Shown here one piece after another: positions 1 through 64,000 of a stretch of DNA of 64,000 nucleotides. The stretch spans positions 19,093-83,092 of the IMG/VR virus record IMGVR_UViG_3300013286_000010, one strand, 5' to 3'. The stretch comes from a virus. The position numbers and the translations under genes are program-made. Under the pieces are notes generated by a model. The model made no database searches. It was not told the DNA's origin and was given only the letters and a program-made list of their open reading frames with translations. Numbering within the stretch: the stretch's first letter is position 1; each line of letters opens with the position of its first letter.

Positions 1-494
1 TAGGGTGGCAACGGGCATATCCAGAATTATTAGATCAGCCTTGCATGACGAACTTAAAAGAAATTACTTTTGAGACAAACGGAACAATGCGTCTGACCAA
101 AGACTTTAGACAATATCTACTTAACTGGACATTGGGCAATAAGTCAAGAGGTCGAGATGCACTTACATTTTCCATCAGTACTAAACTGCCGTCGAGTGGT
201 GAAGCATGGGAAGATGCTATCAAGCCGGAAGTGGTATTAACATACGAAGATGTCGGACACGCATATCTCAAGTTTGTTGTAGCAACAGAACAAGATATCG
301 AAGATGCATTAAAGGCAACACAACAATATCGTGATGCTGGATTCAAAGGTAATGTCTACTTAATGCCGGTCGGCGGCGTTGAAAGTGTATACAGCGTTAA
401 TAACAAAACTGTTGCATTAGCTGCAATGAAACATGGTCTCCGTTATAGTGATCGTTTGCAGGTGCCGTTGTTTAAAAATGAGTGGGGAACTTAA
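1..494 (+). CDS. queE: 7-carboxy-7-deazaguanine synthase-like radical SAM protein, 5' truncated by window edge
   Basis: Frame is open from base 3 (GWQRAYPELL...). ITFETNGT motif, SISTKL, LKFVV, VYLMP and RLQVPLF tail are typical of QueE. Confidence 0.8.
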   Translation, partial: GWQRAYPELLDQPCMTNLKEITFETNGTMRLTKDFRQYLLNWTLGNKSRGRDALTFSISTKLPSSGEAWEDAIKPEVVLTYEDVGHAYLKFVVATEQDIEDALKATQQYRDAGFKGNVYLMPVGGVESVYSVNNKTVALAAMKHGLRYSDRLQVPLFKNEWGT

Positions 495-952
495 TGAAAA
501 ACTTTTTTAAAAAGATAACCGGACTAGCTGCTATAGAAGAAGCCAAAGTTAAGGCAATTGCAGAAGCAGAAAAGATTAAATCAGATGCCAAAGAAGCAGC
601 AGTTAAAGCAGTAAAAGTAGCCGAACAAGCAAAAGAAGAAGCTCGCATTGCCGCCCTATCTCCAAAAGAAGCAGCAACTGAAAAGAAAGAGCCATACATT
701 ATGGTTCTTAACACACATGTTAATATGGACAATGTGCGTAATGGATTCTTTGAGCTTGACTGGAACGAGTACTTTGTGTTACAGTTAAAGAGTGCTGGAT
801 ACACAGGCGAATCAGACGAGGCTGTTGTAGATCAATGGTTCAGCGAGCTTTGCCGAAATGTCGGCGCCGAAGAAGGCGTCAACATGGACCGTAGAGGCAG
901 TGGATTTATCAGCGTAAATAATTTAGGTAACGGAAAGTCAGAGGTTTCTTAA
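494..952 (+). CDS. Hypothetical protein with Ala/Lys/Glu-rich N-terminal coiled coil
   Basis: ORF track 482..952. ATG at 494 overlaps the queE stop (TAATG), so it is the likely start. Confidence 0.75.
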   Translation: MKNFFKKITGLAAIEEAKVKAIAEAEKIKSDAKEAAVKAVKVAEQAKEEARIAALSPKEAATEKKEPYIMVLNTHVNMDNVRNGFFELDWNEYFVLQLKSAGYTGESDEAVVDQWFSELCRNVGAEEGVNMDRRGSGFISVNNLGNGKSEVS

Positions 953-1944
953 TGTCAAAGACATATATTCTCGTAGATACTGCAAATACTTTCTTTCGGG
1001 CACGTCATGTTATTCGTGGTAGCTTGGAAGACAAAGTTGGTATGAGCTTACAAACAGTGTTTATGAGTGTGCGTAAGGCATGGCGTGAATTTAAAGGCGA
1101 TCATGTTATCTTCTTTTTGGAGGGGCGTAGCTGGCGCAAAGATTACTATGCTCCTTACAAGCGCCAACGCACAGAAGCTCGTGCGGCACAGAGTCCTCGA
1201 GAAGCGGAAGAAGATCGTGTATTTTGGGAAACGTTTGATCAGTTTAAAGAGTTTATCACTGCAAAGACCAATGCCACAGTATTGCAACATCCACAATTAG
1301 AAGCTGATGATTTGATTGCAGGTTGGATACAAAGTCATCCAGAAGACAGCCATGTTATTATCTCAACAGATGGCGACTTCGCACAATTGATTGCACCTAA
1401 TGTGAAACAATACAATGGTGTAATGCAGATTACAACAACACATCTAGGATACTTTGATGAAAAAGGTAAGTATGTCGTTGATAAGAAAACTGGATTGCCA
1501 AAAGGGCCGCCGGAGCCTGAATGGCTACTATTCGAAAAGTGTATGCGTGGCGACACCTCCGACAACATCTTTAGTGCATATCCGGGAGTACGTGAGAAAG
1601 GGACAAAGAATAAAGTTGGTCTCCGTGATGCGTTTGCCGATAGAGCGTCCAAAGGATATTCTTGGAACAACATGATGTTGCAACGTTGGACCGACCACGA
1701 AGGTGTCGAACATCGTGTGCTGGATGATTACTTCCGCAATGTAAAACTCTGTGATCTAACTGCTCAACCAGCCGATATTCGTACACTTATCAACGAAACA
1801 ATCGAAAGTGCAACTACAGCCGATAAGAATATTTCACAAGTTGGTATCCGTTTGTTAAAACTTTGTTCAGAATTTGACCTAGTAAAGATTAGCGAACAGA
1901 TACAGAGCTACGCAGAACCGCTTAACGCAAGGTATATTAAATGA
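952..1944 (+). CDS. rnh: T4-type RNase H / 5'-3' flap exonuclease
   Basis: Acidic active-site motifs YILVD..N, EADDLIA, IISTDGDFAQL and GDTSDNI. Confidence 0.9.
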   Translation: MSKTYILVDTANTFFRARHVIRGSLEDKVGMSLQTVFMSVRKAWREFKGDHVIFFLEGRSWRKDYYAPYKRQRTEARAAQSPREAEEDRVFWETFDQFKEFITAKTNATVLQHPQLEADDLIAGWIQSHPEDSHVIISTDGDFAQLIAPNVKQYNGVMQITTTHLGYFDEKGKYVVDKKTGLPKGPPEPEWLLFEKCMRGDTSDNIFSAYPGVREKGTKNKVGLRDAFADRASKGYSWNNMMLQRWTDHEGVEHRVLDDYFRNVKLCDLTAQPADIRTLINETIESATTADKNISQVGIRLLKLCSEFDLVKISEQIQSYAEPLNARYIK

Positions 1945-2423
1945 TCTCAACAGCCAAGGTATTGATTCCAAATAAAGAATGGTTGGTCCGCGACGAAAGT
2001 CGTAAAATTGGTAGCATTGCCAAAGGTAAACAAGGCTATAGTTTCTTACATAAAGGAAATCAAATAGATTTTAAAAATCTAGCAGATATCAAAGCTCAAT
2101 TTGGTATTGCGATATTTGAAGAAGGTATTAAGAAGGTTAAAAAAGATACCGCAGAAGGTAAGAACTACTATATCTATGACTTTCCTTGCAGTAGCAAACC
2201 CTACGAATCTGTTTATAGCGTTAAAAAGAAACTGCCGTTGTATGCCAAAAGTGCCAAAAGTAAAAGTCAATATTGTGCAGGACATTACATTATACAATTC
2301 CGTAAAGGTTGGGTAAAAAGTTTCTGTCCAAAATTGATTACATTAGAACGATATCCTTATCAAGGACCGTTTAAAACAGAAACAGAAATGAAAACTGCAT
2401 TAAATAATGTGAATAAATTATGA
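1941..2423 (+). CDS. Hypothetical protein
   Basis: 160-aa ORF with ATGA overlap to rnh. Confidence 0.75.
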   Translation: MISTAKVLIPNKEWLVRDESRKIGSIAKGKQGYSFLHKGNQIDFKNLADIKAQFGIAIFEEGIKKVKKDTAEGKNYYIYDFPCSSKPYESVYSVKKKLPLYAKSAKSKSQYCAGHYIIQFRKGWVKSFCPKLITLERYPYQGPFKTETEMKTALNNVNKL

Positions 2424-2641
2424 AACAACTTAACACATTACCAATTGAAGACTTTCTAGACAAGACCCGTATTGCAATTAAGTCAAATCAAAAGAATCTT
2501 ACACTAACTATCAAAGAAGCTACCGATCTTCAAAATAGTTTGAGTGTGGTTATGACTAGATTAGCAGGGGAGCTGGATCAAATGGCTGCAACTGCACAAC
2601 CTAGCACTGTAGAAATTAAGATGGATGGTGGCACATTCTAA
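2420..2641 (+). CDS. Hypothetical protein
   Basis: 73-aa ORF with ATGA overlap. Confidence 0.7.
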   Translation: MKQLNTLPIEDFLDKTRIAIKSNQKNLTLTIKEATDLQNSLSVVMTRLAGELDQMAATAQPSTVEIKMDGGTF

Positions 2642-2651
2642 TTAAACCTGC

Positions 2652-2657
2652 TAAATA
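2652..2657 (+). promoter_or_regulatory. Candidate late promoter (TAAATA)
   Basis: Intergenic TAAATA upstream of the GGAG RBS and ATG 2686. Confidence 0.45.
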
Positions 2658-2685
2658 TATACGCACTTTTCGGAGAGATGTATAT

Positions 2686-2985
2686 ATGAGTAGGCCAAAA
2701 CCCAAAGTCTTATTAGAGGTAACTAGTAAAAAGACTTATAAAACAGAACAAGTTCTAGAAGCTGATGCTATCTGGGCAGTATTCTATCAGGATAAACCTA
2801 TCAATCTGAAAACAAGTAGTCTTGTAGCACAGCAATTAGGTCCAAAATATAAGAAAGTTAGTTTCTCAAATAGCGGACATGCAATTAATCTTGCCGAAAA
2901 GCTCAATAAGCAATTCAATACTACAGAATTTGCTGTTTTTAAATTGGTAACTGGAGATAAGTTAACCAATGAATCAAAAGACTGA
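2686..2985 (+). CDS. Hypothetical protein
   Basis: 99-aa ORF with GGAG Shine-Dalgarno. Confidence 0.75.
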   Translation: MSRPKPKVLLEVTSKKTYKTEQVLEADAIWAVFYQDKPINLKTSSLVAQQLGPKYKKVSFSNSGHAINLAEKLNKQFNTTEFAVFKLVTGDKLTNESKD

Positions 2986-3346
2986 CATAACCAAATACGT
3001 AGCAGAGCAATCTAATCTTTCTACGGACGACAAATCCATTAGAAAACTTATTTCCCAATGGTGGATCAATCCTCGCCAAAAGGTCAAGGGCGGGTTGAGA
3101 CTATCCGACGATGGGTTTGCCAGACTAACTACTCAATTCAAATCCTATAAAGTTAAGTTTGATGAGCCCGTAGACTACACGAATCAACTGATTATCCGTT
3201 TGGATAACTTCATAGACTGTCCTTGGTATCTTACCAAAAAGGAAATTTATGTTTTTAACGACAAAATGGCTGTGCAATTAGTGTTGTTTTCTGGTAACAT
3301 TGCAAAATTTAGCACTGCAAAGGCAAAAAGTCTAAAATCTGCTTGA
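2969..3346 (+). CDS. Hypothetical protein
   Basis: 125-aa ORF with GGAG upstream. Confidence 0.7.
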   Translation: MNQKTDITKYVAEQSNLSTDDKSIRKLISQWWINPRQKVKGGLRLSDDGFARLTTQFKSYKVKFDEPVDYTNQLIIRLDNFIDCPWYLTKKEIYVFNDKMAVQLVLFSGNIAKFSTAKAKSLKSA

Positions 3347-3371
3347 CATAGACACTGTTTCCGTGTATAAT
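3343..3371 (+). promoter_or_regulatory. Consensus sigma70 (early) promoter
   Basis: TTGACA (3343-3348), 17-bp spacer, TATAAT (3366-3371): a perfect consensus upstream of the AAA ATPase. Confidence 0.9.
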
Positions 3372-3433
3372 TAATACATACTGAAGCACAAGGCAGTCAG
3401 TATTTAAATTAACCCAAACACTGAAAGTTTAAA

Positions 3434-4513
3434 ATGGCAGAACAAATTAGTTCAAACCGCACAGTTACACCCAACGAAGCTAAACGCTCAATTCGTAAGT
3501 GTGTTAAAATCCAGCGTCCTATCTTTATGTGGGGCCCTCCCGGTATCGGTAAGTCCGATATCGTTAAACAAATCGGCGATGAACAAGGTCGTGAAGTTAT
3601 CGACGTTCGCCTGTCACTGTGGGAACCCACTGACATTAAAGGTATTCCATATTACAATAGTACCGAAAACACAATGACATGGGCTCCTCCTGCTGAATTG
3701 CCCACAGATCCAGAGTCTACTGCTATCTTGTTCTTGGATGAGTTGAACTCTGCGGCTCCTGCTACACAGGCAGCGGCTTTTCAATTGGTGTTAAACCGTA
3801 AAGTTGGCACATATTCATTGCCAAAGGGTGTTTCAATTGTTGCCGCAGGTAACCGTGAAACTGACAAGGGTGTTACTTATCGTATGCCTGCTCCGCTGGC
3901 TAACCGTTTTGTTCACTTGGAACTGAAAACTGACTACGAAGATTGGTTGCAGTGGGCTACTAATAACCATGTGCATGAGCAGGTTGTAGGTTATGTTGGC
4001 TTTGCCAAACAAGACTTGTACGATTTTGATCCAAAGTCTAGCTCACGTGCATTTGCTACTCCGCGTAGCTGGTCTTTCGTTAGCGAATTGTTGTCAGACG
4101 ACGACTTGGATGAAGGCACATTGACTGACTTGGTGTCAGGTGCAGTTGGCGAAGGCTTGGCATGTAAGTTTATGGCACACCGTAAAGTGGCAAAACAAAT
4201 GCCTAAACCCGAAGACATCCTGTCTGGCAAGGTTAAGAAGTCCGATATCAAAGAGATCTCTGCAATGTATTCTTTGACTGTGTCACTATGCTACGAACTT
4301 CAAGGCGCTGACCAGAAGAAAGTTAAAGGTTGGGATGCTATGGCAGACAACTTCTTTGGCTTTATGATGGATAATTTCCCAACTGAATTGGTTGTTATGG
4401 GTGCAAAGGTTGCGTTGACTAACTATCAACTGCCATTTGATGCTAGTAAGATGCAGAACTTTGATCGGTTCCATGCAAAATACGGCAAGTACATTATCCA
4501 AGCAATGGAATAA
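3434..4513 (+). CDS. MoxR-type AAA+ ATPase
   Basis: Walker A GPPGIGKS, Walker B LFLDE, sensor AAGN, arginine finger LANRF, ATPRSW. Confidence 0.9.
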   Translation: MAEQISSNRTVTPNEAKRSIRKCVKIQRPIFMWGPPGIGKSDIVKQIGDEQGREVIDVRLSLWEPTDIKGIPYYNSTENTMTWAPPAELPTDPESTAILFLDELNSAAPATQAAAFQLVLNRKVGTYSLPKGVSIVAAGNRETDKGVTYRMPAPLANRFVHLELKTDYEDWLQWATNNHVHEQVVGYVGFAKQDLYDFDPKSSSRAFATPRSWSFVSELLSDDDLDEGTLTDLVSGAVGEGLACKFMAHRKVAKQMPKPEDILSGKVKKSDIKEISAMYSLTVSLCYELQGADQKKVKGWDAMADNFFGFMMDNFPTELVVMGAKVALTNYQLPFDASKMQNFDRFHAKYGKYIIQAME

Positions 4514-4517
4514 AACT

Positions 4518-4537
4518 GGCCCGCAAGGGCCTTTTTT
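4518..4537 (+). terminator. Intrinsic terminator
   Basis: GGCCC-GCAA-GGGCC followed by T6. Confidence 0.8.
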
Positions 4538-4539
4538 AC

Positions 4540-4568
4540 TCGCATTTTTTCTAATTTGAATGTATAAT
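4540..4568 (+). promoter_or_regulatory. Candidate sigma70 promoter
   Basis: TATAAT at 4563-4568 with a weak -35 (TCGCAT) at 17-bp spacing. Confidence 0.5.
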
Positions 4569-4596
4569 TGTATATATACACTAGTAAAGGACCGAT

Positions 4597-5853
4597 ATGT
4601 CAAGCGTAATGAAAACTGAAAAAGTTAAAAAGCCCGTAGCTACCAAAGAGTATACGCAGGCAGAAAAGAATAAAATTGTTGAGAAGCTGGTCACAGCCCG
4701 TATTGGCCTGTTGTTGCGCCATCCGTTTTTTGGCAATTTGGCAACACGCATGAAGTTAATTGATGCATCAGACTGGTGTGCTACACTGGCTACAGATGGT
4801 CGTAACTTCTATTACAATAACGACTTTGTCAACAAACTCAAACCCAAAGAGGCAGAGTTTGGATTTGCACACGAAGTTCTCCATAATGTGTTTGACCATA
4901 TGGGCCGTCGTGATCACCGTGATCCCACATTGTCAAACATTGCCGCTGACTATGCCGCCAATCAAATTCTTAAAGATGAGCGCATTGGTGAAGTGCCTAC
5001 ATTCATTAAGATTTTCCAAGATAACAAATATCGTGGCATGAGCTATGAACAGATCTATGATGACCTGTATGAAAAGGCTGACAAGATTGACATCGGTTCT
5101 TTAGGCGAGCTGTTAGACGAGCACTTGGATGGTGATGACGAAAGTGACGGCGGCGGTGAGGACGGTGATCAAGAAGGTAAGGGCAAACGTCCAAAACTCA
5201 CTGCTGAAGAAAAGAAAGCTATCCGCGATGAGATCAAGGAAGCTATGGTAGCGGCTGCACAGGCAGCAGGTGCTGGGAAAGTGCCTGCAGGTATCCAGCG
5301 CATGATTAGTTCATTCACTGAACCTAAAATGGACTGGCGTCAAATGTTGCGTATGAATATCCAAAGTATTCTTAAGAGCAACTTCAGCTTCAGCCGCCCT
5401 AACCGCAAGTCACAACACTGTGGCGCTATCTTGCCAGGCATGATGAACGAAGAAACTATCGATGTGTCCGTAGCAATTGACATGTCTGGTTCTATTAGTG
5501 ACTCAATGGCAATGGACTTCTTGAGTGAAGTCAAGGGCATTATGGATGAATATCAAGACTTTAAATTAGATCTGTGGACATTCGATACCCGTGTGTATGG
5601 CTATCAACGTTTTACTGGTGATACTGCTGATGAGATCTTGTCCTACAAGTGCCAAGGGGGTGGTGGAACTGACTTCGATGTTAACTACGATTTTATGAAA
5701 GAGGAAGGCATCGAGCCCAAGCGTTTCATTATGTTTACAGATGGCTACCCTTGCGGCAGTTGGGGTGATGAGAACTATTGTGAAAGTCTGTTTATTATCC
5801 ACGGTAATGACAGCATCGTTTCTCCATTCGGTCAGACTGCGCATTATAAATAA
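4597..5853 (+). CDS. Zincin-like metallopeptidase plus vWA domain protein (DUF2201-like), probable MoxR partner
   Basis: HEVLH motif, acidic linker, MIDAS DMSGS, GGGGTDF and MFTDG. Confidence 0.85.
   Translation: MSSVMKTEKVKKPVATKEYTQAEKNKIVEKLVTARIGLLLRHPFFGNLATRMKLIDASDWCATLATDGRNFYYNNDFVNKLKPKEAEFGFAHEVLHNVFDHMGRRDHRDPTLSNIAADYAANQILKDERIGEVPTFIKIFQDNKYRGMSYEQIYDDLYEKADKIDIGSLGELLDEHLDGDDESDGGGEDGDQEGKGKRPKLTAEEKKAIRDEIKEAMVAAAQAAGAGKVPAGIQRMISSFTEPKMDWRQMLRMNIQSILKSNFSFSRPNRKSQHCGAILPGMMNEETIDVSVAIDMSGSISDSMAMDFLSEVKGIMDEYQDFKLDLWTFDTRVYGYQRFTGDTADEILSYKCQGGGGTDFDVNYDFMKEEGIEPKRFIMFTDGYPCGSWGDENYCESLFIIHGNDSIVSPFGQTAHYK
5845..5852 (+). promoter_or_regulatory. T4-type late promoter TATAAATA
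   Basis: Exact T4 late consensus upstream of ATG 5865. Confidence 0.6.
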
Positions 5854-5864
5854 GTAGGTAGTTA

Positions 5865-6161
5865 ATGCCATTAAGCAGAGGTGAGATTAACCCATTAGGT
5901 GTTCTGAAGTTAAGGAAACTTTCCTTTATTCCAGAACACTTTGGTAAAATATCAGTAGATCAATACGTTGATATCAAACTTATTGACCACTGGATTAGCT
6001 ACAACTTAAATAGTAGGTATGCAATAAAGAAGAAGATAACATTAGACCCTAATAAAAAAATGGTTGACGTTATTGAAATAGGCATGGAGGATCCTCGGGA
6101 GATTACTATGTTGACTTTAGGATGTCCCTACTTACATAAAACATTAAAGGATAAATTTTAA
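5865..6161 (+). CDS. Hypothetical protein
   Basis: 98-aa ORF in operon context. Confidence 0.7.
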   Translation: MPLSRGEINPLGVLKLRKLSFIPEHFGKISVDQYVDIKLIDHWISYNLNSRYAIKKKITLDPNKKMVDVIEIGMEDPREITMLTLGCPYLHKTLKDKF

Positions 6162-6162
6162 A

Positions 6163-6405
6163 ATGGAAAATCAAGAACAAACTCAAATGCCAACTGAAGA
6201 AGGCGTAGCACCCCAGGCTCCTCAACCAGAGTTGAGCATCAATGATCTTCAAAATCTACGCGGCATTATCAATGTAGCAGTTAAGCGTGGCGCATTTGAA
6301 GCCGCAGAATTAACTCCAGTCGGTGCTGTATATGATCGATTGAACGCATTTTTAAATGCAGTAACACCAGCACAACCTGCACCAGACCAGGCTCCAGCAG
6401 CCTAA
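6163..6405 (+). CDS. Hypothetical protein
   Basis: 80-aa ORF with AAGGA RBS. Confidence 0.75.
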   Translation: MENQEQTQMPTEEGVAPQAPQPELSINDLQNLRGIINVAVKRGAFEAAELTPVGAVYDRLNAFLNAVTPAQPAPDQAPAA

Positions 6406-6417
6406 TAGGAGAATCAC

Positions 6418-7029
6418 ATGAAACATGTGGGAAAAATGAAAAACAATGGAGCCAAGGTAGTTGTTGCATATCGCACACTGCCCGGAGATCCACATAGTGC
6501 CCTAGTCGTAGGCACTAATAATCTAGGCGATACTTATCATGATTCATTGATGAGCACCGTTCAAGACAATAGTGCCCAACAGGCAAACGAACTTGCAGAC
6601 ATTTTAGCTGTTCGTCGTTTCCCCGATGGTAGCAATATGCTGGAATGGTTGCACAGGCGTGGCAATCTTAAGAAAGTTCCCACTGACGGCGTGTTGATGA
6701 CTCCTACTCCGCAAACAAGCATTTCGTTAGATGAATTGAATGTATTGATTGCAGAACAAAAGGGTATTACTCTAGATGAGTTAGCTGTCACTGATGGCAA
6801 CACTCCTAATCCAAAGAGTAAAAAATCCGATCCAACTAAAACTACCAGCGCCAGCGTAAATGGTGAGGATGAGATTGTCGTAGTCGAAACTGCTGAAGAA
6901 GATATGACTCCTGCTCAACTACGTAGCAAGGCCGATGCATTGTTCAAGCAGGCCCAAGTCTTGCGTAAGCAGGCAGACGCTATTGATCCTCCAAAGAGCA
7001 AGAAAAAAGCCTCTGTAGAAGTTGAATGA
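6418..7029 (+). CDS. Hypothetical protein
   Basis: 203-aa ORF with AGGAG RBS. Confidence 0.8.
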   Translation: MKHVGKMKNNGAKVVVAYRTLPGDPHSALVVGTNNLGDTYHDSLMSTVQDNSAQQANELADILAVRRFPDGSNMLEWLHRRGNLKKVPTDGVLMTPTPQTSISLDELNVLIAEQKGITLDELAVTDGNTPNPKSKKSDPTKTTSASVNGEDEIVVVETAEEDMTPAQLRSKADALFKQAQVLRKQADAIDPPKSKKKASVEVE

Positions 7030-7910
7030 GCCAATCTGAAGTAGCATACCTAAACGCACTGCGAGACATTTTGGATCACGGTGAGGATCGTCCTGATCGT
7101 ACAGGAACTGGTACTCGCAGTATCTTTGGTCTCCAGATGCGTTTTGAGTTGACCGAAGGCTTTCCTGCTATCACTACAAAGAAGTTGGCATGGAAGGCGT
7201 GTGTTAGTGAACTAATTTGGTTTATTGAAGGCAGCGGTGACGAATATCGTTTGAGAGAAATCCTACACGGTGATCGTTATAGCGACAAGAAAACTATTTG
7301 GACTGACAATGCACAATCTGACTATTGGGTCAAGCAACGTCTCCAACGTCATCCAGGTGACCTAGGTCGTGTCTATGGTGTTCAATGGCGCAGATGGCGC
7401 AAGCCTTTGATCCGTGTTAACAAGGTTGTGCTACAAAATCACGATCAGTTAATTGAATTGATCAACGGCATTAAAGATGATCCATACAGTCGCAGGCACA
7501 TTATCAGTGCATGGAATCCTGGAGAATTGGACCTAATGGCACTTCCGCCTTGTCATATGATGGCACAGTTCTATGTCAGCAATGGTAAGTTGAGCTGCCA
7601 AATGTATCAACGTAGTGCTGACATGTTCTTGGGAATGCCCTTTAACATTGCATCATATGCATTGTTCACTCATATGATTGCACAAGTATGTAATTTAGAA
7701 GTAGGCGATTTGATTATCAGTGTAGGTGATGCTCATATCTATGACAATCACTTTGATCAGGTCAAAGAACAATTGGCTCGTAAGCCGTTTCCATTACCAA
7801 CATTAAAATTGAATCCAGATATTTCTGTTATTACAGAATTTGATATGAATGATATTAATCTAGACGGTTATGAAAGCCACGAAGCTATTAAGGCTCCAAT
7901 GGCTGTTTAA
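7026..7910 (+). CDS. thyA: Thymidylate synthase
   Basis: DRTGTGT, catalytic LPPCH, YQRSAD, PFNIASY and GDAHIY motifs. Confidence 0.97.
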   Translation: MSQSEVAYLNALRDILDHGEDRPDRTGTGTRSIFGLQMRFELTEGFPAITTKKLAWKACVSELIWFIEGSGDEYRLREILHGDRYSDKKTIWTDNAQSDYWVKQRLQRHPGDLGRVYGVQWRRWRKPLIRVNKVVLQNHDQLIELINGIKDDPYSRRHIISAWNPGELDLMALPPCHMMAQFYVSNGKLSCQMYQRSADMFLGMPFNIASYALFTHMIAQVCNLEVGDLIISVGDAHIYDNHFDQVKEQLARKPFPLPTLKLNPDISVITEFDMNDINLDGYESHEAIKAPMAV

Positions 7911-9142
7911 ACTACTAATACTTCAATAACTCCGACAGGCCCTTGGAAATCTTCAAGGGCCTTTCCTATTACAGCGTTAGAACTATCTGTAGGTAGTTTA
8001 GCACAAGCATGTCCTAGACGGGCACTAGTTACTAGAAGATCACCCTTTTTAATACTGCCTATAATTTTGCACGGAACACGGCCTTTTAAGGCAATATAGG
8101 GGTGAGTTTCGTCGGTTCCGGCGTCGGAATTCATCATATAGGCTGGATTTTTAGATACTATGCCTGCGACTGCGGTACTGGCACGTTCTTCACATGCTGT
8201 TACTTCTTTATCTCCACCTATTACAACTACAGTTCCGGATTCGTATAGCATATCGGCAGCATAGCGCTCTGCCAAATCAGCATAACGAGCTGCACTAGCA
8301 ACAGTTGATAATACGTTTGTAGATGGATTATATGTTATGCCTGCATCAGTTTTTAAAGGTTGATCGCCAGTTGCTCCGGGTGCAAATGGTACATAAAATG
8401 TAGCATCAGACGACGAAGCGGAAAGTGTAACATTAGTTGCAGTAGTTGCCCTTTGAGCATTGGCAGCACTAACTGTAGTCAACGATTCGGCTGCTGTTCC
8501 CCAAAAATAGTAACCAGCATCTTTAGTAGATCCAGATGCATTAGCTCCTGGTAAGGTTATACCGCGTTTAACATTTATAAAATTTTCAGAAAGATCAGAT
8601 GTTGCTACTGGAACAAAATCAGTATCTCCATAATTAGAAATTACAGCAACAGGTGCTGATCCAATTTTAGCTTTAAGTAATGTACTAAAAGAATCGAGAC
8701 CACCCTGACGTGTTTCATCAACTGCGGTCCATGCCGCTTTAGATGCTGCCGGTGATACAGGTCCAATTAATACAAAGTTGTTGCCGTCAAATCCTTTTAA
8801 TTGTTTGTTAGAAGAATCCCACCACAGGTCCCCTGCCCTGACTCCAGATGTAGGTTGCAATGCCTGTATTTGTAAATTAGCAATGCCTTTGAAAGACTTT
8901 CCATTGTAAGATACATTAAGTTGTTGTGTAGTGTTATTAAACCAAAGTTGACCTTGTATAGGTTTAGATGGTGCTGTTGTATTTGAAAAATTTTCTAAAA
9001 GTTTTAGAAGGTTTTCGTTAACTATCTCTCCGTATCCGGAATAGTTTCTTCCAACAAATGTTAAGTTAGTAGTAATGTCCGTTGCAGCATCGTTTACTGT
9101 AGTAAGAACACTTCCGTTGGTTTTGTTTAAAATATATGGCAT
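7907..9142 (-). CDS. Tail fibre / baseplate-attached protein with C-terminal intramolecular-chaperone (peptidase G2 IMC-like) domain
   Basis: Shared N-terminal GRNY.GYGE..NEN..LLENF domain. C-terminus has YADLAERY...GIVS.NP...ALKGRVPCK...KGDLLVTS...GKALE. Confidence 0.75.
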   Translation of the reverse strand: MPYILNKTNGSVLTTVNDAATDITTNLTFVGRNYSGYGEIVNENLLKLLENFSNTTAPSKPIQGQLWFNNTTQQLNVSYNGKSFKGIANLQIQALQPTSGVRAGDLWWDSSNKQLKGFDGNNFVLIGPVSPAASKAAWTAVDETRQGGLDSFSTLLKAKIGSAPVAVISNYGDTDFVPVATSDLSENFINVKRGITLPGANASGSTKDAGYYFWGTAAESLTTVSAANAQRATTATNVTLSASSSDATFYVPFAPGATGDQPLKTDAGITYNPSTNVLSTVASAARYADLAERYAADMLYESGTVVVIGGDKEVTACEERASTAVAGIVSKNPAYMMNSDAGTDETHPYIALKGRVPCKIIGSIKKGDLLVTSARLGHACAKLPTDSSNAVIGKALEDFQGPVGVIEVLVV

Positions 9143-9156
9143 AGTTTATTTTCAAT

Positions 9157-10365
9157 TTAAGATACAAATGTCCATGCTCCGCCGGATATTGTAAATGTTT
9201 TTACAACCCTAGCAACGGATACAGTAGGAATACTTGCACTAGCAGTTGCTCCAGTTAATGCTGGTCCAGTAGTTGACGGGGTTATCATGAATGTGCTGGT
9301 TGTGGTACTTAAAGTTACTGTAGAAGAACTAACGGTGACTGTTGAGCATAAAATTCTAGCATTTGTACCATTCTTATATTCAGCTACAGGAGCAATTTGA
9401 GCAAGGTAATTAATAATACCAGAATTATTTAAACCGTCTGATATGTCTATGCTTAGTACAATACTTCTACCATATAGATATTGTCTAGTCACTGCATCTG
9501 TGTCAGCGATCGGATCTGCCATATTAGTAATTTTATTACTACCCATACTCAACTTTGAAGTTACTACAACATTAGTAAGAGTTGCATTAGTAGCGGTAAA
9601 ATTTGTAATAGTTGCACTGGTTGATACTAAATTTGTAGAAGTAACAGTTCCTGTTGAAACAATATTTTTTGCAGTAAAATTAATAGTAACAATGCCAGCA
9701 GATGTTACAGTATTGTATACCTTCAGTGAATTAAACAATGTTAAACCACTTTCAACAATAACCGTTGATGTGTTTACTGTAGCTGTAAACTCTGAATATG
9801 TAGTTACAAATGAATTTGTAGAAAGGACACCCAATGTAGTATGGTGATTCTTTAACAATGCTACAAACTGTTTAACGTTGCCAAGATCGTTTACTGGATT
9901 TTGATAAGGGGGTAATACCCATCCACTATCTTGCCCATAATATGCAGGGAATGTTGGACCAACGGTAGTCCACACACTACCGTCCCAAACATTTAATTGA
10001 AAATTATCTTTATCCCACCACAAGTCGCCCGCTGATGGATTAGTTAACGATACAGGAGTAGGAGGATTAGCAACCGACGGAGAAGATACTACTGCACCCG
10101 ACACAGGTCTAAATGTACCATCATACACTTTTAATCTTCTAGATGTAGTATCAAACCATAGTTGACCAGTTAGTGGACTGCGTGGAGGACTGCTAGAAGA
10201 ACTAGCTGAATTAGCTAATAATCTTACAAAGTTATTGTTAATGTACTGACCATAAGCGTTAATGTTTTTGCCAACAAGAGCTAGACTAGTAGCAGATTGA
10301 TTAACTGTATTATCTGCCAATAACAACAGAGTAGTGCCATCAGTGTTTAAAATTTTATATGCCAT
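9157..10365 (-). CDS. Tail fibre-like virion protein
   Basis: Same N-terminal domain, Thr/Ser-rich shaft, and a KITNMADP..DTDAVTRQY YadA-stalk-like motif. Confidence 0.7.
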   Translation of the reverse strand: MAYKILNTDGTTLLLLADNTVNQSATSLALVGKNINAYGQYINNNFVRLLANSASSSSSPPRSPLTGQLWFDTTSRRLKVYDGTFRPVSGAVVSSPSVANPPTPVSLTNPSAGDLWWDKDNFQLNVWDGSVWTTVGPTFPAYYGQDSGWVLPPYQNPVNDLGNVKQFVALLKNHHTTLGVLSTNSFVTTYSEFTATVNTSTVIVESGLTLFNSLKVYNTVTSAGIVTINFTAKNIVSTGTVTSTNLVSTSATITNFTATNATLTNVVVTSKLSMGSNKITNMADPIADTDAVTRQYLYGRSIVLSIDISDGLNNSGIINYLAQIAPVAEYKNGTNARILCSTVTVSSSTVTLSTTTSTFMITPSTTGPALTGATASASIPTVSVARVVKTFTISGGAWTFVS

Positions 10366-10369
10366 ATTT

Positions 10370-11875
10370 TTATGTCTTTATAATATAGTAGGAGGTTGCA
10401 GTTCCGCCTGTAGTTGTAGATGTTTCAAATAAGTTTGGGATATAAAACTCACTTCCCGATATAGGTGTACCATATTTATTTTTAATTAATGCAAATAGAT
10501 CAGGATAAGTAGCTCGAACTTTTGACGAACCATCACACTTTAACCATCCAGTAGGAGGTACATCCGATACTGACAATTGAAGTGTTCCTACAGGCCATAT
10601 AACATTTGAGGAATATACATTAGATGCATATATAGTAGAAACATACAAGGACCTAAAATAGTTAGTAGCAGTTCCAATATCATAACTATTATGATGGTTG
10701 GATACGAGTGCAACCCCCGAACCTGCATTTGCACCAACTGTTATTTTTCCAGTTGATGTTGTCACACCACCGATAATTATACCACTAGTAACAGCTAGAC
10801 TTTCACCAACTGATGCACTTCCTAAAATATTCGTTGACGAAGAAACTGTCAATGTACTTGCAACTAACAAGGTTCCTGTAATCGTAGTAGCAGCATTAAT
10901 AGATACCAAATTACTGTTAACACTTAACGAAGCAGTTGTAATTCCGCTAGGGTTTTTAGTTCTAATAACGACAGACCCGCCTGCTTTATTATTATAAAGT
11001 ACGCCATCATTAATATTTTTATATAATTGTATAAATTCTGTAGATATGCCAGCATCAATAACAATACCATTGTTATAGTTAGCACCGTCAGTAGCGGCTG
11101 CATTACTTTGAGAAAAAACAATGTGACCTTTTACTACCTGACCTCGATTAGAATAATCGTTCTTTTGTAAAAATTCTTTGCCTGGTGTAGAGAATCCGTC
11201 AACTAAAACGTTAGTAGCATTATCAGCAGTACCATGCAATGCGATTCCCACTCTATTATAATCCACATCTGCTGATAAATTAATACCACGCTTAATAGTT
11301 GTAAATCCATTTATGACAGGATTAGGAATAAATTCTTCATTAGATACAATCGATATAAGAACATCATTTGCATAATTTTTTATTACATTATATGTTTCAG
11401 TAGATGTTTCAATTGTACTTGCTTCAGATCCAGTTCCGTTACTGATTGAAGGACCAACGGTAATCCAATTATCGTTAGCATAGATGCTTAATTTTTTAGC
11501 TGACGTATTGACCCATATGTCTCCATCCCTTAATCCTGGATTGATTGAGTTTTTAGGATCAATGTCTTGTTGATATATACCTGTAGCAGCCGGCCATCTA
11601 GCAGCAGTTGCAGTACCATCCATTATTCGAAGAACTTTTTTAGATGGTACACTTGTATCATACCACAATTGCCCTTCCATTGGATTCTCTGGAGGAACAG
11701 GGCTTGCAAAGTTTTCTAATAATCGAATTAAATTTGCTGCAAATGTTTCGCCATAGTTAGGATATCCACGACCGACTAAACTTAAACTTGTATCAACAGT
11801 ATTAACTCCCGGAGGCATGTCCGGAACGTAAATTGGATCTTTAGTAGGATCTGAATGTTTTATGTAATATGGCAT
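10370..11875 (-). CDS. Short tail fibre-like protein with tail collar domain
   Basis: Same N-terminal domain. C-terminal collar motif PVGT...PPTGWLKCDGS....TYPDLFALI...YG...YIIKT. Confidence 0.8.
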   Translation of the reverse strand: MPYYIKHSDPTKDPIYVPDMPPGVNTVDTSLSLVGRGYPNYGETFAANLIRLLENFASPVPPENPMEGQLWYDTSVPSKKVLRIMDGTATAARWPAATGIYQQDIDPKNSINPGLRDGDIWVNTSAKKLSIYANDNWITVGPSISNGTGSEASTIETSTETYNVIKNYANDVLISIVSNEEFIPNPVINGFTTIKRGINLSADVDYNRVGIALHGTADNATNVLVDGFSTPGKEFLQKNDYSNRGQVVKGHIVFSQSNAAATDGANYNNGIVIDAGISTEFIQLYKNINDGVLYNNKAGGSVVIRTKNPSGITTASLSVNSNLVSINAATTITGTLLVASTLTVSSSTNILGSASVGESLAVTSGIIIGGVTTSTGKITVGANAGSGVALVSNHHNSYDIGTATNYFRSLYVSTIYASNVYSSNVIWPVGTLQLSVSDVPPTGWLKCDGSSKVRATYPDLFALIKNKYGTPISGSEFYIPNLFETSTTTGGTATSYYIIKT

Positions 11876-11877
11876 AA

Positions 11878-12534
11878 TTATACTCCGCTGGTAAGACTTT
11901 GAATTCTAACGGTATAATCAATTTGAATCATTCTGTTCAACGACTTCTGCACGGGATGAAAAATAACGTGTGTTAATAAATCTCCTAAACCTGCTCCGTC
12001 AGGTGTATATGCCTTTAATCCCAATTCGTCAAATACAAATGGCCCGTCTGATTGTGTTGTATTATCAAATGCTGATTGACTCAATGGTTCTCCAAAATCT
12101 AACAAACAACTTACTAAAATATCAGTATATGCTGTTCCAGCAACGTGACGAGTTTCCATAAAATTTCTTACAGGATCTAAATCACTGGATTGTTTAGCAT
12201 CCACTGTTTTGTAATAAGTTTGATTATAGAGACTAGCGTTAGTTCCAATAACATTTGGAGTAAGATATGTAATGATACCAGTCTGATCAACTCGTGTTCC
12301 ACCATTACCAAATGCCATTTCTGCAATAGTACCGTATCCCTGATTACTTAATCCGCGGGCCAATGCAATACTAAAATTTTCATAATGGATAGCATTACGT
12401 TTATCTATAAAGACTTCTTTAGTTTCAGGGTCAAATATTTTAATGTGGCCCTGAACGCCAACCGTTCCCTGCTCGTTAGGCCTAGCTACAGGAGGTGTAT
12501 TCTGTTGATTTTTCATAGTTTCAGTCTGTTCCAT
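11878..12534 (-). CDS. Putative baseplate / fibre-attachment protein
   Basis: 218-aa ORF in the tail module with FVFDELGL...LTHVIFHPVQKS...IDYTVRIQ. Confidence 0.65.
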   Translation of the reverse strand: MEQTETMKNQQNTPPVARPNEQGTVGVQGHIKIFDPETKEVFIDKRNAIHYENFSIALARGLSNQGYGTIAEMAFGNGGTRVDQTGIITYLTPNVIGTNASLYNQTYYKTVDAKQSSDLDPVRNFMETRHVAGTAYTDILVSCLLDFGEPLSQSAFDNTTQSDGPFVFDELGLKAYTPDGAGLGDLLTHVIFHPVQKSLNRMIQIDYTVRIQSLTSGV

Positions 12535-12538
12535 ATGG

Positions 12539-12546
12539 TATTTATG
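12539..12546 (-). promoter_or_regulatory. Late promoter (CATAAATA), 4 nt before ATG
   Basis: Minus strand reads TAAATA-CCAT-ATG. Confidence 0.6.
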
Positions 12547-12551
12547 CTGTA

Positions 12552-12851
12552 TTAAAATGTGCTTGCAGGAACTCTACGCCAGGTATTTTCTGCTACACAG
12601 ATATATACATACTCATTGTCAAACGCTATATTTCCAACATGTCCAGTAGATGTACTACTTAACGGTTTAGATTTTGCATTTTGACGACTAGCGGTTGCAA
12701 AATTACTATAAGCTATAGCATTTATAAGACCTTCAACCGCTAGAGTAGAAACACGAGTTGCTACTCTGTCTTGTATTGATAAAAAGTAATTTGTGTTACC
12801 AATAATGCCGTCAGCGGTAGTTATTGCAGGTAATTCGTTAATATTTGGCAT
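12552..12851 (-). CDS. Small virion structural protein
   Basis: 99 aa with C-terminal G..G.IAFD.EYVYICVAENTWRR motif common in phage tail proteins. Confidence 0.7.
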   Translation of the reverse strand: MPNINELPAITTADGIIGNTNYFLSIQDRVATRVSTLAVEGLINAIAYSNFATASRQNAKSKPLSSTSTGHVGNIAFDNEYVYICVAENTWRRVPASTF

Positions 12852-15800
12852 TTAAAATCCTTCAGTTAATGGTTTATTGTTATCATCTAACAAGGGAGAT
12901 CCGTCATTATCAGTTAATGTAATATCTCCTCCGTAGTAGTACTTATCAGGTAATTCAGCTGTTTTCTCTTGTAAGAATTTAGCAGGCAATGTTGTGCTAT
13001 CTATAATTGATAAAGTTCTTCTAGAATTATTAGGATCAACGTCATTCCATTCTGCAGATTTATCAAATTCTTTTTTAACAACTGCTAACTTAATCCGATC
13101 ACCGACACCGCCTGTAATATTTAATATTAATTGTTGTGTATTCGATATAGTAAATTCGGGAGGTAAGTATTGTAGTCCTCGGTATACATATCCTTTAAAC
13201 GAATCAGGTTCGATAGAATCTGTGTAGACCCAGACTTGATTTGTTGATGTTACTGTATATGCCTTGCCAATTTCTGTGGTATACGGCAATCCCGCAACAG
13301 TAGATGTTGTTCCAATTTTAATACCTTTGGTGTCCGGACTGTCATATGTGATAGTAGTATCGTGTATATAGGTTCCAGATTTTCTTAATAATCTACCACC
13401 ATAAAATACCTGTACCTGATCTTCAGGATTGACGATACTATTCAATATTATACCGTCGCTAATTAATACCTCATTGGTGCCAGTAACTGTTAATTTTTGT
13501 GTAACAGTATTGATACTATATGTCGATACTCCATTACTTGTATAATGAACTTGTGTTTTAATTGTTTCTGTAAAAGGAATAGTTTGATTAACACTTTGGT
13601 CTATTACTTTAGTACCTGGAGCAGAATAACGACTAGGAGCTGTACCTAATGTACCTCTTCTTAATTGACTCAATACAGTCTTACTTGCCTTCATAAATTC
13701 AATACGTTCACCGTCAATAATAACAACGCCGGGTATTTTTTTACTTAACATAGGTTGTGTAAGAACAGTAGCATCAGCCACATGAATTTCAGTATCTTTA
13801 TAAGACAATGGGCTGGTTAGATAAGTTGTATTTTCTTTAGATAAACGTTTAAATGAAGTTCTATTAAACATATCATTGAAAATTCTATAACCTAGCAGAG
13901 TAGTAGCCAACCGTTGATCAACCATACTCCTAATAACAATGGAGTCAGTTGATAGAATTGAATATGCATCACTAATTTGAATTGTTAATTGATCGTCCAA
14001 TACATCAAAATCTAATCCGCTAGTTAGAGGTGTTCCGTTCAATTGTACCCATACATAATTTATATTAGTTACAGGGCGAGTAACTTTAAATCTTCTATTT
14101 GGATTACCATCAAATCTTTCTGTTCTTATCATCATATCGTCATTATCGTTATATGTGAGAACTTTGATTTCTCCTGTAGAAGTACTAACACTTAATTGTA
14201 ATTTAGGAATTCCTGCGTTGTCATAATATATATCATAGTCATAATCTTTATCTCCACCAGTTGGTAGATCTACTATTGCAATTGCATCTCCGCTAACTAG
14301 TGCCACACGTGATATATCAATTGTCAATAAATTATCAGACACTGTATAATCAAATCCAGGAGTTAGTTTATTTCCATTTCTATATGCCCTAACTGTTCCG
14401 TCGTATGTGTTAAATGTTCCTTGATTGTTGATTAAGAATACATTATTTGTAGACGATGTTACCTGATAGTAATCAATATGAGGAGGTGTCAATTGCTTAC
14501 GAATCTTTGTATTAGGATTATAATACTCAACAATAGGAGCAGCAACAATTGGATCTATCTCATTTGATTTTATGTTTATACAGGTAGCAGTAAATGCAGA
14601 AGTATTCAATGCAATAGTCTGTTCACTGATCTCGTTAAAATAATCGTATTGTGTACCAAAGAACCAAGCCTGTATAGTGCTTGTGGTCCCCGGAGTTAAT
14701 CCGTAAACATTAACAGCAGCACGATCGTTTTCTATATTAGAAAATGTTAATTCAAAATAAGGTAATGCAGTTGTAATTGTAGTTATTGCAGATCCGTTAA
14801 CAGTTACATATGCGCTCTTGACAGAACTAGTTGATGCTAAACTAGAAACTTGAGCAATAGTTTCAAATCCAAAAATAGTAGAACTACCGGGCAAGTGTGT
14901 TGCAGAAGCAGAATCAATTATTCCATTCTCACGTCCAATATGACCGCCACCTATACTTATGATGGTATAACCTAGATACCCACTAACTGATTGAGGTCCA
15001 ACTACAATTTCATTGTGTTCCCAATCTATATAAAAGAATGGGCTATCAAGTTCAGTAGGAATAAAATCACTTACACTAAACATTTTACCATTAAAGGAAA
15101 CTGTGATATTGTTATTGCTTGGAGGTACTATACCTAATTTTCTGCGAGTAGTAACATTAGATATTATGTCTATTGAATGTGAAAATACAACAGGAGCTCC
15201 ATAAAATGTTTTAGTATAGACATTTATTCCTACACTGTCAGATGCTTGTCCAGGTAAAAATTCTTCCGGAGCATGGCTAGTATCCGCTGTATAAAAGGCG
15301 TCGCCGTTAATAATAACTTCAGGAGAACTGCTATTTCCGTCTATTGCACTATCAAGTAAGTTAGAATTCTCTTCATATTTCCAGAATTCTATAACATAAC
15401 CTTTTGGTATTTCTGTGGTAGAAAAGTCACTAACTTCTATAGAACTCGAAAGTGCATAGACTGCACTAACTAATACATTTGTTATCTTAAATACCGTAGA
15501 CGTGGTACTGATAATATTAACATTTTGACCCGCTTCAATACCGGTAACTGAATCTAAAATAAATGTATTAGAACCAATAGTAGCCGTAGTGGTTACTACA
15601 GCCGTTGTATAAAATCCAACATCGTCAGCATACGGGACAGTATCAAATGTATTTGTAGAGCCAGAACCGTATAAAAAATCCCATGCAGAATTTGTAAATG
15701 GCAATCCTTCAATTATTGTTTTAGGATAATTAATACCTGAAATTAATTGATCAAATTCTGGATTCTCTGGATCAAAACCGGGCATACCAGAAGCCGCTTT

Positions 15801-18800
15801 ATAATAATTTTGAATCCTCTCCGAAGCATTGAAAAGATTTATACTCTTTGTGTATATTACTTTTAATACTTGAGAGACTAATGGTACATAATTTAAAAAT
15901 ACCACTTTACTAAACTTTTTTGTATATCCGTTGTACTGCGCTGTAAAATACTTAATTGTATAATCCGAACGTAGCACAACATTGCCATCTAGTGTAATAG
16001 TAATTTTAGATTTGTCTGCATCTGCTAACCAGTTTAAAGTAAACTCTTCAACCGATCCGTTACATACAAATTGATCAACTACAATATTATTTCCTATTTG
16101 ATCAGTTGACCCCACTCTATCAAATTTCATACCTATTTGATTAGTACGAACTTGTTTATTTGTTAAATGCGTGTAGGCAATTGCTACTACTCCAGTTGTT
16201 CCGCCTTGCAACTTAACAGTCGGTTGTCGATAAAAAGTGCTAGTAGTGTTATTAGTAATCTCAATTGAAATTACTTTTCCAGACTCTATATGAGCAATTG
16301 CTCTAAAATCTTCAATTACTTGATAGTATTCGTTGAACACCAAAACCGTTGGAGCAGATGTATAATTAGTCCCAGGATGTGATACCGAAATATGATCAAG
16401 AGCAAAACCTCTATTAAGCAAAAATGACTCTTGAGGTTTAGGAAGATTTAAACTTTTGATGTAATCAGTAGTAGCATCTACATCACCGACAGCAAAATTG
16501 TCTGTTTGATAGTAATCAACCAAGTTGCCGTTTACCCAACGATACGGATTATCAAAATCAGTTGAAAAAGTATTTGTAGGTTCTACCAATGTATGGTTAG
16601 ATGTAAAGCTACGAACAATTGTATGATAGGGTTTTACTTCATCTAGATATTGTTCGTAGTAATCGCTACTAGAGATTTTGTAAACAGGTCGTTGATCTAA
16701 TGCACCTGCATAATTTACTACGTTAATGAATGAAGTTTTAAATGCCCAGTCCAATAATTTCTGTTCAGACAATGCATACTTAACTGCCTTGAAGAAGAAT
16801 AAATTCCAATTAACTTTTAATTCATTAACAAAAATATCATCTCTCAATGCAATCAACATATATTGCAATTCAATATCTGGAGTTTGATCATACAATGTTT
16901 GATCATAACTATTATTTTGATCAAACCCATAGCTGCTTAATGGCAGGTCCCAGATAGTATCTAATATTTGTATTGTGCCATTCTCATTGTAGACAATATT
17001 GTAATCAGTACTAAACGATCCAACAATACCCAAAGCAGTTTTTTCTAATATTATGTAATGACCCGATCCGCCATTTTTAATTTTAACATACTGGCCTGCT
17101 GACAATGTTAATTCGTTTATTTCATAAACATCATTGACTGTAGCTGTAAAATCCAAGAAAGGATTATAATCAGTACTGACCCAGTCTACATATTTCCAAT
17201 ATAGAGGAGTATTATATTGTTGAGTTGCTACTCGTGCCCAAGTTAATGTATCAAGGTCGTAAATAAATTTAGACCATCTGTTTTTAAATTGGGTATCAGC
17301 TAATACAATAACAGTATAGGGTCTAACTTCTAATGTAGGCGCTTCTGTAAATCCGTTGCCAGCATTGACAACTTTGACAGATATAACCCTACCTTGATTG
17401 TCAATTTCTGTAGAAATTTCTGCATCAGATTTAACATCACTAATAATTTTAACTGTCGGAGATATCTTATATCCAAATCCCGGATTATCAATTATAACAG
17501 TTTGAATCTTACCGTTATCAATTACACATCTTAATTTAGGAATGGCAAATAATCTAGTGTCAATTATTAATAAACCTTCATTATCTTCAACTGTTTGATC
17601 GTACTCGTGGCTATTAATGTCAGAAACTAACTGCTGTTTATTTAGATTTGCAAAACTATAATTTCCAGTTATTCTATTTTTAAGTAGAACAGAATTTGTA
17701 AATTCCACTAAATTTCTCAACGCTTCCAATCTATCTTTGAACAAAGTTTGTTGAGGTCTAATGCCAATTCCATATCGCGTTCTAGATGTTAGTGTTGGAT
17801 TAGGAACAGGATTTCCTAACTTGTCATGTCCTAATAAACTATCAATTAATTTTTTCTCAAGCAATGCATTAGGTCTGCTGGTCGCAGAACCTTCTTGCAA
17901 TAGCAACCATTCAGTATGGCGGTTTGTACTTGATTCAGCAATATTTTTATTAGTAGAATCGATTGCGACATTTAAATGTATTCTATTACCGACTAATAAA
18001 GATCCAATATTAGCTAATGCAATTGCATTAGTATCAATAATTGCCGCATATTGAACTCCGTATGCAGTAGGATTATAGATCATAGATGCAACTTGATAGC
18101 TACTGGCTCTTCTATTTTTAACATCAGGAACTGTAGATTTATTCTTAACCCAGTAGTAATAACGAGTGCTGAATGAATTCGTTACAGAATTATAAACTTG
18201 TTTAGAAGATATTACACTATCATCGGCAACTTTAGGTTGTCCGCTGATTCCTTCTGTTAGGCCCAAGGCAGTATCTGCCAGTTGACTCCACTCACTAGGA
18301 AGATAACTAGATCCAACCCACTCATATACATCGATACTAGCACCTGGGAATAATTTGCCCCAGTTATTCTTTCTATAAGTTAGGTCGCTTTGTTCATACC
18401 AAACATATTTTGCAGTGCTCAAATCCCACCATAGCTCACCTACGTGGTCTTCTAACCAGTTTGTTTCGGAGTCAATAACGGTTGAAGTAGTTCCTGCAGA
18501 ATAAACTGCTGGATCAAATGTTGTTCTATAGGTCAATTCTTGATCAGCAATGCCAACGATCTTTCCTTTTAGAGGATCAACAACATCAAGATAGTTGATA
18601 ATTTCTTCAGTAAAAGAGTTAATCAAAGTCACACGTTGTATTGCATCAACCATGGTCAAGCTATCTTGTTCTCTTAAAATTTTAAAACCATTAGTAGATT
18701 TATCAATCTTATTAAACTGATAGAAGGCATTAACTGTATTTGAATTTTTTAAAGAAGGTGCACCTACTAGTATGCAATCATCAATTGTTACGCTAGTTCC

Positions 18801-21800
18801 GTAGAATGTGTCGTCATCAATAACAGTTGATTCTAAATCGTCTGCTAATACGAATCTTGTGTCTTTTCGGTTGTAAACATAGACTGTACCAGAATTTTTA
18901 ATGGTACCATAGAACATAGTCGAGTCAACATCAAATATTGATTCTGTGTTTGTAATATCAAACGTACTATATAGGTTCTTATTATTGCCAATTGCTGAAA
19001 TAACTAATGAATCATTAGATACAGTAATATCAATGTCCTTACCAAAATACATACCCGGACCAGGTGCAGGGTTTGTTAAAACAGACTGTAAAACAAATAG
19101 GCCGTTAGTAGCAGTATAGATTGCAACTTTACCATATGACAAATTGTCATTTTTAGAGTAAGGCGCCGATACAAACAAATATGCACCGTTCGGTGATACT
19201 AATAATTTTTCTCCAAACTGTCCATATTTTCCAAAAGGTGAAACTAAAGTCTGTGAGAATACTGCAGAAGTTCCTGTAAATATAGAAACTAATCCAGTGT
19301 TGGTAAAATGTCCGGGTGCTCCGATAGCAAGTATGTTAGCATTATCAGATCCACTGATACTATATCCCCATTTACTTCCGATAGTAGTAACTGACGAAGT
19401 AGTAAGTTGTTTAACATATGCTACATTAATTGAATTAGTAGCAGTAGTGATCTGATAAGCATATACAGTTCCGGTGCCGGTGTTGTTTGTGCCCGGAGCT
19501 CCGACTAACATTAATTTTGTATTGATGTTACGTTGAACGTAAATTGAATGTCCAAAGTGTTGATAACTAGAAGTAGATACCGGTACTGTTAAAACTGCCT
19601 GTGTATTTTCCTCAAGTATTTGGGGATTGATACTACTAATTTTTATTAGACCCTGTTCTACATAATTAGAATAATTTGATCCTGTAGTGGATACATAGCT
19701 AGCCAACGGGGCACTAGCAAAGATTAAACCATAGGTTGTTGTACTAAAAGCAGTATCATCATAAACCACACAATGACCAAAATCTGTAATAGGTGCCCGC
19801 TCAACATCGTAATAATGCAGTGTTCCATCATTTAATGTATAATTTAATTGCCCGCGGAAATCATCTCCTGTCTTTTTATAAACAGAAACTTTACCTCGAA
19901 TTGCAATGCTGGTTGCAGTATATGCAGGTGATCCAACAACAAATATATCGCTGCCTTTTCTCTTGCTGATGCTGCGTCCAAGTTGTTCGTTTTTATTTGT
20001 ACCTGTAGAAATTACAGGAGTAAAGTTATTAATTTTCTGATAAACTTTCCATTTGTAGTTGTCATCATTGTCTACCCAGAATATAGTATTGTCTGAGAAT
20101 TTTAATAGTTCGTCATCTGTAGGTAAATTATCATAAGACGATGTTCTTGCACTCTTAAATTTATACAACGGTATTGGGTCAACTCCTAACGAGGTTAACG
20201 AAATAGAAGGAGAAGCAACAGTGAATTCAGATACAGAAGGAGTTTTGATAACAGTGTATATTCCGTCAGCATCACTACTAAATTTAGATACTGATACAAT
20301 ATCTCCAACTGACAAACCGTGGAATAAATTTGTTTTAAATGTAATTTCTCCAGAGTAAGTAACTACATCTACTCCAATAATATCTGCATCTACCCTAGAG
20401 TAACGATATACATCCCAGTCGCTATTTTTTTTAAATCCCATCCATACAGTGTCACCTTCTTTAATAGTGCCATTGTTTGCAAGATTTAACAAACTAGATT
20501 CGTTGTATGCGGTTGCAGTTACATCATCAATTCTTACATAACCTGCTGTAATTAATTCAAATTCAAAATCAGTATCTGTTTCTACAGGAAACGTTGTCAA
20601 CGGATTATAGTCCGTAGGAACTATAATTTGATCAGTTACTGCACTGTAGTAGATTAAATCATTAGGTGCAGAAGGTGCAGAATTGACAAAGTTAACAACT
20701 TGCGGATTTTCAATGAACTTACCTTCTGTTAACGGAACTTCTAATTCTTGATAAGTTTCATATGCTCCATAATATCCAATACGGAACGCCCACTCTTCTG
20801 AATATCCCAACTGCCCTTGCAAGTTATGAATACTAGCCTTAGCAAGTTTTGTAATAGCATTACGGGTTCCTTTTTCTTTGATAAATCCTTGATAGAATTT
20901 ATATTGAGCAATAGGATTAGTGAAGATATTGTTTAGATAAACACGAGGTGTATATCCAATTAAGTGCTGTGCCATTTTTTGTTGGCCACTATCAAAGTTA
21001 TCAATATCTAAACTATAGAAATCTTCAAATTGATTAATCTTGTAATCAAAGTTTGGTAACAATCCAGCAACAGGTTTGTTACCTAGTAAGGTCCACAAAT
21101 TAAAATCAAATTTTGCAGAACCAGTAATATTTTTATTAGCAGAATAATATTGACTATTGAATCGAACTACATCACCTGATTGATAATCAGTATATTGCAA
21201 CCAATCGTTTATTTGAGCACTGTCATAAACAAACCCAGGACTAAAATAATCACCATTCCAATTTGCAGTACGGAATCCCGTTAACTTCATTCTGCGTTGA
21301 CGGTATCCAGTTTCGATATCATAGATAGTATCGTTGAAAATTGTAGTGTTATTAAACACCATTGCATGTTCTTTTTGTACAGAATATATTGTAGCAAAAT
21401 AGATACCGTCTGTAGAGTTTGATGTTTTAATTGTGCAAACTCCGTTGTCTCTAGTTACAGAAAGATTTTGTCTAGGAAACGATGTGCCGTTTGCCGACAA
21501 CAAACTGTAATCGTAAAAACTATCAAACACACTATCAACAACTGTATTAGCTAATGAATATTTTATTTGATTTGCAAAAGGACTTACGGTGATTATACTG
21601 TTGTTAGACCAATTCTGACTAGTCCAATATAAAAATTCTTTAGAGGAGAAGTTCCAATCGATAGTTGTTGCAAAATCTGAATTATATTCATCAAATATAA
21701 AACCTTGGGCTTCTAACCATTTTCCGTAACCAACGATTATATCATATACTTCTTGTATAGTAGAAAATTCTGTCTTATAAGGAATCTGTTTAACTTCTGT

Positions 21801-24800
21801 TTCAAAACTACTCGCTAGCTGAACCGTCGTTCCACCTATGATAGGCAAAGTAGGAATTGATTGAAAGTATACTAGATTAAATGTTGTTCCGCTTTGATGA
21901 CTAGTTTTTACTCTGTAATAATTATTATTATAAGAAACTAGTTGACCTGCTTGATAAAATGTTCCTGTAGGTGCAGAATTAGCAGATGTTGTATCTGCCG
22001 ACGAAAGTCCAGTTGCTCCAGAAGACGAACCGCTAGTCCATGTTACATATGATTCAGAAACTCCACCAACTGTTATTGTAGGCGTATTAGAATTTCTAAC
22101 TGGCATGTATATATCAAAATAAGGATTACTAGAATCGTAACCTTGGATAGAATATTTGTCATTTATCTTCTGTACAACTAGACCAGAAATGCTTACTTTC
22201 TTTACAGGATTACTAGTGTTTAAAATTAAATTATAATTTTCTTGAGGCAGTAACGCACCTGGACTAGTGCTATTTGGTTCGTATGCATCAATGACAATTT
22301 GTAGTTTATCTTTGCTAACAAACCCGCCAACTTTATAGAATAAATTAAAATCAATATAAGATAAATCTTGTTTTAATTGATCAATATAATTTGTAGATCG
22401 TTGTTGACCCACTTCGGAAACATAAACACTATACCCACTAGTTTGTGTTTTATCAACATCATCGTGAATTTTAACTGCGGTAATATTTAAAAATTCTCCA
22501 GCAGTTCCATATGTCCATTGTCCGGCGGCATTTTTAATTACTCTGCTAGTATCGTACATCGATGATGCATAGACAGCAGGTTTAGTTAATGCTAATAATT
22601 TTTGTACAACAAACGGCCAATAGCTACTACGTCGCCACGATGTTTCAGCAGGACCCTGATCACCAAATTTCCAAGGCTGACGCGTGTTATAATCAGTAAC
22701 GTCAGTTACTAAATGTGCAGGGGGCGGTAATAAATGACCAAAGCGGTCAACTGGAATTATTCCTAATAAACCAGGACGAGCATAAACGCTATTGGTAGTG
22801 TTATTGTGACGATTGTATCCGTTTGATAAATCAGTCCATAGTTTAGTATTTGTAGATAAGTAAGGAGCATTACCATATTCTGCAACCCACCATGATGGCC
22901 TTTCAGCAAATCCTAACATTTCCCAAGGATGAGTATGAGGTTTGTCAGTATCATAAAAATATTTAGATACGCCTCTCCAATATCCCGGAACATACGTTGA
23001 GTGAGCTGCATTATAGCTACCTGTATAATTCCAAGTAAATTCAGCAGTGTTAATACCATCATATAAAATGCCGCTGTCTTCAAACACAGTATTAGTAGTA
23101 TAATCTATGCCGTAGAATCCAGCCCATTTAATGAAGTCACTTTGTAGAATAGAATTAATTTCGTCTACAGAGTAATCAGTAGTTCTAAATGCTCCGGGCA
23201 TTACACTGTTAACATCTAATAATTCTGATCTGTATTCTGTTTTGATGTTATTGTAAACACGTTTTTCAAATTCAAGAATAATAGCATCTCTATAATCATT
23301 GTAGGCTACCATTAAGCTACCATCATGACCTTGAATAACATTTACAGGAGTAAGATATGTGTTATCTTCAAATATGCTAGGAGCAAATCTTGGGAATAAT
23401 CCCAACTTAGTAGGAGTAGAAGGTACAAAAGATCCTTCAGTACTAAAGTAATCATCAACAACTAATACATCACCCTTTGTTAAAGATTTTAAAATTCTAA
23501 CAGATGAATCATTAGTTACAAACTCGTAGTCGTGATCACGTAGTAATTGTCCTCCATTTAAGTAAACAATAATAGAACGTAGGCTTAACGTAGAAAGACT
23601 AAAGTCACTAGTAATAGGATATACAGTATTACGAGAATCTGTTACTGTCCATGTTCTAGTAGTTTTATCAGTTCCGTAGGCAATCATGTCTGATAGATAG
23701 TACGGAGACAATAAATCTTTATCTACATTTAATTCTTTTAATGCTCTGTCAAGGCTTCCTATTGGATTAGTTTGTGTATCAATTTCAGAAATCTTCTTTA
23801 AAAATAACAACTTGAATTGATTATATTGATCAGCAGATTTTGTTAGTGCATCGATAACACTGTGTTCTTTCTTACCAATAAAAAAGTTTGCAAATGCTAA
23901 CGGATTAGCATTAGAAATTAATCTAGTGCCATAACTAGCAACACCAAAAACATCTCTTAAATTTAAAACGCCAGAATAGTCTCCGTGAAGATGACGATAC
24001 CTGGTTAACGCTGTTTGTAAATGATCACTCAATTCACTTAAGGTTAAAGATGCGATTGGACCATTTAATGGATTGTTAGTTAACGACAATGGCAATTCAT
24101 AATAGCTAGAAGTAGCTCCATGAATAATAGGAATCGGATATGGTTTAGAAGTTGCCCAAACATTGCCATATGTACTATTGTTTATAAATTTGAAATAAGT
24201 GTCAGCAGTCGGTACCGTTGTAATATTCTGATTTGTTTCAGAAATATCAAATGTACCGTCCATGAAATAGTTTTTAAACAGATAACTGCCTAGCCCTGCA
24301 CTATTTTTATATTTTAGCGGGAATCCCAATACTGAATCATTTGCACCTGTGCCTATGTCATAACTGAATAATTTGTTCCCTGTAAAATTAGTCAAATAAT
24401 GTGCAGTATCACTATAACTATTTCCGTTACTGTCAAACAAATCAAATAATGGTGCCTGATTTAATGTGGGATGTTGTTGTGCATATTGCCACTTACTGCT
24501 ATCAAACCACCAATTTGTTCCAGCATACTGGTTGCCTGTGTTTATGCTAACATTAACTTTGTCCGATACATTGATAATATTAACTAGCTCTATTCTCGGA
24601 TACCCACCAACGGTTACAAAGTTAACTTGAAAAATTTTGTTACGTACTGTTGCATCAGTGTCGGCATTAAAGATAATAGTATTTCCTTGCTCCAGTAAAG
24701 TTCCATCAACATAATATCCTGCAGAACCTTCTACTTTATTAAATGCGTCTAAAGTAACTGTATCAATAAAATCGATGTTAGAAATTCCAATTTCTCCAAA

Positions 24801-25745
24801 ATTAAATAATTTTAGATTTGCATTAAATTCAACAATAGGACGCTGTGCTCTTTTATTTGCAGGATATAATGGAATTTGATTATTAACTTCCGAACTTATT
24901 TTAATTACATCACCGTGTATCCATCTATTGTATTTTGACCAAGGGTTAACATCTTGACTAGCACGGTTGATAGTTATATATTCAGGAGTAATAGGCAATG
25001 TTTTAAAATTATCAAACGGATAATCATCAAATGCATTAGCATCAAAGTTATCATTAAAGACAGTTTTTATACTCTGAGAGCCCGACAATAAATCATAACT
25101 GACTAATTTAATACTACCTCCTACACCTTCTACAAAATATTCTTTTTCATAATACGACGAAGGAGTAACATTTCCCCTAAAACGTAACTTCATTCCATTT
25201 GATAAAGGCAATTCAGACGCATATGAGACAACTGTACCTATGGTCAGTGTATAATTTGTTTGACCTACTATGGCTTTTTCTAAATTGCCAATAGAAGTTG
25301 CATCAACTACAATAGTTTCTGGACCAGTTACTAACCAATAATATTCTTGATAATTTATAAGTTTGTCCCAATCAACTTGGGGATCAAAAGAATACACCTC
25401 TGATCTAAACATCCTATCAAAGTTATCATTTTTTCCGCCTTTTGTAGAGATTTCATTTGTTAAATCATCAATACCTATTACATCGTTAACTGTACTAGAA
25501 TTATCTTTAACTACCAATGCGGGCTCTAACTGATAATCTCTACGCAAAGGCAACGATTCAGTAATATAAACATCTGTTAAAGAATTGTATGTTGCAGTTT
25601 GTGTGGATCCAATGTATCCGTCAATTCGTTCTAACTGGGGAGGCTGTATTAATTGGTCAATAGTACTGGATAAGAATTTTGCGTTCTTATCCGTTCTAAA
25701 TATTTCAGGTAGTAGATTGATAGACTTGATAACTTTATTTGCCAT
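12852..25745 (-). CDS. Giant (4297 aa) baseplate wedge-like structural protein
   Basis: Uninterrupted 12.9-kb ORF immediately after gp6, in the gp7 position. Contains FG-GAP-like propeller repeats and G.GY...P.V repeats. Confidence 0.8.
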   Translation of the reverse strand: MANKVIKSINLLPEIFRTDKNAKFLSSTIDQLIQPPQLERIDGYIGSTQTATYNSLTDVYITESLPLRRDYQLEPALVVKDNSSTVNDVIGIDDLTNEISTKGGKNDNFDRMFRSEVYSFDPQVDWDKLINYQEYYWLVTGPETIVVDATSIGNLEKAIVGQTNYTLTIGTVVSYASELPLSNGMKLRFRGNVTPSSYYEKEYFVEGVGGSIKLVSYDLLSGSQSIKTVFNDNFDANAFDDYPFDNFKTLPITPEYITINRASQDVNPWSKYNRWIHGDVIKISSEVNNQIPLYPANKRAQRPIVEFNANLKLFNFGEIGISNIDFIDTVTLDAFNKVEGSAGYYVDGTLLEQGNTIIFNADTDATVRNKIFQVNFVTVGGYPRIELVNIINVSDKVNVSINTGNQYAGTNWWFDSSKWQYAQQHPTLNQAPLFDLFDSNGNSYSDTAHYLTNFTGNKLFSYDIGTGANDSVLGFPLKYKNSAGLGSYLFKNYFMDGTFDISETNQNITTVPTADTYFKFINNSTYGNVWATSKPYPIPIIHGATSSYYELPLSLTNNPLNGPIASLTLSELSDHLQTALTRYRHLHGDYSGVLNLRDVFGVASYGTRLISNANPLAFANFFIGKKEHSVIDALTKSADQYNQFKLLFLKKISEIDTQTNPIGSLDRALKELNVDKDLLSPYYLSDMIAYGTDKTTRTWTVTDSRNTVYPITSDFSLSTLSLRSIIVYLNGGQLLRDHDYEFVTNDSSVRILKSLTKGDVLVVDDYFSTEGSFVPSTPTKLGLFPRFAPSIFEDNTYLTPVNVIQGHDGSLMVAYNDYRDAIILEFEKRVYNNIKTEYRSELLDVNSVMPGAFRTTDYSVDEINSILQSDFIKWAGFYGIDYTTNTVFEDSGILYDGINTAEFTWNYTGSYNAAHSTYVPGYWRGVSKYFYDTDKPHTHPWEMLGFAERPSWWVAEYGNAPYLSTNTKLWTDLSNGYNRHNNTTNSVYARPGLLGIIPVDRFGHLLPPPAHLVTDVTDYNTRQPWKFGDQGPAETSWRRSSYWPFVVQKLLALTKPAVYASSMYDTSRVIKNAAGQWTYGTAGEFLNITAVKIHDDVDKTQTSGYSVYVSEVGQQRSTNYIDQLKQDLSYIDFNLFYKVGGFVSKDKLQIVIDAYEPNSTSPGALLPQENYNLILNTSNPVKKVSISGLVVQKINDKYSIQGYDSSNPYFDIYMPVRNSNTPTITVGGVSESYVTWTSGSSSGATGLSSADTTSANSAPTGTFYQAGQLVSYNNNYYRVKTSHQSGTTFNLVYFQSIPTLPIIGGTTVQLASSFETEVKQIPYKTEFSTIQEVYDIIVGYGKWLEAQGFIFDEYNSDFATTIDWNFSSKEFLYWTSQNWSNNSIITVSPFANQIKYSLANTVVDSVFDSFYDYSLLSANGTSFPRQNLSVTRDNGVCTIKTSNSTDGIYFATIYSVQKEHAMVFNNTTIFNDTIYDIETGYRQRRMKLTGFRTANWNGDYFSPGFVYDSAQINDWLQYTDYQSGDVVRFNSQYYSANKNITGSAKFDFNLWTLLGNKPVAGLLPNFDYKINQFEDFYSLDIDNFDSGQQKMAQHLIGYTPRVYLNNIFTNPIAQYKFYQGFIKEKGTRNAITKLAKASIHNLQGQLGYSEEWAFRIGYYGAYETYQELEVPLTEGKFIENPQVVNFVNSAPSAPNDLIYYSAVTDQIIVPTDYNPLTTFPVETDTDFEFELITAGYVRIDDVTATAYNESSLLNLANNGTIKEGDTVWMGFKKNSDWDVYRYSRVDADIIGVDVVTYSGEITFKTNLFHGLSVGDIVSVSKFSSDADGIYTVIKTPSVSEFTVASPSISLTSLGVDPIPLYKFKSARTSSYDNLPTDDELLKFSDNTIFWVDNDDNYKWKVYQKINNFTPVISTGTNKNEQLGRSISKRKGSDIFVVGSPAYTATSIAIRGKVSVYKKTGDDFRGQLNYTLNDGTLHYYDVERAPITDFGHCVVYDDTAFSTTTYGLIFASAPLASYVSTTGSNYSNYVEQGLIKISSINPQILEENTQAVLTVPVSTSSYQHFGHSIYVQRNINTKLMLVGAPGTNNTGTGTVYAYQITTATNSINVAYVKQLTTSSVTTIGSKWGYSISGSDNANILAIGAPGHFTNTGLVSIFTGTSAVFSQTLVSPFGKYGQFGEKLLVSPNGAYLFVSAPYSKNDNLSYGKVAIYTATNGLFVLQSVLTNPAPGPGMYFGKDIDITVSNDSLVISAIGNNKNLYSTFDITNTESIFDVDSTMFYGTIKNSGTVYVYNRKDTRFVLADDLESTVIDDDTFYGTSVTIDDCILVGAPSLKNSNTVNAFYQFNKIDKSTNGFKILREQDSLTMVDAIQRVTLINSFTEEIINYLDVVDPLKGKIVGIADQELTYRTTFDPAVYSAGTTSTVIDSETNWLEDHVGELWWDLSTAKYVWYEQSDLTYRKNNWGKLFPGASIDVYEWVGSSYLPSEWSQLADTALGLTEGISGQPKVADDSVISSKQVYNSVTNSFSTRYYYWVKNKSTVPDVKNRRASSYQVASMIYNPTAYGVQYAAIIDTNAIALANIGSLLVGNRIHLNVAIDSTNKNIAESSTNRHTEWLLLQEGSATSRPNALLEKKLIDSLLGHDKLGNPVPNPTLTSRTRYGIGIRPQQTLFKDRLEALRNLVEFTNSVLLKNRITGNYSFANLNKQQLVSDINSHEYDQTVEDNEGLLIIDTRLFAIPKLRCVIDNGKIQTVIIDNPGFGYKISPTVKIISDVKSDAEISTEIDNQGRVISVKVVNAGNGFTEAPTLEVRPYTVIVLADTQFKNRWSKFIYDLDTLTWARVATQQYNTPLYWKYVDWVSTDYNPFLDFTATVNDVYEINELTLSAGQYVKIKNGGSGHYIILEKTALGIVGSFSTDYNIVYNENGTIQILDTIWDLPLSSYGFDQNNSYDQTLYDQTPDIELQYMLIALRDDIFVNELKVNWNLFFFKAVKYALSEQKLLDWAFKTSFINVVNYAGALDQRPVYKISSSDYYEQYLDEVKPYHTIVRSFTSNHTLVEPTNTFSTDFDNPYRWVNGNLVDYYQTDNFAVGDVDATTDYIKSLNLPKPQESFLLNRGFALDHISVSHPGTNYTSAPTVLVFNEYYQVIEDFRAIAHIESGKVISIEITNNTTSTFYRQPTVKLQGGTTGVVAIAYTHLTNKQVRTNQIGMKFDRVGSTDQIGNNIVVDQFVCNGSVEEFTLNWLADADKSKITITLDGNVVLRSDYTIKYFTAQYNGYTKKFSKVVFLNYVPLVSQVLKVIYTKSINLFNASERIQNYYKAASGMPGFDPENPEFDQLISGINYPKTIIEGLPFTNSAWDFLYGSGSTNTFDTVPYADDVGFYTTAVVTTTATIGSNTFILDSVTGIEAGQNVNIISTTSTVFKITNVLVSAVYALSSSIEVSDFSTTEIPKGYVIEFWKYEENSNLLDSAIDGNSSSPEVIINGDAFYTADTSHAPEEFLPGQASDSVGINVYTKTFYGAPVVFSHSIDIISNVTTRRKLGIVPPSNNNITVSFNGKMFSVSDFIPTELDSPFFYIDWEHNEIVVGPQSVSGYLGYTIISIGGGHIGRENGIIDSASATHLPGSSTIFGFETIAQVSSLASTSSVKSAYVTVNGSAITTITTALPYFELTFSNIENDRAAVNVYGLTPGTTSTIQAWFFGTQYDYFNEISEQTIALNTSAFTATCINIKSNEIDPIVAAPIVEYYNPNTKIRKQLTPPHIDYYQVTSSTNNVFLINNQGTFNTYDGTVRAYRNGNKLTPGFDYTVSDNLLTIDISRVALVSGDAIAIVDLPTGGDKDYDYDIYYDNAGIPKLQLSVSTSTGEIKVLTYNDNDDMMIRTERFDGNPNRRFKVTRPVTNINYVWVQLNGTPLTSGLDFDVLDDQLTIQISDAYSILSTDSIVIRSMVDQRLATTLLGYRIFNDMFNRTSFKRLSKENTTYLTSPLSYKDTEIHVADATVLTQPMLSKKIPGVVIIDGERIEFMKASKTVLSQLRRGTLGTAPSRYSAPGTKVIDQSVNQTIPFTETIKTQVHYTSNGVSTYSINTVTQKLTVTGTNEVLISDGIILNSIVNPEDQVQVFYGGRLLRKSGTYIHDTTITYDSPDTKGIKIGTTSTVAGLPYTTEIGKAYTVTSTNQVWVYTDSIEPDSFKGYVYRGLQYLPPEFTISNTQQLILNITGGVGDRIKLAVVKKEFDKSAEWNDVDPNNSRRTLSIIDSTTLPAKFLQEKTAELPDKYYYGGDITLTDNDGSPLLDDNNKPLTEGF

Positions 25746-25746
25746 A

Positions 25747-28700
25747 TTAACTGCTGGTTACTATTGATGTTGTGTTTAATTGTGATGCTGTAATTGCATC
25801 AATAATCTCTATGTCGAATACTGTTGCACCGCTGATAAAAATCTCGTTGCTCAAACAGGCTACCTCATATAGACTTCCAAAATTATTTGATTTGGGAACT
25901 ATTACAAAGTTTGTAATATCAGGTGTTAGTAAATTCATTACATAAGTTGATAACTCGCTGAAGTAAAATGTTTGACCAAAATCCCAATTAGATAAAGCAA
26001 AAAAATTATTAATTGCAGATAATATTCTAGTCTTTAATTCATTATCACTGATTGGTCTAGCAGGATTTTTTACAGCTTTAAAAGTTGCTTGTAGATTAAT
26101 GGTTGCTTTTTTACCAAATAATACTTTGTATTTTACAGGTTGGAAAATAATTTCATCGCTAATTGTTTTAATATTTTCTAACGATGCTGCAAAATTTTCT
26201 TCTAGACTCTGACTAGTAGGAGCCAACGGCTCTGTGCCAACACCCGTAGATAACCAATTACGATAACTGGTATCATATGACGAAGTTAACAAATACACAT
26301 CCATGATGTTACTCTTACTAGGATCAATTCTTCTGTCTTCTCCACTATTATGTACATAATGGAAATTTAATCCAGACTTACCAGGATATGCAAAGTACGA
26401 TGGTTCATACACCAATTGGTTATATGTACCAGATGCTGTAGAAACGCTTTTTACAACATTTATTTTAGGATTGTAAAAATAATAAAGCGTACCAGTAGAT
26501 AATTCAGCTGGAAGATCGGCTTCTGTAGGATATGTTTCAAACTGATTACTATTCATTAATGTGTATCTTAAACCGTCTGCTGATTTTTTAAAATAAACAA
26601 ATTTATCTTTAAAATTAGTATCAGAAGTATCAGGTTCTACGATATTATTAAATGTATCAAGATCAAGAATTTGACCTGAATTATTATAATCATAGAAACT
26701 TACTTTGACTTTTTTAGGTTCTACATATCCATCAGCTTCAACAACTGCTCCGTCAATTTGCCATTGATAATCTTTTCCTAGACTTCCTGGATTAATTGTA
26801 TTTGCAATAGCGTTAGTGGCTGTATTGATTGATAATACATTAATTTGATCTTTGACTACCTTGTCGTTGACAAAGTCATAGTTAACTGTATTAGGATCGA
26901 TAAAGAACGAAGTTTCTTTTTCACTTTCAAATATAAAATCAGTAGTTCTATATCTAACTTTGTAACCTTTACCTGTCCATACAAATGCAACAAACCAACT
27001 AGCATCTAAACTAGAGTTAGACGTATCGCCTTGTGTATCTAAATTAAAAGGATTAGTTAAATCTAAATTTACAGCTGAAATTATGTTCCATGCCCTATCA
27101 TCTTTTAAAAAACTTAATCCAAAATTTATTTGGTTAATGCAAAAATTTGCAAGTTCAGTTTCAAAAGAAGTTGAAAATACATTAACAAATTTAGGAATAA
27201 TTTTTGTAGGTATTGCAGAACTAGGAATAACATTATTTAATATGATAGGTCCAGTGCCGTTATCCAATGTACCTAATCCCGAATTAGATCCATCGCCTAC
27301 CACTTGAGAAACTTTGACCCAAATATATTTTAATGTTGTTCTAGTTTGTTTATCAACTAGTTTACCGTTAGGAGAAAAATATTTCCCTGTAGGTGGAACA
27401 AATTTTATCATTGCTCCGGGTGCAGTGTATTTTAAATTATTTGAAGAAAAATACCCAACATTAACCGGACCGTCAGTGTTACTAAAATATCCTCTAGATT
27501 GTGTGGAAGATTTATTAACCTGGTTCCATGTCAATTCTAAATTACTGATATCAGTTTGTTGATATTGATCAAAGTAAAATGAACGCATTGCCGCAGATGC
27601 AATAACTGGTTCTAATTGCTGTTTGATAACAGCCAATATTTCATTACGGCTAGTGAAATTAAATTCAAAACTATCTTCTCTATTATCTTTGTACAAGATA
27701 CCGTCTGTCGCAAAGATGTTGGTCTTACTATATTTTCCACTAACATCGCTTAATTCAAAATACTTACTTAACCCACTAGATACTCTGTTGACACTTTTAA
27801 CTTTAATAATATCACTGCCCAATGTTAGTGGAGCAATATTATAATCTTCAGCAGTAACCATTCTATTCTGTACATAGAAAGCCTGCGGAGCTTTGCTTTG
27901 TATACTAGCATTAGATTCTGCGCCAGAACTATTGCTAACAGTATATTGTAGTCCCATGGTCAATGTTAATGTGTGACCTTGCCCATTTTTATTATGATAA
28001 GGAATCTCAATAACAATGCCACTCATCTGTCCTGGTTTAATAGAATATGTTAGTCCATTACTTTGTCTGTAAAATAACTTAAATTGACCTCTTGGTAAAT
28101 TACCAAAACTTCCATCAGCAAAATTTAAATCAATCTGATCACGGTCTCTACTAGTAACACTATAGATGTTTCTTACATCGTTGTTCAAACTATTGTATAT
28201 AATGTTATTACCAACTACATCAGATACTTTAGTCCATAGATTTGAATAAGCACCGTTACTATCAAGTTGCCATAACCATACATCAGTATTATTGATATCG
28301 TTAGTATTAACTCCAACGATTTCATTAGGTACAGGATTATCTATCGAAAAACTAGATAGATTTAATGCACCTTGGCGGAAATATGTAAAGAATCCTGTAT
28401 TTGCACTACCCGATCCTTGATTATCATTTTTATAAATTAAACTAAACGAGTTTGCAGGCAACGGAGCATCTTCATATATAGATGTCTTTCCAGAAAATGT
28501 TGCTGGAACAATTTCAAAATTCATTGCTGTACCGTTTATGTTCTTTAAAAAACTGTAAACAGGAATATCGTTATTTGTGCTGTTTATTTTATATTGTTCA
28601 GTTAGCATACCGTCAATAGTTTTTCTATCGTAAGGTTTTCCAAAAGCAAAACTGCCCGCCATAGTAGAATTGATAATAGTAATAAATTGTTGATACCAAT

Positions 28701-29148
28701 TTGAATTAGCAGGATCGTTCCATCCAATTGTAGTGTTGGCTAAATTAATTCCATTGCCATCAATGACATTATCTGTTGTAGAAATGCCGGTAACTTTTAA
28801 GAATCCGCTAGCAGGGGTGTTACGTTTAGGAACATAACTGATTAACTGAGCAAGGCGCAGGATACTATCACGACGTTGGGCTGTTTCTAAAAAGTTTTCG
28901 CGGGCATTTAAGTCAATACGGAAACTTAAATTCTGTCCTAGGTATGCAATAAGGTCAATAAGAGCAACATATTCACTACTGTCAATAAAATCGTTAAAGT
29001 CTTCAGGAAAGTTTTCCTGAAGATATTGAATCATTGTTCGGCGTAGAGTTTCAAAATCATAACTTTGAAAGTCAGCATTGCGGAAGCTCTGATAGATCTT
29101 TTTCCAATCTTCAGCCACTAGCAGTTTGTTATTTGTAGATGGAATCAT
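25747..29148 (-). CDS. Baseplate wedge subunit, T4 gp6-like
   Basis: YDFETLR...LIDLIAY...NARENFLETAQRRDSILRLA, F.DG.FG..P and QNRMVTAEDY. Confidence 0.9.
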   Translation of the reverse strand: MIPSTNNKLLVAEDWKKIYQSFRNADFQSYDFETLRRTMIQYLQENFPEDFNDFIDSSEYVALIDLIAYLGQNLSFRIDLNARENFLETAQRRDSILRLAQLISYVPKRNTPASGFLKVTGISTTDNVIDGNGINLANTTIGWNDPANSNWYQQFITIINSTMAGSFAFGKPYDRKTIDGMLTEQYKINSTNNDIPVYSFLKNINGTAMNFEIVPATFSGKTSIYEDAPLPANSFSLIYKNDNQGSGSANTGFFTYFRQGALNLSSFSIDNPVPNEIVGVNTNDINNTDVWLWQLDSNGAYSNLWTKVSDVVGNNIIYNSLNNDVRNIYSVTSRDRDQIDLNFADGSFGNLPRGQFKLFYRQSNGLTYSIKPGQMSGIVIEIPYHNKNGQGHTLTLTMGLQYTVSNSSGAESNASIQSKAPQAFYVQNRMVTAEDYNIAPLTLGSDIIKVKSVNRVSSGLSKYFELSDVSGKYSKTNIFATDGILYKDNREDSFEFNFTSRNEILAVIKQQLEPVIASAAMRSFYFDQYQQTDISNLELTWNQVNKSSTQSRGYFSNTDGPVNVGYFSSNNLKYTAPGAMIKFVPPTGKYFSPNGKLVDKQTRTTLKYIWVKVSQVVGDGSNSGLGTLDNGTGPIILNNVIPSSAIPTKIIPKFVNVFSTSFETELANFCINQINFGLSFLKDDRAWNIISAVNLDLTNPFNLDTQGDTSNSSLDASWFVAFVWTGKGYKVRYRTTDFIFESEKETSFFIDPNTVNYDFVNDKVVKDQINVLSINTATNAIANTINPGSLGKDYQWQIDGAVVEADGYVEPKKVKVSFYDYNNSGQILDLDTFNNIVEPDTSDTNFKDKFVYFKKSADGLRYTLMNSNQFETYPTEADLPAELSTGTLYYFYNPKINVVKSVSTASGTYNQLVYEPSYFAYPGKSGLNFHYVHNSGEDRRIDPSKSNIMDVYLLTSSYDTSYRNWLSTGVGTEPLAPTSQSLEENFAASLENIKTISDEIIFQPVKYKVLFGKKATINLQATFKAVKNPARPISDNELKTRILSAINNFFALSNWDFGQTFYFSELSTYVMNLLTPDITNFVIVPKSNNFGSLYEVACLSNEIFISGATVFDIEIIDAITASQLNTTSIVTSS

Positions 29149-29168
29149 AATTTTATTGTTCTATACCG

Positions 29169-29176
29169 TATTTATT
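29169..29176 (-). promoter_or_regulatory. Late promoter (AATAAATA)
   Basis: Intergenic, upstream of the gp6-like ATG 29148. Confidence 0.55.
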
Positions 29177-29196
29177 GTATTAATAAACTTGGTATA

Positions 29197-29631
29197 TTAT
29201 TGTGTCCTTAAGCCAATTGACTGGTCAAATGTCAACTTCATGTTAGCAGTTTGATCAGTTCCATTCATTTGCAATGTTAATTCTAATTGATAACCGTTGG
29301 CATATTCAGTTAGATCAATTTGTGTAGGTGTTACTCTAGGATCAAATGTACAAATACGATTAATATCTTCTGTTAACGTATCGCGAACTTGGTCTGTTAA
29401 TGGCTCCATTAATAGGTCCCAAATGATACTACCAAAATTAGGTTTCATTAATCTTTCACCTCTTTTGGTATTGAAGTGATTTATAATGTCTTGTTTAATT
29501 AACTCAAAATCATATAAACTTGTATTGGCGGTTGTATTTGCAGAATTAAAACCTTTATAAAAATGATCTAATTTTGTCAAAGGCTGGACTGTTGTACCAG
29601 GATTATTAAGTTCAATTGTTTTGTAGGCCAT
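29197..29631 (-). CDS. Baseplate wedge subunit, gp25-like
   Basis: LIKQDIINHFNTKRGERLMKPNFGS.IWDLLMEP...DPRV motif. Confidence 0.9.
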   Translation of the reverse strand: MAYKTIELNNPGTTVQPLTKLDHFYKGFNSANTTANTSLYDFELIKQDIINHFNTKRGERLMKPNFGSIIWDLLMEPLTDQVRDTLTEDINRICTFDPRVTPTQIDLTEYANGYQLELTLQMNGTDQTANMKLTFDQSIGLRTQ

Positions 29632-29635
29632 GATG

Positions 29636-29643
29636 TATTTATT
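29636..29643 (-). promoter_or_regulatory. Late promoter (AATAAATA), 4 nt before ATG
   Basis: Minus strand reads TAAATA-CATC-ATG. Confidence 0.6.
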
Positions 29644-29652
29644 TTTTAATTT

Positions 29653-31686
29653 TTATGCAACTGCTGTGCCGCCCGCTTGCTTATAAAGTGCAAGGGCAAC
29701 AGGCAATGTTTTAGGATGTTGGTTGTAAGGACTGCCTGGCAGACTAGCCCATATTTTATTTGTCCTAGAAATTGCTTTAGTAAAGTTACCTGCTTTGATA
29801 TCGTTAACTGCACCTTGCATCTGTAATAGATATATGGCTGCAAGATCTTGATTATGTGGGCTAAAATCAGACAAGTTAAGAGCCTTCTTACACATATCCC
29901 AAGTCTTTGATAAGAATTGATATGCGCCTGCTGCCGTAGAAGTTAGACCGCCACCTTTGTTAGCAATACGAGGATGGTCGGCAAAGCTAGTAAACAGTTT
30001 ACCTGTAAACATAGTCTTATATCCATCAGGACCACTAGTTCCTTCACACACTCTGATCATCCATAAAAATGCTGCTAGGTTATCATCAGCAGTATTACCA
30101 GTTGGTGTAGGAGGTGTTCCTTGAACGTTCGGTGCTTTATTAAATGCCACATTTGGCGAACCGCCTACTGAAGAATCTATTGTTGCATCTGTATTATTAG
30201 AATTAAATTTTGCAGGGTCTGTGCTTTCATGATCCGGCCATGGCTCATGTGTAGGAACACGTTTCATGATACTTATTAGATCATCAGTTTTGTATGCATT
30301 GCCATTTTCCCAGCCTGCACTAACACTCCTGTTAGGCAAACTAAATGTCTTTAATGAATTGGCAGATGCAGCAGATGTAGGAGTTGTAGCGACTGCGGCT
30401 GCTGGACCATTCATATGTATCTTTGGAGCAGTTTCTTTATAGGTACCACCTGCTTTAACATTAAACTCACCTCCAGATGTTTGATACATTATACCGCTAG
30501 ATATAACATGAACATCTGCCGACGATCCTTGATATAAAGAGCCAATAGCTGTTACATGCAGATCAGCTGCCGATGTTATTTTAGTTGTATCATCTGCATT
30601 AATATCTAGTGTTGATCCAAAATCTAACTTTCCTGCTTGAGAAGAGTTTACGGTATAGTTGCCAGTGACATCTATATGATGATCTCCGCCTACTGATATA
30701 TTAAAACTACCACCAGCTTCCATGTTGATATTTCTATCGGCTCGAAAATTGAAATCTGCTTCTGTATGAATACTAACACTGTCCGCAGCATAGATATCTA
30801 ACTTGCCTTCGCTGGTCATTTCTATCCAAGATGTTCCGCCAGCATTGGCAATGTAAATCAAATCTTTTGTATTGTGCATTAAGATTTGATGTCCGGTCCT
30901 AGTTCGTATTCTAACTAATTCATTATCTCCATTGATGTCACCGTCATCCATTACAAATGTGCTGCCACCTAATCTACTTACAGGTGCCTGTGTATTGCCC
31001 GTATATCCTATCTTACCTCGTTTGGCGCCGGCACTAGTGTCTAAAGGTCCAGGTGTACTGATACCAAATACGCTACTAGGAACTTCACGACGGGCACTAC
31101 TTGAAGTAACACCCCTAACATCATCAAGCAATAACCCTTGAGAAAGCAATCTATCCGCAAACGGATGAACTGGTTTCTTAATTGTTTTAATATTAGGTGT
31201 ATCTAATTTTTGACTTTTCTTATGTAACTCTGCACTAGGCAAATAAGATGTGCCGTATTTCTTTTTTTGTTCTTGAGTAGCCTCAATACTGTCTGTAGCA
31301 GCGATACCTGGAACCATTTGATTTTGAAAAATGTCAGGGACACATCCAATCCAATAACATTGATTAGGATCACCGTCAACAAATATAACCAGTACTGTTG
31401 TTCCTACATCTGGCGGTACCATCCACATGCCATATGATTTCTGTACGTCATTAAACTCGCCTGGATTATTTCCCTCGTATCTAACAGAGGTTGCTCCGTA
31501 GAATGGGCTTAAATATCTAGCAACATAGGTGTTACCTTGTAACACCACTGAACTAGGAACACCTTTAGACAATACTACTTCCACTCCGCCCATGTAAGTA
31601 GGATCTAAATGATTAGTTATTTCAGCAAGGTACGGACCCGGAGCAGGCAGCTTACCTTTTCGACGCTGTTCAAATCCTGATGACAT
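29653..31686 (-). CDS. Baseplate central spike (gp5/VgrG-like) with C-terminal lambda-R-like lysozyme
   Basis: OB fold (DP.YMG...GMWMVPPDVGTTVLV.F.DGD), beta-helix repeats, PTHEPWPDH, then AFLWMIRVCEGT...DHP...STAAGAYQFL...DFSP..QD...WASLPG. Confidence 0.85.
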   Translation of the reverse strand: MSSGFEQRRKGKLPAPGPYLAEITNHLDPTYMGGVEVVLSKGVPSSVVLQGNTYVARYLSPFYGATSVRYEGNNPGEFNDVQKSYGMWMVPPDVGTTVLVIFVDGDPNQCYWIGCVPDIFQNQMVPGIAATDSIEATQEQKKKYGTSYLPSAELHKKSQKLDTPNIKTIKKPVHPFADRLLSQGLLLDDVRGVTSSSARREVPSSVFGISTPGPLDTSAGAKRGKIGYTGNTQAPVSRLGGSTFVMDDGDINGDNELVRIRTRTGHQILMHNTKDLIYIANAGGTSWIEMTSEGKLDIYAADSVSIHTEADFNFRADRNINMEAGGSFNISVGGDHHIDVTGNYTVNSSQAGKLDFGSTLDINADDTTKITSAADLHVTAIGSLYQGSSADVHVISSGIMYQTSGGEFNVKAGGTYKETAPKIHMNGPAAAVATTPTSAASANSLKTFSLPNRSVSAGWENGNAYKTDDLISIMKRVPTHEPWPDHESTDPAKFNSNNTDATIDSSVGGSPNVAFNKAPNVQGTPPTPTGNTADDNLAAFLWMIRVCEGTSGPDGYKTMFTGKLFTSFADHPRIANKGGGLTSTAAGAYQFLSKTWDMCKKALNLSDFSPHNQDLAAIYLLQMQGAVNDIKAGNFTKAISRTNKIWASLPGSPYNQHPKTLPVALALYKQAGGTAVA

Positions 31687-31687
31687 A

Positions 31688-33979
31688 TTATCCTTGTAAC
31701 GTTAATTTAGCAAGTGGACTAAACTTACTGGCAACTGAAGATGCATCTGTAACAACCGCAGGCAGATTAAAAGACGGCACAGCAGGCAAAGATGCACTAA
31801 CTGCTTGATCGTTTTTATCTGGTGAAGTTTTCACTGCATCGGCAGGTTTATCTTCAACTACATTACCACCACCTGCATCAATTTGTCCAGGTATCCTTGC
31901 TATGCTCAATGTCTGCTTAAACTGTCCGTCTTTAAACGAACTTCGTGCAGATAGAACATGATAAACTCCACCAAACGGTACTTTACCATCTTGGAAATAC
32001 ATTAATCCGCCCGATTCAAAAGTTCCTATATCTATAGGATTTCTAAAAGTAATGGTGATGAATACACTTCCATAATGTTGAGTCGCTTCGCCGTTTACAG
32101 TTATTCCTCTGCTCTTGGGTTTAGGATTAGTATTACCAATTCCACCCGTAGCTATATAAAAAGGATCGCCTAGTATGGTTATTTCTCCAGTGATCAATGA
32201 GGCATTTGAATTAATAATTGCTTCGTGCATACTTTTGGCAAGAATGCTATACGGATCATCTAATGGTTGCCCCGCAGACCCTCCGGATTTTTCTGACATC
32301 TCGCCTGCATTTGATGCCGGTAATGTTAATCCTCCAGAAGTTTCACTAATTGCTGTACGAGTTATCCTTTGATCCGATGTTTCTAATTTTGGATCAACGG
32401 TATTACTATTACCAAGTGCTGTTTTTGATCCGGGAATATCATTATTACCCATGGCTCTTGGGATAGCTTCAAAATATAATGTATTAAAATTTAAATTAAA
32501 ATCTATTATATCTAAATTTTTTCCTGTATAGATATAATTATAATCTCGCAAACTTAACAATTTTAATTTTGCAGCGTCTATGGTATCTGTTGCAAATGCC
32601 GGAATTGTAGTATGATAGACTTTATATTTTGTAACAACATAGGTAAACTTTTGATAAGGTCTGCGAGAAATCTTATCAATCACTTCTGAATTTTCAACAT
32701 TCAGTGTTATTAGAAAATAATCCACCATTCCATATGCATCAGGATTTGTTCCCTTACCCATACTACTGTAAATATCTCTAATGTACTTGCTGTCTCTTAT
32801 CAATGAAGAAATACAATCATGAATATTTGCTCCGTTGGCAAATTGTACTGTAGAGGTCCTCGGAGTATATGCTACACCCGAAGGTGCTGTTCCTTCAGTA
32901 GGAGGTTTTGTTGCGGCATCGGCATGTAATGCATTTTCTTTTGTAGTAGTAGCCGGATCATCAAACTTATAAAGTTGATTATCTTTAAGTAATTCAACTA
33001 CATCTGATTTTGCAATTTCATTATCGGGATTATTCAAATCAAACCCTGTAGTTTCAGACCAACTGGGGAATTTTATTTCATATGTGTCATGTTCATTTGA
33101 TGAAAGATCGGTTCTAGATGCCTTATCTGCTTCAGCAACTTGTTCAGTAATTTTCTTCATCAAATCTGTTAAAATTTCTTTAACTGTTTTACCTGACATA
33201 TTTGCAGGTTGTTTTAATATATTAGATTGACCGTAACCCTTTTGAGCAAATGGTAGACCAGAACATCTATATCTAGTTCCTTTTTCGGTCACTGACACTT
33301 CTAAACCAGAGAATCCAAATACAAAATATCTAGTACCGCCTTCAACAATTTCTGGATCAGTGAATGTATCACTATCAGAATATCCAACAAATTCCATTTT
33401 TAAAATAAAACTTGCCGACGAGTATGTAATATATCCTGCAGCCACCGCAGACACGTGCAATGCTTCAATAAATCCATTAATACTGTAGGGTTCTATTACT
33501 TCAAATTTTATACTGGTAGGAAGAGTTGTGCCGCTAGTTTTAGAAAATGCCATTGTTGCATCAATGTCGACATTGTCAATAAACAAATCAAATCTGCCAG
33601 GGCTCTTTTCGTTAAAATCACTTACTAACTTTTTAACAGATGGAGAAGCTTGAACAATATCTGTAGTGACTCCAGAGACTTCACCATTGTTTTCGTATTG
33701 AGTAGTAGTTTTAGTTGCACTAACTGTTGTTATACCAGAAGTACCTTTACCACCTGTTTTAGCAATGACAAAATTTAATGCACTGTTTTCATATTTTTTA
33801 GGATTATTAACATCAGCTTTATTCAATGCTGCTAATGTAAAATTATATGTATAAGACCTATAGTTGTTTAATACATTCTGCACGCCAGATGATACAACTT
33901 TAGGCGGAACTTTAGGTAATACAGTCTTACGAGTAGTATCCTCGTATACTCCGGCTTGTACGTCAATTCTTCCGCCCAT
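31688..33979 (-). CDS. Putative baseplate hub protein (gp27-like)
   Basis: 763 aa between gp53 and gp5, with C-terminal I.GDP...G.Y.V....S.F.DG.F.Q.L motif. Confidence 0.6.
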   Translation of the reverse strand: MGGRIDVQAGVYEDTTRKTVLPKVPPKVVSSGVQNVLNNYRSYTYNFTLAALNKADVNNPKKYENSALNFVIAKTGGKGTSGITTVSATKTTTQYENNGEVSGVTTDIVQASPSVKKLVSDFNEKSPGRFDLFIDNVDIDATMAFSKTSGTTLPTSIKFEVIEPYSINGFIEALHVSAVAAGYITYSSASFILKMEFVGYSDSDTFTDPEIVEGGTRYFVFGFSGLEVSVTEKGTRYRCSGLPFAQKGYGQSNILKQPANMSGKTVKEILTDLMKKITEQVAEADKASRTDLSSNEHDTYEIKFPSWSETTGFDLNNPDNEIAKSDVVELLKDNQLYKFDDPATTTKENALHADAATKPPTEGTAPSGVAYTPRTSTVQFANGANIHDCISSLIRDSKYIRDIYSSMGKGTNPDAYGMVDYFLITLNVENSEVIDKISRRPYQKFTYVVTKYKVYHTTIPAFATDTIDAAKLKLLSLRDYNYIYTGKNLDIIDFNLNFNTLYFEAIPRAMGNNDIPGSKTALGNSNTVDPKLETSDQRITRTAISETSGGLTLPASNAGEMSEKSGGSAGQPLDDPYSILAKSMHEAIINSNASLITGEITILGDPFYIATGGIGNTNPKPKSRGITVNGEATQHYGSVFITITFRNPIDIGTFESGGLMYFQDGKVPFGGVYHVLSARSSFKDGQFKQTLSIARIPGQIDAGGGNVVEDKPADAVKTSPDKNDQAVSASLPAVPSFNLPAVVTDASSVASKFSPLAKLTLQG

Positions 33980-33980
33980 T

Positions 33981-34283
33981 TTATAATCCTAATGCAGTAT
34001 TGATAGTAGTAATTTTAGGGAGATAAATTTTAACTCCTGCAATTAGATCAAATGTAGGATCTTTAATTATAGATTTATTCCTAATGGCAAATACCCACCA
34101 TAGATTAACATCCCCATACAAATCGTATGCTAATAGGTCTGGTCTATTTTCATATGTACTTGTAACTTCAAACAAGATATCATCAGTTTCTGCAGGGATA
34201 TCTCTAAAACTCATAACATCCAGATACCCATTTTCGAGACTGGTAGAATAATAGGGACTTTTTTTACTGTAAGTTGCGACCAT
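33981..34283 (-). CDS. Baseplate wedge protein, gp53-like (LysM-like)
   Basis: RPDLLAYDLYGDVNLWWVFAIRN motif. Confidence 0.85.
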   Translation of the reverse strand: MVATYSKKSPYYSTSLENGYLDVMSFRDIPAETDDILFEVTSTYENRPDLLAYDLYGDVNLWWVFAIRNKSIIKDPTFDLIAGVKIYLPKITTINTALGL

Positions 34284-35029
34284 TATAATATTCCTGATTT
34301 TCTAACTTTTGAATCACTTAACCAACCATTGACTGTAAACTGTTGCATCTCTGCTCTGCTGTACATAGGTACACATGTTATTGCAATAGTTGATAATACA
34401 GGAACAGAAGCTTCTCCAAATGAAGGAGTTTTAGTGGTAAAATAATCTACACCGTCCGGAAGTTCTAATCTAAAACTGCCGATTGCTACTGGCACATTAG
34501 ATAACATGTAATCTCCATATGCATCTAAACGACAAACTGGCGGAGGAGCTCCGCTATTTGGTTCGCCGCCTGATAACATTTTTGTTAATGATCTTAATAA
34601 ATGAACTGTAGCAAGATAAACTGCTGCATCTTTATCATTTTGTACTGTAAATTTTCCCGAAATGCTAATATTGCTAATGCCGCTACGTTGATAAAAATTT
34701 TGAGTAAAGTTGCTATGGATAGGAGTAGCAGTTGCATAGTCGGCTTTTTGTTCATAACTGATACTAGGAGTATAGGGGAAAATAATGCCACCTAAATTGT
34801 ATAACTCTCCTGCGGAACCTCTAGTGGTCATTCTGATATAGTTATCGGGCACTCGAATCTTAACACGAAGATCAGAAGGAGGAGTATTTCCAGATATTGA
34901 TTTAGTGTTGACTTTTGCGGCAGTAGCATAGTCAGGCATAGCACCTTTTAACAATGATCCAAGCCTGGAACTTTGAACAAAGTTTGAAACCGATGCTCCA
35001 AGATTACTGATAGGGTTAGTGAATGCCAT
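34283..35029 (-). CDS. Putative baseplate tail-tube initiator (gp48/gp54-like)
   Basis: IIFPYTPSIS...HSNF...ISISGKFT...GAPPPVCRL, positioned before gp53. Confidence 0.6.
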   Translation of the reverse strand: MAFTNPISNLGASVSNFVQSSRLGSLLKGAMPDYATAAKVNTKSISGNTPPSDLRVKIRVPDNYIRMTTRGSAGELYNLGGIIFPYTPSISYEQKADYATATPIHSNFTQNFYQRSGISNISISGKFTVQNDKDAAVYLATVHLLRSLTKMLSGGEPNSGAPPPVCRLDAYGDYMLSNVPVAIGSFRLELPDGVDYFTTKTPSFGEASVPVLSTIAITCVPMYSRAEMQQFTVNGWLSDSKVRKSGIL

Positions 35030-35047
35030 GTTTATTCCTTTATATGC

Positions 35048-35055
35048 TATTTACC
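35048..35055 (-). promoter_or_regulatory. Late promoter (GGTAAATA) for the baseplate operon
   Basis: Upstream of the AAGGA RBS and ATG 35029 on the minus strand. Confidence 0.6.
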
Positions 35056-35088
35056 AATAAATAAAATGCTAACTTAATATATAAATGG

Positions 35089-35116
35089 TTGACACTATCC
35101 AATTATATGTTATACT
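35089..35116 (+). promoter_or_regulatory. sigma70 promoter for gp55
   Basis: TTGACA, 16-bp spacer, TG-n-TATACT (extended -10). Confidence 0.75.
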
Positions 35117-35140
35117 AAAATAAGGAATAACAATAATAAG

Positions 35141-36067
35141 ATGAACCTTATACCAACAATACGAAAAGTAAAATACTTAAACAATAGAGACCTGTTAGCA
35201 GAAATACATTATAGTAAATGCAGTTTTTCAAGTTTTACACAACCTGATTACAGTCAACACGACATTATTTTATCAAGTCTCGACAAAGTTAACATTCGCA
35301 CACTAGCAGACGCTAAACGTGCCAGAGCCAAAAGAATAGGTCTTATTGCATTTGCAATAGCTCGCAACGGTGGCGATAAGAAAACCAAACTAGCAGAAGT
35401 TACTCCAGATTATACCACTGTTGCAAAAACTGATGTTATTATCCGTATAATGACATTTGATCATATTCCGCTAGCACCAGGTCGCAAGAAGACAGTCAAG
35501 AGCACAGCAGATAGCCACGAAAAAGTAAATTTTCCTCCTTTCCAGCATTGGAAGTTTGACGAAGTTACAGGTGAATTAGTATGCGTGGGTAAGAGCCATT
35601 GGAAAGGGCTACTAGATACAGGGTACTTTAGCAAGGACCACGGACGTATTACTGAAAACTTAGGTAAGATGTTTATCAAACTAAGCGAGAGATACGCACA
35701 GCGTAGCAACTGGCGTGGTTATACCTATATTGAAGAGATGCGCGGACAAGCTATCCTACAGTTAAGTCAGATCGGACTACAGTTTGACGAATCAAAATCT
35801 GAAAATCCATTTGCCTACTACACCGCAGCAGTAACAAACTCATTTACTCGTATCTTAAACATTGAGAAGAAAAGCCAAAACATCCGTGATGACTTGTTGG
35901 AAGAAGCTGGATTAACTCCTAGTTCAACAAGACAAAACGCTCACGAGTACGCAGATGAGATTGCCCGACAGGCAGTACTGTATAAAAATATGCGTATGCC
36001 CAAGAGTGAAGAAGACGTCTTCGAAGATGGAGAAGGCGATGGCGAAACTGACGAAACTAATCCTTGA
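35141..36067 (+). CDS. Late-transcription sigma factor, T4 gp55-like
   Basis: YLNNRDLL and LGKMFIKLSE...NWRGYTYIEEM...FDESKSENPFAYYT....NSF.RIL.IEKK. Lies upstream of gp47/gp46, as in T4-like phages. Confidence 0.85.
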   Translation: MNLIPTIRKVKYLNNRDLLAEIHYSKCSFSSFTQPDYSQHDIILSSLDKVNIRTLADAKRARAKRIGLIAFAIARNGGDKKTKLAEVTPDYTTVAKTDVIIRIMTFDHIPLAPGRKKTVKSTADSHEKVNFPPFQHWKFDEVTGELVCVGKSHWKGLLDTGYFSKDHGRITENLGKMFIKLSERYAQRSNWRGYTYIEEMRGQAILQLSQIGLQFDESKSENPFAYYTAAVTNSFTRILNIEKKSQNIRDDLLEEAGLTPSSTRQNAHEYADEIARQAVLYKNMRMPKSEEDVFEDGEGDGETDETNP

Positions 36068-36092
36068 CATTTAAAATACGTCCTGCTAAACT
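36064..36092 (+). promoter_or_regulatory. sigma70 promoter for gp47/gp46
   Basis: TTGACA, 17-bp spacer, TG-c-TAAACT. Confidence 0.7.
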
Positions 36093-36112
36093 CGTAGCTA
36101 GGAGAATAATAA

Positions 36113-37126
36113 ATGCCCTTGTTTAAAAAGGTAGCGTGTTTCACAGATATACACTTTGGTTTAAAATCAAATAGTGGAACACATTTACGAGATTGCGAAG
36201 AATTTGTAGACTGGTTTATCCAAGAAGCGCAGAAAGAGGGTTGCGAGACCTGTATCTTTCTAGGTGACTGGAGCCATAATCGAAATAGTCTAAACTTGTT
36301 TACGCTAGATAGCAGTCTACGCTGTTTAGAAAAACTAGGTGCAGCATTTGATCAGTTCTACTGGTTCCCAGGTAATCATGATCTCTTTTATAAAGACAAA
36401 CGTGATATCCATAGTAGTGCGTTTGGACGACATATCCCCGGTGTAACCGTAGTCGAAAGTATAACAACAATTGGTGATGTCACGCTTGTTCCGTGGCTTG
36501 TGGGCGACGAGTGGAAGACTTTAGGTAAGATCAAAAGCAAATATATGTTTGGGCATTTTGAATTGCCCCTGTTCTATATGAATGCCATGGTGCAAATGCC
36601 CGATCATGGTGAGTTATCCCCTGGACATTTTGTACATCAGGACTATGTGTTCAGCGGACATTTCCACAAACGCCAGAATAAAGAACGAGTATGGTATATT
36701 GGTAATGCATTTCCGCATAACTTTGCAGATACCGGCGACGATGCTCGAGGCATGATGGTCATGGAATGGGGCGGTACTCCAGAGTTTATTGATTGGCTGG
36801 ACTGCCCGAAGTATAGAACTGTTAAGCTAAGTGATCTTATCGACAAGAAAGATGAGATCATGAAATCAAAGATGCATATCAAAGTCAATTTAGATATTGA
36901 TATCAGCTTTGAAGAAGCCAACTTTATCAAAGAAACATTTATTGCAGACTATGATATCCGTGAGATCAGTCTAATTCAGGATAAAACTAACTTAGACGGA
37001 ACTATCGATGACAATCCAGATGCTACATTTGAAAGTGTTGATCAGATTGTGGCTGAACAATTGATCAATATTGAGAACGGACAGTTTGATAAGAACACAC
37101 TACTTGAAATCTATAATAATCTCTAA
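36113..37126 (+). CDS. Recombination endonuclease subunit, gp47/Mre11/SbcD-like
   Basis: Phosphoesterase motifs DIHFG, GDW, GNHD, GHFE and SGHFH. Confidence 0.93.
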   Translation: MPLFKKVACFTDIHFGLKSNSGTHLRDCEEFVDWFIQEAQKEGCETCIFLGDWSHNRNSLNLFTLDSSLRCLEKLGAAFDQFYWFPGNHDLFYKDKRDIHSSAFGRHIPGVTVVESITTIGDVTLVPWLVGDEWKTLGKIKSKYMFGHFELPLFYMNAMVQMPDHGELSPGHFVHQDYVFSGHFHKRQNKERVWYIGNAFPHNFADTGDDARGMMVMEWGGTPEFIDWLDCPKYRTVKLSDLIDKKDEIMKSKMHIKVNLDIDISFEEANFIKETFIADYDIREISLIQDKTNLDGTIDDNPDATFESVDQIVAEQLINIENGQFDKNTLLEIYNNL

Positions 37127-38907
37127 TGTTTAAACTAAAGAATATAACCGTAAAAAACTTTATGAGTGTGGGCAACCAGACTCAAGCAGTTGATTTTGAC
37201 AAACAAGCTCTAACATTAGTGCTAGGTAGTAACCACGATCTAGGTGGAGATGACACAGGTTCCCGCAACGGTACTGGTAAAACTACCATTGTCAATGCGT
37301 TAAGCTACGCGATGTACGGGCAAGCCCTAACCAACATCAAGAAAGAAAATTTGATCAATAAGACCAACGGTAAGAACATGTTGGTCACTGTTGAGTTTGA
37401 AAAGAATAGTACCAAATATCGCATCGAGCGGGGTCGTAAACCTAATGTCCTACAGTTATTTGTCAATGACAATCAATTAAAAACAGATGAACATGAAGAT
37501 GATAGTCAGGGCGATAGCCGTGAGACACAGAAGGTAATTGAGCAGATGCTGGAAATGTCGCACACAATGTTCAAACATTTGGTTGCACTAAACACTTATA
37601 CCGAACCGTTCCTGTCTATGAAAGCAGCGGATCAACGTGAGGTTATTGAACAGCTATTAGGTATTACATTACTATCGGAAAAAGCCGAAGCCCTTAAAGT
37701 ATTAGTCAAAGAAAGCAAGGATCTTATTCAAAAAGAAGAATTTAAGATTGAAGGTATTAAGGCTGCTAATGAAAATGTGCAAAAAAGTATCAACAGTTTA
37801 GAGATCAAGAGTTCTGCCTGGGAAACTAAAAAAGAAAATGATATCGAAGGGTTAGGTCGTGCTATGATGCGATTAGAAAATGTCGACATCGAAACTGAAC
37901 TAGCTGCACATCTGCAACTTAAACAATGGTCCGAGAACAATGTTAAGATTAATAACCTTAACAAACAGAAGGCTACACTAGAATCTGCGGCCATACAAGC
38001 TGAAAAAACTTTAGCCAAATATAAAAAAGAATTAGAAAGTCTAGCAAATAAAACATGTCATGCGTGTGAACAGGAGTTACACGATCATAAACATGAAGAA
38101 ATGACTACTACGGCTACACAGCACTATGACGAAGCATACGAATATTGGCAACGGATTCGTGCTCAACTTAAACAAGTAATCGAGGAAGTCACTGCAATCG
38201 GAGAACAGCCACATCGCCCGCAGACATTCTATGATACAGAAGCAGAAGCACTGGGTCACAAGAACAATTTAGACGGTCTTGAAAAGAGTTTGACTGCAAA
38301 GATTGATGAATCAAATCCTTACCAAGAACAGATAGCCGAACTTAAGAAGACTGCGATCCAAGAGATCACTTGGGATCATATCAACGAATTGACCAAATTA
38401 AAAGATCATCAAGAGTTCTTACACAAGCTATTGACCAACAAAGATAGCTTTATCCGTAAGAAGATCATTGATCAGAATTTAAGTTACTTAAACAAACGGT
38501 TAGGTTACTATATTGACAAGCTAGGGTTGCCGCATCGTGTTGTATTCCAAAACGATCTATCAGTTGAAATTACTCAACTAGGACAAGATCTAGACTTTGA
38601 TAATCTATCTCGTGGCGAGCGCAATCGTTTGATTCTATCAATGAGCTTTGCGTTCCGAGATGTTTGGGAAGGCTTATATCAAAGCATCAATTTATTGTTT
38701 ATTGACGAACTTGTGGATGCAGGTATGGATGCCGCAGGAGTAGAAAGTGCCCTAGCGGTCCTAAAAAAGATGGCACGAGAACGCAATAAGAATATATACT
38801 TAATATCACACAAGGACGAATTAATAGGTCGTGTAAACAACGTTCTAAGAGTAGTCAAAGAAAACGGTTTTACCTCCTATAGTAATGATGTAGATTATGT
38901 TGACTGA
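37126..38907 (+). CDS. Recombination ATPase subunit, gp46/Rad50/SbcC-like
   Basis: Walker A NGTGKTT, coiled coil with CHAC zinc hook, LSRGE signature, LFIDE and ISH. Confidence 0.93.
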   Translation: MFKLKNITVKNFMSVGNQTQAVDFDKQALTLVLGSNHDLGGDDTGSRNGTGKTTIVNALSYAMYGQALTNIKKENLINKTNGKNMLVTVEFEKNSTKYRIERGRKPNVLQLFVNDNQLKTDEHEDDSQGDSRETQKVIEQMLEMSHTMFKHLVALNTYTEPFLSMKAADQREVIEQLLGITLLSEKAEALKVLVKESKDLIQKEEFKIEGIKAANENVQKSINSLEIKSSAWETKKENDIEGLGRAMMRLENVDIETELAAHLQLKQWSENNVKINNLNKQKATLESAAIQAEKTLAKYKKELESLANKTCHACEQELHDHKHEEMTTTATQHYDEAYEYWQRIRAQLKQVIEEVTAIGEQPHRPQTFYDTEAEALGHKNNLDGLEKSLTAKIDESNPYQEQIAELKKTAIQEITWDHINELTKLKDHQEFLHKLLTNKDSFIRKKIIDQNLSYLNKRLGYYIDKLGLPHRVVFQNDLSVEITQLGQDLDFDNLSRGERNRLILSMSFAFRDVWEGLYQSINLLFIDELVDAGMDAAGVESALAVLKKMARERNKNIYLISHKDELIGRVNNVLRVVKENGFTSYSNDVDYVD

Positions 38908-39205
38908 AAATTTAGAACGTTATAAACAGTTATATTCAGAATATATAGAGCTGTCTATAGAACTGCATAACTATCAACAAGCGTTCCTTGCTACTCTAGG
39001 GCAAGTTCCTAGAGAGAAAGTAGGGAGCGCCTGGTATAGGATGGGCAAGTTATGTAAAGAAATGAAAAAACTTGCCCGATTAGTACACAGAGACCATTTA
39101 GCAAATAGAATAGAGCTGAAAGCAATTGCAGAAGCAGAAGCCGCTCATAGAAGAGCAAACCCAAAAAAACCGGGCCCAAAAGGTCCATGGAAACATAAAA
39201 AATGA
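38897..39205 (+). CDS. Hypothetical basic helical protein, possible Hc1 paralog
   Basis: 102-aa ORF overlapping both neighbours, with a basic C-terminal tail. Confidence 0.65.
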   Translation: MLTENLERYKQLYSEYIELSIELHNYQQAFLATLGQVPREKVGSAWYRMGKLCKEMKKLARLVHRDHLANRIELKAIAEAEAAHRRANPKKPGPKGPWKHKK

Positions 39206-39399
39206 ACGATACAAATACACAACTACAACAACAATTTGCAGAATTCCTAGCCGAAGATGCAAAATTTACAGCAGGTAATGCTGCCGCAGGCACACGCTCA
39301 CGCAAGGCTCTAGGAGAGTTAGGCAAGTTAGTCAAAGCTCGCCGTAATGAAATCACTGCCGAGAAGAACGCTCGCAAGGAAGCTAAGGCCGTAAAGTAA
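39202..39399 (+). CDS. Histone H1-like Hc1-family small protein
   Basis: KF..GN.AAGTRSRKAL.EL.KL.K..R.EI motif. Confidence 0.75.
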   Translation: MNDTNTQLQQQFAEFLAEDAKFTAGNAAAGTRSRKALGELGKLVKARRNEITAEKNARKEAKAVK

Positions 39400-39402
39400 T
39401 TA

Positions 39403-39831
39403 ATGATTTGGACTTATCAAGGTCAAGTTGTAAATGAATTACCCGAGGATTGTGTGGGATATGTTTATTGCATAACCAATTTAATCACCGGGCGCCAATA
39501 TATTGGCAAAAAATTAGCAAAATTCTCTAAAACGACCTACAAGACAATCACGTTAAAGAACGGCACAAAAAAGAAAAAGAAAATCAGATCTAAAATAGAT
39601 TCAGATTGGAAAGAATATTGGGGTAGTAGCCCCAATCTTCAGGCAGATATAGACACCCTAGGCAAAGAAAAATTCTCTCGCGAAATATTATATTATTGTA
39701 AAAGTAAAAGTGAATGTACCTATATAGAAGCAAGAACCCAGTTCGAAAGAAAAGTATTAGAATCAGACGATTATTATAATGGGCAGATAAGTTGCAGGAT
39801 ACACCAGTCACATATCAAAGGCAAGATATGA
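39403..39831 (+). CDS. Stand-alone GIY-YIG domain nuclease
   Basis: GYVYCITN..TGRQYIGKK, Y.GSS, FSREIL, conserved E (YIEAR) and YYN. Confidence 0.85.
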   Translation: MIWTYQGQVVNELPEDCVGYVYCITNLITGRQYIGKKLAKFSKTTYKTITLKNGTKKKKKIRSKIDSDWKEYWGSSPNLQADIDTLGKEKFSREILYYCKSKSECTYIEARTQFERKVLESDDYYNGQISCRIHQSHIKGKI

Positions 39832-40109
39832 CAAAACTTGATTATAGCAAAACTAATAAAAGTGACACAGCTTTCTTAAATGATCCGTTTTGGACCAATC
39901 CAAAGGCGGGTTTTGATAAAGCATGGCATGAACAAAGAAATAAACTCAGGCAACATTTAGGCATACACAAAGAACATGATTGGGAAATCATTAACGAACC
40001 CACTGGTCCACATGCAGGCAAAGTAGTCTGTAACACTTGCAAGAGCAAAAAAGGCAAAAGTATGTTCGTATCATGGCTTCCCAAAGGTTATATATCATCT
40101 AACACCTAA
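39828..40109 (+). CDS. Small putative Zn-binding protein (93 aa)
   Basis: ATG 39828 overlaps the GIY-YIG stop (ATGA). Contains H..H...GPHAGKVVCNTC...FVSWL. Confidence 0.65.
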   Translation: MTKLDYSKTNKSDTAFLNDPFWTNPKAGFDKAWHEQRNKLRQHLGIHKEHDWEIINEPTGPHAGKVVCNTCKSKKGKSMFVSWLPKGYISSNT

Positions 40110-40575
40110 GGCTGGCGGGCCGGTTTGTAATACCGCTGTGGAAAAACCGGGGAATAACCGGACACGTGACATATTGAGACACTCCCCTAGGTAGATCCTA
40201 GTATCCTGAAAAATTGGAAGTGAGTATGAGAGCGCGAACCCTAATGCTCGACGTATTGATATAGTATGAATGTTAGCATACGAAAAACCGTGCTATAAAC
40301 ACTTAGACATTAGGAACGAGGTCTAAGACGCATTATGCGAGTCGATGTAGGTTGGGAAAGATCAGAGCCCATTAGCAACACGGTAAAACACCTATTTCCA
40401 ATGTCTCGGCTGTGACAACTCACATGAAGACAAAAAGATGGAACCGTGCAAAACGGTTCCGTCTGACTAAAACAATCTACATGAATTTAAAAACACTTCG
40501 TGTATATCATAATAAGTAAAAACAAACAACTGCTATGAGCGATTAGCGAAAGAGCAAGTGAACGTAGTTCACTTT
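40110..40575 (+). ncRNA. Candidate large structured non-coding RNA (family unrecognised; strand assumed)
   Basis: ORF-free interval with more than 10 local and long-range complementary segments, several containing G.U pairs on the + strand (see findings). Confidence 0.55.
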
Positions 40576-40586
40576 AATAGATTGAC

Positions 40587-40594
40587 TATAAATA
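40587..40594 (+). promoter_or_regulatory. T4-type late promoter TATAAATA
   Basis: Exact consensus upstream of the AAAGGA RBS and ATG 40624. Confidence 0.75.
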
Positions 40595-40623
40595 AAAGAT
40601 CGTAATCCCCAAAGGAATAATAT

Positions 40624-41223
40624 ATGAAGATTGAACAGTTAATTAAAGCAGTAAATGAATCCGCAAGTAATGAGGATTTTAATGCAATGTCTCAAAAAGC
40701 TAATGCTATCAAACAGCAACAGGGTGTTACAAAACCAACAGGTACGGTTCTTCCTTTTCCTAAAACTACCACAGCTACTCCTGGTCCTGCGGGAACTACA
40801 GGTCCAAGTGCTTTAGATAAATTTAAGCAGGGAGCTAGCGCAGTTGGTTCTGCTATTAAAACAGGTGCCCAAGCTGTAGCTAAAAACGCTCCAGCAGTTG
40901 GTCAAGGGGTTAGCAATGTTGCCCAAGGGTTAGGCACAGCAGGTACAGGTATTGTTAAAGGTGCTGGAGATATTGCCAGTCAAGCAGTTGGTGGCGCAAC
41001 ACAAGCAGTCGGTGCCGGTCTAGGTGGTATTGTTCATGGATACAAAGCTGCTCGTGGTGGACAACAATTTGGCGGAGGTGGTACTGCTGGAACTCCTAGT
41101 TCGGCAGGTGCTCCAAGTACACCTAGTTCTGCAGGTGCCGCAGCAGGCGGTAATGACGAGATGGATCAGTTAAGATCTACACTACAGACAATGGATCAAA
41201 GACTACGCAGGGCAGGTATTTAA
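40624..41223 (+). CDS. Gly/Ala-rich late protein, possible head internal protein
   Basis: 199 aa with a late promoter and RBS. Confidence 0.7.
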   Translation: MKIEQLIKAVNESASNEDFNAMSQKANAIKQQQGVTKPTGTVLPFPKTTTATPGPAGTTGPSALDKFKQGASAVGSAIKTGAQAVAKNAPAVGQGVSNVAQGLGTAGTGIVKGAGDIASQAVGGATQAVGAGLGGIVHGYKAARGGQQFGGGGTAGTPSSAGAPSTPSSAGAAAGGNDEMDQLRSTLQTMDQRLRRAGI

Positions 41224-41447
41224 AAGAAAGGAAGCTGACTTTCTTTTGTAGTTTCGAGATTTTCTTTAACAATCTCACTTATTATTTCTCTCTCACCTAC
41301 ATCTAGCATATATGCTTGCTCAAAGTTTAATGAGCCACGCATGAACCACGCTAGTTTATAAAGTTCTTTCTTTAAGGCTTTTGACTCTTTATCTAATTTT
41401 TCGACTTCTCTATGGATTTCTTCCATAGACATAGTCAAAAGCCTCAT
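41220..41447 (-). CDS. Putative baseplate hub assembly protein (gp51-like)
   Basis: 75 aa coupled to the gp26-like gene, with L.WFMRG.L....AY.L...ERE motif. Confidence 0.55.
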   Translation of the reverse strand: MRLLTMSMEEIHREVEKLDKESKALKKELYKLAWFMRGSLNFEQAYMLDVGEREIISEIVKENLETTKESQLPFF

Positions 41448-42313
41448 GCGAAAAAATCAGAATCGTTAAAGTTAATGGGAACTGTGTAAGTAGCAGGTGC
41501 ACCTAGAGCCTGCTGTTCTTCGGTAGTGGCAAACTCGAGTGGCTTCAATTCGTTATTTTTCTTTAGCTCATTAAGATGATTCTGTACTGTTTCAAAAATA
41601 CTCTTATCAGCATTAGAAACGAACTCTGAAATATAACGCTTTTCAGTTACTTCACCGTCTGCCGTAATGATCTTATATACACTTTCAGATAATAAATCAA
41701 CTGTAACTTTGGTCAAGTTATTGAAGCTGTTATTGAACATTTCTAATTTCTTTTCATCGGAAATGCTTTCGTCGTTAACCATATTGAGAATTCTGGTTGT
41801 TTCAAAACTCTTAATGTTGGTCTGCGTCATATGACGATAGGTCAACGGCTTAACACATATAATAAAATCTGGACTGATTGCAACTTGATCAATCCAATAG
41901 TTACTTTGTTGCTGATCTAACAACATTCTTAAATCAATTTCGTATTCAACATCTTCTGTTGTGTTGGGAATTTTATGCGTAAACGGCATCTTTGCACCGT
42001 AGGTTGCTAGACGGATAGCAATCAATATAGTATCTAAATCTAGTGTAGGAGTTAACCAAGCATCTTTAATATTGGGCATACAACTTTGAATAACATCCAC
42101 AACTGCCTGACCGTTCATTAATGCATCGGGTGTTTTAAACAACAGCTCATCTCGAGCCGTCATGGAGAAAACAGGAAACTCACAGTTCTCGGGGATAACA
42201 ATACTGCCTTTGGGCCAAAACTCTCCTCCGCTAGGCAGTTTGATATAGATCTTTGGCTGGCGCATATAATTGGCCAGTGGATTGATTCTTGGTTGGAACG
42301 TTGGGGTTTGCAT
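41444..42313 (-). CDS. Baseplate hub assembly protein (gp26-like)
   Basis: P.IYIKLPS.G...MTARDEL...VIQSC....DLD.ILIAIR, ending DFFA. Confidence 0.75.
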   Translation of the reverse strand: MQTPTFQPRINPLANYMRQPKIYIKLPSGGEFWPKGSIVIPENCEFPVFSMTARDELLFKTPDALMNGQAVVDVIQSCMPNIKDAWLTPTLDLDTILIAIRLATYGAKMPFTHKIPNTTEDVEYEIDLRMLLDQQQSNYWIDQVAISPDFIICVKPLTYRHMTQTNIKSFETTRILNMVNDESISDEKKLEMFNNSFNNLTKVTVDLLSESVYKIITADGEVTEKRYISEFVSNADKSIFETVQNHLNELKKNNELKPLEFATTEEQQALGAPATYTVPINFNDSDFFA

Positions 42314-42324
42314 TTTTTATCTCC

Positions 42325-42332
42325 GATAAATA
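42325..42332 (+). promoter_or_regulatory. Late promoter (GATAAATA) for the tape-measure gene
   Basis: Intergenic, upstream of ATG 42391. Confidence 0.55.
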
Positions 42333-42355
42333 AACTATATATGGATATTCTCTTT

Positions 42356-42363
42356 TATTTATC
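42356..42363 (-). promoter_or_regulatory. Late promoter (GATAAATA) for the gp26-like gene
   Basis: Minus-strand copy upstream of the GGAG RBS and ATG 42313. Confidence 0.55.
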
Positions 42364-42390
42364 TATACACTTAATGATGGTTTTTAATCT

Positions 42391-44670
42391 ATGAACGGCG
42401 CAACCGAAGCAACACAAGCAGAACTATTAGCTACTGCCCAAGCCATGAATGTCAATCTAATTAAACTTCAAGGTTTGTTGGGTGGTGCAAGAGGCGCTGG
42501 CGGATCCGGGGGTGGTGTTGCAGGATTAGCGGCCGCAGCAGGGCCCGCTGGGTTAGCAATGAAAGCATTAAGTGGTGCTAGCAGTGTAGTATCTGGATTA
42601 TTTTCAGCTATGGGCAATATCATAGGAAAAGTTATTGGCGGGTTGGCCAACACTGCAAGTAATCTTTTTAACTTTGCCAAAGCTGCTGCAAACGGCACAG
42701 CTAAATTAAGCGATTTTTATGATGCCTTTAAAGACTTACCATTCTTTGTAGGCGAAGTTGCAAGTATATTTGCTAGTATTGTTCGATACTCTGAAGGGTT
42801 ATTAGCGTCATACAGAGACATGACCAAAGCAGGTGCAAGTTTCAGTGGCGACTTATTTGTTATGGCGCAAATGGCAACTAGGGGTTATTTGTCTCTACAA
42901 GAATTTAGCAAAATAGTTCGTGCAAATTCTGAAATATTCAGCACCCTAGGCGGCAATGTTGAATCGGGCATGGGTAAGTTTGTAGATGTGCAAAACAAGC
43001 TAATGGGTCCGGGTAGTGCATATTCTAAAAGTATTTTAGGATTAGGTTTTACTGCTGAAGAAACTGCCGATGTATTAGCATCTGTAATGAATTTACAAGG
43101 CAACTTGAACAAGAAAGAACTTGCAAACAATGATAAAGTTGCTGCCAGTGTCAATAATGTTATTAACGAAATGGACCTGTATGCAAAACTAACAGGCAAG
43201 ACTAGAGAAGATCAAGAAAAAGCATTAAAGAAAGCATCGTTTGATAATGCATGGAAAACATTTACACAAGGATTAAATCCAGATCAAGCTGCATCAGCAA
43301 CATTGGCTGTAGACAGAGCACTGCAAGAAGGTGGAGAAGGTGCCTCTGATAATTTAAGACAAATGTTTATGACTGGTGGAGCAATTTCTACACCTATAAC
43401 TGATGCAGCAAAAGCATTTTATGTGCAGACTCAAGGTGCAGGTGATGAGTATACTCGTGCATTGTTTGATTCTGTAATGAATATGAAAGCAGGTAGTAAA
43501 GAGCAGGCAGTTGCACAGGCAAAGGCAAGAACTCTCATTGCTGATCAATACAACGATTACATATCTAAATTTGGACCAATGGGTGGTTTGTTAAGTGTAA
43601 TGGGCAACAAATTTGTTAACAATGCAAACTTAATGGGCAACGCATTAAAGAACGGCGGACTTTCCGCTGATCAGAATGCAAAAAGAGTTGACGATGCATC
43701 GAAACAACAGGCTAAACAAGCAACAGGGACTGCGGCAGCATTAGGAGAAGCTGGATTGAATATTAAAAACTTTGGTATCATGATAATGGGTTTAGTTAAC
43801 ACTATTATTGGACCTATTGCTGGAGAATTAATTAACGTTGGACAAGAGATAACAACTGCACTATTGCCAGTGATGAAATCAGTTGCAGCGTGGTTCAAGA
43901 CAGCAGTTACTGATTTAAGAGGGGCGTTTGACACAGGCGGATTCTCTGGTCTAATGAAGAAGTTTGGTGAAAAAATTACTGAAGGAGCAGGAAATGTGTG
44001 GACATTTATAAAACCAATTTGGTTAGAGCACATACAACCTGCATTGGAAAGTGCGTTTAAATCAATAATGGATTTCTTACAACCATATTTTAAATCTGCA
44101 ATGGATCAAGTATCCGATATGCTTAATGCTTGGGTATATACCTTGCCAGGCGGTAACAAAGTGTTCAATGCAGAGGATCCTGAACAACGGGCTAAACGAC
44201 GACAATATGAACAGGCGCTTGCCGAAGATGATGCAAAAATTAAATCTTTAAAAGATCAAATAGAAGCTAATAGATCTGCTATGGGGGCCGACCGTCGATT
44301 AGATGTCAATCCTGAATATAAAAGAACAATCTCTAGATTACAAGAGTTACTGGAAGGTGCAGAATTTAAAAGAAGAGCAGATGCAGAAATGGCTAGACCT
44401 GGAAAACGACATTCCGGAACAATTGGAATGACTGGAAATTGGTGGGAGAAAGCTGATACAACGGTTAATATACAGCAAGGTGAATCAGTAGTTACACAGT
44501 CCCAAATGGATCAAATTGTTAATACAGCAAGTCAGAACGGTGTTGCACAGGCGCTACAACAGTTAAATAGCTTAACTGCACAATTGTTAAGGCAAGCAAA
44601 GGATACTGCCGAAAATACTAGATTGACTCACGAAGCAACTAGAAGATTAGATGGTAATTTATTTGCATAA
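42391..44670 (+). CDS. Putative tape measure protein
   Basis: 759 aa, Ala/Gly-rich helical, with LAKLTGK.RE-type motif. Adjacent to the gp26/gp51-like genes. Confidence 0.7.
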   Translation: MNGATEATQAELLATAQAMNVNLIKLQGLLGGARGAGGSGGGVAGLAAAAGPAGLAMKALSGASSVVSGLFSAMGNIIGKVIGGLANTASNLFNFAKAAANGTAKLSDFYDAFKDLPFFVGEVASIFASIVRYSEGLLASYRDMTKAGASFSGDLFVMAQMATRGYLSLQEFSKIVRANSEIFSTLGGNVESGMGKFVDVQNKLMGPGSAYSKSILGLGFTAEETADVLASVMNLQGNLNKKELANNDKVAASVNNVINEMDLYAKLTGKTREDQEKALKKASFDNAWKTFTQGLNPDQAASATLAVDRALQEGGEGASDNLRQMFMTGGAISTPITDAAKAFYVQTQGAGDEYTRALFDSVMNMKAGSKEQAVAQAKARTLIADQYNDYISKFGPMGGLLSVMGNKFVNNANLMGNALKNGGLSADQNAKRVDDASKQQAKQATGTAAALGEAGLNIKNFGIMIMGLVNTIIGPIAGELINVGQEITTALLPVMKSVAAWFKTAVTDLRGAFDTGGFSGLMKKFGEKITEGAGNVWTFIKPIWLEHIQPALESAFKSIMDFLQPYFKSAMDQVSDMLNAWVYTLPGGNKVFNAEDPEQRAKRRQYEQALAEDDAKIKSLKDQIEANRSAMGADRRLDVNPEYKRTISRLQELLEGAEFKRRADAEMARPGKRHSGTIGMTGNWWEKADTTVNIQQGESVVTQSQMDQIVNTASQNGVAQALQQLNSLTAQLLRQAKDTAENTRLTHEATRRLDGNLFA

Positions 44671-44685
44671 GATAAGAGATAATAT

Positions 44686-46419
44686 ATGGCAACTTGGAAA
44701 AAATACTTCACCCCCGTTAATACATCAGGTAAACTGAGCCCAGTTAGCGGCAGCATGGGAGGCGGTGGTAGCAATCCTAGCAGAACAAACTATTCTAGCT
44801 ATTTGCCCGATGTATATGCTGGTCATCCAAACCGGTTAGAGCGTTACGGTCAATATGATACAATGGATACAGACAGTGAAGTTAACGCCGCCCTTGATAT
44901 CCTAGCAGAGTTCTGTAGTCAAACCAATGACGAAAACAAAACACCATTTAGTGTTTATTTTAAAGAAAAAGCCACTGCTACTGAAATTAAGATTATTAAA
45001 AAGTATCTACAACAGTGGACTAAACTAAACAAATTTGACACACGCATCTTTAAAATTGTTCGCAATGCGTTCAAATACGGTGATGTATTCTTTGTCCGTG
45101 ACCCAGAAACACAGAGCTGGATGTATATTGATCCTGCTAAAGTAGATAAGATCATTGTTAACGAATCGGAAGGTAAGAAGCCCGAACAATATATGATTCG
45201 TGACTTTAATCCTAACTTAGAAACACTGGCAACTACAGCTATTAACCCAAGTAACTTACACGGTGGTGGCAGTAGTTTTGGCGGCAGTTATGGTACGGGT
45301 CAAGGCGGTGCTGGGGGATCACGCGGCATGGTTGGTTCATTTCCGACCAGCACTAACAGCAGTAGATTTGCAGAGAATCAAAATCAATACGCAATTGATG
45401 CACGACATGTAATCCATATTTCAATGAGCGAAGGGTTAGACAACAACTTTCCTTTTGGCAACAGTTTGATGGAAAGTATCTTTAAAGTATTCAAACAAAA
45501 AGAATTATTAGAAGACGCTATCATTATCTATCGTGTACAACGTGCTCCTGAACGCAGAGTATTCTATATTGACGTTGGTAATATGCCAAGTCACTTGGCA
45601 ATGAGCTTTGTAGAACGTGTTAAAAACGAAGTAAATCAACGCCGTATTCCAAGTACAACAGGTGGAAGTCAGAGTGTTGTGGATGCTGGATATAACCCGT
45701 TAAGCATTAACGAAGATTACTTCTTCCCGCAAACAGCAGAAGGTCGCGGCAGTAAAGTTGAGATCCTACCAGGAGGAACTAACCTAGGAGAGATTGATGA
45801 TCTTAAGTATTTTACTAATAAGCTGTTCCGTGCTCTACGCATACCTAGTTCTTATCTACCTACCGGCAGTGACGATGGAGGATCTAACTTCAATGATGGT
45901 CGTGTTGGAACAGCCTACATCCAAGAATTGCGATTCAACAAGTACTGCGAGCGTCTCCAAAGTCTGTTAAATGGTCCTTTTGACACAGAATTTAAAGTAT
46001 ATTTGCACACCAAAGGCATTAATATTGACAGTAATATCTTTGATGTTCAGTTCAATCCTCCACAAAACTTTGCATCATATCGTCAAAGTGAGATGGATAC
46101 TGCCCGTGTTGCAACCTATTCTACCATGGCTGCTGTGCCGCATATCAGCAAACGCTTTGCACTAAAACGCTTCTTAGGCCTAAGTGCAGAAGAGATTGCA
46201 GAAAACGAAAGCCTATGGAAAGAAGAGAATATTGATGAAGATACTGCATTAAGTGCTAATGCTGAACTACGTAATGCAGGTATTACTGCTAACGGTATGG
46301 CTGGTGATTTGAGTGATTTAAGCAGTGCAGCACCACCTCCGCCTGCTCCGGGTGAAGAAGGAATGGAAGAACCAGGCATGGATCAAGCTGCGGCAACACC
46401 GTCTGCTCCTCCGGCTTAA
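44686..46419 (+). CDS. Portal protein, T4 gp20-like
   Basis: LLEDAIIIYRVQRAPERRVFYIDVGNMP, EDYFFP...GRGSKVEILPGG.NLGEIDDL.YF and ELRF.KY. Confidence 0.95.
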   Translation: MATWKKYFTPVNTSGKLSPVSGSMGGGGSNPSRTNYSSYLPDVYAGHPNRLERYGQYDTMDTDSEVNAALDILAEFCSQTNDENKTPFSVYFKEKATATEIKIIKKYLQQWTKLNKFDTRIFKIVRNAFKYGDVFFVRDPETQSWMYIDPAKVDKIIVNESEGKKPEQYMIRDFNPNLETLATTAINPSNLHGGGSSFGGSYGTGQGGAGGSRGMVGSFPTSTNSSRFAENQNQYAIDARHVIHISMSEGLDNNFPFGNSLMESIFKVFKQKELLEDAIIIYRVQRAPERRVFYIDVGNMPSHLAMSFVERVKNEVNQRRIPSTTGGSQSVVDAGYNPLSINEDYFFPQTAEGRGSKVEILPGGTNLGEIDDLKYFTNKLFRALRIPSSYLPTGSDDGGSNFNDGRVGTAYIQELRFNKYCERLQSLLNGPFDTEFKVYLHTKGINIDSNIFDVQFNPPQNFASYRQSEMDTARVATYSTMAAVPHISKRFALKRFLGLSAEEIAENESLWKEENIDEDTALSANAELRNAGITANGMAGDLSDLSSAAPPPPAPGEEGMEEPGMDQAAATPSAPPA

Positions 46420-46421
46420 TG

Positions 46422-46429
46422 AATAAATA
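46422..46429 (+). promoter_or_regulatory. Late promoter (AATAAATA), 5 nt before ATG
   Basis: TAAATA-AGTCT-ATG. Confidence 0.6.
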
Positions 46430-46434
46430 AGTCT

Positions 46435-46680
46435 ATGCTATTAAGAGAATTCATTTACTTTGACAAGGATCATGCAGATCCGCAAGACGATAACCGGTAT
46501 TTAAGTCAAAATGATACCAGCGTTCTGCGTAAGTCTGACCTACGCAAGACTCGTTTAACATTGAAAATGTTGAATGATCTACGCAAAGCAGGTGATGCTA
46601 GAGAGAAAGAACAAAAAGAAGAACGCGGTTTAATTAGAAAGATGTATGAGATGCCTCCGCCGGAAGCAGCGGCTGCATAA
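46435..46680 (+). CDS. Small head-module protein
   Basis: 81-aa ORF between portal and core genes. Confidence 0.75.
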   Translation: MLLREFIYFDKDHADPQDDNRYLSQNDTSVLRKSDLRKTRLTLKMLNDLRKAGDAREKEQKEERGLIRKMYEMPPPEAAAA

Positions 46681-46814
46681 ACTGATAGTTTAACTTTTTG
46701 TATCAGCAACTAAATATTTTTAACAAAATTATGTCAATTCAGAGTCAAACTCTGCCTCCTTTAGTCTAAAACGGCTCGTTTTAGGCCTATTTCGTATAAG
46801 TATATCAGAACGGC

Positions 46815-46822
46815 CGTAAATA
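46815..46822 (+). promoter_or_regulatory. Late promoter (CGTAAATA) for head core operon
   Basis: Upstream of the AAGGAG RBS and ATG 46863. Confidence 0.55.
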
Positions 46823-46862
46823 CGTTACAGCCTTGCCGCTACCTATTAAGGAGAATTTATTA

Positions 46863-47861
46863 ATGTCTACAAAATTTGAACAACTGTTAGACCTTCTAGT
46901 CAATGAAGAACATGAACAAGCCAATGAACTTTTTCATGATATCGTCGTTGAAATGTCTAGAGGTATCTACGAAAACCTAATCGCTGAAGAAGCAGATGAG
47001 GAAGAAGAAATGGATGAGTCCGCAGAGGACGACGAAGAAGAAATGGATGAGTCATCTGAAGAAGAAGACGAGTCTGTTGAAGAAAACATGGATCTAGAAG
47101 ATTCGTACAGCATGGAAGCAGATCCAGATGATGGCTTCGGTGGTGGCGAAGAAGGTGATGCCACTGATGATCTAGGCGCTGAAATTGGTGCCGATGGTGA
47201 TGATATGGGTGGAGAAGAAGGTGGCGAAGACGCTGCTATCTTTGATATCAAGAACGCTATTGCTGAACTAGAAGCTGCATTTGCACAACTAGAAAAAGCC
47301 CAAGGCAGCGAAGAAGCTGGTATGGGAATGGACGGTGATGACAACATGGGCATGGACGGCGAAGATGAGCCAGAAGACGAAATGATGGGCATGGGAATGC
47401 AAGAAGGTCGTCGCGTTACACGTGAATACGTTGAAAAAGTTGGAAACGACTGGGATAAGTCTGGAAGCCAAAAAGCACAAGGTCAATACCTAGGTGCTGG
47501 TACTGGTGAGAAAGATGGTGCTCCGGTTGAAGGCCGTAGCCCAATCAGCTCTGGTAAAGGTAAGCCTAATACAGGCGCTAATGCTAGTAACATTCTAAAG
47601 CCAGCTACAGAGCCAGGCACAAACACAGGAACAAGCCCAGCTGGTAAAGCAGGCGGTTTCTTGAGCGCAGCTAAAGATATGAACACAGGTAACGGTAATG
47701 TTCCTGGCGGCAAGATGGGTGTTAAAAACCTAGCTAAAGTTGCTGGCGGACACGGTGCCGAGAAGAAGGGCAGTGGTCCTGGTCCAGTAGGTTCTGGTAA
47801 AGGCGATAAAGCCGGCCAGACTGATGTTCCAAAAATTCCGCAGTTCTTAAAGAAGCTATAA
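46863..47861 (+). CDS. Highly acidic prohead core protein (gp67/gp68-like position)
   Basis: ATG 46863 with AAGGAG RBS, in frame with the 46833 ORF. Glu/Asp-rich N-terminal half, Gly/Lys-rich C-terminal half. Confidence 0.75.
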   Translation: MSTKFEQLLDLLVNEEHEQANELFHDIVVEMSRGIYENLIAEEADEEEEMDESAEDDEEEMDESSEEEDESVEENMDLEDSYSMEADPDDGFGGGEEGDATDDLGAEIGADGDDMGGEEGGEDAAIFDIKNAIAELEAAFAQLEKAQGSEEAGMGMDGDDNMGMDGEDEPEDEMMGMGMQEGRRVTREYVEKVGNDWDKSGSQKAQGQYLGAGTGEKDGAPVEGRSPISSGKGKPNTGANASNILKPATEPGTNTGTSPAGKAGGFLSAAKDMNTGNGNVPGGKMGVKNLAKVAGGHGAEKKGSGPGPVGSGKGDKAGQTDVPKIPQFLKKL

Positions 47862-47874
47862 TTAGAGAATTAGG

Positions 47875-48504
47875 ATGAAAGTATCTTACTTAAGAGAACA
47901 CCTGAGTTTTGATCAGTCCGGCATCGTAATGGAGTCGGACGACAAGGATGGTAAAAGCCTTTACCTAAAAGGTATTGCTATCCAAGGTGGAATTCGCAAC
48001 GCGAATCAACGAGTCTACCCAGTAGATGAAATTGAACGTGCTGTAAAGACACTTAATGATCAATTACAAAACGGGTATTCTGTACTTGGTGAAGTTGATC
48101 ATCCTGATGATTTAAAAGTGAATTTGGACCGCGTATCCCATATGATTACTCAAATGTGGATGGAAGGTCCTAATGGATATGGAAAGATGAAAATCCTTCC
48201 TACGCCAATGGGCAATTTAGTACGCACGATGCTTGAAAGCGGTGTAAAACTTGGTGTTAGTTCTCGTGGTAGCGGCAACGTAAACGACGGAAACGGCCAT
48301 GTATCAGATTTTGAGATTATTACGGTGGACGTAGTTGCACAACCAAGTGCTCCTGGCGCTTATCCTACTCCTGTTTATGAGCATCTCATGAACACAAGAG
48401 GTGGAATGAGAGCATATACAGTAGCAACAGAAGTAAAAGAAGATCCAAAGGCCCAGAAATATTTGCAAGAATCCCTTTTGCAAATTATTAAAGGTCTAAA
48501 ATAA
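47875..48504 (+). CDS. Prohead protease, T4 gp21-like
   Basis: N.NQRVYP, LGEVDHP, VSH.I, TPMG, LGVSSRGSG and D.VAQPSAPGAY. Confidence 0.95.
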   Translation: MKVSYLREHLSFDQSGIVMESDDKDGKSLYLKGIAIQGGIRNANQRVYPVDEIERAVKTLNDQLQNGYSVLGEVDHPDDLKVNLDRVSHMITQMWMEGPNGYGKMKILPTPMGNLVRTMLESGVKLGVSSRGSGNVNDGNGHVSDFEIITVDVVAQPSAPGAYPTPVYEHLMNTRGGMRAYTVATEVKEDPKAQKYLQESLLQIIKGLK

Positions 48505-48520
48505 GCCCGAGGAGAAATAA

Positions 48521-49606
48521 ATGTTGGACGCATTCAAACAATTAGTTGAGTCAGGTGTAATGACAGAAGAGACAACACAAGTTGTCGAAGCTGCCTTTGC
48601 TGCCAAGATTCAAGAGAATCGCGACCAAGTCACCGCAGAACTTCGTGAAGAATTCGCACAAAAGTATACACATGACAAACAAGTTATGGTAGAAGCGATC
48701 GACAAGATGTTAAGCGACAGATTGGCCGTAGAGATGGCTGAATTGCACAATGACAAGAAGGCTCTAGCTGAAGCAAAAGTAGCATACCAAACACGTATTG
48801 CTGAAGATGCTACCAAGTTAGAAGGTTTCATGATCACGCAATTAGGCAAAGAATTAGTTGAATTTCAAAATGACCGTAAAAAAGTTAGCGAGAATTTCAA
48901 CAAGTTAGAGCAGTTCGTTGTACATGCCCTAGCTAAAGAAATTGGAGAGTTTGCTGTTGATAAGAAGGACCTAGCTGAAACAAAAGTTAAGTTAGTTCGT
49001 GAAGCAAAGAGCAAGTTTGAAGAAATCAAACAAAGTTTCATTAAGCATAGTTCTAAAGTTGTAGAAGGTGTAGTCACTAAAAAGTTGACATCTGAAATCA
49101 AGCAATTGAAAGAAGATATTGACAGTGCTCGCACAAACGATTTTGGTCGTAAGATTTATGAAGCGTTTGCACAAGAATATTCTGGTTCTTATCTAAATGA
49201 GAAGTCTGAAACAAGTAAATTGTTGAAGATCATCGCAAAGAAAGATCAAGAATTATCTGAAGCTAAACAAGTTGTAGCAGAAAAAACTACCATTGTAGAA
49301 TCCAAGGAACGTGAAATTCGTATCCAGAAAGACTTAATGGAACGTAAGGCTGTTATGGCTGAATTATTGGCTCCTTTGGATGCCAGTAAGAGAGAGATTA
49401 TGAAAGAGCTTCTAGAGTCCACAGCGACAAAGAAACTTAACGAGTCTTTCGACAAGTACCTACCAGCAGTGATGGACGGACAGAAAAAATCTGCCCCTAA
49501 AAAGGCGTTAACTGAAAGTTCTGAAGTTACTGGAAATCGTGAAACCAAGCCTGAGGTAGGCTTAGATAACATTTTAGATATCCGCAAATTAGCGGGCCTA
49601 AAATAA
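48521..49606 (+). CDS. Prohead scaffolding protein, gp22-like
   Basis: 361-aa coiled-coil ORF between protease and capsid, with AGGAG RBS. Confidence 0.85.
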   Translation: MLDAFKQLVESGVMTEETTQVVEAAFAAKIQENRDQVTAELREEFAQKYTHDKQVMVEAIDKMLSDRLAVEMAELHNDKKALAEAKVAYQTRIAEDATKLEGFMITQLGKELVEFQNDRKKVSENFNKLEQFVVHALAKEIGEFAVDKKDLAETKVKLVREAKSKFEEIKQSFIKHSSKVVEGVVTKKLTSEIKQLKEDIDSARTNDFGRKIYEAFAQEYSGSYLNEKSETSKLLKIIAKKDQELSEAKQVVAEKTTIVESKEREIRIQKDLMERKAVMAELLAPLDASKREIMKELLESTATKKLNESFDKYLPAVMDGQKKSAPKKALTESSEVTGNRETKPEVGLDNILDIRKLAGLK

Positions 49607-49630
49607 TTTATATTCAAGGAGACAATTAAA

Positions 49631-50812
49631 ATGTCACAACTATTAAATGAAAGATGGTCAGAGACCAAAGAAGCTCTGCTTGAAGGCCTAACCGGTAACC
49701 GTAAAGCTTCGATGAACGTATGTTTAGAGAATACACGCCGCCATTTGGCTGAAAGCGCAACTGCTGGTGCAACATCTGCTGGTAACGTAGCTACACTTAA
49801 CCGTGTTATTCTACCGGTTATCCGTCGTGTTATGCCTACAGTTATTGCTAACGAAATCATCGGCGTTCAGCCAATGACAGGACCTGTTGCACAGATCCAC
49901 ACTCTACGTGTTCGTTATGCAGATGACGGTCAGAACGTATCAGCAGGTGAAGAAGCATTAAGCCCATTCAAGATTGCTGCTGCTTATTCTGGTAACAACG
50001 TTGATGCTTCTCCAAAAGCACAAACAACTGCTAACCTAGAAGGTACTCCAGGTAAGCGTATGAGCATTCAGATCTTGAAGAGCCCAGTTGAAGCAAAGAG
50101 CCGCAAGCTATCTGCTCGTTGGACTTTTGAAGCTGCTCAAGATGCACAAGCCCAACAAGGTATTGACATCGAAGCAGAAATTATGGCTGCTCTAGCACAA
50201 GAAATTACTGCTGAAATTGACCAAGAAATCCTAGCTAGCCTACGTGGCTTGGCATCTGTTGAAGAAACTTATGACCAATCTCTAGTTAGTGGTACTGCTA
50301 CTTTTGTTGGTGATGAGCACGCTGCTCTTGCTATCCAGATCAATCGCGTAAGCAACTTGATCGCTCAACGTACACGTCGTGGTTCTGGTAACTGGGCTGT
50401 TGTTTCTAACCAGGCTCTAACGATCCTTCAGTCTGCAACAACTAGTGCTTTTGCACGTACTACAGAAGGTACATTCGAAGCTCCTACAAACACAAAGTTT
50501 GTTGGTACATTGAACGGCGCAATGCGCATTTATGTTGACGCATATTTGAGCGATGCAACTGCTCAAAACGACAACCAAGTTCTAATCGGTTACAAAGGTG
50601 CTAGCGAAGCTGATGCGGCTGCATTCTATTGCCCTTACATTCCGTTGATGTCTTCTGGTGTTGTTCTTGATCCAGCAACATTCGAGCCAGTAGTTGGTTT
50701 CTTAACTCGTTACGGTTACGTCGAGTTGACAAACACAGCTTCCAGCTTGGGTAACGCTGCTGACTATCTAGGCAAAGTGTCTATCACTGCTGCTAAAGTT
50801 AGCTTCAAGTAA
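49631..50812 (+). CDS. Major capsid protein, T4 gp23-like
   Basis: RRVMP..IA.EI.GVQPMTGP, VEAKSRKL.A.WT.EAAQD, EI.AEID.EI, FYCPYIPL and P..G..TRYG. Confidence 0.97.
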   Translation: MSQLLNERWSETKEALLEGLTGNRKASMNVCLENTRRHLAESATAGATSAGNVATLNRVILPVIRRVMPTVIANEIIGVQPMTGPVAQIHTLRVRYADDGQNVSAGEEALSPFKIAAAYSGNNVDASPKAQTTANLEGTPGKRMSIQILKSPVEAKSRKLSARWTFEAAQDAQAQQGIDIEAEIMAALAQEITAEIDQEILASLRGLASVEETYDQSLVSGTATFVGDEHAALAIQINRVSNLIAQRTRRGSGNWAVVSNQALTILQSATTSAFARTTEGTFEAPTNTKFVGTLNGAMRIYVDAYLSDATAQNDNQVLIGYKGASEADAAAFYCPYIPLMSSGVVLDPATFEPVVGFLTRYGYVELTNTASSLGNAADYLGKVSITAAKVSFK

Positions 50813-50836
50813 TCAACTGCTAAAAGCAAAACAATT

Positions 50837-50858
50837 AACCTGCTTCGGCGGGTTTTTT
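50837..50858 (+). terminator. Intrinsic terminator after capsid gene
   Basis: AACCTGC-TTCG-GCGGGTT plus T run (cUUCGg loop). Confidence 0.85.
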
Positions 50859-50869
50859 GTTGACTATAC

Positions 50870-50877
50870 TATAAATA
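50870..50877 (+). promoter_or_regulatory. T4-type late promoter TATAAATA
   Basis: Exact consensus right after the terminator. Confidence 0.75.
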
Positions 50878-50948
50878 AACAGTCTAGATTATTATGCTGT
50901 ACCATCAGCGTAGGGCCTAGAACGCCATTAAACTCAAGGAGAAACAAA

Positions 50949-51605
50949 ATGGGACGTCCAATTAAAAAAACATTTTTCGGAAATTTAAACACAGGTGGCG
51001 CAGGAGCTGAAGCTGTTGCATCTGTTACATTATCTACAACATCGTTTGCTGTATCAACATTAACTGTTACAATGACTTTTTCAGCACCGCAGATTGCTGG
51101 TGGAGTAACAGCCGCAGGTACACCTGTAAAAACAGGAAATACTGTTACTAGCGTTACAATTACAGAAGCAGGTTCTGGTTACACCTCTGCACCAACTGTC
51201 GCTTTTACAGGCACTAATATGACAACACAAGGTGCTGGTACTGCTGTGCTAACAAGTGATCGCACCGATGCTATTTCTATTATCTCTTACTTGCCAACTG
51301 CTAGTCAGTCACAAACAGGTGGCGACATTATTAAACAAGAATCTAGTCGTCGTTATCTAGTTCGTAACAGTGACGGTTATGGTCAGTGTACTCTAACTAC
51401 TGGCACATTGACTGCTGGTTTTATGCATATTATTGCTGCTGACTTCTACGGCGGCACATACTATGTAACTAAACTAACTGCTCACAGAGCAGTTTTACAA
51501 GTTAGATCTAACACTAGCTCTTGCATCTACTCTAGTGGCAATGTTGCTCCATGGAACATCACTGCTGCTACAGGCACATACGTAACATTGAATCACACAA
51601 TTTAA
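50949..51605 (+). CDS. Virion structural protein, possibly head decoration
   Basis: AAGGAG RBS, SVTITEAGSGYTSAPTV motif, and its own late promoter and terminator. Confidence 0.75.
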   Translation: MGRPIKKTFFGNLNTGGAGAEAVASVTLSTTSFAVSTLTVTMTFSAPQIAGGVTAAGTPVKTGNTVTSVTITEAGSGYTSAPTVAFTGTNMTTQGAGTAVLTSDRTDAISIISYLPTASQSQTGGDIIKQESSRRYLVRNSDGYGQCTLTTGTLTAGFMHIIAADFYGGTYYVTKLTAHRAVLQVRSNTSSCIYSSGNVAPWNITAATGTYVTLNHTI

Positions 51606-51621
51606 TTGTTGCCTACTTGAT

Positions 51622-51646
51622 AAAAGGACTCTTCGGAGTCCTTTTT
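51622..51646 (+). terminator. Intrinsic terminator
   Basis: AAAAGGACTC-TTCG-GAGTCCTTTT(T). Confidence 0.88.
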
Positions 51647-51672
51647 CATTTACTACGCATAGTATCAAATTA

Positions 51673-51680
51673 GGTAAATA
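51673..51680 (+). promoter_or_regulatory. Late promoter (GGTAAATA), 5 nt before ATG
   Basis: TAAATA-CTGGT-ATG. Confidence 0.6.
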
Positions 51681-51685
51681 CTGGT

Positions 51686-52177
51686 ATGACCACTGAATGG
51701 ACGCTTCCCTCAATAATTTCTCAATTTGCCGAAGACGGTGGAGAAACAGCACATATATCCTGGACCGATCAATTTCCGATTAGTACAACGGGATTTCTAA
51801 TGCATATTGCCCGCGCCCCTAGACATGATATACAAATGAAAACGTATTATCTAAAGTTAACAGGATTTAATTTTCGCAATCTTCCAACAACATTGTCTGG
51901 AGTTGAGATGAGAATAACTGCTAGACGCAGAGGTAGAATTATGAACGAGACAATACAATTATGTATTGGTAATCGTGTAAGTGATAACCGTGCAACATTA
52001 CATATTGAACCTGTAGAAGTGTTTGGCGGAGCAACGGACCTATGGTCTATGAAAGATTTATCGTTAGTTGATGTAGCAGATAGTAATTTTGGGGTTGTAG
52101 TTAGACTCCAATCGCACACACATTGGCCCCACAAAGACGCAGCGATAGTAGATGCTGTTGAATTGCGAATTCATTAA
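51686..52177 (+). CDS. Putative beta-sandwich virion protein
   Basis: 163 aa with LTGFNF..LP....GVE...FGGATDLW....FGV pattern. Confidence 0.7.
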   Translation: MTTEWTLPSIISQFAEDGGETAHISWTDQFPISTTGFLMHIARAPRHDIQMKTYYLKLTGFNFRNLPTTLSGVEMRITARRRGRIMNETIQLCIGNRVSDNRATLHIEPVEVFGGATDLWSMKDLSLVDVADSNFGVVVRLQSHTHWPHKDAAIVDAVELRIH

Positions 52178-52180
52178 ACT

Positions 52181-52188
52181 AATAAATA
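52181..52188 (+). promoter_or_regulatory. Late promoter (AATAAATA)
   Basis: Upstream of the AAAGGA RBS and ATG 52206. Confidence 0.6.
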
Positions 52189-52205
52189 CTCTAAAGGAAT
52201 ATAAA

Positions 52206-55200
52206 ATGGCTAGAACGATCAGAGTATCAGGAACACTATCGACAAACCCGACGCCTGGTGCATCGTATAAAATTACCGCGCCCGACGGCAGCGTTACTAT
52301 TAGTTCTTCTAACACAAACATCATCAGTACCAGCCCTACTGGAAAATTTACAATTCAGACTCCGTCTGTTCAGCTAACAAGTCCTACACAATCTTATAGT
52401 TCGCAGACTGGTGCATTAACCGTTGCCGGCGGTGTTGGTATTGAAAAAGATTTATGGGTTGGTGGTATAATTCACGGCATTGTTGAAAATGCAGTTACAT
52501 CTACCCTATTAATTGTTACTGCTACTAACATTGATTCTGTCTTCTATCCAGTCTTTGTAGACCAATTAGGTACTGGTCGTCAATTAAGAGGCGACAATAT
52601 AGGCCAAGGTACTGATACATTCCGTGGCTTAACATATAATCCAGCACGTGGTTTGTTGAGAGCAGATAAAATGTTTGTTTCAGCAAGCACCGCATCTACT
52701 TCTCCTATCACAGGAGCATTCACTGTCACAGGTGGCGCTGGTATTTTAGGTAATGTTAATCTTGGTTCAAATTTAACTGTAGCAGGCAATGCCAATCCCG
52801 AACAAAATTTAAATTCTAATTTAGGTAACACTGCAACACAGTGGGCAGAGTCTTACTTAAATAAAATCTATACACAATTTATTTCTTCAACTGCTAGTAA
52901 CGTTCAGATTGCACCCGAAGGTGGCGTTACTGAAATCATTGGAGACATTCGTGTTCGTGGTACAAAACCAATTGGTACTGCACCTGTTGTTACTAATGTA
53001 TTGTATGTTACAATGGACGGTGATGATACTAACGACGGTCGTGCTCAAGATGCTAGCCGTGCTTGCCGTACAATTACTGGAGCTGTTAATAGTCCTTATT
53101 ATCAACCGGGCACACAGATCCGTGTTAGTCCTGGACATTATTTAGAAGACAACCCAATTCAACTGAAACCATATACAAGTATTATGGGTTCAGACATTCG
53201 TACTACAGGTGTTGAACCGATTAACAAGACACAAGACTTGTTCCATATGAATTCAGGATGCTACCTAGCGTTCATGCAATTCTTAAATGGACGTAGTGGT
53301 TTGTTAGAAGGAGCATATGAAGATAGATTTAATCGTGGAGCATATTGCACAGCATTCCCTCCATTGATCGGTGATGATAGAATTGATCTATATCATTCTC
53401 CATACATTCAAAACTGTACCAACCTTTCTGGCCCATGGTTAAAAGATGGTACATTGTTCACCCCGAACCAAACAGTTCAAGTGCCTACTGCTGTTGGTAC
53501 AGGAACTTGGGTAATTAATACAACTAGCATCGTAGTAAACGTAGCGTCTGGCACGATTAAGCAAGGCGACTATGTCAATGCTGGACAACAAAATCCAGGA
53601 TTCTTCAATGCTCGAACATTGTTGTTGGCCAGCAAACCATTCTTACAAGAACAAGTTGTTGCACATGTTAACAGTAGCTATCCTGGATTTGTTTATAATC
53701 AAGAAAAATGTTTTAGAGATGTTGGTATCCTTATAGAGAATGCTGCATACGATGCAGCATTTGGCGGTAATGAAAAATCTGTTGAAAGTGGTTTAGCATA
53801 TTTTAACGGAGTAGTAAGTGTTATTGCTGGTCAAGAAATACAAACCACTAATGCTATCAATTACCTTCGTGATCGTTGTTTAGAAGTTATTACTAATACT
53901 CCTTGCACTAATACGATTTCTGGAAAATATTCTCAAGTTAGAAATACAGTATTAATAGGTGGCGGTGTTGCATCCGATTCAATAACAAATCTATTTGGTA
54001 TTGTTACAACAATTATTAATAACGGTCCATCAGCTGCTCCAAAAATTTATAAGAGCACTGGGCCAGATGCAGCATTTGTTAGTGCTGAAATTTTAATGCA
54101 AGCCAACAGAGCTTTCATGCAAGAAGATACTATCAATTATATCAATTATAATTTATGTGTACCTCCTAAAACATTGCCATACAACAAAATTAAATGCAAA
54201 CGAGATGTTGGATTAATTGTAGATTCTGTTGCATTTGATTTGTTATATACAACTTCAAGTCAAACAACATTTGCCGGTTTACAATATTGGAACCAAAACG
54301 GTTATGTAGGTACAATTGCAGGTGAACTTACAACTACAACCGCCGCAGTTAGCTATCTAAAAGAGTTAGCAGTTAAAGTTATACAAAATATTACACCTGC
54401 TGACGATTTAGTAACTCGTTATCAGACCAGTACTCCGCAGAATACTAGTTTAGAAGCAGCTACAGCAGAAGAAGCAACAATTATTATAAAAGAATTTAAT
54501 ATTATTCTTGACATTCTTGGCGGAAATAGTTTAGGATGGTCTGATAAAATTATTCCTAATGGTCGCTCTAGTGAATTTTTAAGTGTACGAAATGCTGTCG
54601 CAATTTTAGAAGCCAACAAAAATTACATGAAGGCAGAAGTTATTGCATATATCGATGCATTGAATGTAGGATTTTTAGATGCTCACAATGCAAGGACAAA
54701 ATATATCCGAGACATTGGTTATATGATTGATTCTGTTGCATTTGATTTGTTGCATGGTGGCAATAGACAAGCTGTTCAATCTGGTCTAGCATATTATGCC
54801 CCTGATCTAGGAACTATTACTATTCAGGCACAAGAAGTAGCAACAACTAATGCATTTACTTATTTGGCTACTATTGCAGGTAATATTGTACAAAATATTA
54901 AAATTAGTCCGTTACAAACACGAGTAAAACAAAATACTTTGTTGACTACTGCTACATCTGCCGAAGCTACATTGATTGCTAACGCGGTTTCTACAGTAAC
55001 AAATATCATAAACAACGGTCCAGTTGGCTACAAATACAGCCCTATGTCATTAACTGAATCTGGTTCTGCAAATGTTGCTAACGCATTTAATATATTATTG
55101 GCCAACAGAGCATTCATACAGGCAGAAGTTGTTGCTTATATTGATAAGACATACAATCCTAATTCGTTTAGTTATGACGAAGAACTATGCTACAGAGATA

Positions 55201-57491
55201 CTGGCTTGTTAATTGACGCAGTTAGTCAAGATATCTTATTAGGCGGTAACAGCAAATCTATCGAAGCCGGTCTTGCATATTGGAATCAAGGTTATAATTC
55301 TATAGCAGGACAAGAGACTACCACTACAATGGCAATTAATCACATCCGAGATATTGCTCTACAGATTATTGCAAATGAAGCTGTTACTGCACAGACTGGA
55401 ACATTGTCTACACAGGTAATTAATCACTTCTTTGATTACGGCGGCGATTACATGCCACAACAAGCTGTAAGTCGTAATTTCAATATTATTACGATTATTA
55501 TTCAAGAAGGTCCTGAATATGCGCCGCCTGTATATCAAGGTGGTGGTATCTTTGCATTAACCGGTATCAACGGACTAGATGTTAAGACTGCTCCTCAGGT
55601 TACTTCTGTTAGTACAATTACAGTTGGCAAATATCTAGTAGGGTTGAATACTGCTACTATTGGTTTTGGAACTAACTCAACATTATACTTTGGTGAAACA
55701 TTAGTATTCCCTAAACAAGATTTTGAAGTTGCAGCAATGAGTTTAGAATTGACAGGTGATGCAACTACATGGAACAGCAGAAAAGTTGATCCTATTGGCG
55801 GCATGGGTGGTAGTCTAGTAGACGGCGCTGTTATTAGTGCTCGTAGTCCTATCCAATCTTTTGTTTATGATGCGTTTACACAACTAACACAAGGCGGTCA
55901 CGGTGTTAAGATCACTAATGATGGTTATGCGCAGTTAGTTTCTGTGTTTACAATCTTCTCAAGTGTTGGAGTTCAAGTTACCAATGGTGGTATTGCTTCT
56001 ATTGTTAACAGTAACGCTAACTTTGGTGATGTTTGCTTATTGGCAAAAGGTTACGGAGAAAGAAAGTTTAGCGGTACAATTTATAATCCAGTATTTAAGG
56101 CTTATCCAAAAGGTACTGATTTAGATCAATATTACCCTGCAGGCTATTGGCCAAACAATGCTCGCGTTGAAGTGTTCTTACCAGATACAGGTGATAGACC
56201 ACACATTTCTCTAGTAATGGAAGTACTTCCTCCAGACGGTCATACTAACGAGCAAGGATTCCCCGGATTCCTAAACGCTGTCCCTAACCTAGCAACGCTG
56301 AATACTGGTACAATTACTATCACTGGTATTAATACTGACGGTATTGCAATTGGCAATACATTGTACATTAGAGATCAAAATGCTAGTACTGTAGATTCAA
56401 GCGGAACACCATATGTAGCTACTGGAACAGTTGTTACTGATCTAGGTTATCAGAGTGTTACACTAAATCTTGCATTAACAGGTGGCGGCGGCGAAATTGG
56501 CAATCCTAATTTCTTTAACTTATATTTTTGTGGAAATGCTTACTATACAGTATTAAGCAGTGAAGTGGCTGAAAATCCAAAGACTGCTGGATTGAATTTA
56601 TTGTCAGCAGCCAGTACCGGCGGCACTGATCAAATCGCGCAACACACTCTTGCATTACAACGTTTAAATATTATTGTTGATCAAGTTATTAGTAACACCA
56701 CTGTGACAAGAATGTCCACATCCACACAAACTAAACTTCCATTAGTAACTGGTGGTGGGGCAGCACAAACATTTATTGATCTACGATTTGGAGAAATAAT
56801 CAGTATATTTGGTGCTGCTAATCTAGCGGCAGCTGAAGCAGTTATTCCTGTTAAGTTAAGAACAAAAACTGGCCCTGCTGTACAAGGCGCAGGTTCTGCA
56901 ATTACACTAATTAAAGCCAATATAGATTTTATGGCTGACGAAATACTTGCCTATATTACAGGTGACATTGGATCAGGCGGTTTAGATTTTACAAATTTTA
57001 ACCAAGATAAATGTAAGAGAGACATTAAGATTATTTTACAAAGATTGATCTACGATATTGAAACTGGCGGTAGATATAATAGTGTTATGAACGGATTGAG
57101 CTACTGGTCAAGAGACGCCACGCATCATTTAATATCTTTAGGAGAAAATGTAAGACGTACTGATCTATTCCCAGACGGTTCTACTGTTAACTTCTACCAA
57201 CGTAGTTACATCAGCGCATCTGGATATGTATTTGAATATGTAGGTGCCGGAACTAACTATGGTGCATTACCACAAGTAGGTCGCGCAGATCCTGTACAAG
57301 GAAAAGAAACAGTTCAGTTAGGCAGCGGTAAAGTATTCTTTACAAGTACTGATCAGAACGGTGACTTCCGTATTGGTCCAGGATTAGTTATTAGTCAAGC
57401 AACAGGTGTTCTGAGTGGTAGAACATTTACTAAATCGTTATTCGCTAACATGACACCGTTCATCCTAGCAATTGAAGGTGGAAACCTATAA
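52206..57491 (+). CDS. Large virion appendage protein: fibre N-terminus, pectin-lyase-like beta-helix and five phycobiliprotein-like repeats
   Basis: ATG 52206 with RBS (1761 aa). LYV..DG.D.NDG...RTI..A...PG.Y.E beta-helix start and KC.RD.G...D....GGN repeats. Confidence 0.8.
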   Translation: MARTIRVSGTLSTNPTPGASYKITAPDGSVTISSSNTNIISTSPTGKFTIQTPSVQLTSPTQSYSSQTGALTVAGGVGIEKDLWVGGIIHGIVENAVTSTLLIVTATNIDSVFYPVFVDQLGTGRQLRGDNIGQGTDTFRGLTYNPARGLLRADKMFVSASTASTSPITGAFTVTGGAGILGNVNLGSNLTVAGNANPEQNLNSNLGNTATQWAESYLNKIYTQFISSTASNVQIAPEGGVTEIIGDIRVRGTKPIGTAPVVTNVLYVTMDGDDTNDGRAQDASRACRTITGAVNSPYYQPGTQIRVSPGHYLEDNPIQLKPYTSIMGSDIRTTGVEPINKTQDLFHMNSGCYLAFMQFLNGRSGLLEGAYEDRFNRGAYCTAFPPLIGDDRIDLYHSPYIQNCTNLSGPWLKDGTLFTPNQTVQVPTAVGTGTWVINTTSIVVNVASGTIKQGDYVNAGQQNPGFFNARTLLLASKPFLQEQVVAHVNSSYPGFVYNQEKCFRDVGILIENAAYDAAFGGNEKSVESGLAYFNGVVSVIAGQEIQTTNAINYLRDRCLEVITNTPCTNTISGKYSQVRNTVLIGGGVASDSITNLFGIVTTIINNGPSAAPKIYKSTGPDAAFVSAEILMQANRAFMQEDTINYINYNLCVPPKTLPYNKIKCKRDVGLIVDSVAFDLLYTTSSQTTFAGLQYWNQNGYVGTIAGELTTTTAAVSYLKELAVKVIQNITPADDLVTRYQTSTPQNTSLEAATAEEATIIIKEFNIILDILGGNSLGWSDKIIPNGRSSEFLSVRNAVAILEANKNYMKAEVIAYIDALNVGFLDAHNARTKYIRDIGYMIDSVAFDLLHGGNRQAVQSGLAYYAPDLGTITIQAQEVATTNAFTYLATIAGNIVQNIKISPLQTRVKQNTLLTTATSAEATLIANAVSTVTNIINNGPVGYKYSPMSLTESGSANVANAFNILLANRAFIQAEVVAYIDKTYNPNSFSYDEELCYRDTGLLIDAVSQDILLGGNSKSIEAGLAYWNQGYNSIAGQETTTTMAINHIRDIALQIIANEAVTAQTGTLSTQVINHFFDYGGDYMPQQAVSRNFNIITIIIQEGPEYAPPVYQGGGIFALTGINGLDVKTAPQVTSVSTITVGKYLVGLNTATIGFGTNSTLYFGETLVFPKQDFEVAAMSLELTGDATTWNSRKVDPIGGMGGSLVDGAVISARSPIQSFVYDAFTQLTQGGHGVKITNDGYAQLVSVFTIFSSVGVQVTNGGIASIVNSNANFGDVCLLAKGYGERKFSGTIYNPVFKAYPKGTDLDQYYPAGYWPNNARVEVFLPDTGDRPHISLVMEVLPPDGHTNEQGFPGFLNAVPNLATLNTGTITITGINTDGIAIGNTLYIRDQNASTVDSSGTPYVATGTVVTDLGYQSVTLNLALTGGGGEIGNPNFFNLYFCGNAYYTVLSSEVAENPKTAGLNLLSAASTGGTDQIAQHTLALQRLNIIVDQVISNTTVTRMSTSTQTKLPLVTGGGAAQTFIDLRFGEIISIFGAANLAAAEAVIPVKLRTKTGPAVQGAGSAITLIKANIDFMADEILAYITGDIGSGGLDFTNFNQDKCKRDIKIILQRLIYDIETGGRYNSVMNGLSYWSRDATHHLISLGENVRRTDLFPDGSTVNFYQRSYISASGYVFEYVGAGTNYGALPQVGRADPVQGKETVQLGSGKVFFTSTDQNGDFRIGPGLVISQATGVLSGRTFTKSLFANMTPFILAIEGGNL

Positions 57492-57500
57492 GGAAATATC

Positions 57501-57884
57501 ATGGCATTAATTCCATTAAACACATTTAAAACAAAGACCGCAGTGTTAGGTAGTAATTCTACTAGCACAGTATATACAGCACCAGTTGGTGTTACAAGTA
57601 TTATATTGATGGCACAGGTAGCAAACTTAACTACTCAAACTCAAACATTAAATTTTGTTCATCATAGAAACAGACCAATATTAGCAGATGCACAAGGTAA
57701 TGGCAGACAAGATGCTAACATAGACAGTCCATTGGTTAGAAACTTTTTAGTGCCTGCGGGCGATGCTGCTAGTGTATTAAGTGGCAAACTAATTATCGAA
57801 AGTTTAGACAGCATTAGAGCATATAGCGGAAACACTGGAACATTACAATTAGTATTGAGTATTCTAGAAACAGCAAACGAATAA
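57501..57884 (+). CDS. Small virion structural protein
   Basis: 127 aa with AAGGA RBS and VYTAP.GVTSI.L...VAN motif. Confidence 0.75.
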   Translation: MALIPLNTFKTKTAVLGSNSTSTVYTAPVGVTSIILMAQVANLTTQTQTLNFVHHRNRPILADAQGNGRQDANIDSPLVRNFLVPAGDAASVLSGKLIIESLDSIRAYSGNTGTLQLVLSILETANE

Positions 57885-57896
57885 TAGAGACGTATA

Positions 57897-59783
57897 ATGG
57901 CTAAACTATTAAGTGGATCATCATTACGAGTAGGGGGTAGTAATACTTTTATTAACCTAATCAATGCTCAACCTCAACTGACTACATCATCAAGTACTAC
58001 CACAGGTTTTACAATTAACACTGACCAATTCTTGATAACAACTTATCGTTCAAGTCTAGGTAACCTAGAAATGAATTCTGGGACTATCTTTAATAACATT
58101 CCTAACGGTAATATTACACTTGCAGGAACTGGCACAGGATTTGTATTTGTATCAAGCAGCACGGCATCGACTAGTACAACATCCGGTGCATTGGTTGTTG
58201 CAGGCGGTATTGGAGTTGGCGGAACAATATGGACTGCACAAGATATTCATGTTAACGGATTAACAATAGGACAAGGATTCAAAGGAATCAATAATATTGT
58301 TATTCAGGGAACTGCTATTACTCAAGTAAATGAATTTAGTAATGGTCAAGAAAGTATTGTAATTGGGAATGATGCACTACAAGGGTTATCTACAGCATAT
58401 AAAAGTGTCGCTATCGGCAACTATGCATTAAGTAGCGGTACTGAAATTAGAAATAGTATTGCAATAGGTGACAGTGCTCTTAAAGCAACTGGGTCTGTTC
58501 AGTACGTATTAGCAGCCGCAATTACCAATATCACTAAAGCCAATCCAGCAAGAGTAACAGCCGCAGGACATGGTCTAGCAACCGGTACACATATTACTAT
58601 TGTTGGTGTTGCTGGTATGACTGAAATCAATGGATTAAAATGTTATGCTAAAGTTATAGATAGTTCCACACTGGATTTATATTCTAATGTTATTGTAACA
58701 ACACCAATTAATAGTACAGGTTATTCTACATATACCGGTAGCGGCACAGTAAACAGATTGCTAACTCGCGATAACAATATTGGTATTGGTAACAATGCAG
58801 GTGCAAAACTTATTGACGGAGAACAAAACTTTTTCTTTGGAGAAAGTGTTGCAAAGAATTTAACTACTGGATCTTTTAACTTTTTAATTGGTCACAATGT
58901 AGGACAGAATTTAATTACTGGTAGCGGTATTATTGGTATCGGTGGCGACAATCTAGTTGACGGTGTTGACAATCAAATTAATATTGGCAGCGCATTTTAC
59001 TATAACGGATCTGGTCATTTAGAATTAATTACCGATGTTACACTTGGCTTGGGCACCCCTTGCGGTACAGACACTGCGGCATTATGGGTAATAGGCGGAA
59101 CCAACATTGATTCACCCGACACAGCAATAAGCACTACAACCGGTGCGTTAGTTGTCGCAGGCGGTGCAGGCTTTGGAAAAGATGTGTGGATTGGAAAAGA
59201 TCTAACAGTATTAGGCACAATCAACGGTGCTATTAATACTACTACAAATATTCGTGGCGGCGCCAGAGGCAGTGTACCATTTCAAACTAGCACAGGTATA
59301 ACATCATTGTTACCGATTGGTGCAACTGGTACAGTGTTGGTATCTGACGGTCATGTTCCTTATTGGAGCAATGCCGGTGGAAATGGCGGACTTGGAGTAA
59401 TTTCGACTGCAACTGAAGCAGTGTTTATACATGCAACTACTGCTAATAATGTATACTATGTTGGGTTGAGTGAATCAATTGGGACTTATTCAAAATTTGA
59501 CGGCGACTCTAGATTAAAATACGTAACTACTAGCTCTAATGTTAATACCAGTACATATTATTCATCAGGCACAAATGTATTAAATGTTCCTGGAACTGTT
59601 TACAGTGCTACTGGCAACCCCGATGAGTATAATTTATTATATACTCCTAGAGTTACATTGAGTGATATTGCACCTGTTAATCCTAGGGTAGGAGATTTTT
59701 GGATTGATACGGTAAATGGTGTTGAACTACAATGGATCAAAGATGGTCTTAATGCTTTTTGGATACAATTTGCAGGACTGTAA
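57897..59783 (+). CDS. Tail fibre-like protein
   Basis: STTTGAL.V.GG.G repeats, N.AIG..AL YadA-head-like repeats, and an ITNITKANPA.VT..GHGL..G small beta domain. Confidence 0.75.
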   Translation: MAKLLSGSSLRVGGSNTFINLINAQPQLTTSSSTTTGFTINTDQFLITTYRSSLGNLEMNSGTIFNNIPNGNITLAGTGTGFVFVSSSTASTSTTSGALVVAGGIGVGGTIWTAQDIHVNGLTIGQGFKGINNIVIQGTAITQVNEFSNGQESIVIGNDALQGLSTAYKSVAIGNYALSSGTEIRNSIAIGDSALKATGSVQYVLAAAITNITKANPARVTAAGHGLATGTHITIVGVAGMTEINGLKCYAKVIDSSTLDLYSNVIVTTPINSTGYSTYTGSGTVNRLLTRDNNIGIGNNAGAKLIDGEQNFFFGESVAKNLTTGSFNFLIGHNVGQNLITGSGIIGIGGDNLVDGVDNQINIGSAFYYNGSGHLELITDVTLGLGTPCGTDTAALWVIGGTNIDSPDTAISTTTGALVVAGGAGFGKDVWIGKDLTVLGTINGAINTTTNIRGGARGSVPFQTSTGITSLLPIGATGTVLVSDGHVPYWSNAGGNGGLGVISTATEAVFIHATTANNVYYVGLSESIGTYSKFDGDSRLKYVTTSSNVNTSTYYSSGTNVLNVPGTVYSATGNPDEYNLLYTPRVTLSDIAPVNPRVGDFWIDTVNGVELQWIKDGLNAFWIQFAGL

Positions 59784-59804
59784 AATTAACAAAAGAATTA
59801 TAAT

Positions 59805-60887
59805 ATGGCAACTTTAAATTTTCCCTCAAATCCAGTAATTGGTGATACCTATACCGTAGGCACTACTACATGGAAATGGACCGGGTATGCTTGGATTAAA
59901 GCACCCGGAGCTAATACATTTGGTTTAATAACAGCTACAAGTATTATTGTTTCAACAACAACTAATTCTGTATCTACATTAACTGGATCTCTTGTAGTAT
60001 TTGGCGGAGTCGGTATCGGTGGCGACTTATGGTTAGGTGGCGATTTGTATGCACAAGGACATTATGTATTAACTACTGCAACATTTGCTAATGGCGTATT
60101 GGATGGATCAGACATTAATATTAATACTAATCCAGGCGGCTCTGTTACAATTTCTAATACGTCAACATTACAATCAGTAACTGGGCGCGGAGCAACAACT
60201 ACTAATGTGGTAACATTTGCTAGCACTGCTAGATCAACTTCAACTACTACAGGTGCTGTGATAATTAAAGGTGGATTAGGAATCGCAGGCAATTTGACAT
60301 TAGGCAGCAGAATTTATGCAAATGGTTCTACTGGAACAGTAGGTCAAGTATTGAGTGTTACTCCTACTGGATTAACATGGGCATTACCGGTTAGTACGTT
60401 TAATGGCGGCAATGTAAATTCTCCTATGCGTATTTTATCTACAGTATCTTCAGTTAGCACTACTACTGGCGCATTGATAGTAACCGGTGGTGTCGGCGCT
60501 GGTGGTGATGTATGGGTAGGTGGTCGAGTAAATTCTGAAAGTGTTAAAATTGCAGATGCAATTTTTGATTCAAGTTCTGTCAACATAACTAACACTGCAC
60601 CTACAGCAATTGATTCATTCTCGTTTAGCCAGTATAGATCAGCAAAGTATCTAGTTCAAATTGATGAAGGTTCTACCTCAACAGCACGCTGTCAAGTAAC
60701 TGAACTTATGATGATCGTAACCAACACAGGTACAGTAAGTATTTTAGAATACGGTAATATAATGCCAAACGGAGACCTGGGTAATTTTGATGCTAACTAC
60801 ATAAGTGGGACAGTTACTCTAGTATTCATAGCAGTAGACAATATTCCAAAGACAGTCAAGGTATTAAGAACAGCAATGGCTGTATAA
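59805..60887 (+). CDS. Tail fibre-like protein
   Basis: LNFP.NP..GD.Y N-terminus, three GAL.V.GG.G repeats and a C-terminal IDSF....YRSAKYLVQ domain. Confidence 0.75.
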   Translation: MATLNFPSNPVIGDTYTVGTTTWKWTGYAWIKAPGANTFGLITATSIIVSTTTNSVSTLTGSLVVFGGVGIGGDLWLGGDLYAQGHYVLTTATFANGVLDGSDININTNPGGSVTISNTSTLQSVTGRGATTTNVVTFASTARSTSTTTGAVIIKGGLGIAGNLTLGSRIYANGSTGTVGQVLSVTPTGLTWALPVSTFNGGNVNSPMRILSTVSSVSTTTGALIVTGGVGAGGDVWVGGRVNSESVKIADAIFDSSSVNITNTAPTAIDSFSFSQYRSAKYLVQIDEGSTSTARCQVTELMMIVTNTGTVSILEYGNIMPNGDLGNFDANYISGTVTLVFIAVDNIPKTVKVLRTAMAV

Positions 60888-60898
60888 CGGAGAAGTAA

Positions 60899-63800
60899 AT
60901 GGCGGCAATTAGTAAAGATTTCGTAGTTAAGAACGGCATAGTCATAGAGGGTGACAGTGAAGTAACTAGTTCTACGAATCAAATAGACGCCTTACAGGTA
61001 GACGGCGGAGCCGCCATTGCAAAGAATTTAATTGTAGGAACAACTGCAACTATTCTTGGAAACGTATTTCTTAATCAACCATTACTACCCTTATCGAGAA
61101 ATGCAACCCTTGGATCTCCAGACAATCCATTTTCAGAATTATATCTACGAGGAAATTCATTATATATAGATCATGTTGTTATAACATCTACTGGGACAGA
61201 CTTAACAGTTTCTAGCACAATTGGTTCTTCAGTAGTACATGCTGGTTCGTTAATATTAAGTAACATTGCATCTTCTAATAGTCCTAGCACTGGTGCATTG
61301 CAAGTTGCTGGTGGCGCAGGCATTGGCGGAAATTTATATGTTGGATTGGATGCCGAGCTTCAACAAACGTTGTCAGTAACTGGCACATCGGTATTTTATT
61401 CAACGATATCAGTTGCGGGTATAGCATCATTTAACAATACTGCTCCTGCAACATCAATGGGTGCTGGCGCAGTTCAAGTTACTGGCGGCGCAAGACTAAA
61501 CAACAATTTAGTTGTCATGAGCACTGCATCTAATACTGGCACATTAGAAACCAATGCCGTATATGTTGAAGGCGGCGTCGGAATTAAAGGAGGATTGGCA
61601 GTTAGTGGAAGTGCTGTATTTAAAAACGATGTATACTTCCAAGGTTCTACTACCTATGTTTACAGTACAAATACCGTCTACACAGACAATTTAATTGAGC
61701 TACATGTACCTCCAACGGGTGCATGGACATTTGACGATGGAAAAGATATTGGATTTAGATTCCGCTATTATAATAATGCTGATTGGAATGCCGCATTAAT
61801 AGTTGCTAACGATTCTAAAAAATTAGAATTTTATAAAAATGGATCAGAAGTTAATGGCTCATTTGTTGGAGTCTACGGTGATTTTAAAACGGGCACACTT
61901 CAGTTAGTTGGTAATGCCACTTCTGTATCAACTACTACTGGAGCATTAACTGTTGCCGGCGGAGTTGGTATTGCAGGTAATTTATTTGTTGCTGGCGGAA
62001 TAACAGGTACAATTACACAAGCTGATAATTTAACTGGTGGTGTAAAAGGTTCTATACCTGTACAAAGTAGTACTGGTACAACTATATTTGTTGATCCAGG
62101 CACTAGAGGTAACCAAGTATTAACTTGGGATTCTGCTACATTTTTACCCAAGTGGGGTGATTCAGGTGTTTATGCCACTACTGCATCAAACATTGCAGGA
62201 GGATATCCCGGATCTATTGTATATCAATTAACTACTGGATCAACAGCATTTTTAATTGGCAGTAGTTCGAAATACATGTTGACCTATAACACAGGCACAC
62301 ATGCTCCACAATGGACTAATCCTATTGAATATACAGTAGGGTATGCTAATACTGCTACTACTTCTACATGGGCAAGTACTGCAAGTTACTCAGTATATGC
62401 AAGTAGTGCAACTTATGCAACAACTTCTAGTCAAGCAAATTATGCACTATTTGCAGATTCAGCTACTACTGCTACTACTTCAACATATGCATTTACAGCA
62501 ACGTATGCAAATATAGCATTTACCTCAACATATGCAAATATAGCATTTACCTCAACATATGCAAATATAGCATTTACAGCAACGTATGCAAATATAGCAT
62601 TTACAGCAACATATGCAAATATAGCATTTACCTCAACTTATGCAAATATAGCATTTACCTCAACTTATGCAGATATTGCGTCTACAGCAACCTATGCAAA
62701 TACATCTAACTATGCTGTCGTAGCTGGAACAAGTACATATGCTAATACATCTAATTATGCATTAGTTGCAAGTACTAGCACTTATGCAGATATAGCATTT
62801 ACTTCAACATATGCTAATACATCTAATTATGCATTAGTTGCAGGTACTAGCACTTATGCAGATATAGCGGTTACTTCAACATATGCAAATACATCTAATT
62901 ATGCTATCGTAGCTGGAACAAGTACATATGCATCAATTGCAGGATATGTAGTTACATCTACATACGCAAGTACATCTACTAACATTGCAGGTGGTACACC
63001 TGGATCAATATTATATCAATCAACTACAGGAACAACAACTTCTTTACCATTAGGTAACGCAGGAGAATTATTGTCTGTTGGTACAGGCTCTAATATTAAA
63101 TGGATGTCAATCACTGGATTATCAGTCGGATATGCTACAACAGCAACAACAGCAAATTTTTCTGATAACATTAAAACAATTTCTCAATACTCCGATTTAA
63201 CTTATTATCCTACGTTTGTTACTGACAATAATACTACAGCTACATATGAGGCAGTATATACAACTAGTAGTTTCCGTGTTAATCCTAGAACTGGCGCTGT
63301 TAATATTGGTGGTAAAGTAACAGTTGGTGGGAAAATTTGGGCTAATACTGGATCATCTTTTCAAGCACTATCTACTAACAATTTTAGTATAGATAGAAAT
63401 ATGGATCCGTCAGCTGGAGCAGAAATATTCACATCTCTGCCAACAGGTACGGTATGGCGTCAACGAGTATATACCGCCGATGATAAAATTTGGTTACACA
63501 ATGATAGAAAAGCGCAATCGTCTCGATATATAAATTTTGATTCGTTTGGATCAATAAATTTTGGAGATGCTTTTATACTTGATCGAGAATATGTTTCATT
63601 ACATGCTGATCTAGAAGCAAGAGCATTTCAGATTAATGTAACTAATTTTGCAAACTTTCCAACTTTAACAACAAGTACCTGGATATTCGATGCCGACGGT
63701 GGTTTAACTGCTCCTGGTAAAATATTTGTTAGTTCAACTGCAAGTTCAACATCAACTACAACCGGTGCGTTAGCAGTAGTGGGCGGAGTTGGCATCCGGG

Positions 63801-64000
63801 GCGATGTATATGTTGGTGGTGATATATACACTAACAATCAAAAGGTTATTACCACTGCTACTATTAACTCTTATGCTAATCAAACAGCTATATTTGCAGG
63901 AACTGATACTGCTATCAATACCAGTACCGGCAATGTTACAATTTGGAATACCAGTACATTACAAAGTGTAACTAATCGTGGTAATAGCACTACTAACGCA
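60899..64000 (+). CDS. Long tail fibre-like protein, 3' truncated (absent from the ORF track because it has no stop in the window)
   Basis: GGAG RBS, then ATG 60899 MAAISKDFVVKNG. The same frame reads ...TSTLQSVTNRGNSTTNA at the window end (>1030 aa). Confidence 0.85.
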   Translation, partial: MAAISKDFVVKNGIVIEGDSEVTSSTNQIDALQVDGGAAIAKNLIVGTTATILGNVFLNQPLLPLSRNATLGSPDNPFSELYLRGNSLYIDHVVITSTGTDLTVSSTIGSSVVHAGSLILSNIASSNSPSTGALQVAGGAGIGGNLYVGLDAELQQTLSVTGTSVFYSTISVAGIASFNNTAPATSMGAGAVQVTGGARLNNNLVVMSTASNTGTLETNAVYVEGGVGIKGGLAVSGSAVFKNDVYFQGSTTYVYSTNTVYTDNLIELHVPPTGAWTFDDGKDIGFRFRYYNNADWNAALIVANDSKKLEFYKNGSEVNGSFVGVYGDFKTGTLQLVGNATSVSTTTGALTVAGGVGIAGNLFVAGGITGTITQADNLTGGVKGSIPVQSSTGTTIFVDPGTRGNQVLTWDSATFLPKWGDSGVYATTASNIAGGYPGSIVYQLTTGSTAFLIGSSSKYMLTYNTGTHAPQWTNPIEYTVGYANTATTSTWASTASYSVYASSATYATTSSQANYALFADSATTATTSTYAFTATYANIAFTSTYANIAFTSTYANIAFTATYANIAFTATYANIAFTSTYANIAFTSTYADIASTATYANTSNYAVVAGTSTYANTSNYALVASTSTYADIAFTSTYANTSNYALVAGTSTYADIAVTSTYANTSNYAIVAGTSTYASIAGYVVTSTYASTSTNIAGGTPGSILYQSTTGTTTSLPLGNAGELLSVGTGSNIKWMSITGLSVGYATTATTANFSDNIKTISQYSDLTYYPTFVTDNNTTATYEAVYTTSSFRVNPRTGAVNIGGKVTVGGKIWANTGSSFQALSTNNFSIDRNMDPSAGAEIFTSLPTGTVWRQRVYTADDKIWLHNDRKAQSSRYINFDSFGSINFGDAFILDREYVSLHADLEARAFQINVTNFANFPTLTTSTWIFDADGGLTAPGKIFVSSTASSTSTTTGALAVVGGVGIRGDVYVGGDIYTNNQKVITTATINSYANQTAIFAGTDTAINTSTGNVTIWNTSTLQSVTNRGNSTTNA
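62504..62665 (+). repeat. In-frame 27-bp tandem repeat (6 near-perfect copies, degenerate copies to ~62940)
   Basis: TATGCAAATATAGCATTTAC(CT/AG)CAAC(N) starting at 62504, 62531, 62558, 62585, 62612 and 62639. Encodes YANIAFT(S/A)T. Confidence 0.95.

What the first reader, a model, noticed from the sequence alone, without database searches (positions are those of the whole stretch)
40110..40490. Candidate novel large, pseudoknotted ncRNA in the longest non-coding gap
In an otherwise tightly packed genome, this ~510-bp ORF-free gap is densely self-complementary. Long-range nested, potentially coaxial helices: TTGAGACA 40174-81 with TGTCTCGG 40402-09, and ATTGGAAG 40213-20 with TTTCCAAT 40395-402; also TCGAC 40248-52 with GTCGA 40341-45. 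Hairpins: CTAGG/CCTAG 40187-201, TAGCAT/GTGCTA 40274-95, CTTAGAC/GTCTAAG 40302-27, TGTGA/TCACA 40411-24, and a 12-bp stem 40436-47 with 40453-64. Pseudoknot candidates: GGCGG/CCGCT 40114-37, whose loop CCGGTTT pairs with AAACCGG 40144-50; CCTAAT 40240-45 with loop ATTAGG 40309-14; and ATGTAGGTT 40345-53 with AATCTACAT 40474-82. Imperfect positions are G.U on the + strand, which favours selection on a + strand RNA. I do not recognise tRNA, tmRNA, RNase P or group I/II intron signatures. Large phage RNAs such as GOLLD and ROOL are precedent for such elements.
Basis: partly seen in the sequence, partly recalled or inferred. Interest (0 to 1): 0.82.

Follow-up and report, generated by a model that had tools for sequence, protein, structure and literature searches.

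The report
Large knotted twin-box phage RNA
The gene-free gap holds a real gene for a folded, knotted non-coding RNA of about 475 bases that is in no RNA catalogue; over a hundred uncultured lake phages carry it, it shows the same 7-letter word twice, and its job is unknown.

Summary

- **Family size:** a 20-base word from it hits more than 120 viral contigs. That gave 95 distinct homologues.
- **Covariation:** 93% of cells pair in my 98-pair model, against 34-39% when partners are slid. 67 pairs show changes on both sides.
- **Strand:** G-U outnumbers A-C 531 to 156.
5 of 12 hold. The long-range pairs and all three proposed pseudoknots fail. Three other pseudoknots are supported.
- **Catalogues:** no Rfam family matches at E<=10, and no cultured phage record matches.
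- **Relatives:** sister phages carry the Polynucleobacter-1 motif (RF01718) in the same slot. Both kinds share a 3' tail of about 135-185 nt but have different heads.
- **Twin boxes:** the tail carries ACAUGAA at 40422-28 and again at 40479-85. Fifteen such words occur across relatives, and the two copies are almost always identical.
- **Neighbours:** the RNA also occurs without the GIY-YIG gene and in podophage-like contexts, so it is autonomous.

Function is unknown. My best guess is a trans-acting scaffold whose two boxes are read by one partner specific to each phage lineage. This scan had already found the family on other genomes.

The parts
39403..39831 (+). Upstream neighbour: 142-aa bare GIY-YIG nuclease gene (context, not part of the RNA)
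   Evidence: Pfam PF19835 SegE_GIY-YIG, E 6e-33. Lies within 300 nt upstream of the RNA in 84 of 95 distinct homologues.
39828..40109 (+). Optional 93-aa His/Cys-motif ORF. Its start overlaps the GIY-YIG stop (ATGA) and its last codons overlap the RNA's 5' end.
   Evidence: 35 protein relatives. Invariant H47 H50 H62 C68 C71. Present next to the RNA in 48 of 95. Lake contigs join 39824 directly to 40097 without it.
40100..40575 (+). The whole RNA: head 40100-40400, tail 40402-40575
   Evidence: nhmmer finds about 170 loci, 95 distinct, that cover it. Conservation profile. Covariation.
40100..40104 (+). Pseudoknot PK1, 5' strand UAACA. Pairs with 40271-75 in the loop of P7.
   Evidence: 100% paired in three states: UAACA/UGUUA, CAACA/UGUUG, CAGCA/UGCUG (helix 1).
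40114..40137 (+). P1 hairpin, 5 bp, with a conserved 14-nt loop
   Evidence: 99.8% paired, nearly invariant, one compensatory change (helix 2).
40147..40161 (+). P2 hairpin, 4 bp
   Evidence: All 4 pairs change on both sides (helix 3).
40171..40262 (+). Junction domain. P3 (40171-77/40256-62 plus 40179-80/40253-54) closes P4a (40182-84/40222-24), P4 (40187-201), P5 (40204-06/40216-18) and P6 (40230-33/40246-49).
   Evidence: helices 4-8: 91-100% paired, and most pairs have compensatory changes.
40264..40281 (+). P7 hairpin. Its loop UGUUA forms PK1.
   Evidence: 100% paired, and 4 of 5 pairs change on both sides (helix 9).
40292..40395 (+). Knotted core. P8 (40292-95/40373-76) encloses P9 (40302-08/40321-27), the variable P10 (40329-39) and P11 (40344-46/40361-63). 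P12 (40354-56/40368-70) crosses P11, and P13 (40347-51/40391-95) crosses P8 and P11.
   Evidence: helices 10-16: P8 99.5%, P11 99.6%, P12 100%, P13 100% paired, with 2 to 5 pair types per pair in P8 and P11.
40402..40432 (+). P14 hairpin (outer 40402-06/40428-32, inner 40411-15/40420-24). Box 1 is embedded in it.
   Evidence: Seen in the single-sequence folds of nearly all homologues, with register shifts. Column counts are only 72-74% paired.
40422..40428 (+). Twin box, copy 1 (ACAUGAA)
   Evidence: Identical to copy 2 in 91 of 95. Nine different words occur in this subfamily.
40436..40464 (+). P15, a 12-bp hairpin between the boxes
   Evidence: 88% paired. G-U/G-C and G-U/A-U alternation fits the + strand only (helix 17).
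40479..40485 (+). Twin box, copy 2 (ACAUGAA)
   Evidence: on a tree built without the box columns, the pair changes 18 times, box 1 18 times and box 2 16 times.
40493..40503 (+). P16, a short hairpin with a UUC(G) loop, longer in distant relatives
   Evidence: Inner pairs G-C 45 / A-U 28 (helix 18).
40504..40530 (+). Variable A/U-rich linker
   Evidence: Conservation drops to 10-40% and length varies.
40532..40573 (+). P17 (40532-36/40551-55, a GA/GAA internal loop, then 40539-40/40546-47) and P18 (40557-63/40567-73). This is the end of the conserved RNA.
   Evidence: P18 is 94% paired with 5 of 5 outer pairs compensatory. All P17 pairs are compensatory, but the alignment is loose (helices 19-22). 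Shared with Polynucleobacter-1-type relatives.
40587..40594 (+). TATAAATA, the T4-type late promoter of the next gene. It lies outside the RNA.
   Evidence: One of only 3 copies in the window. Conserved in relatives. A Shine-Dalgarno site (40612-16) and ATG (40624) follow.

Best explanation
**Shown.** Window 40100-40575 (+) is a gene for a multi-pseudoknotted non-coding RNA of about 475 nt. It has two parts.
- The head (40100-40400) is a very conserved fold with three pseudoknots.
- The tail (40402-40575) carries one 7-nt word twice, either side of a 12-bp hairpin, followed by three more hairpins.
- The tail is shared with RNAs whose head is the Polynucleobacter-1 motif.
- The RNA moves between unrelated gene neighbourhoods.

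**Inferred.**
- Here it is made by read-through from the GIY-YIG/ORF93 genes. There is no room for a promoter, and the ORF's last codons are the first helix strand.
- It ends at P18, before the next gene's late promoter.
- It then works as a free RNA, not as a control element of its neighbours.
- The head is a binding or catalytic scaffold.
- The two boxes are two copies of one specificity word. A single partner that differs between phage lineages reads them, most likely a nucleic acid by base pairing.
For: **Structure.**
- 93.4% of cells pair, against 34-39% with slid partners.
- 67 of 98 pairs change on both sides.
- 1123 cells are compensatory, against 107-220 in the slid controls, and 0 of 500 shuffles reach any measure.

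**Strand and coding.**
- G-U 531 against A-C 156.
- Fold z -4.0 on + against -1.66 on -.
- Variation shows no 3-base rhythm.
- Box spacing is 48-65 nt and mostly not a multiple of 3.

**Breadth.**
- More than 120 viral contigs share a 20-mer.
- There are 95 distinct sequences at 60-88% identity.

**Autonomy.**
- 9 distinct loci lack GIY-YIG, ORF93 and gp46. At least one of them (L165) sits behind podophage-type tail genes, and L110 is followed by a glycosyltransferase gene.
- Many of these have a TAAATA motif 50-100 nt upstream.
- ORF93 is absent in lake contigs that join 39824 to 40097.

**Boxes.**
- Identical in 91 of 95 B-type sequences and 48 of 48 scored A-type sequences.
- 15 different words occur.
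- The two copies change together on the tree.

**Shared tail.** The B-type profile hits 64 of 71 A-type RNAs, only over the equivalent of 40410/40461-40595.
Against: - No transcript has been seen, so ends, timing and stability are all inferred.
- No partner for the boxes was found. There is no complement within 3 kb, no clear enrichment in flanks, and none at an informative site in the 83-kb genome.
- Box 1 is partly paired inside P14, so it may not be free to pair in trans.
- An upstream ORF ends at or inside the RNA's 5' end in most of the contexts I inspected. That leaves room for a role in cis.
- Identity of two direct repeats is also what strand transfer or site-specific recombination would demand.
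Confidence: 0.55

Rival explanations
1. Cis-acting element of the transcript it sits on. The structured RNA would be a 3' UTR or leader. It would control the stability, termination or translation of the upstream ORF, whose stop lies at or in the first pseudoknot strand, or of the downstream late gene.
For: - An ORF ends within a few bases of, or inside, 40100-40130 in most contexts inspected: the GIY-YIG stop 6 nt upstream, the ORF93 stop at 40107-09, and mini-ORFs of 9-15 aa in other phages.
- A ribosome finishing there would open PK1.
- Weinberg et al. 2010 (PMC2864571) listed Polynucleobacter-1 as possibly cis-regulatory.
Against: - The upstream ORFs are unrelated to each other: nuclease, zinc-motif protein, mini-ORFs, tail adaptor.
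- The downstream genes differ too.
- The next gene here has its own late promoter after the RNA.
- About 475 nt with three pseudoknots, more conserved than the flanking proteins, is far more than known stabilisers or attenuators need.
Confidence: 0.15
2. RNA partner of the neighbouring bare GIY-YIG nuclease, with or without the zinc-motif ORF. This would be a ribonucleoprotein in which the RNA scaffolds or guides the nuclease.
For: - GIY-YIG is directly upstream in 84 of 95 distinct loci, and also in the Polynucleobacter-1-type relatives.
- The protein is a nuclease domain with no DNA-binding domain.
- The RNA starts at the end of the ORF, as in TnpB-type systems (recalled from memory, not tested).
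Against: - 11 of 95 distinct loci have the RNA without GIY-YIG, 9 of them in unrelated neighbourhoods.
- ORF93 is optional.
- The only lineage-specific part is a 7-nt word, too short for a guide.
- Free-standing Seg-type nucleases are known to settle beside conserved RNA genes.
Confidence: 0.07
3. The twin-box part works at the DNA level or through strand transfer. Two identical 7-bp words around an inverted repeat would be crossover sites, iterons or template-switch points, and they must match each other rather than a third party.
For: - Identity is kept even at purine positions where a fixed partner with G-U tolerance would allow the copies to differ.
- 7 bp is the usual overlap length of tyrosine recombinase sites (from memory).
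- An A/U-rich stretch follows.
Against: - P15 between the boxes shows G-U/G-C alternation that fits only + strand RNA.
- No homologue has just one box (spacing 48-65 nt in 92 scored).
- No contig joins the two boxes (table 5).
- No recombinase gene is linked to it.
Confidence: 0.08

Closest known systems
Polynucleobacter-1 RNA motif (Rfam RF01718; Weinberg et al. 2010, PMC2864571)
   Same: - It occupies the same slot after the GIY-YIG gene in sister phages, at 88-120 bits.
- Those RNAs also fill a gap of about 480-520 nt.
- They share the tail: twin boxes, the UUCG-type hairpin, P17 and P18.
- They come from the same freshwater habitat.
- Function is unknown for both.
   Different: - The Rfam model covers only the first 141 nt of the A-type head, and does not hit this window at E<=10.
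- The B-type profile does not align to A-type heads.
- The head here is larger and has its own three pseudoknots.
GOLLD and ROOL, large structured RNAs linked to phages and prophages (from memory)
   Same: They are large, ornate, phage-borne non-coding RNAs that were found by comparative genomics before any function was known.
   Different: No Rfam match to either. This RNA is smaller, has a different fold, is not next to tRNA genes (no tRNA in the window), and carries the twin boxes.
T4 segB and the stable RNA/tRNA cluster, where a GIY-YIG free-standing homing nuclease sits beside conserved RNA genes
   Same: A Seg-type GIY-YIG gene lies directly beside a highly conserved RNA gene in a T4-like phage, and the two can occur apart.
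   Different: The RNA here is not a tRNA or one of the small T4 species 1/2 RNAs. Homing by this nuclease has not been tested.

Membership tests
Polynucleobacter-1 RNA (RF01718) | Match to the Rfam covariance model at or above its gathering score (37 bits) | tested here: not met
   No match in 39900-40800 even at E<=10. The same search gives 88-120 bits in sister loci.
Polynucleobacter-1 RNA (RF01718) | Same genomic slot and a homologous remainder of the transcript | tested here: met
   Same synteny: GIY-YIG, a gap of about 515 nt, then the homologous late gene. The tail is homologous at E 1e-12 to 1e-18. Twin boxes are present in 48 of 48 scored A-type RNAs.
Group I intron | Match to the intron model, flanking exons of a split gene, and a P3-P7 type core | tested here: not met
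   No Rfam hit at E<=10. The upstream ORF ends with its own stop and the downstream gene has its own promoter, Shine-Dalgarno site and ATG.
tRNA, tmRNA, RNase P RNA, 6S RNA | Detection by ARAGORN or by the Rfam models | tested here: not met
   ARAGORN finds 0 genes in the window. There are no Rfam hits in the gap.
GOLLD / ROOL large RNAs | Match to the Rfam models | tested here: not met
Guide or scaffold RNA of an adjacent nuclease (TnpB/IscB-like logic) | Obligate linkage of RNA and nuclease gene, plus a hypervariable guide segment | tested here: not met
   11 of 95 distinct loci lack the GIY-YIG gene. The only lineage-specific segment is a 7-nt word present twice.
Structured non-coding RNA gene (generic) | Compensatory base changes above controls, strand asymmetry of G-U, and no coding signal | tested here: met
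Structured non-coding RNA gene (generic) | A discrete transcript | not testable with these tools
   No RNA holder is listed, and only contigs could be laid.

The most novel reading that the evidence does not exclude
The twin-box RNAs would be a new class of phage ribonucleic machine. A conserved knotted head acts as a ribozyme or protein-recruiting core. It comes in at least two interchangeable versions, one being the orphan Polynucleobacter-1 motif. It is joined to a tail whose two identical 7-nt boxes program it, by base pairing, to grasp two copies of a lineage-specific target in host or rival nucleic acid. Alternatively, the boxes mediate a strand transfer between themselves.
Probability: 0.12. 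Interest if true: 0.93.

Novelty: new variant of a known kind. Interest (0 to 1): 0.72.

Why it matters
- **New family.** It adds a large, multiply knotted RNA family to the short list of big phage RNAs. It is present in hundreds of uncultured lake phages and absent from Rfam.
- **An orphan motif placed.** It gives the 2010 Polynucleobacter-1 motif a context, as the head of a longer RNA of about 480-520 nt with a shared tail.
- **A testable handle.** The twin boxes change many times yet stay identical to each other. That points to a partner or a strand-transfer step, which can be probed by mutating one box against both.
- **Limits on priority.** The 2023 catalogue of viral structured RNA candidates (PMC10690425) may list it without a name; I could not check that. 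This scan had also already found the family on other genomes.

Tried and rejected
**Database and collection searches**
- Rfam at gathering score and at E<=10: nothing in the gap.
- blastn against 50,697 phage records: no match.
- The supplement of PMC10690425 is not held, so I could not see whether that catalogue lists this RNA.
- 19-mer scan of prokaryote genomes: 4 hits. Only one short MAG contig (L210, with a GIY-YIG gene) holds the RNA. The other three are what chance predicts for a 19-mer in that much DNA.

**Sequencing runs**
- No RNA holder is listed. Three runs labelled metatranscriptomic are held only as contigs and are probably DNA.
- Laying them gave no starts, ends or strand.

**Looking for the boxes' partner**
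- No exact complement within 3 kb.
- No convincing enrichment of a locus's own complement in its flanks, compared with other lineages' words. Only AGATAAT stood out, and A/T-rich composition probably explains that.
- The 14 hits in the 83-kb genome are not at informative sites.
- A possible third box in the Trp-His codons of ORF93 does not co-vary with the boxes.

**Ideas judged by inspection of the sequences, with no tool run**
- Boxes as mimics or binders of a tRNA anticodon loop: several words would need a pyrimidine at tRNA position 37.
- Boxes as take-off and landing sites of a ribosome hop, as in T4 gene 60: no ORF enters box 1.
- Boxes as -10 promoter hexamers or start codons: several words lack the key letters.

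**Other readings rejected**
- P15 as a - strand terminator: its G-U pairs fit the + strand only.
- Coding on the - strand: a stop-free stretch of 60-70 codons recurs at 40101-40293, but it has no start codon and variation has no 3-base rhythm.

Full report
**The place.** The window is part of an 83-kb viral record from a T4-like phage. The genes around the gap are:
- gp47-like and gp46-like genes
- a small ORF
- an Hc1 histone-like gene
- a 142-aa bare GIY-YIG nuclease (PF19835)
- a 93-aa His/Cys-motif ORF whose ATG overlaps the nuclease stop
- the gap, 40110-40623
- a 199-aa Gly/Ala-rich protein
- baseplate genes on the other strand

The gap has no ORF above 37 aa.

**Is it structured?**
- The + strand folds 4 sd better than dinucleotide shuffles. 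The - strand does not.
- Rfam finds nothing in the gap at gathering score or at E<=10.
- ARAGORN finds no tRNA or tmRNA.
- No cultured phage record matches.

**Relatives.**
- The downstream protein led to sister loci with the same synteny. In most of them the gap starts with the Polynucleobacter-1 motif, RF01718. Only the last third aligns with the window.
- One distant locus (L010) aligned over the whole gap.
- The 93-aa ORF brought in 73 more loci.
- nhmmer placed the element in about 170 loci, which gave 95 distinct sequences at 60-88% identity to the window.
- Conservation is very high from 40100 to about 40487. It drops in a linker (40504-30) and rises again over two hairpins up to 40575.

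**The fold.** Mutual information and helix scans gave a model of 98 pairs in 22 helices, tested on alignment A5.

| Measure | Model | Slid partners | Shuffles reaching it |
|---|---|---|---|
| Cells that pair | 93.4% | 34-39% | 0 of 500 |
| Pairs changed on both sides | 67 of 98 | 28-40 | 0 of 500 |
| Compensatory cells | 1123 | 107-220 | 0 of 500 |

Three pseudoknots are each 99.5-100% paired, with compensatory changes:
- The 5' end UAACA (40100-04) pairs with the P7 loop (40271-75), in three states.
- P12 crosses P11.
- P13 crosses P8 and P11.

G-U cells outnumber A-C cells 531 to 156, so the RNA is the + strand. The P14 hairpin holds in single-sequence folds but shifts register between relatives. 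Nothing suggests coding: variation has no 3-base rhythm, and the recurrent stop-free stretch on the - strand has no start codon.

**The twin boxes.** I saw these before I read the scan's earlier notes.
- ACAUGAA occurs at 40422-28 and again at 40479-85, on either side of the 12-bp P15 hairpin.
- Across the 95 sequences the word takes nine forms (for example GCAUAAU, ACAGAAA, GGAUAAU). The two copies are identical in 91. The other four differ only in the seventh letter.
- On a tree built without the box columns, box 1 changes at least 18 times, box 2 16 times, and the pair 18 times. So the two copies change together.
- A pattern from the Polynucleobacter-1 head fetched 98 more contigs, and 12 of 12 tested are RF01718. 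In 48 of 48 where I could locate box 2, the same 7-mer lies 20-90 nt upstream. These use seven words, one shared with the B-type. That makes 15 words in all.
- No other aligned column tracks the boxes.
- No complement lies within 3 kb, is clearly enriched in flanks, or sits at a telling place in the 83-kb genome.
- An apparent third copy in ORF93 is a coincidence of Trp-His codons.

**Head and tail.** A profile of the window's subfamily hits 64 of 71 Polynucleobacter-1-type RNAs. The hits cover only the equivalent of 40410/40461-40595. So the family has a common tail (P14/box 1, P15, box 2, P16, P17, P18) and at least two heads that no longer align. The Rfam model describes the first 141 nt of one head only. 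The A-type gap is conserved along its whole length too.

**Neighbours.**
- GIY-YIG lies upstream in 84 of 95 distinct loci, and ORF93 in 48. The sample is biased towards ORF93, because that ORF was used to fetch many of the loci.
- Lake contigs join 39824 to 40097, which shows relatives without ORF93.
- Nine distinct loci have none of these genes. In one (L165) the RNA follows podophage-type tail adaptor and fibre genes, and in another (L110) it faces a glycosyltransferase gene.
- In many of these loci, a TAAATA late-type motif and a mini-ORF that ends in the RNA's first bases lie 50-100 nt upstream.
- In GIY-YIG and ORF93 contexts there is no such motif and no room for a promoter. Read-through is therefore inferred here.
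- After P18 comes TATAAATA (40587-94), then the Shine-Dalgarno site and ATG of the next gene. That gene's late mRNA therefore excludes the RNA.

**What it does.** This is not shown. I favour an autonomous, trans-acting RNA. Its size, knots and conservation exceed what a cis element needs, and its neighbours change. The boxes look like a specificity word read twice. The rivals are:
- a cis role tied to the ORF that ends in PK1
- a ribonucleoprotein with the nuclease, weakened by the loci that lack it
- a DNA-level or strand-transfer role for the boxes

No transcript evidence could be obtained. No RNA holder is listed, and only contigs could be laid.

**Earlier notes of this scan.** Follow-up agents on other genomes described the same family as a "twin-box" RNA of 390-470 nt, a sibling of Polynucleobacter-1 that is independent of the nuclease. 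My tests agree with that. One note says the family also sits on bacterial islands. I did not test this, and my 19-mer scan of prokaryote genomes gave only one short MAG contig with the RNA.

**Literature.** Weinberg et al. 2010 list Polynucleobacter-1 as a possible cis-regulatory motif of Burkholderiales and fresh water. The 2023 catalogue of more than 10,000 viral structured RNA candidates may contain this element unnamed. Its supplement is not held.

Noticed in passing
window 50870-50951: A freshwater-2 RNA motif (RF02980, 52.8 bits) starts inside a TATAAATA late-promoter box, so it is probably the 5' leader of a late gene.
   Followed up: no
window 39780-40060, and the 150-300 nt upstream of the RNA in relatives: GGCA(A) is enriched on the RNA's strand just upstream of the RNA: 1.6-3.2 per 150 nt against 0.56 genome-wide, while the complement TGCC is near zero. 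This holds whether that stretch codes for ORF93, GIY-YIG or nothing. Partly it reflects Gly-Lys, Trp-His and Met-Ala codons. The cause is unexplained.
   Followed up: partly
L110, L122, L096 and L165, just upstream of the RNA: Outside the T4-like context, mini-ORFs of 9-15 aa (starting MAG... or MAQ...) or a 57-aa short form resembling the N-terminal half of ORF93 end in the RNA's first bases. They sit behind a CTAAATA/TATAAATA motif and a GAGG ribosome site.
   Followed up: partly
window 39828-40109: The 93-aa ORF has invariant His and Cys residues (H47 H50 H62 C68 C71), no Pfam family and 35 relatives. It is inserted between the nuclease gene and the RNA in about half of the loci and is missing in close lake relatives.
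   Followed up: partly
window 39202-39399: A 65-aa protein matches the chlamydial histone H1-like Hc1 family (PF07432, E 5e-12), an unusual gene for a T4-like phage.
   Followed up: no
window 40532-40555: P17 has a conserved internal loop, GA opposite GAA, next to a GC stem. It may form tandem sheared G-A pairs. It is conserved in both subfamilies.
   Followed up: no
window 40345, 40352, 40362: Position 40352 co-varies with the 40345-40362 pair (A:U with U in 67 sequences, U:A with A in 19). This may be a base triple inside the knotted core.
   Followed up: no
window 1-64000: No tRNA gene in 64 kb of a T4-like phage (ARAGORN). TATAAATA occurs only 3 times, fewer than chance predicts.
   Followed up: no
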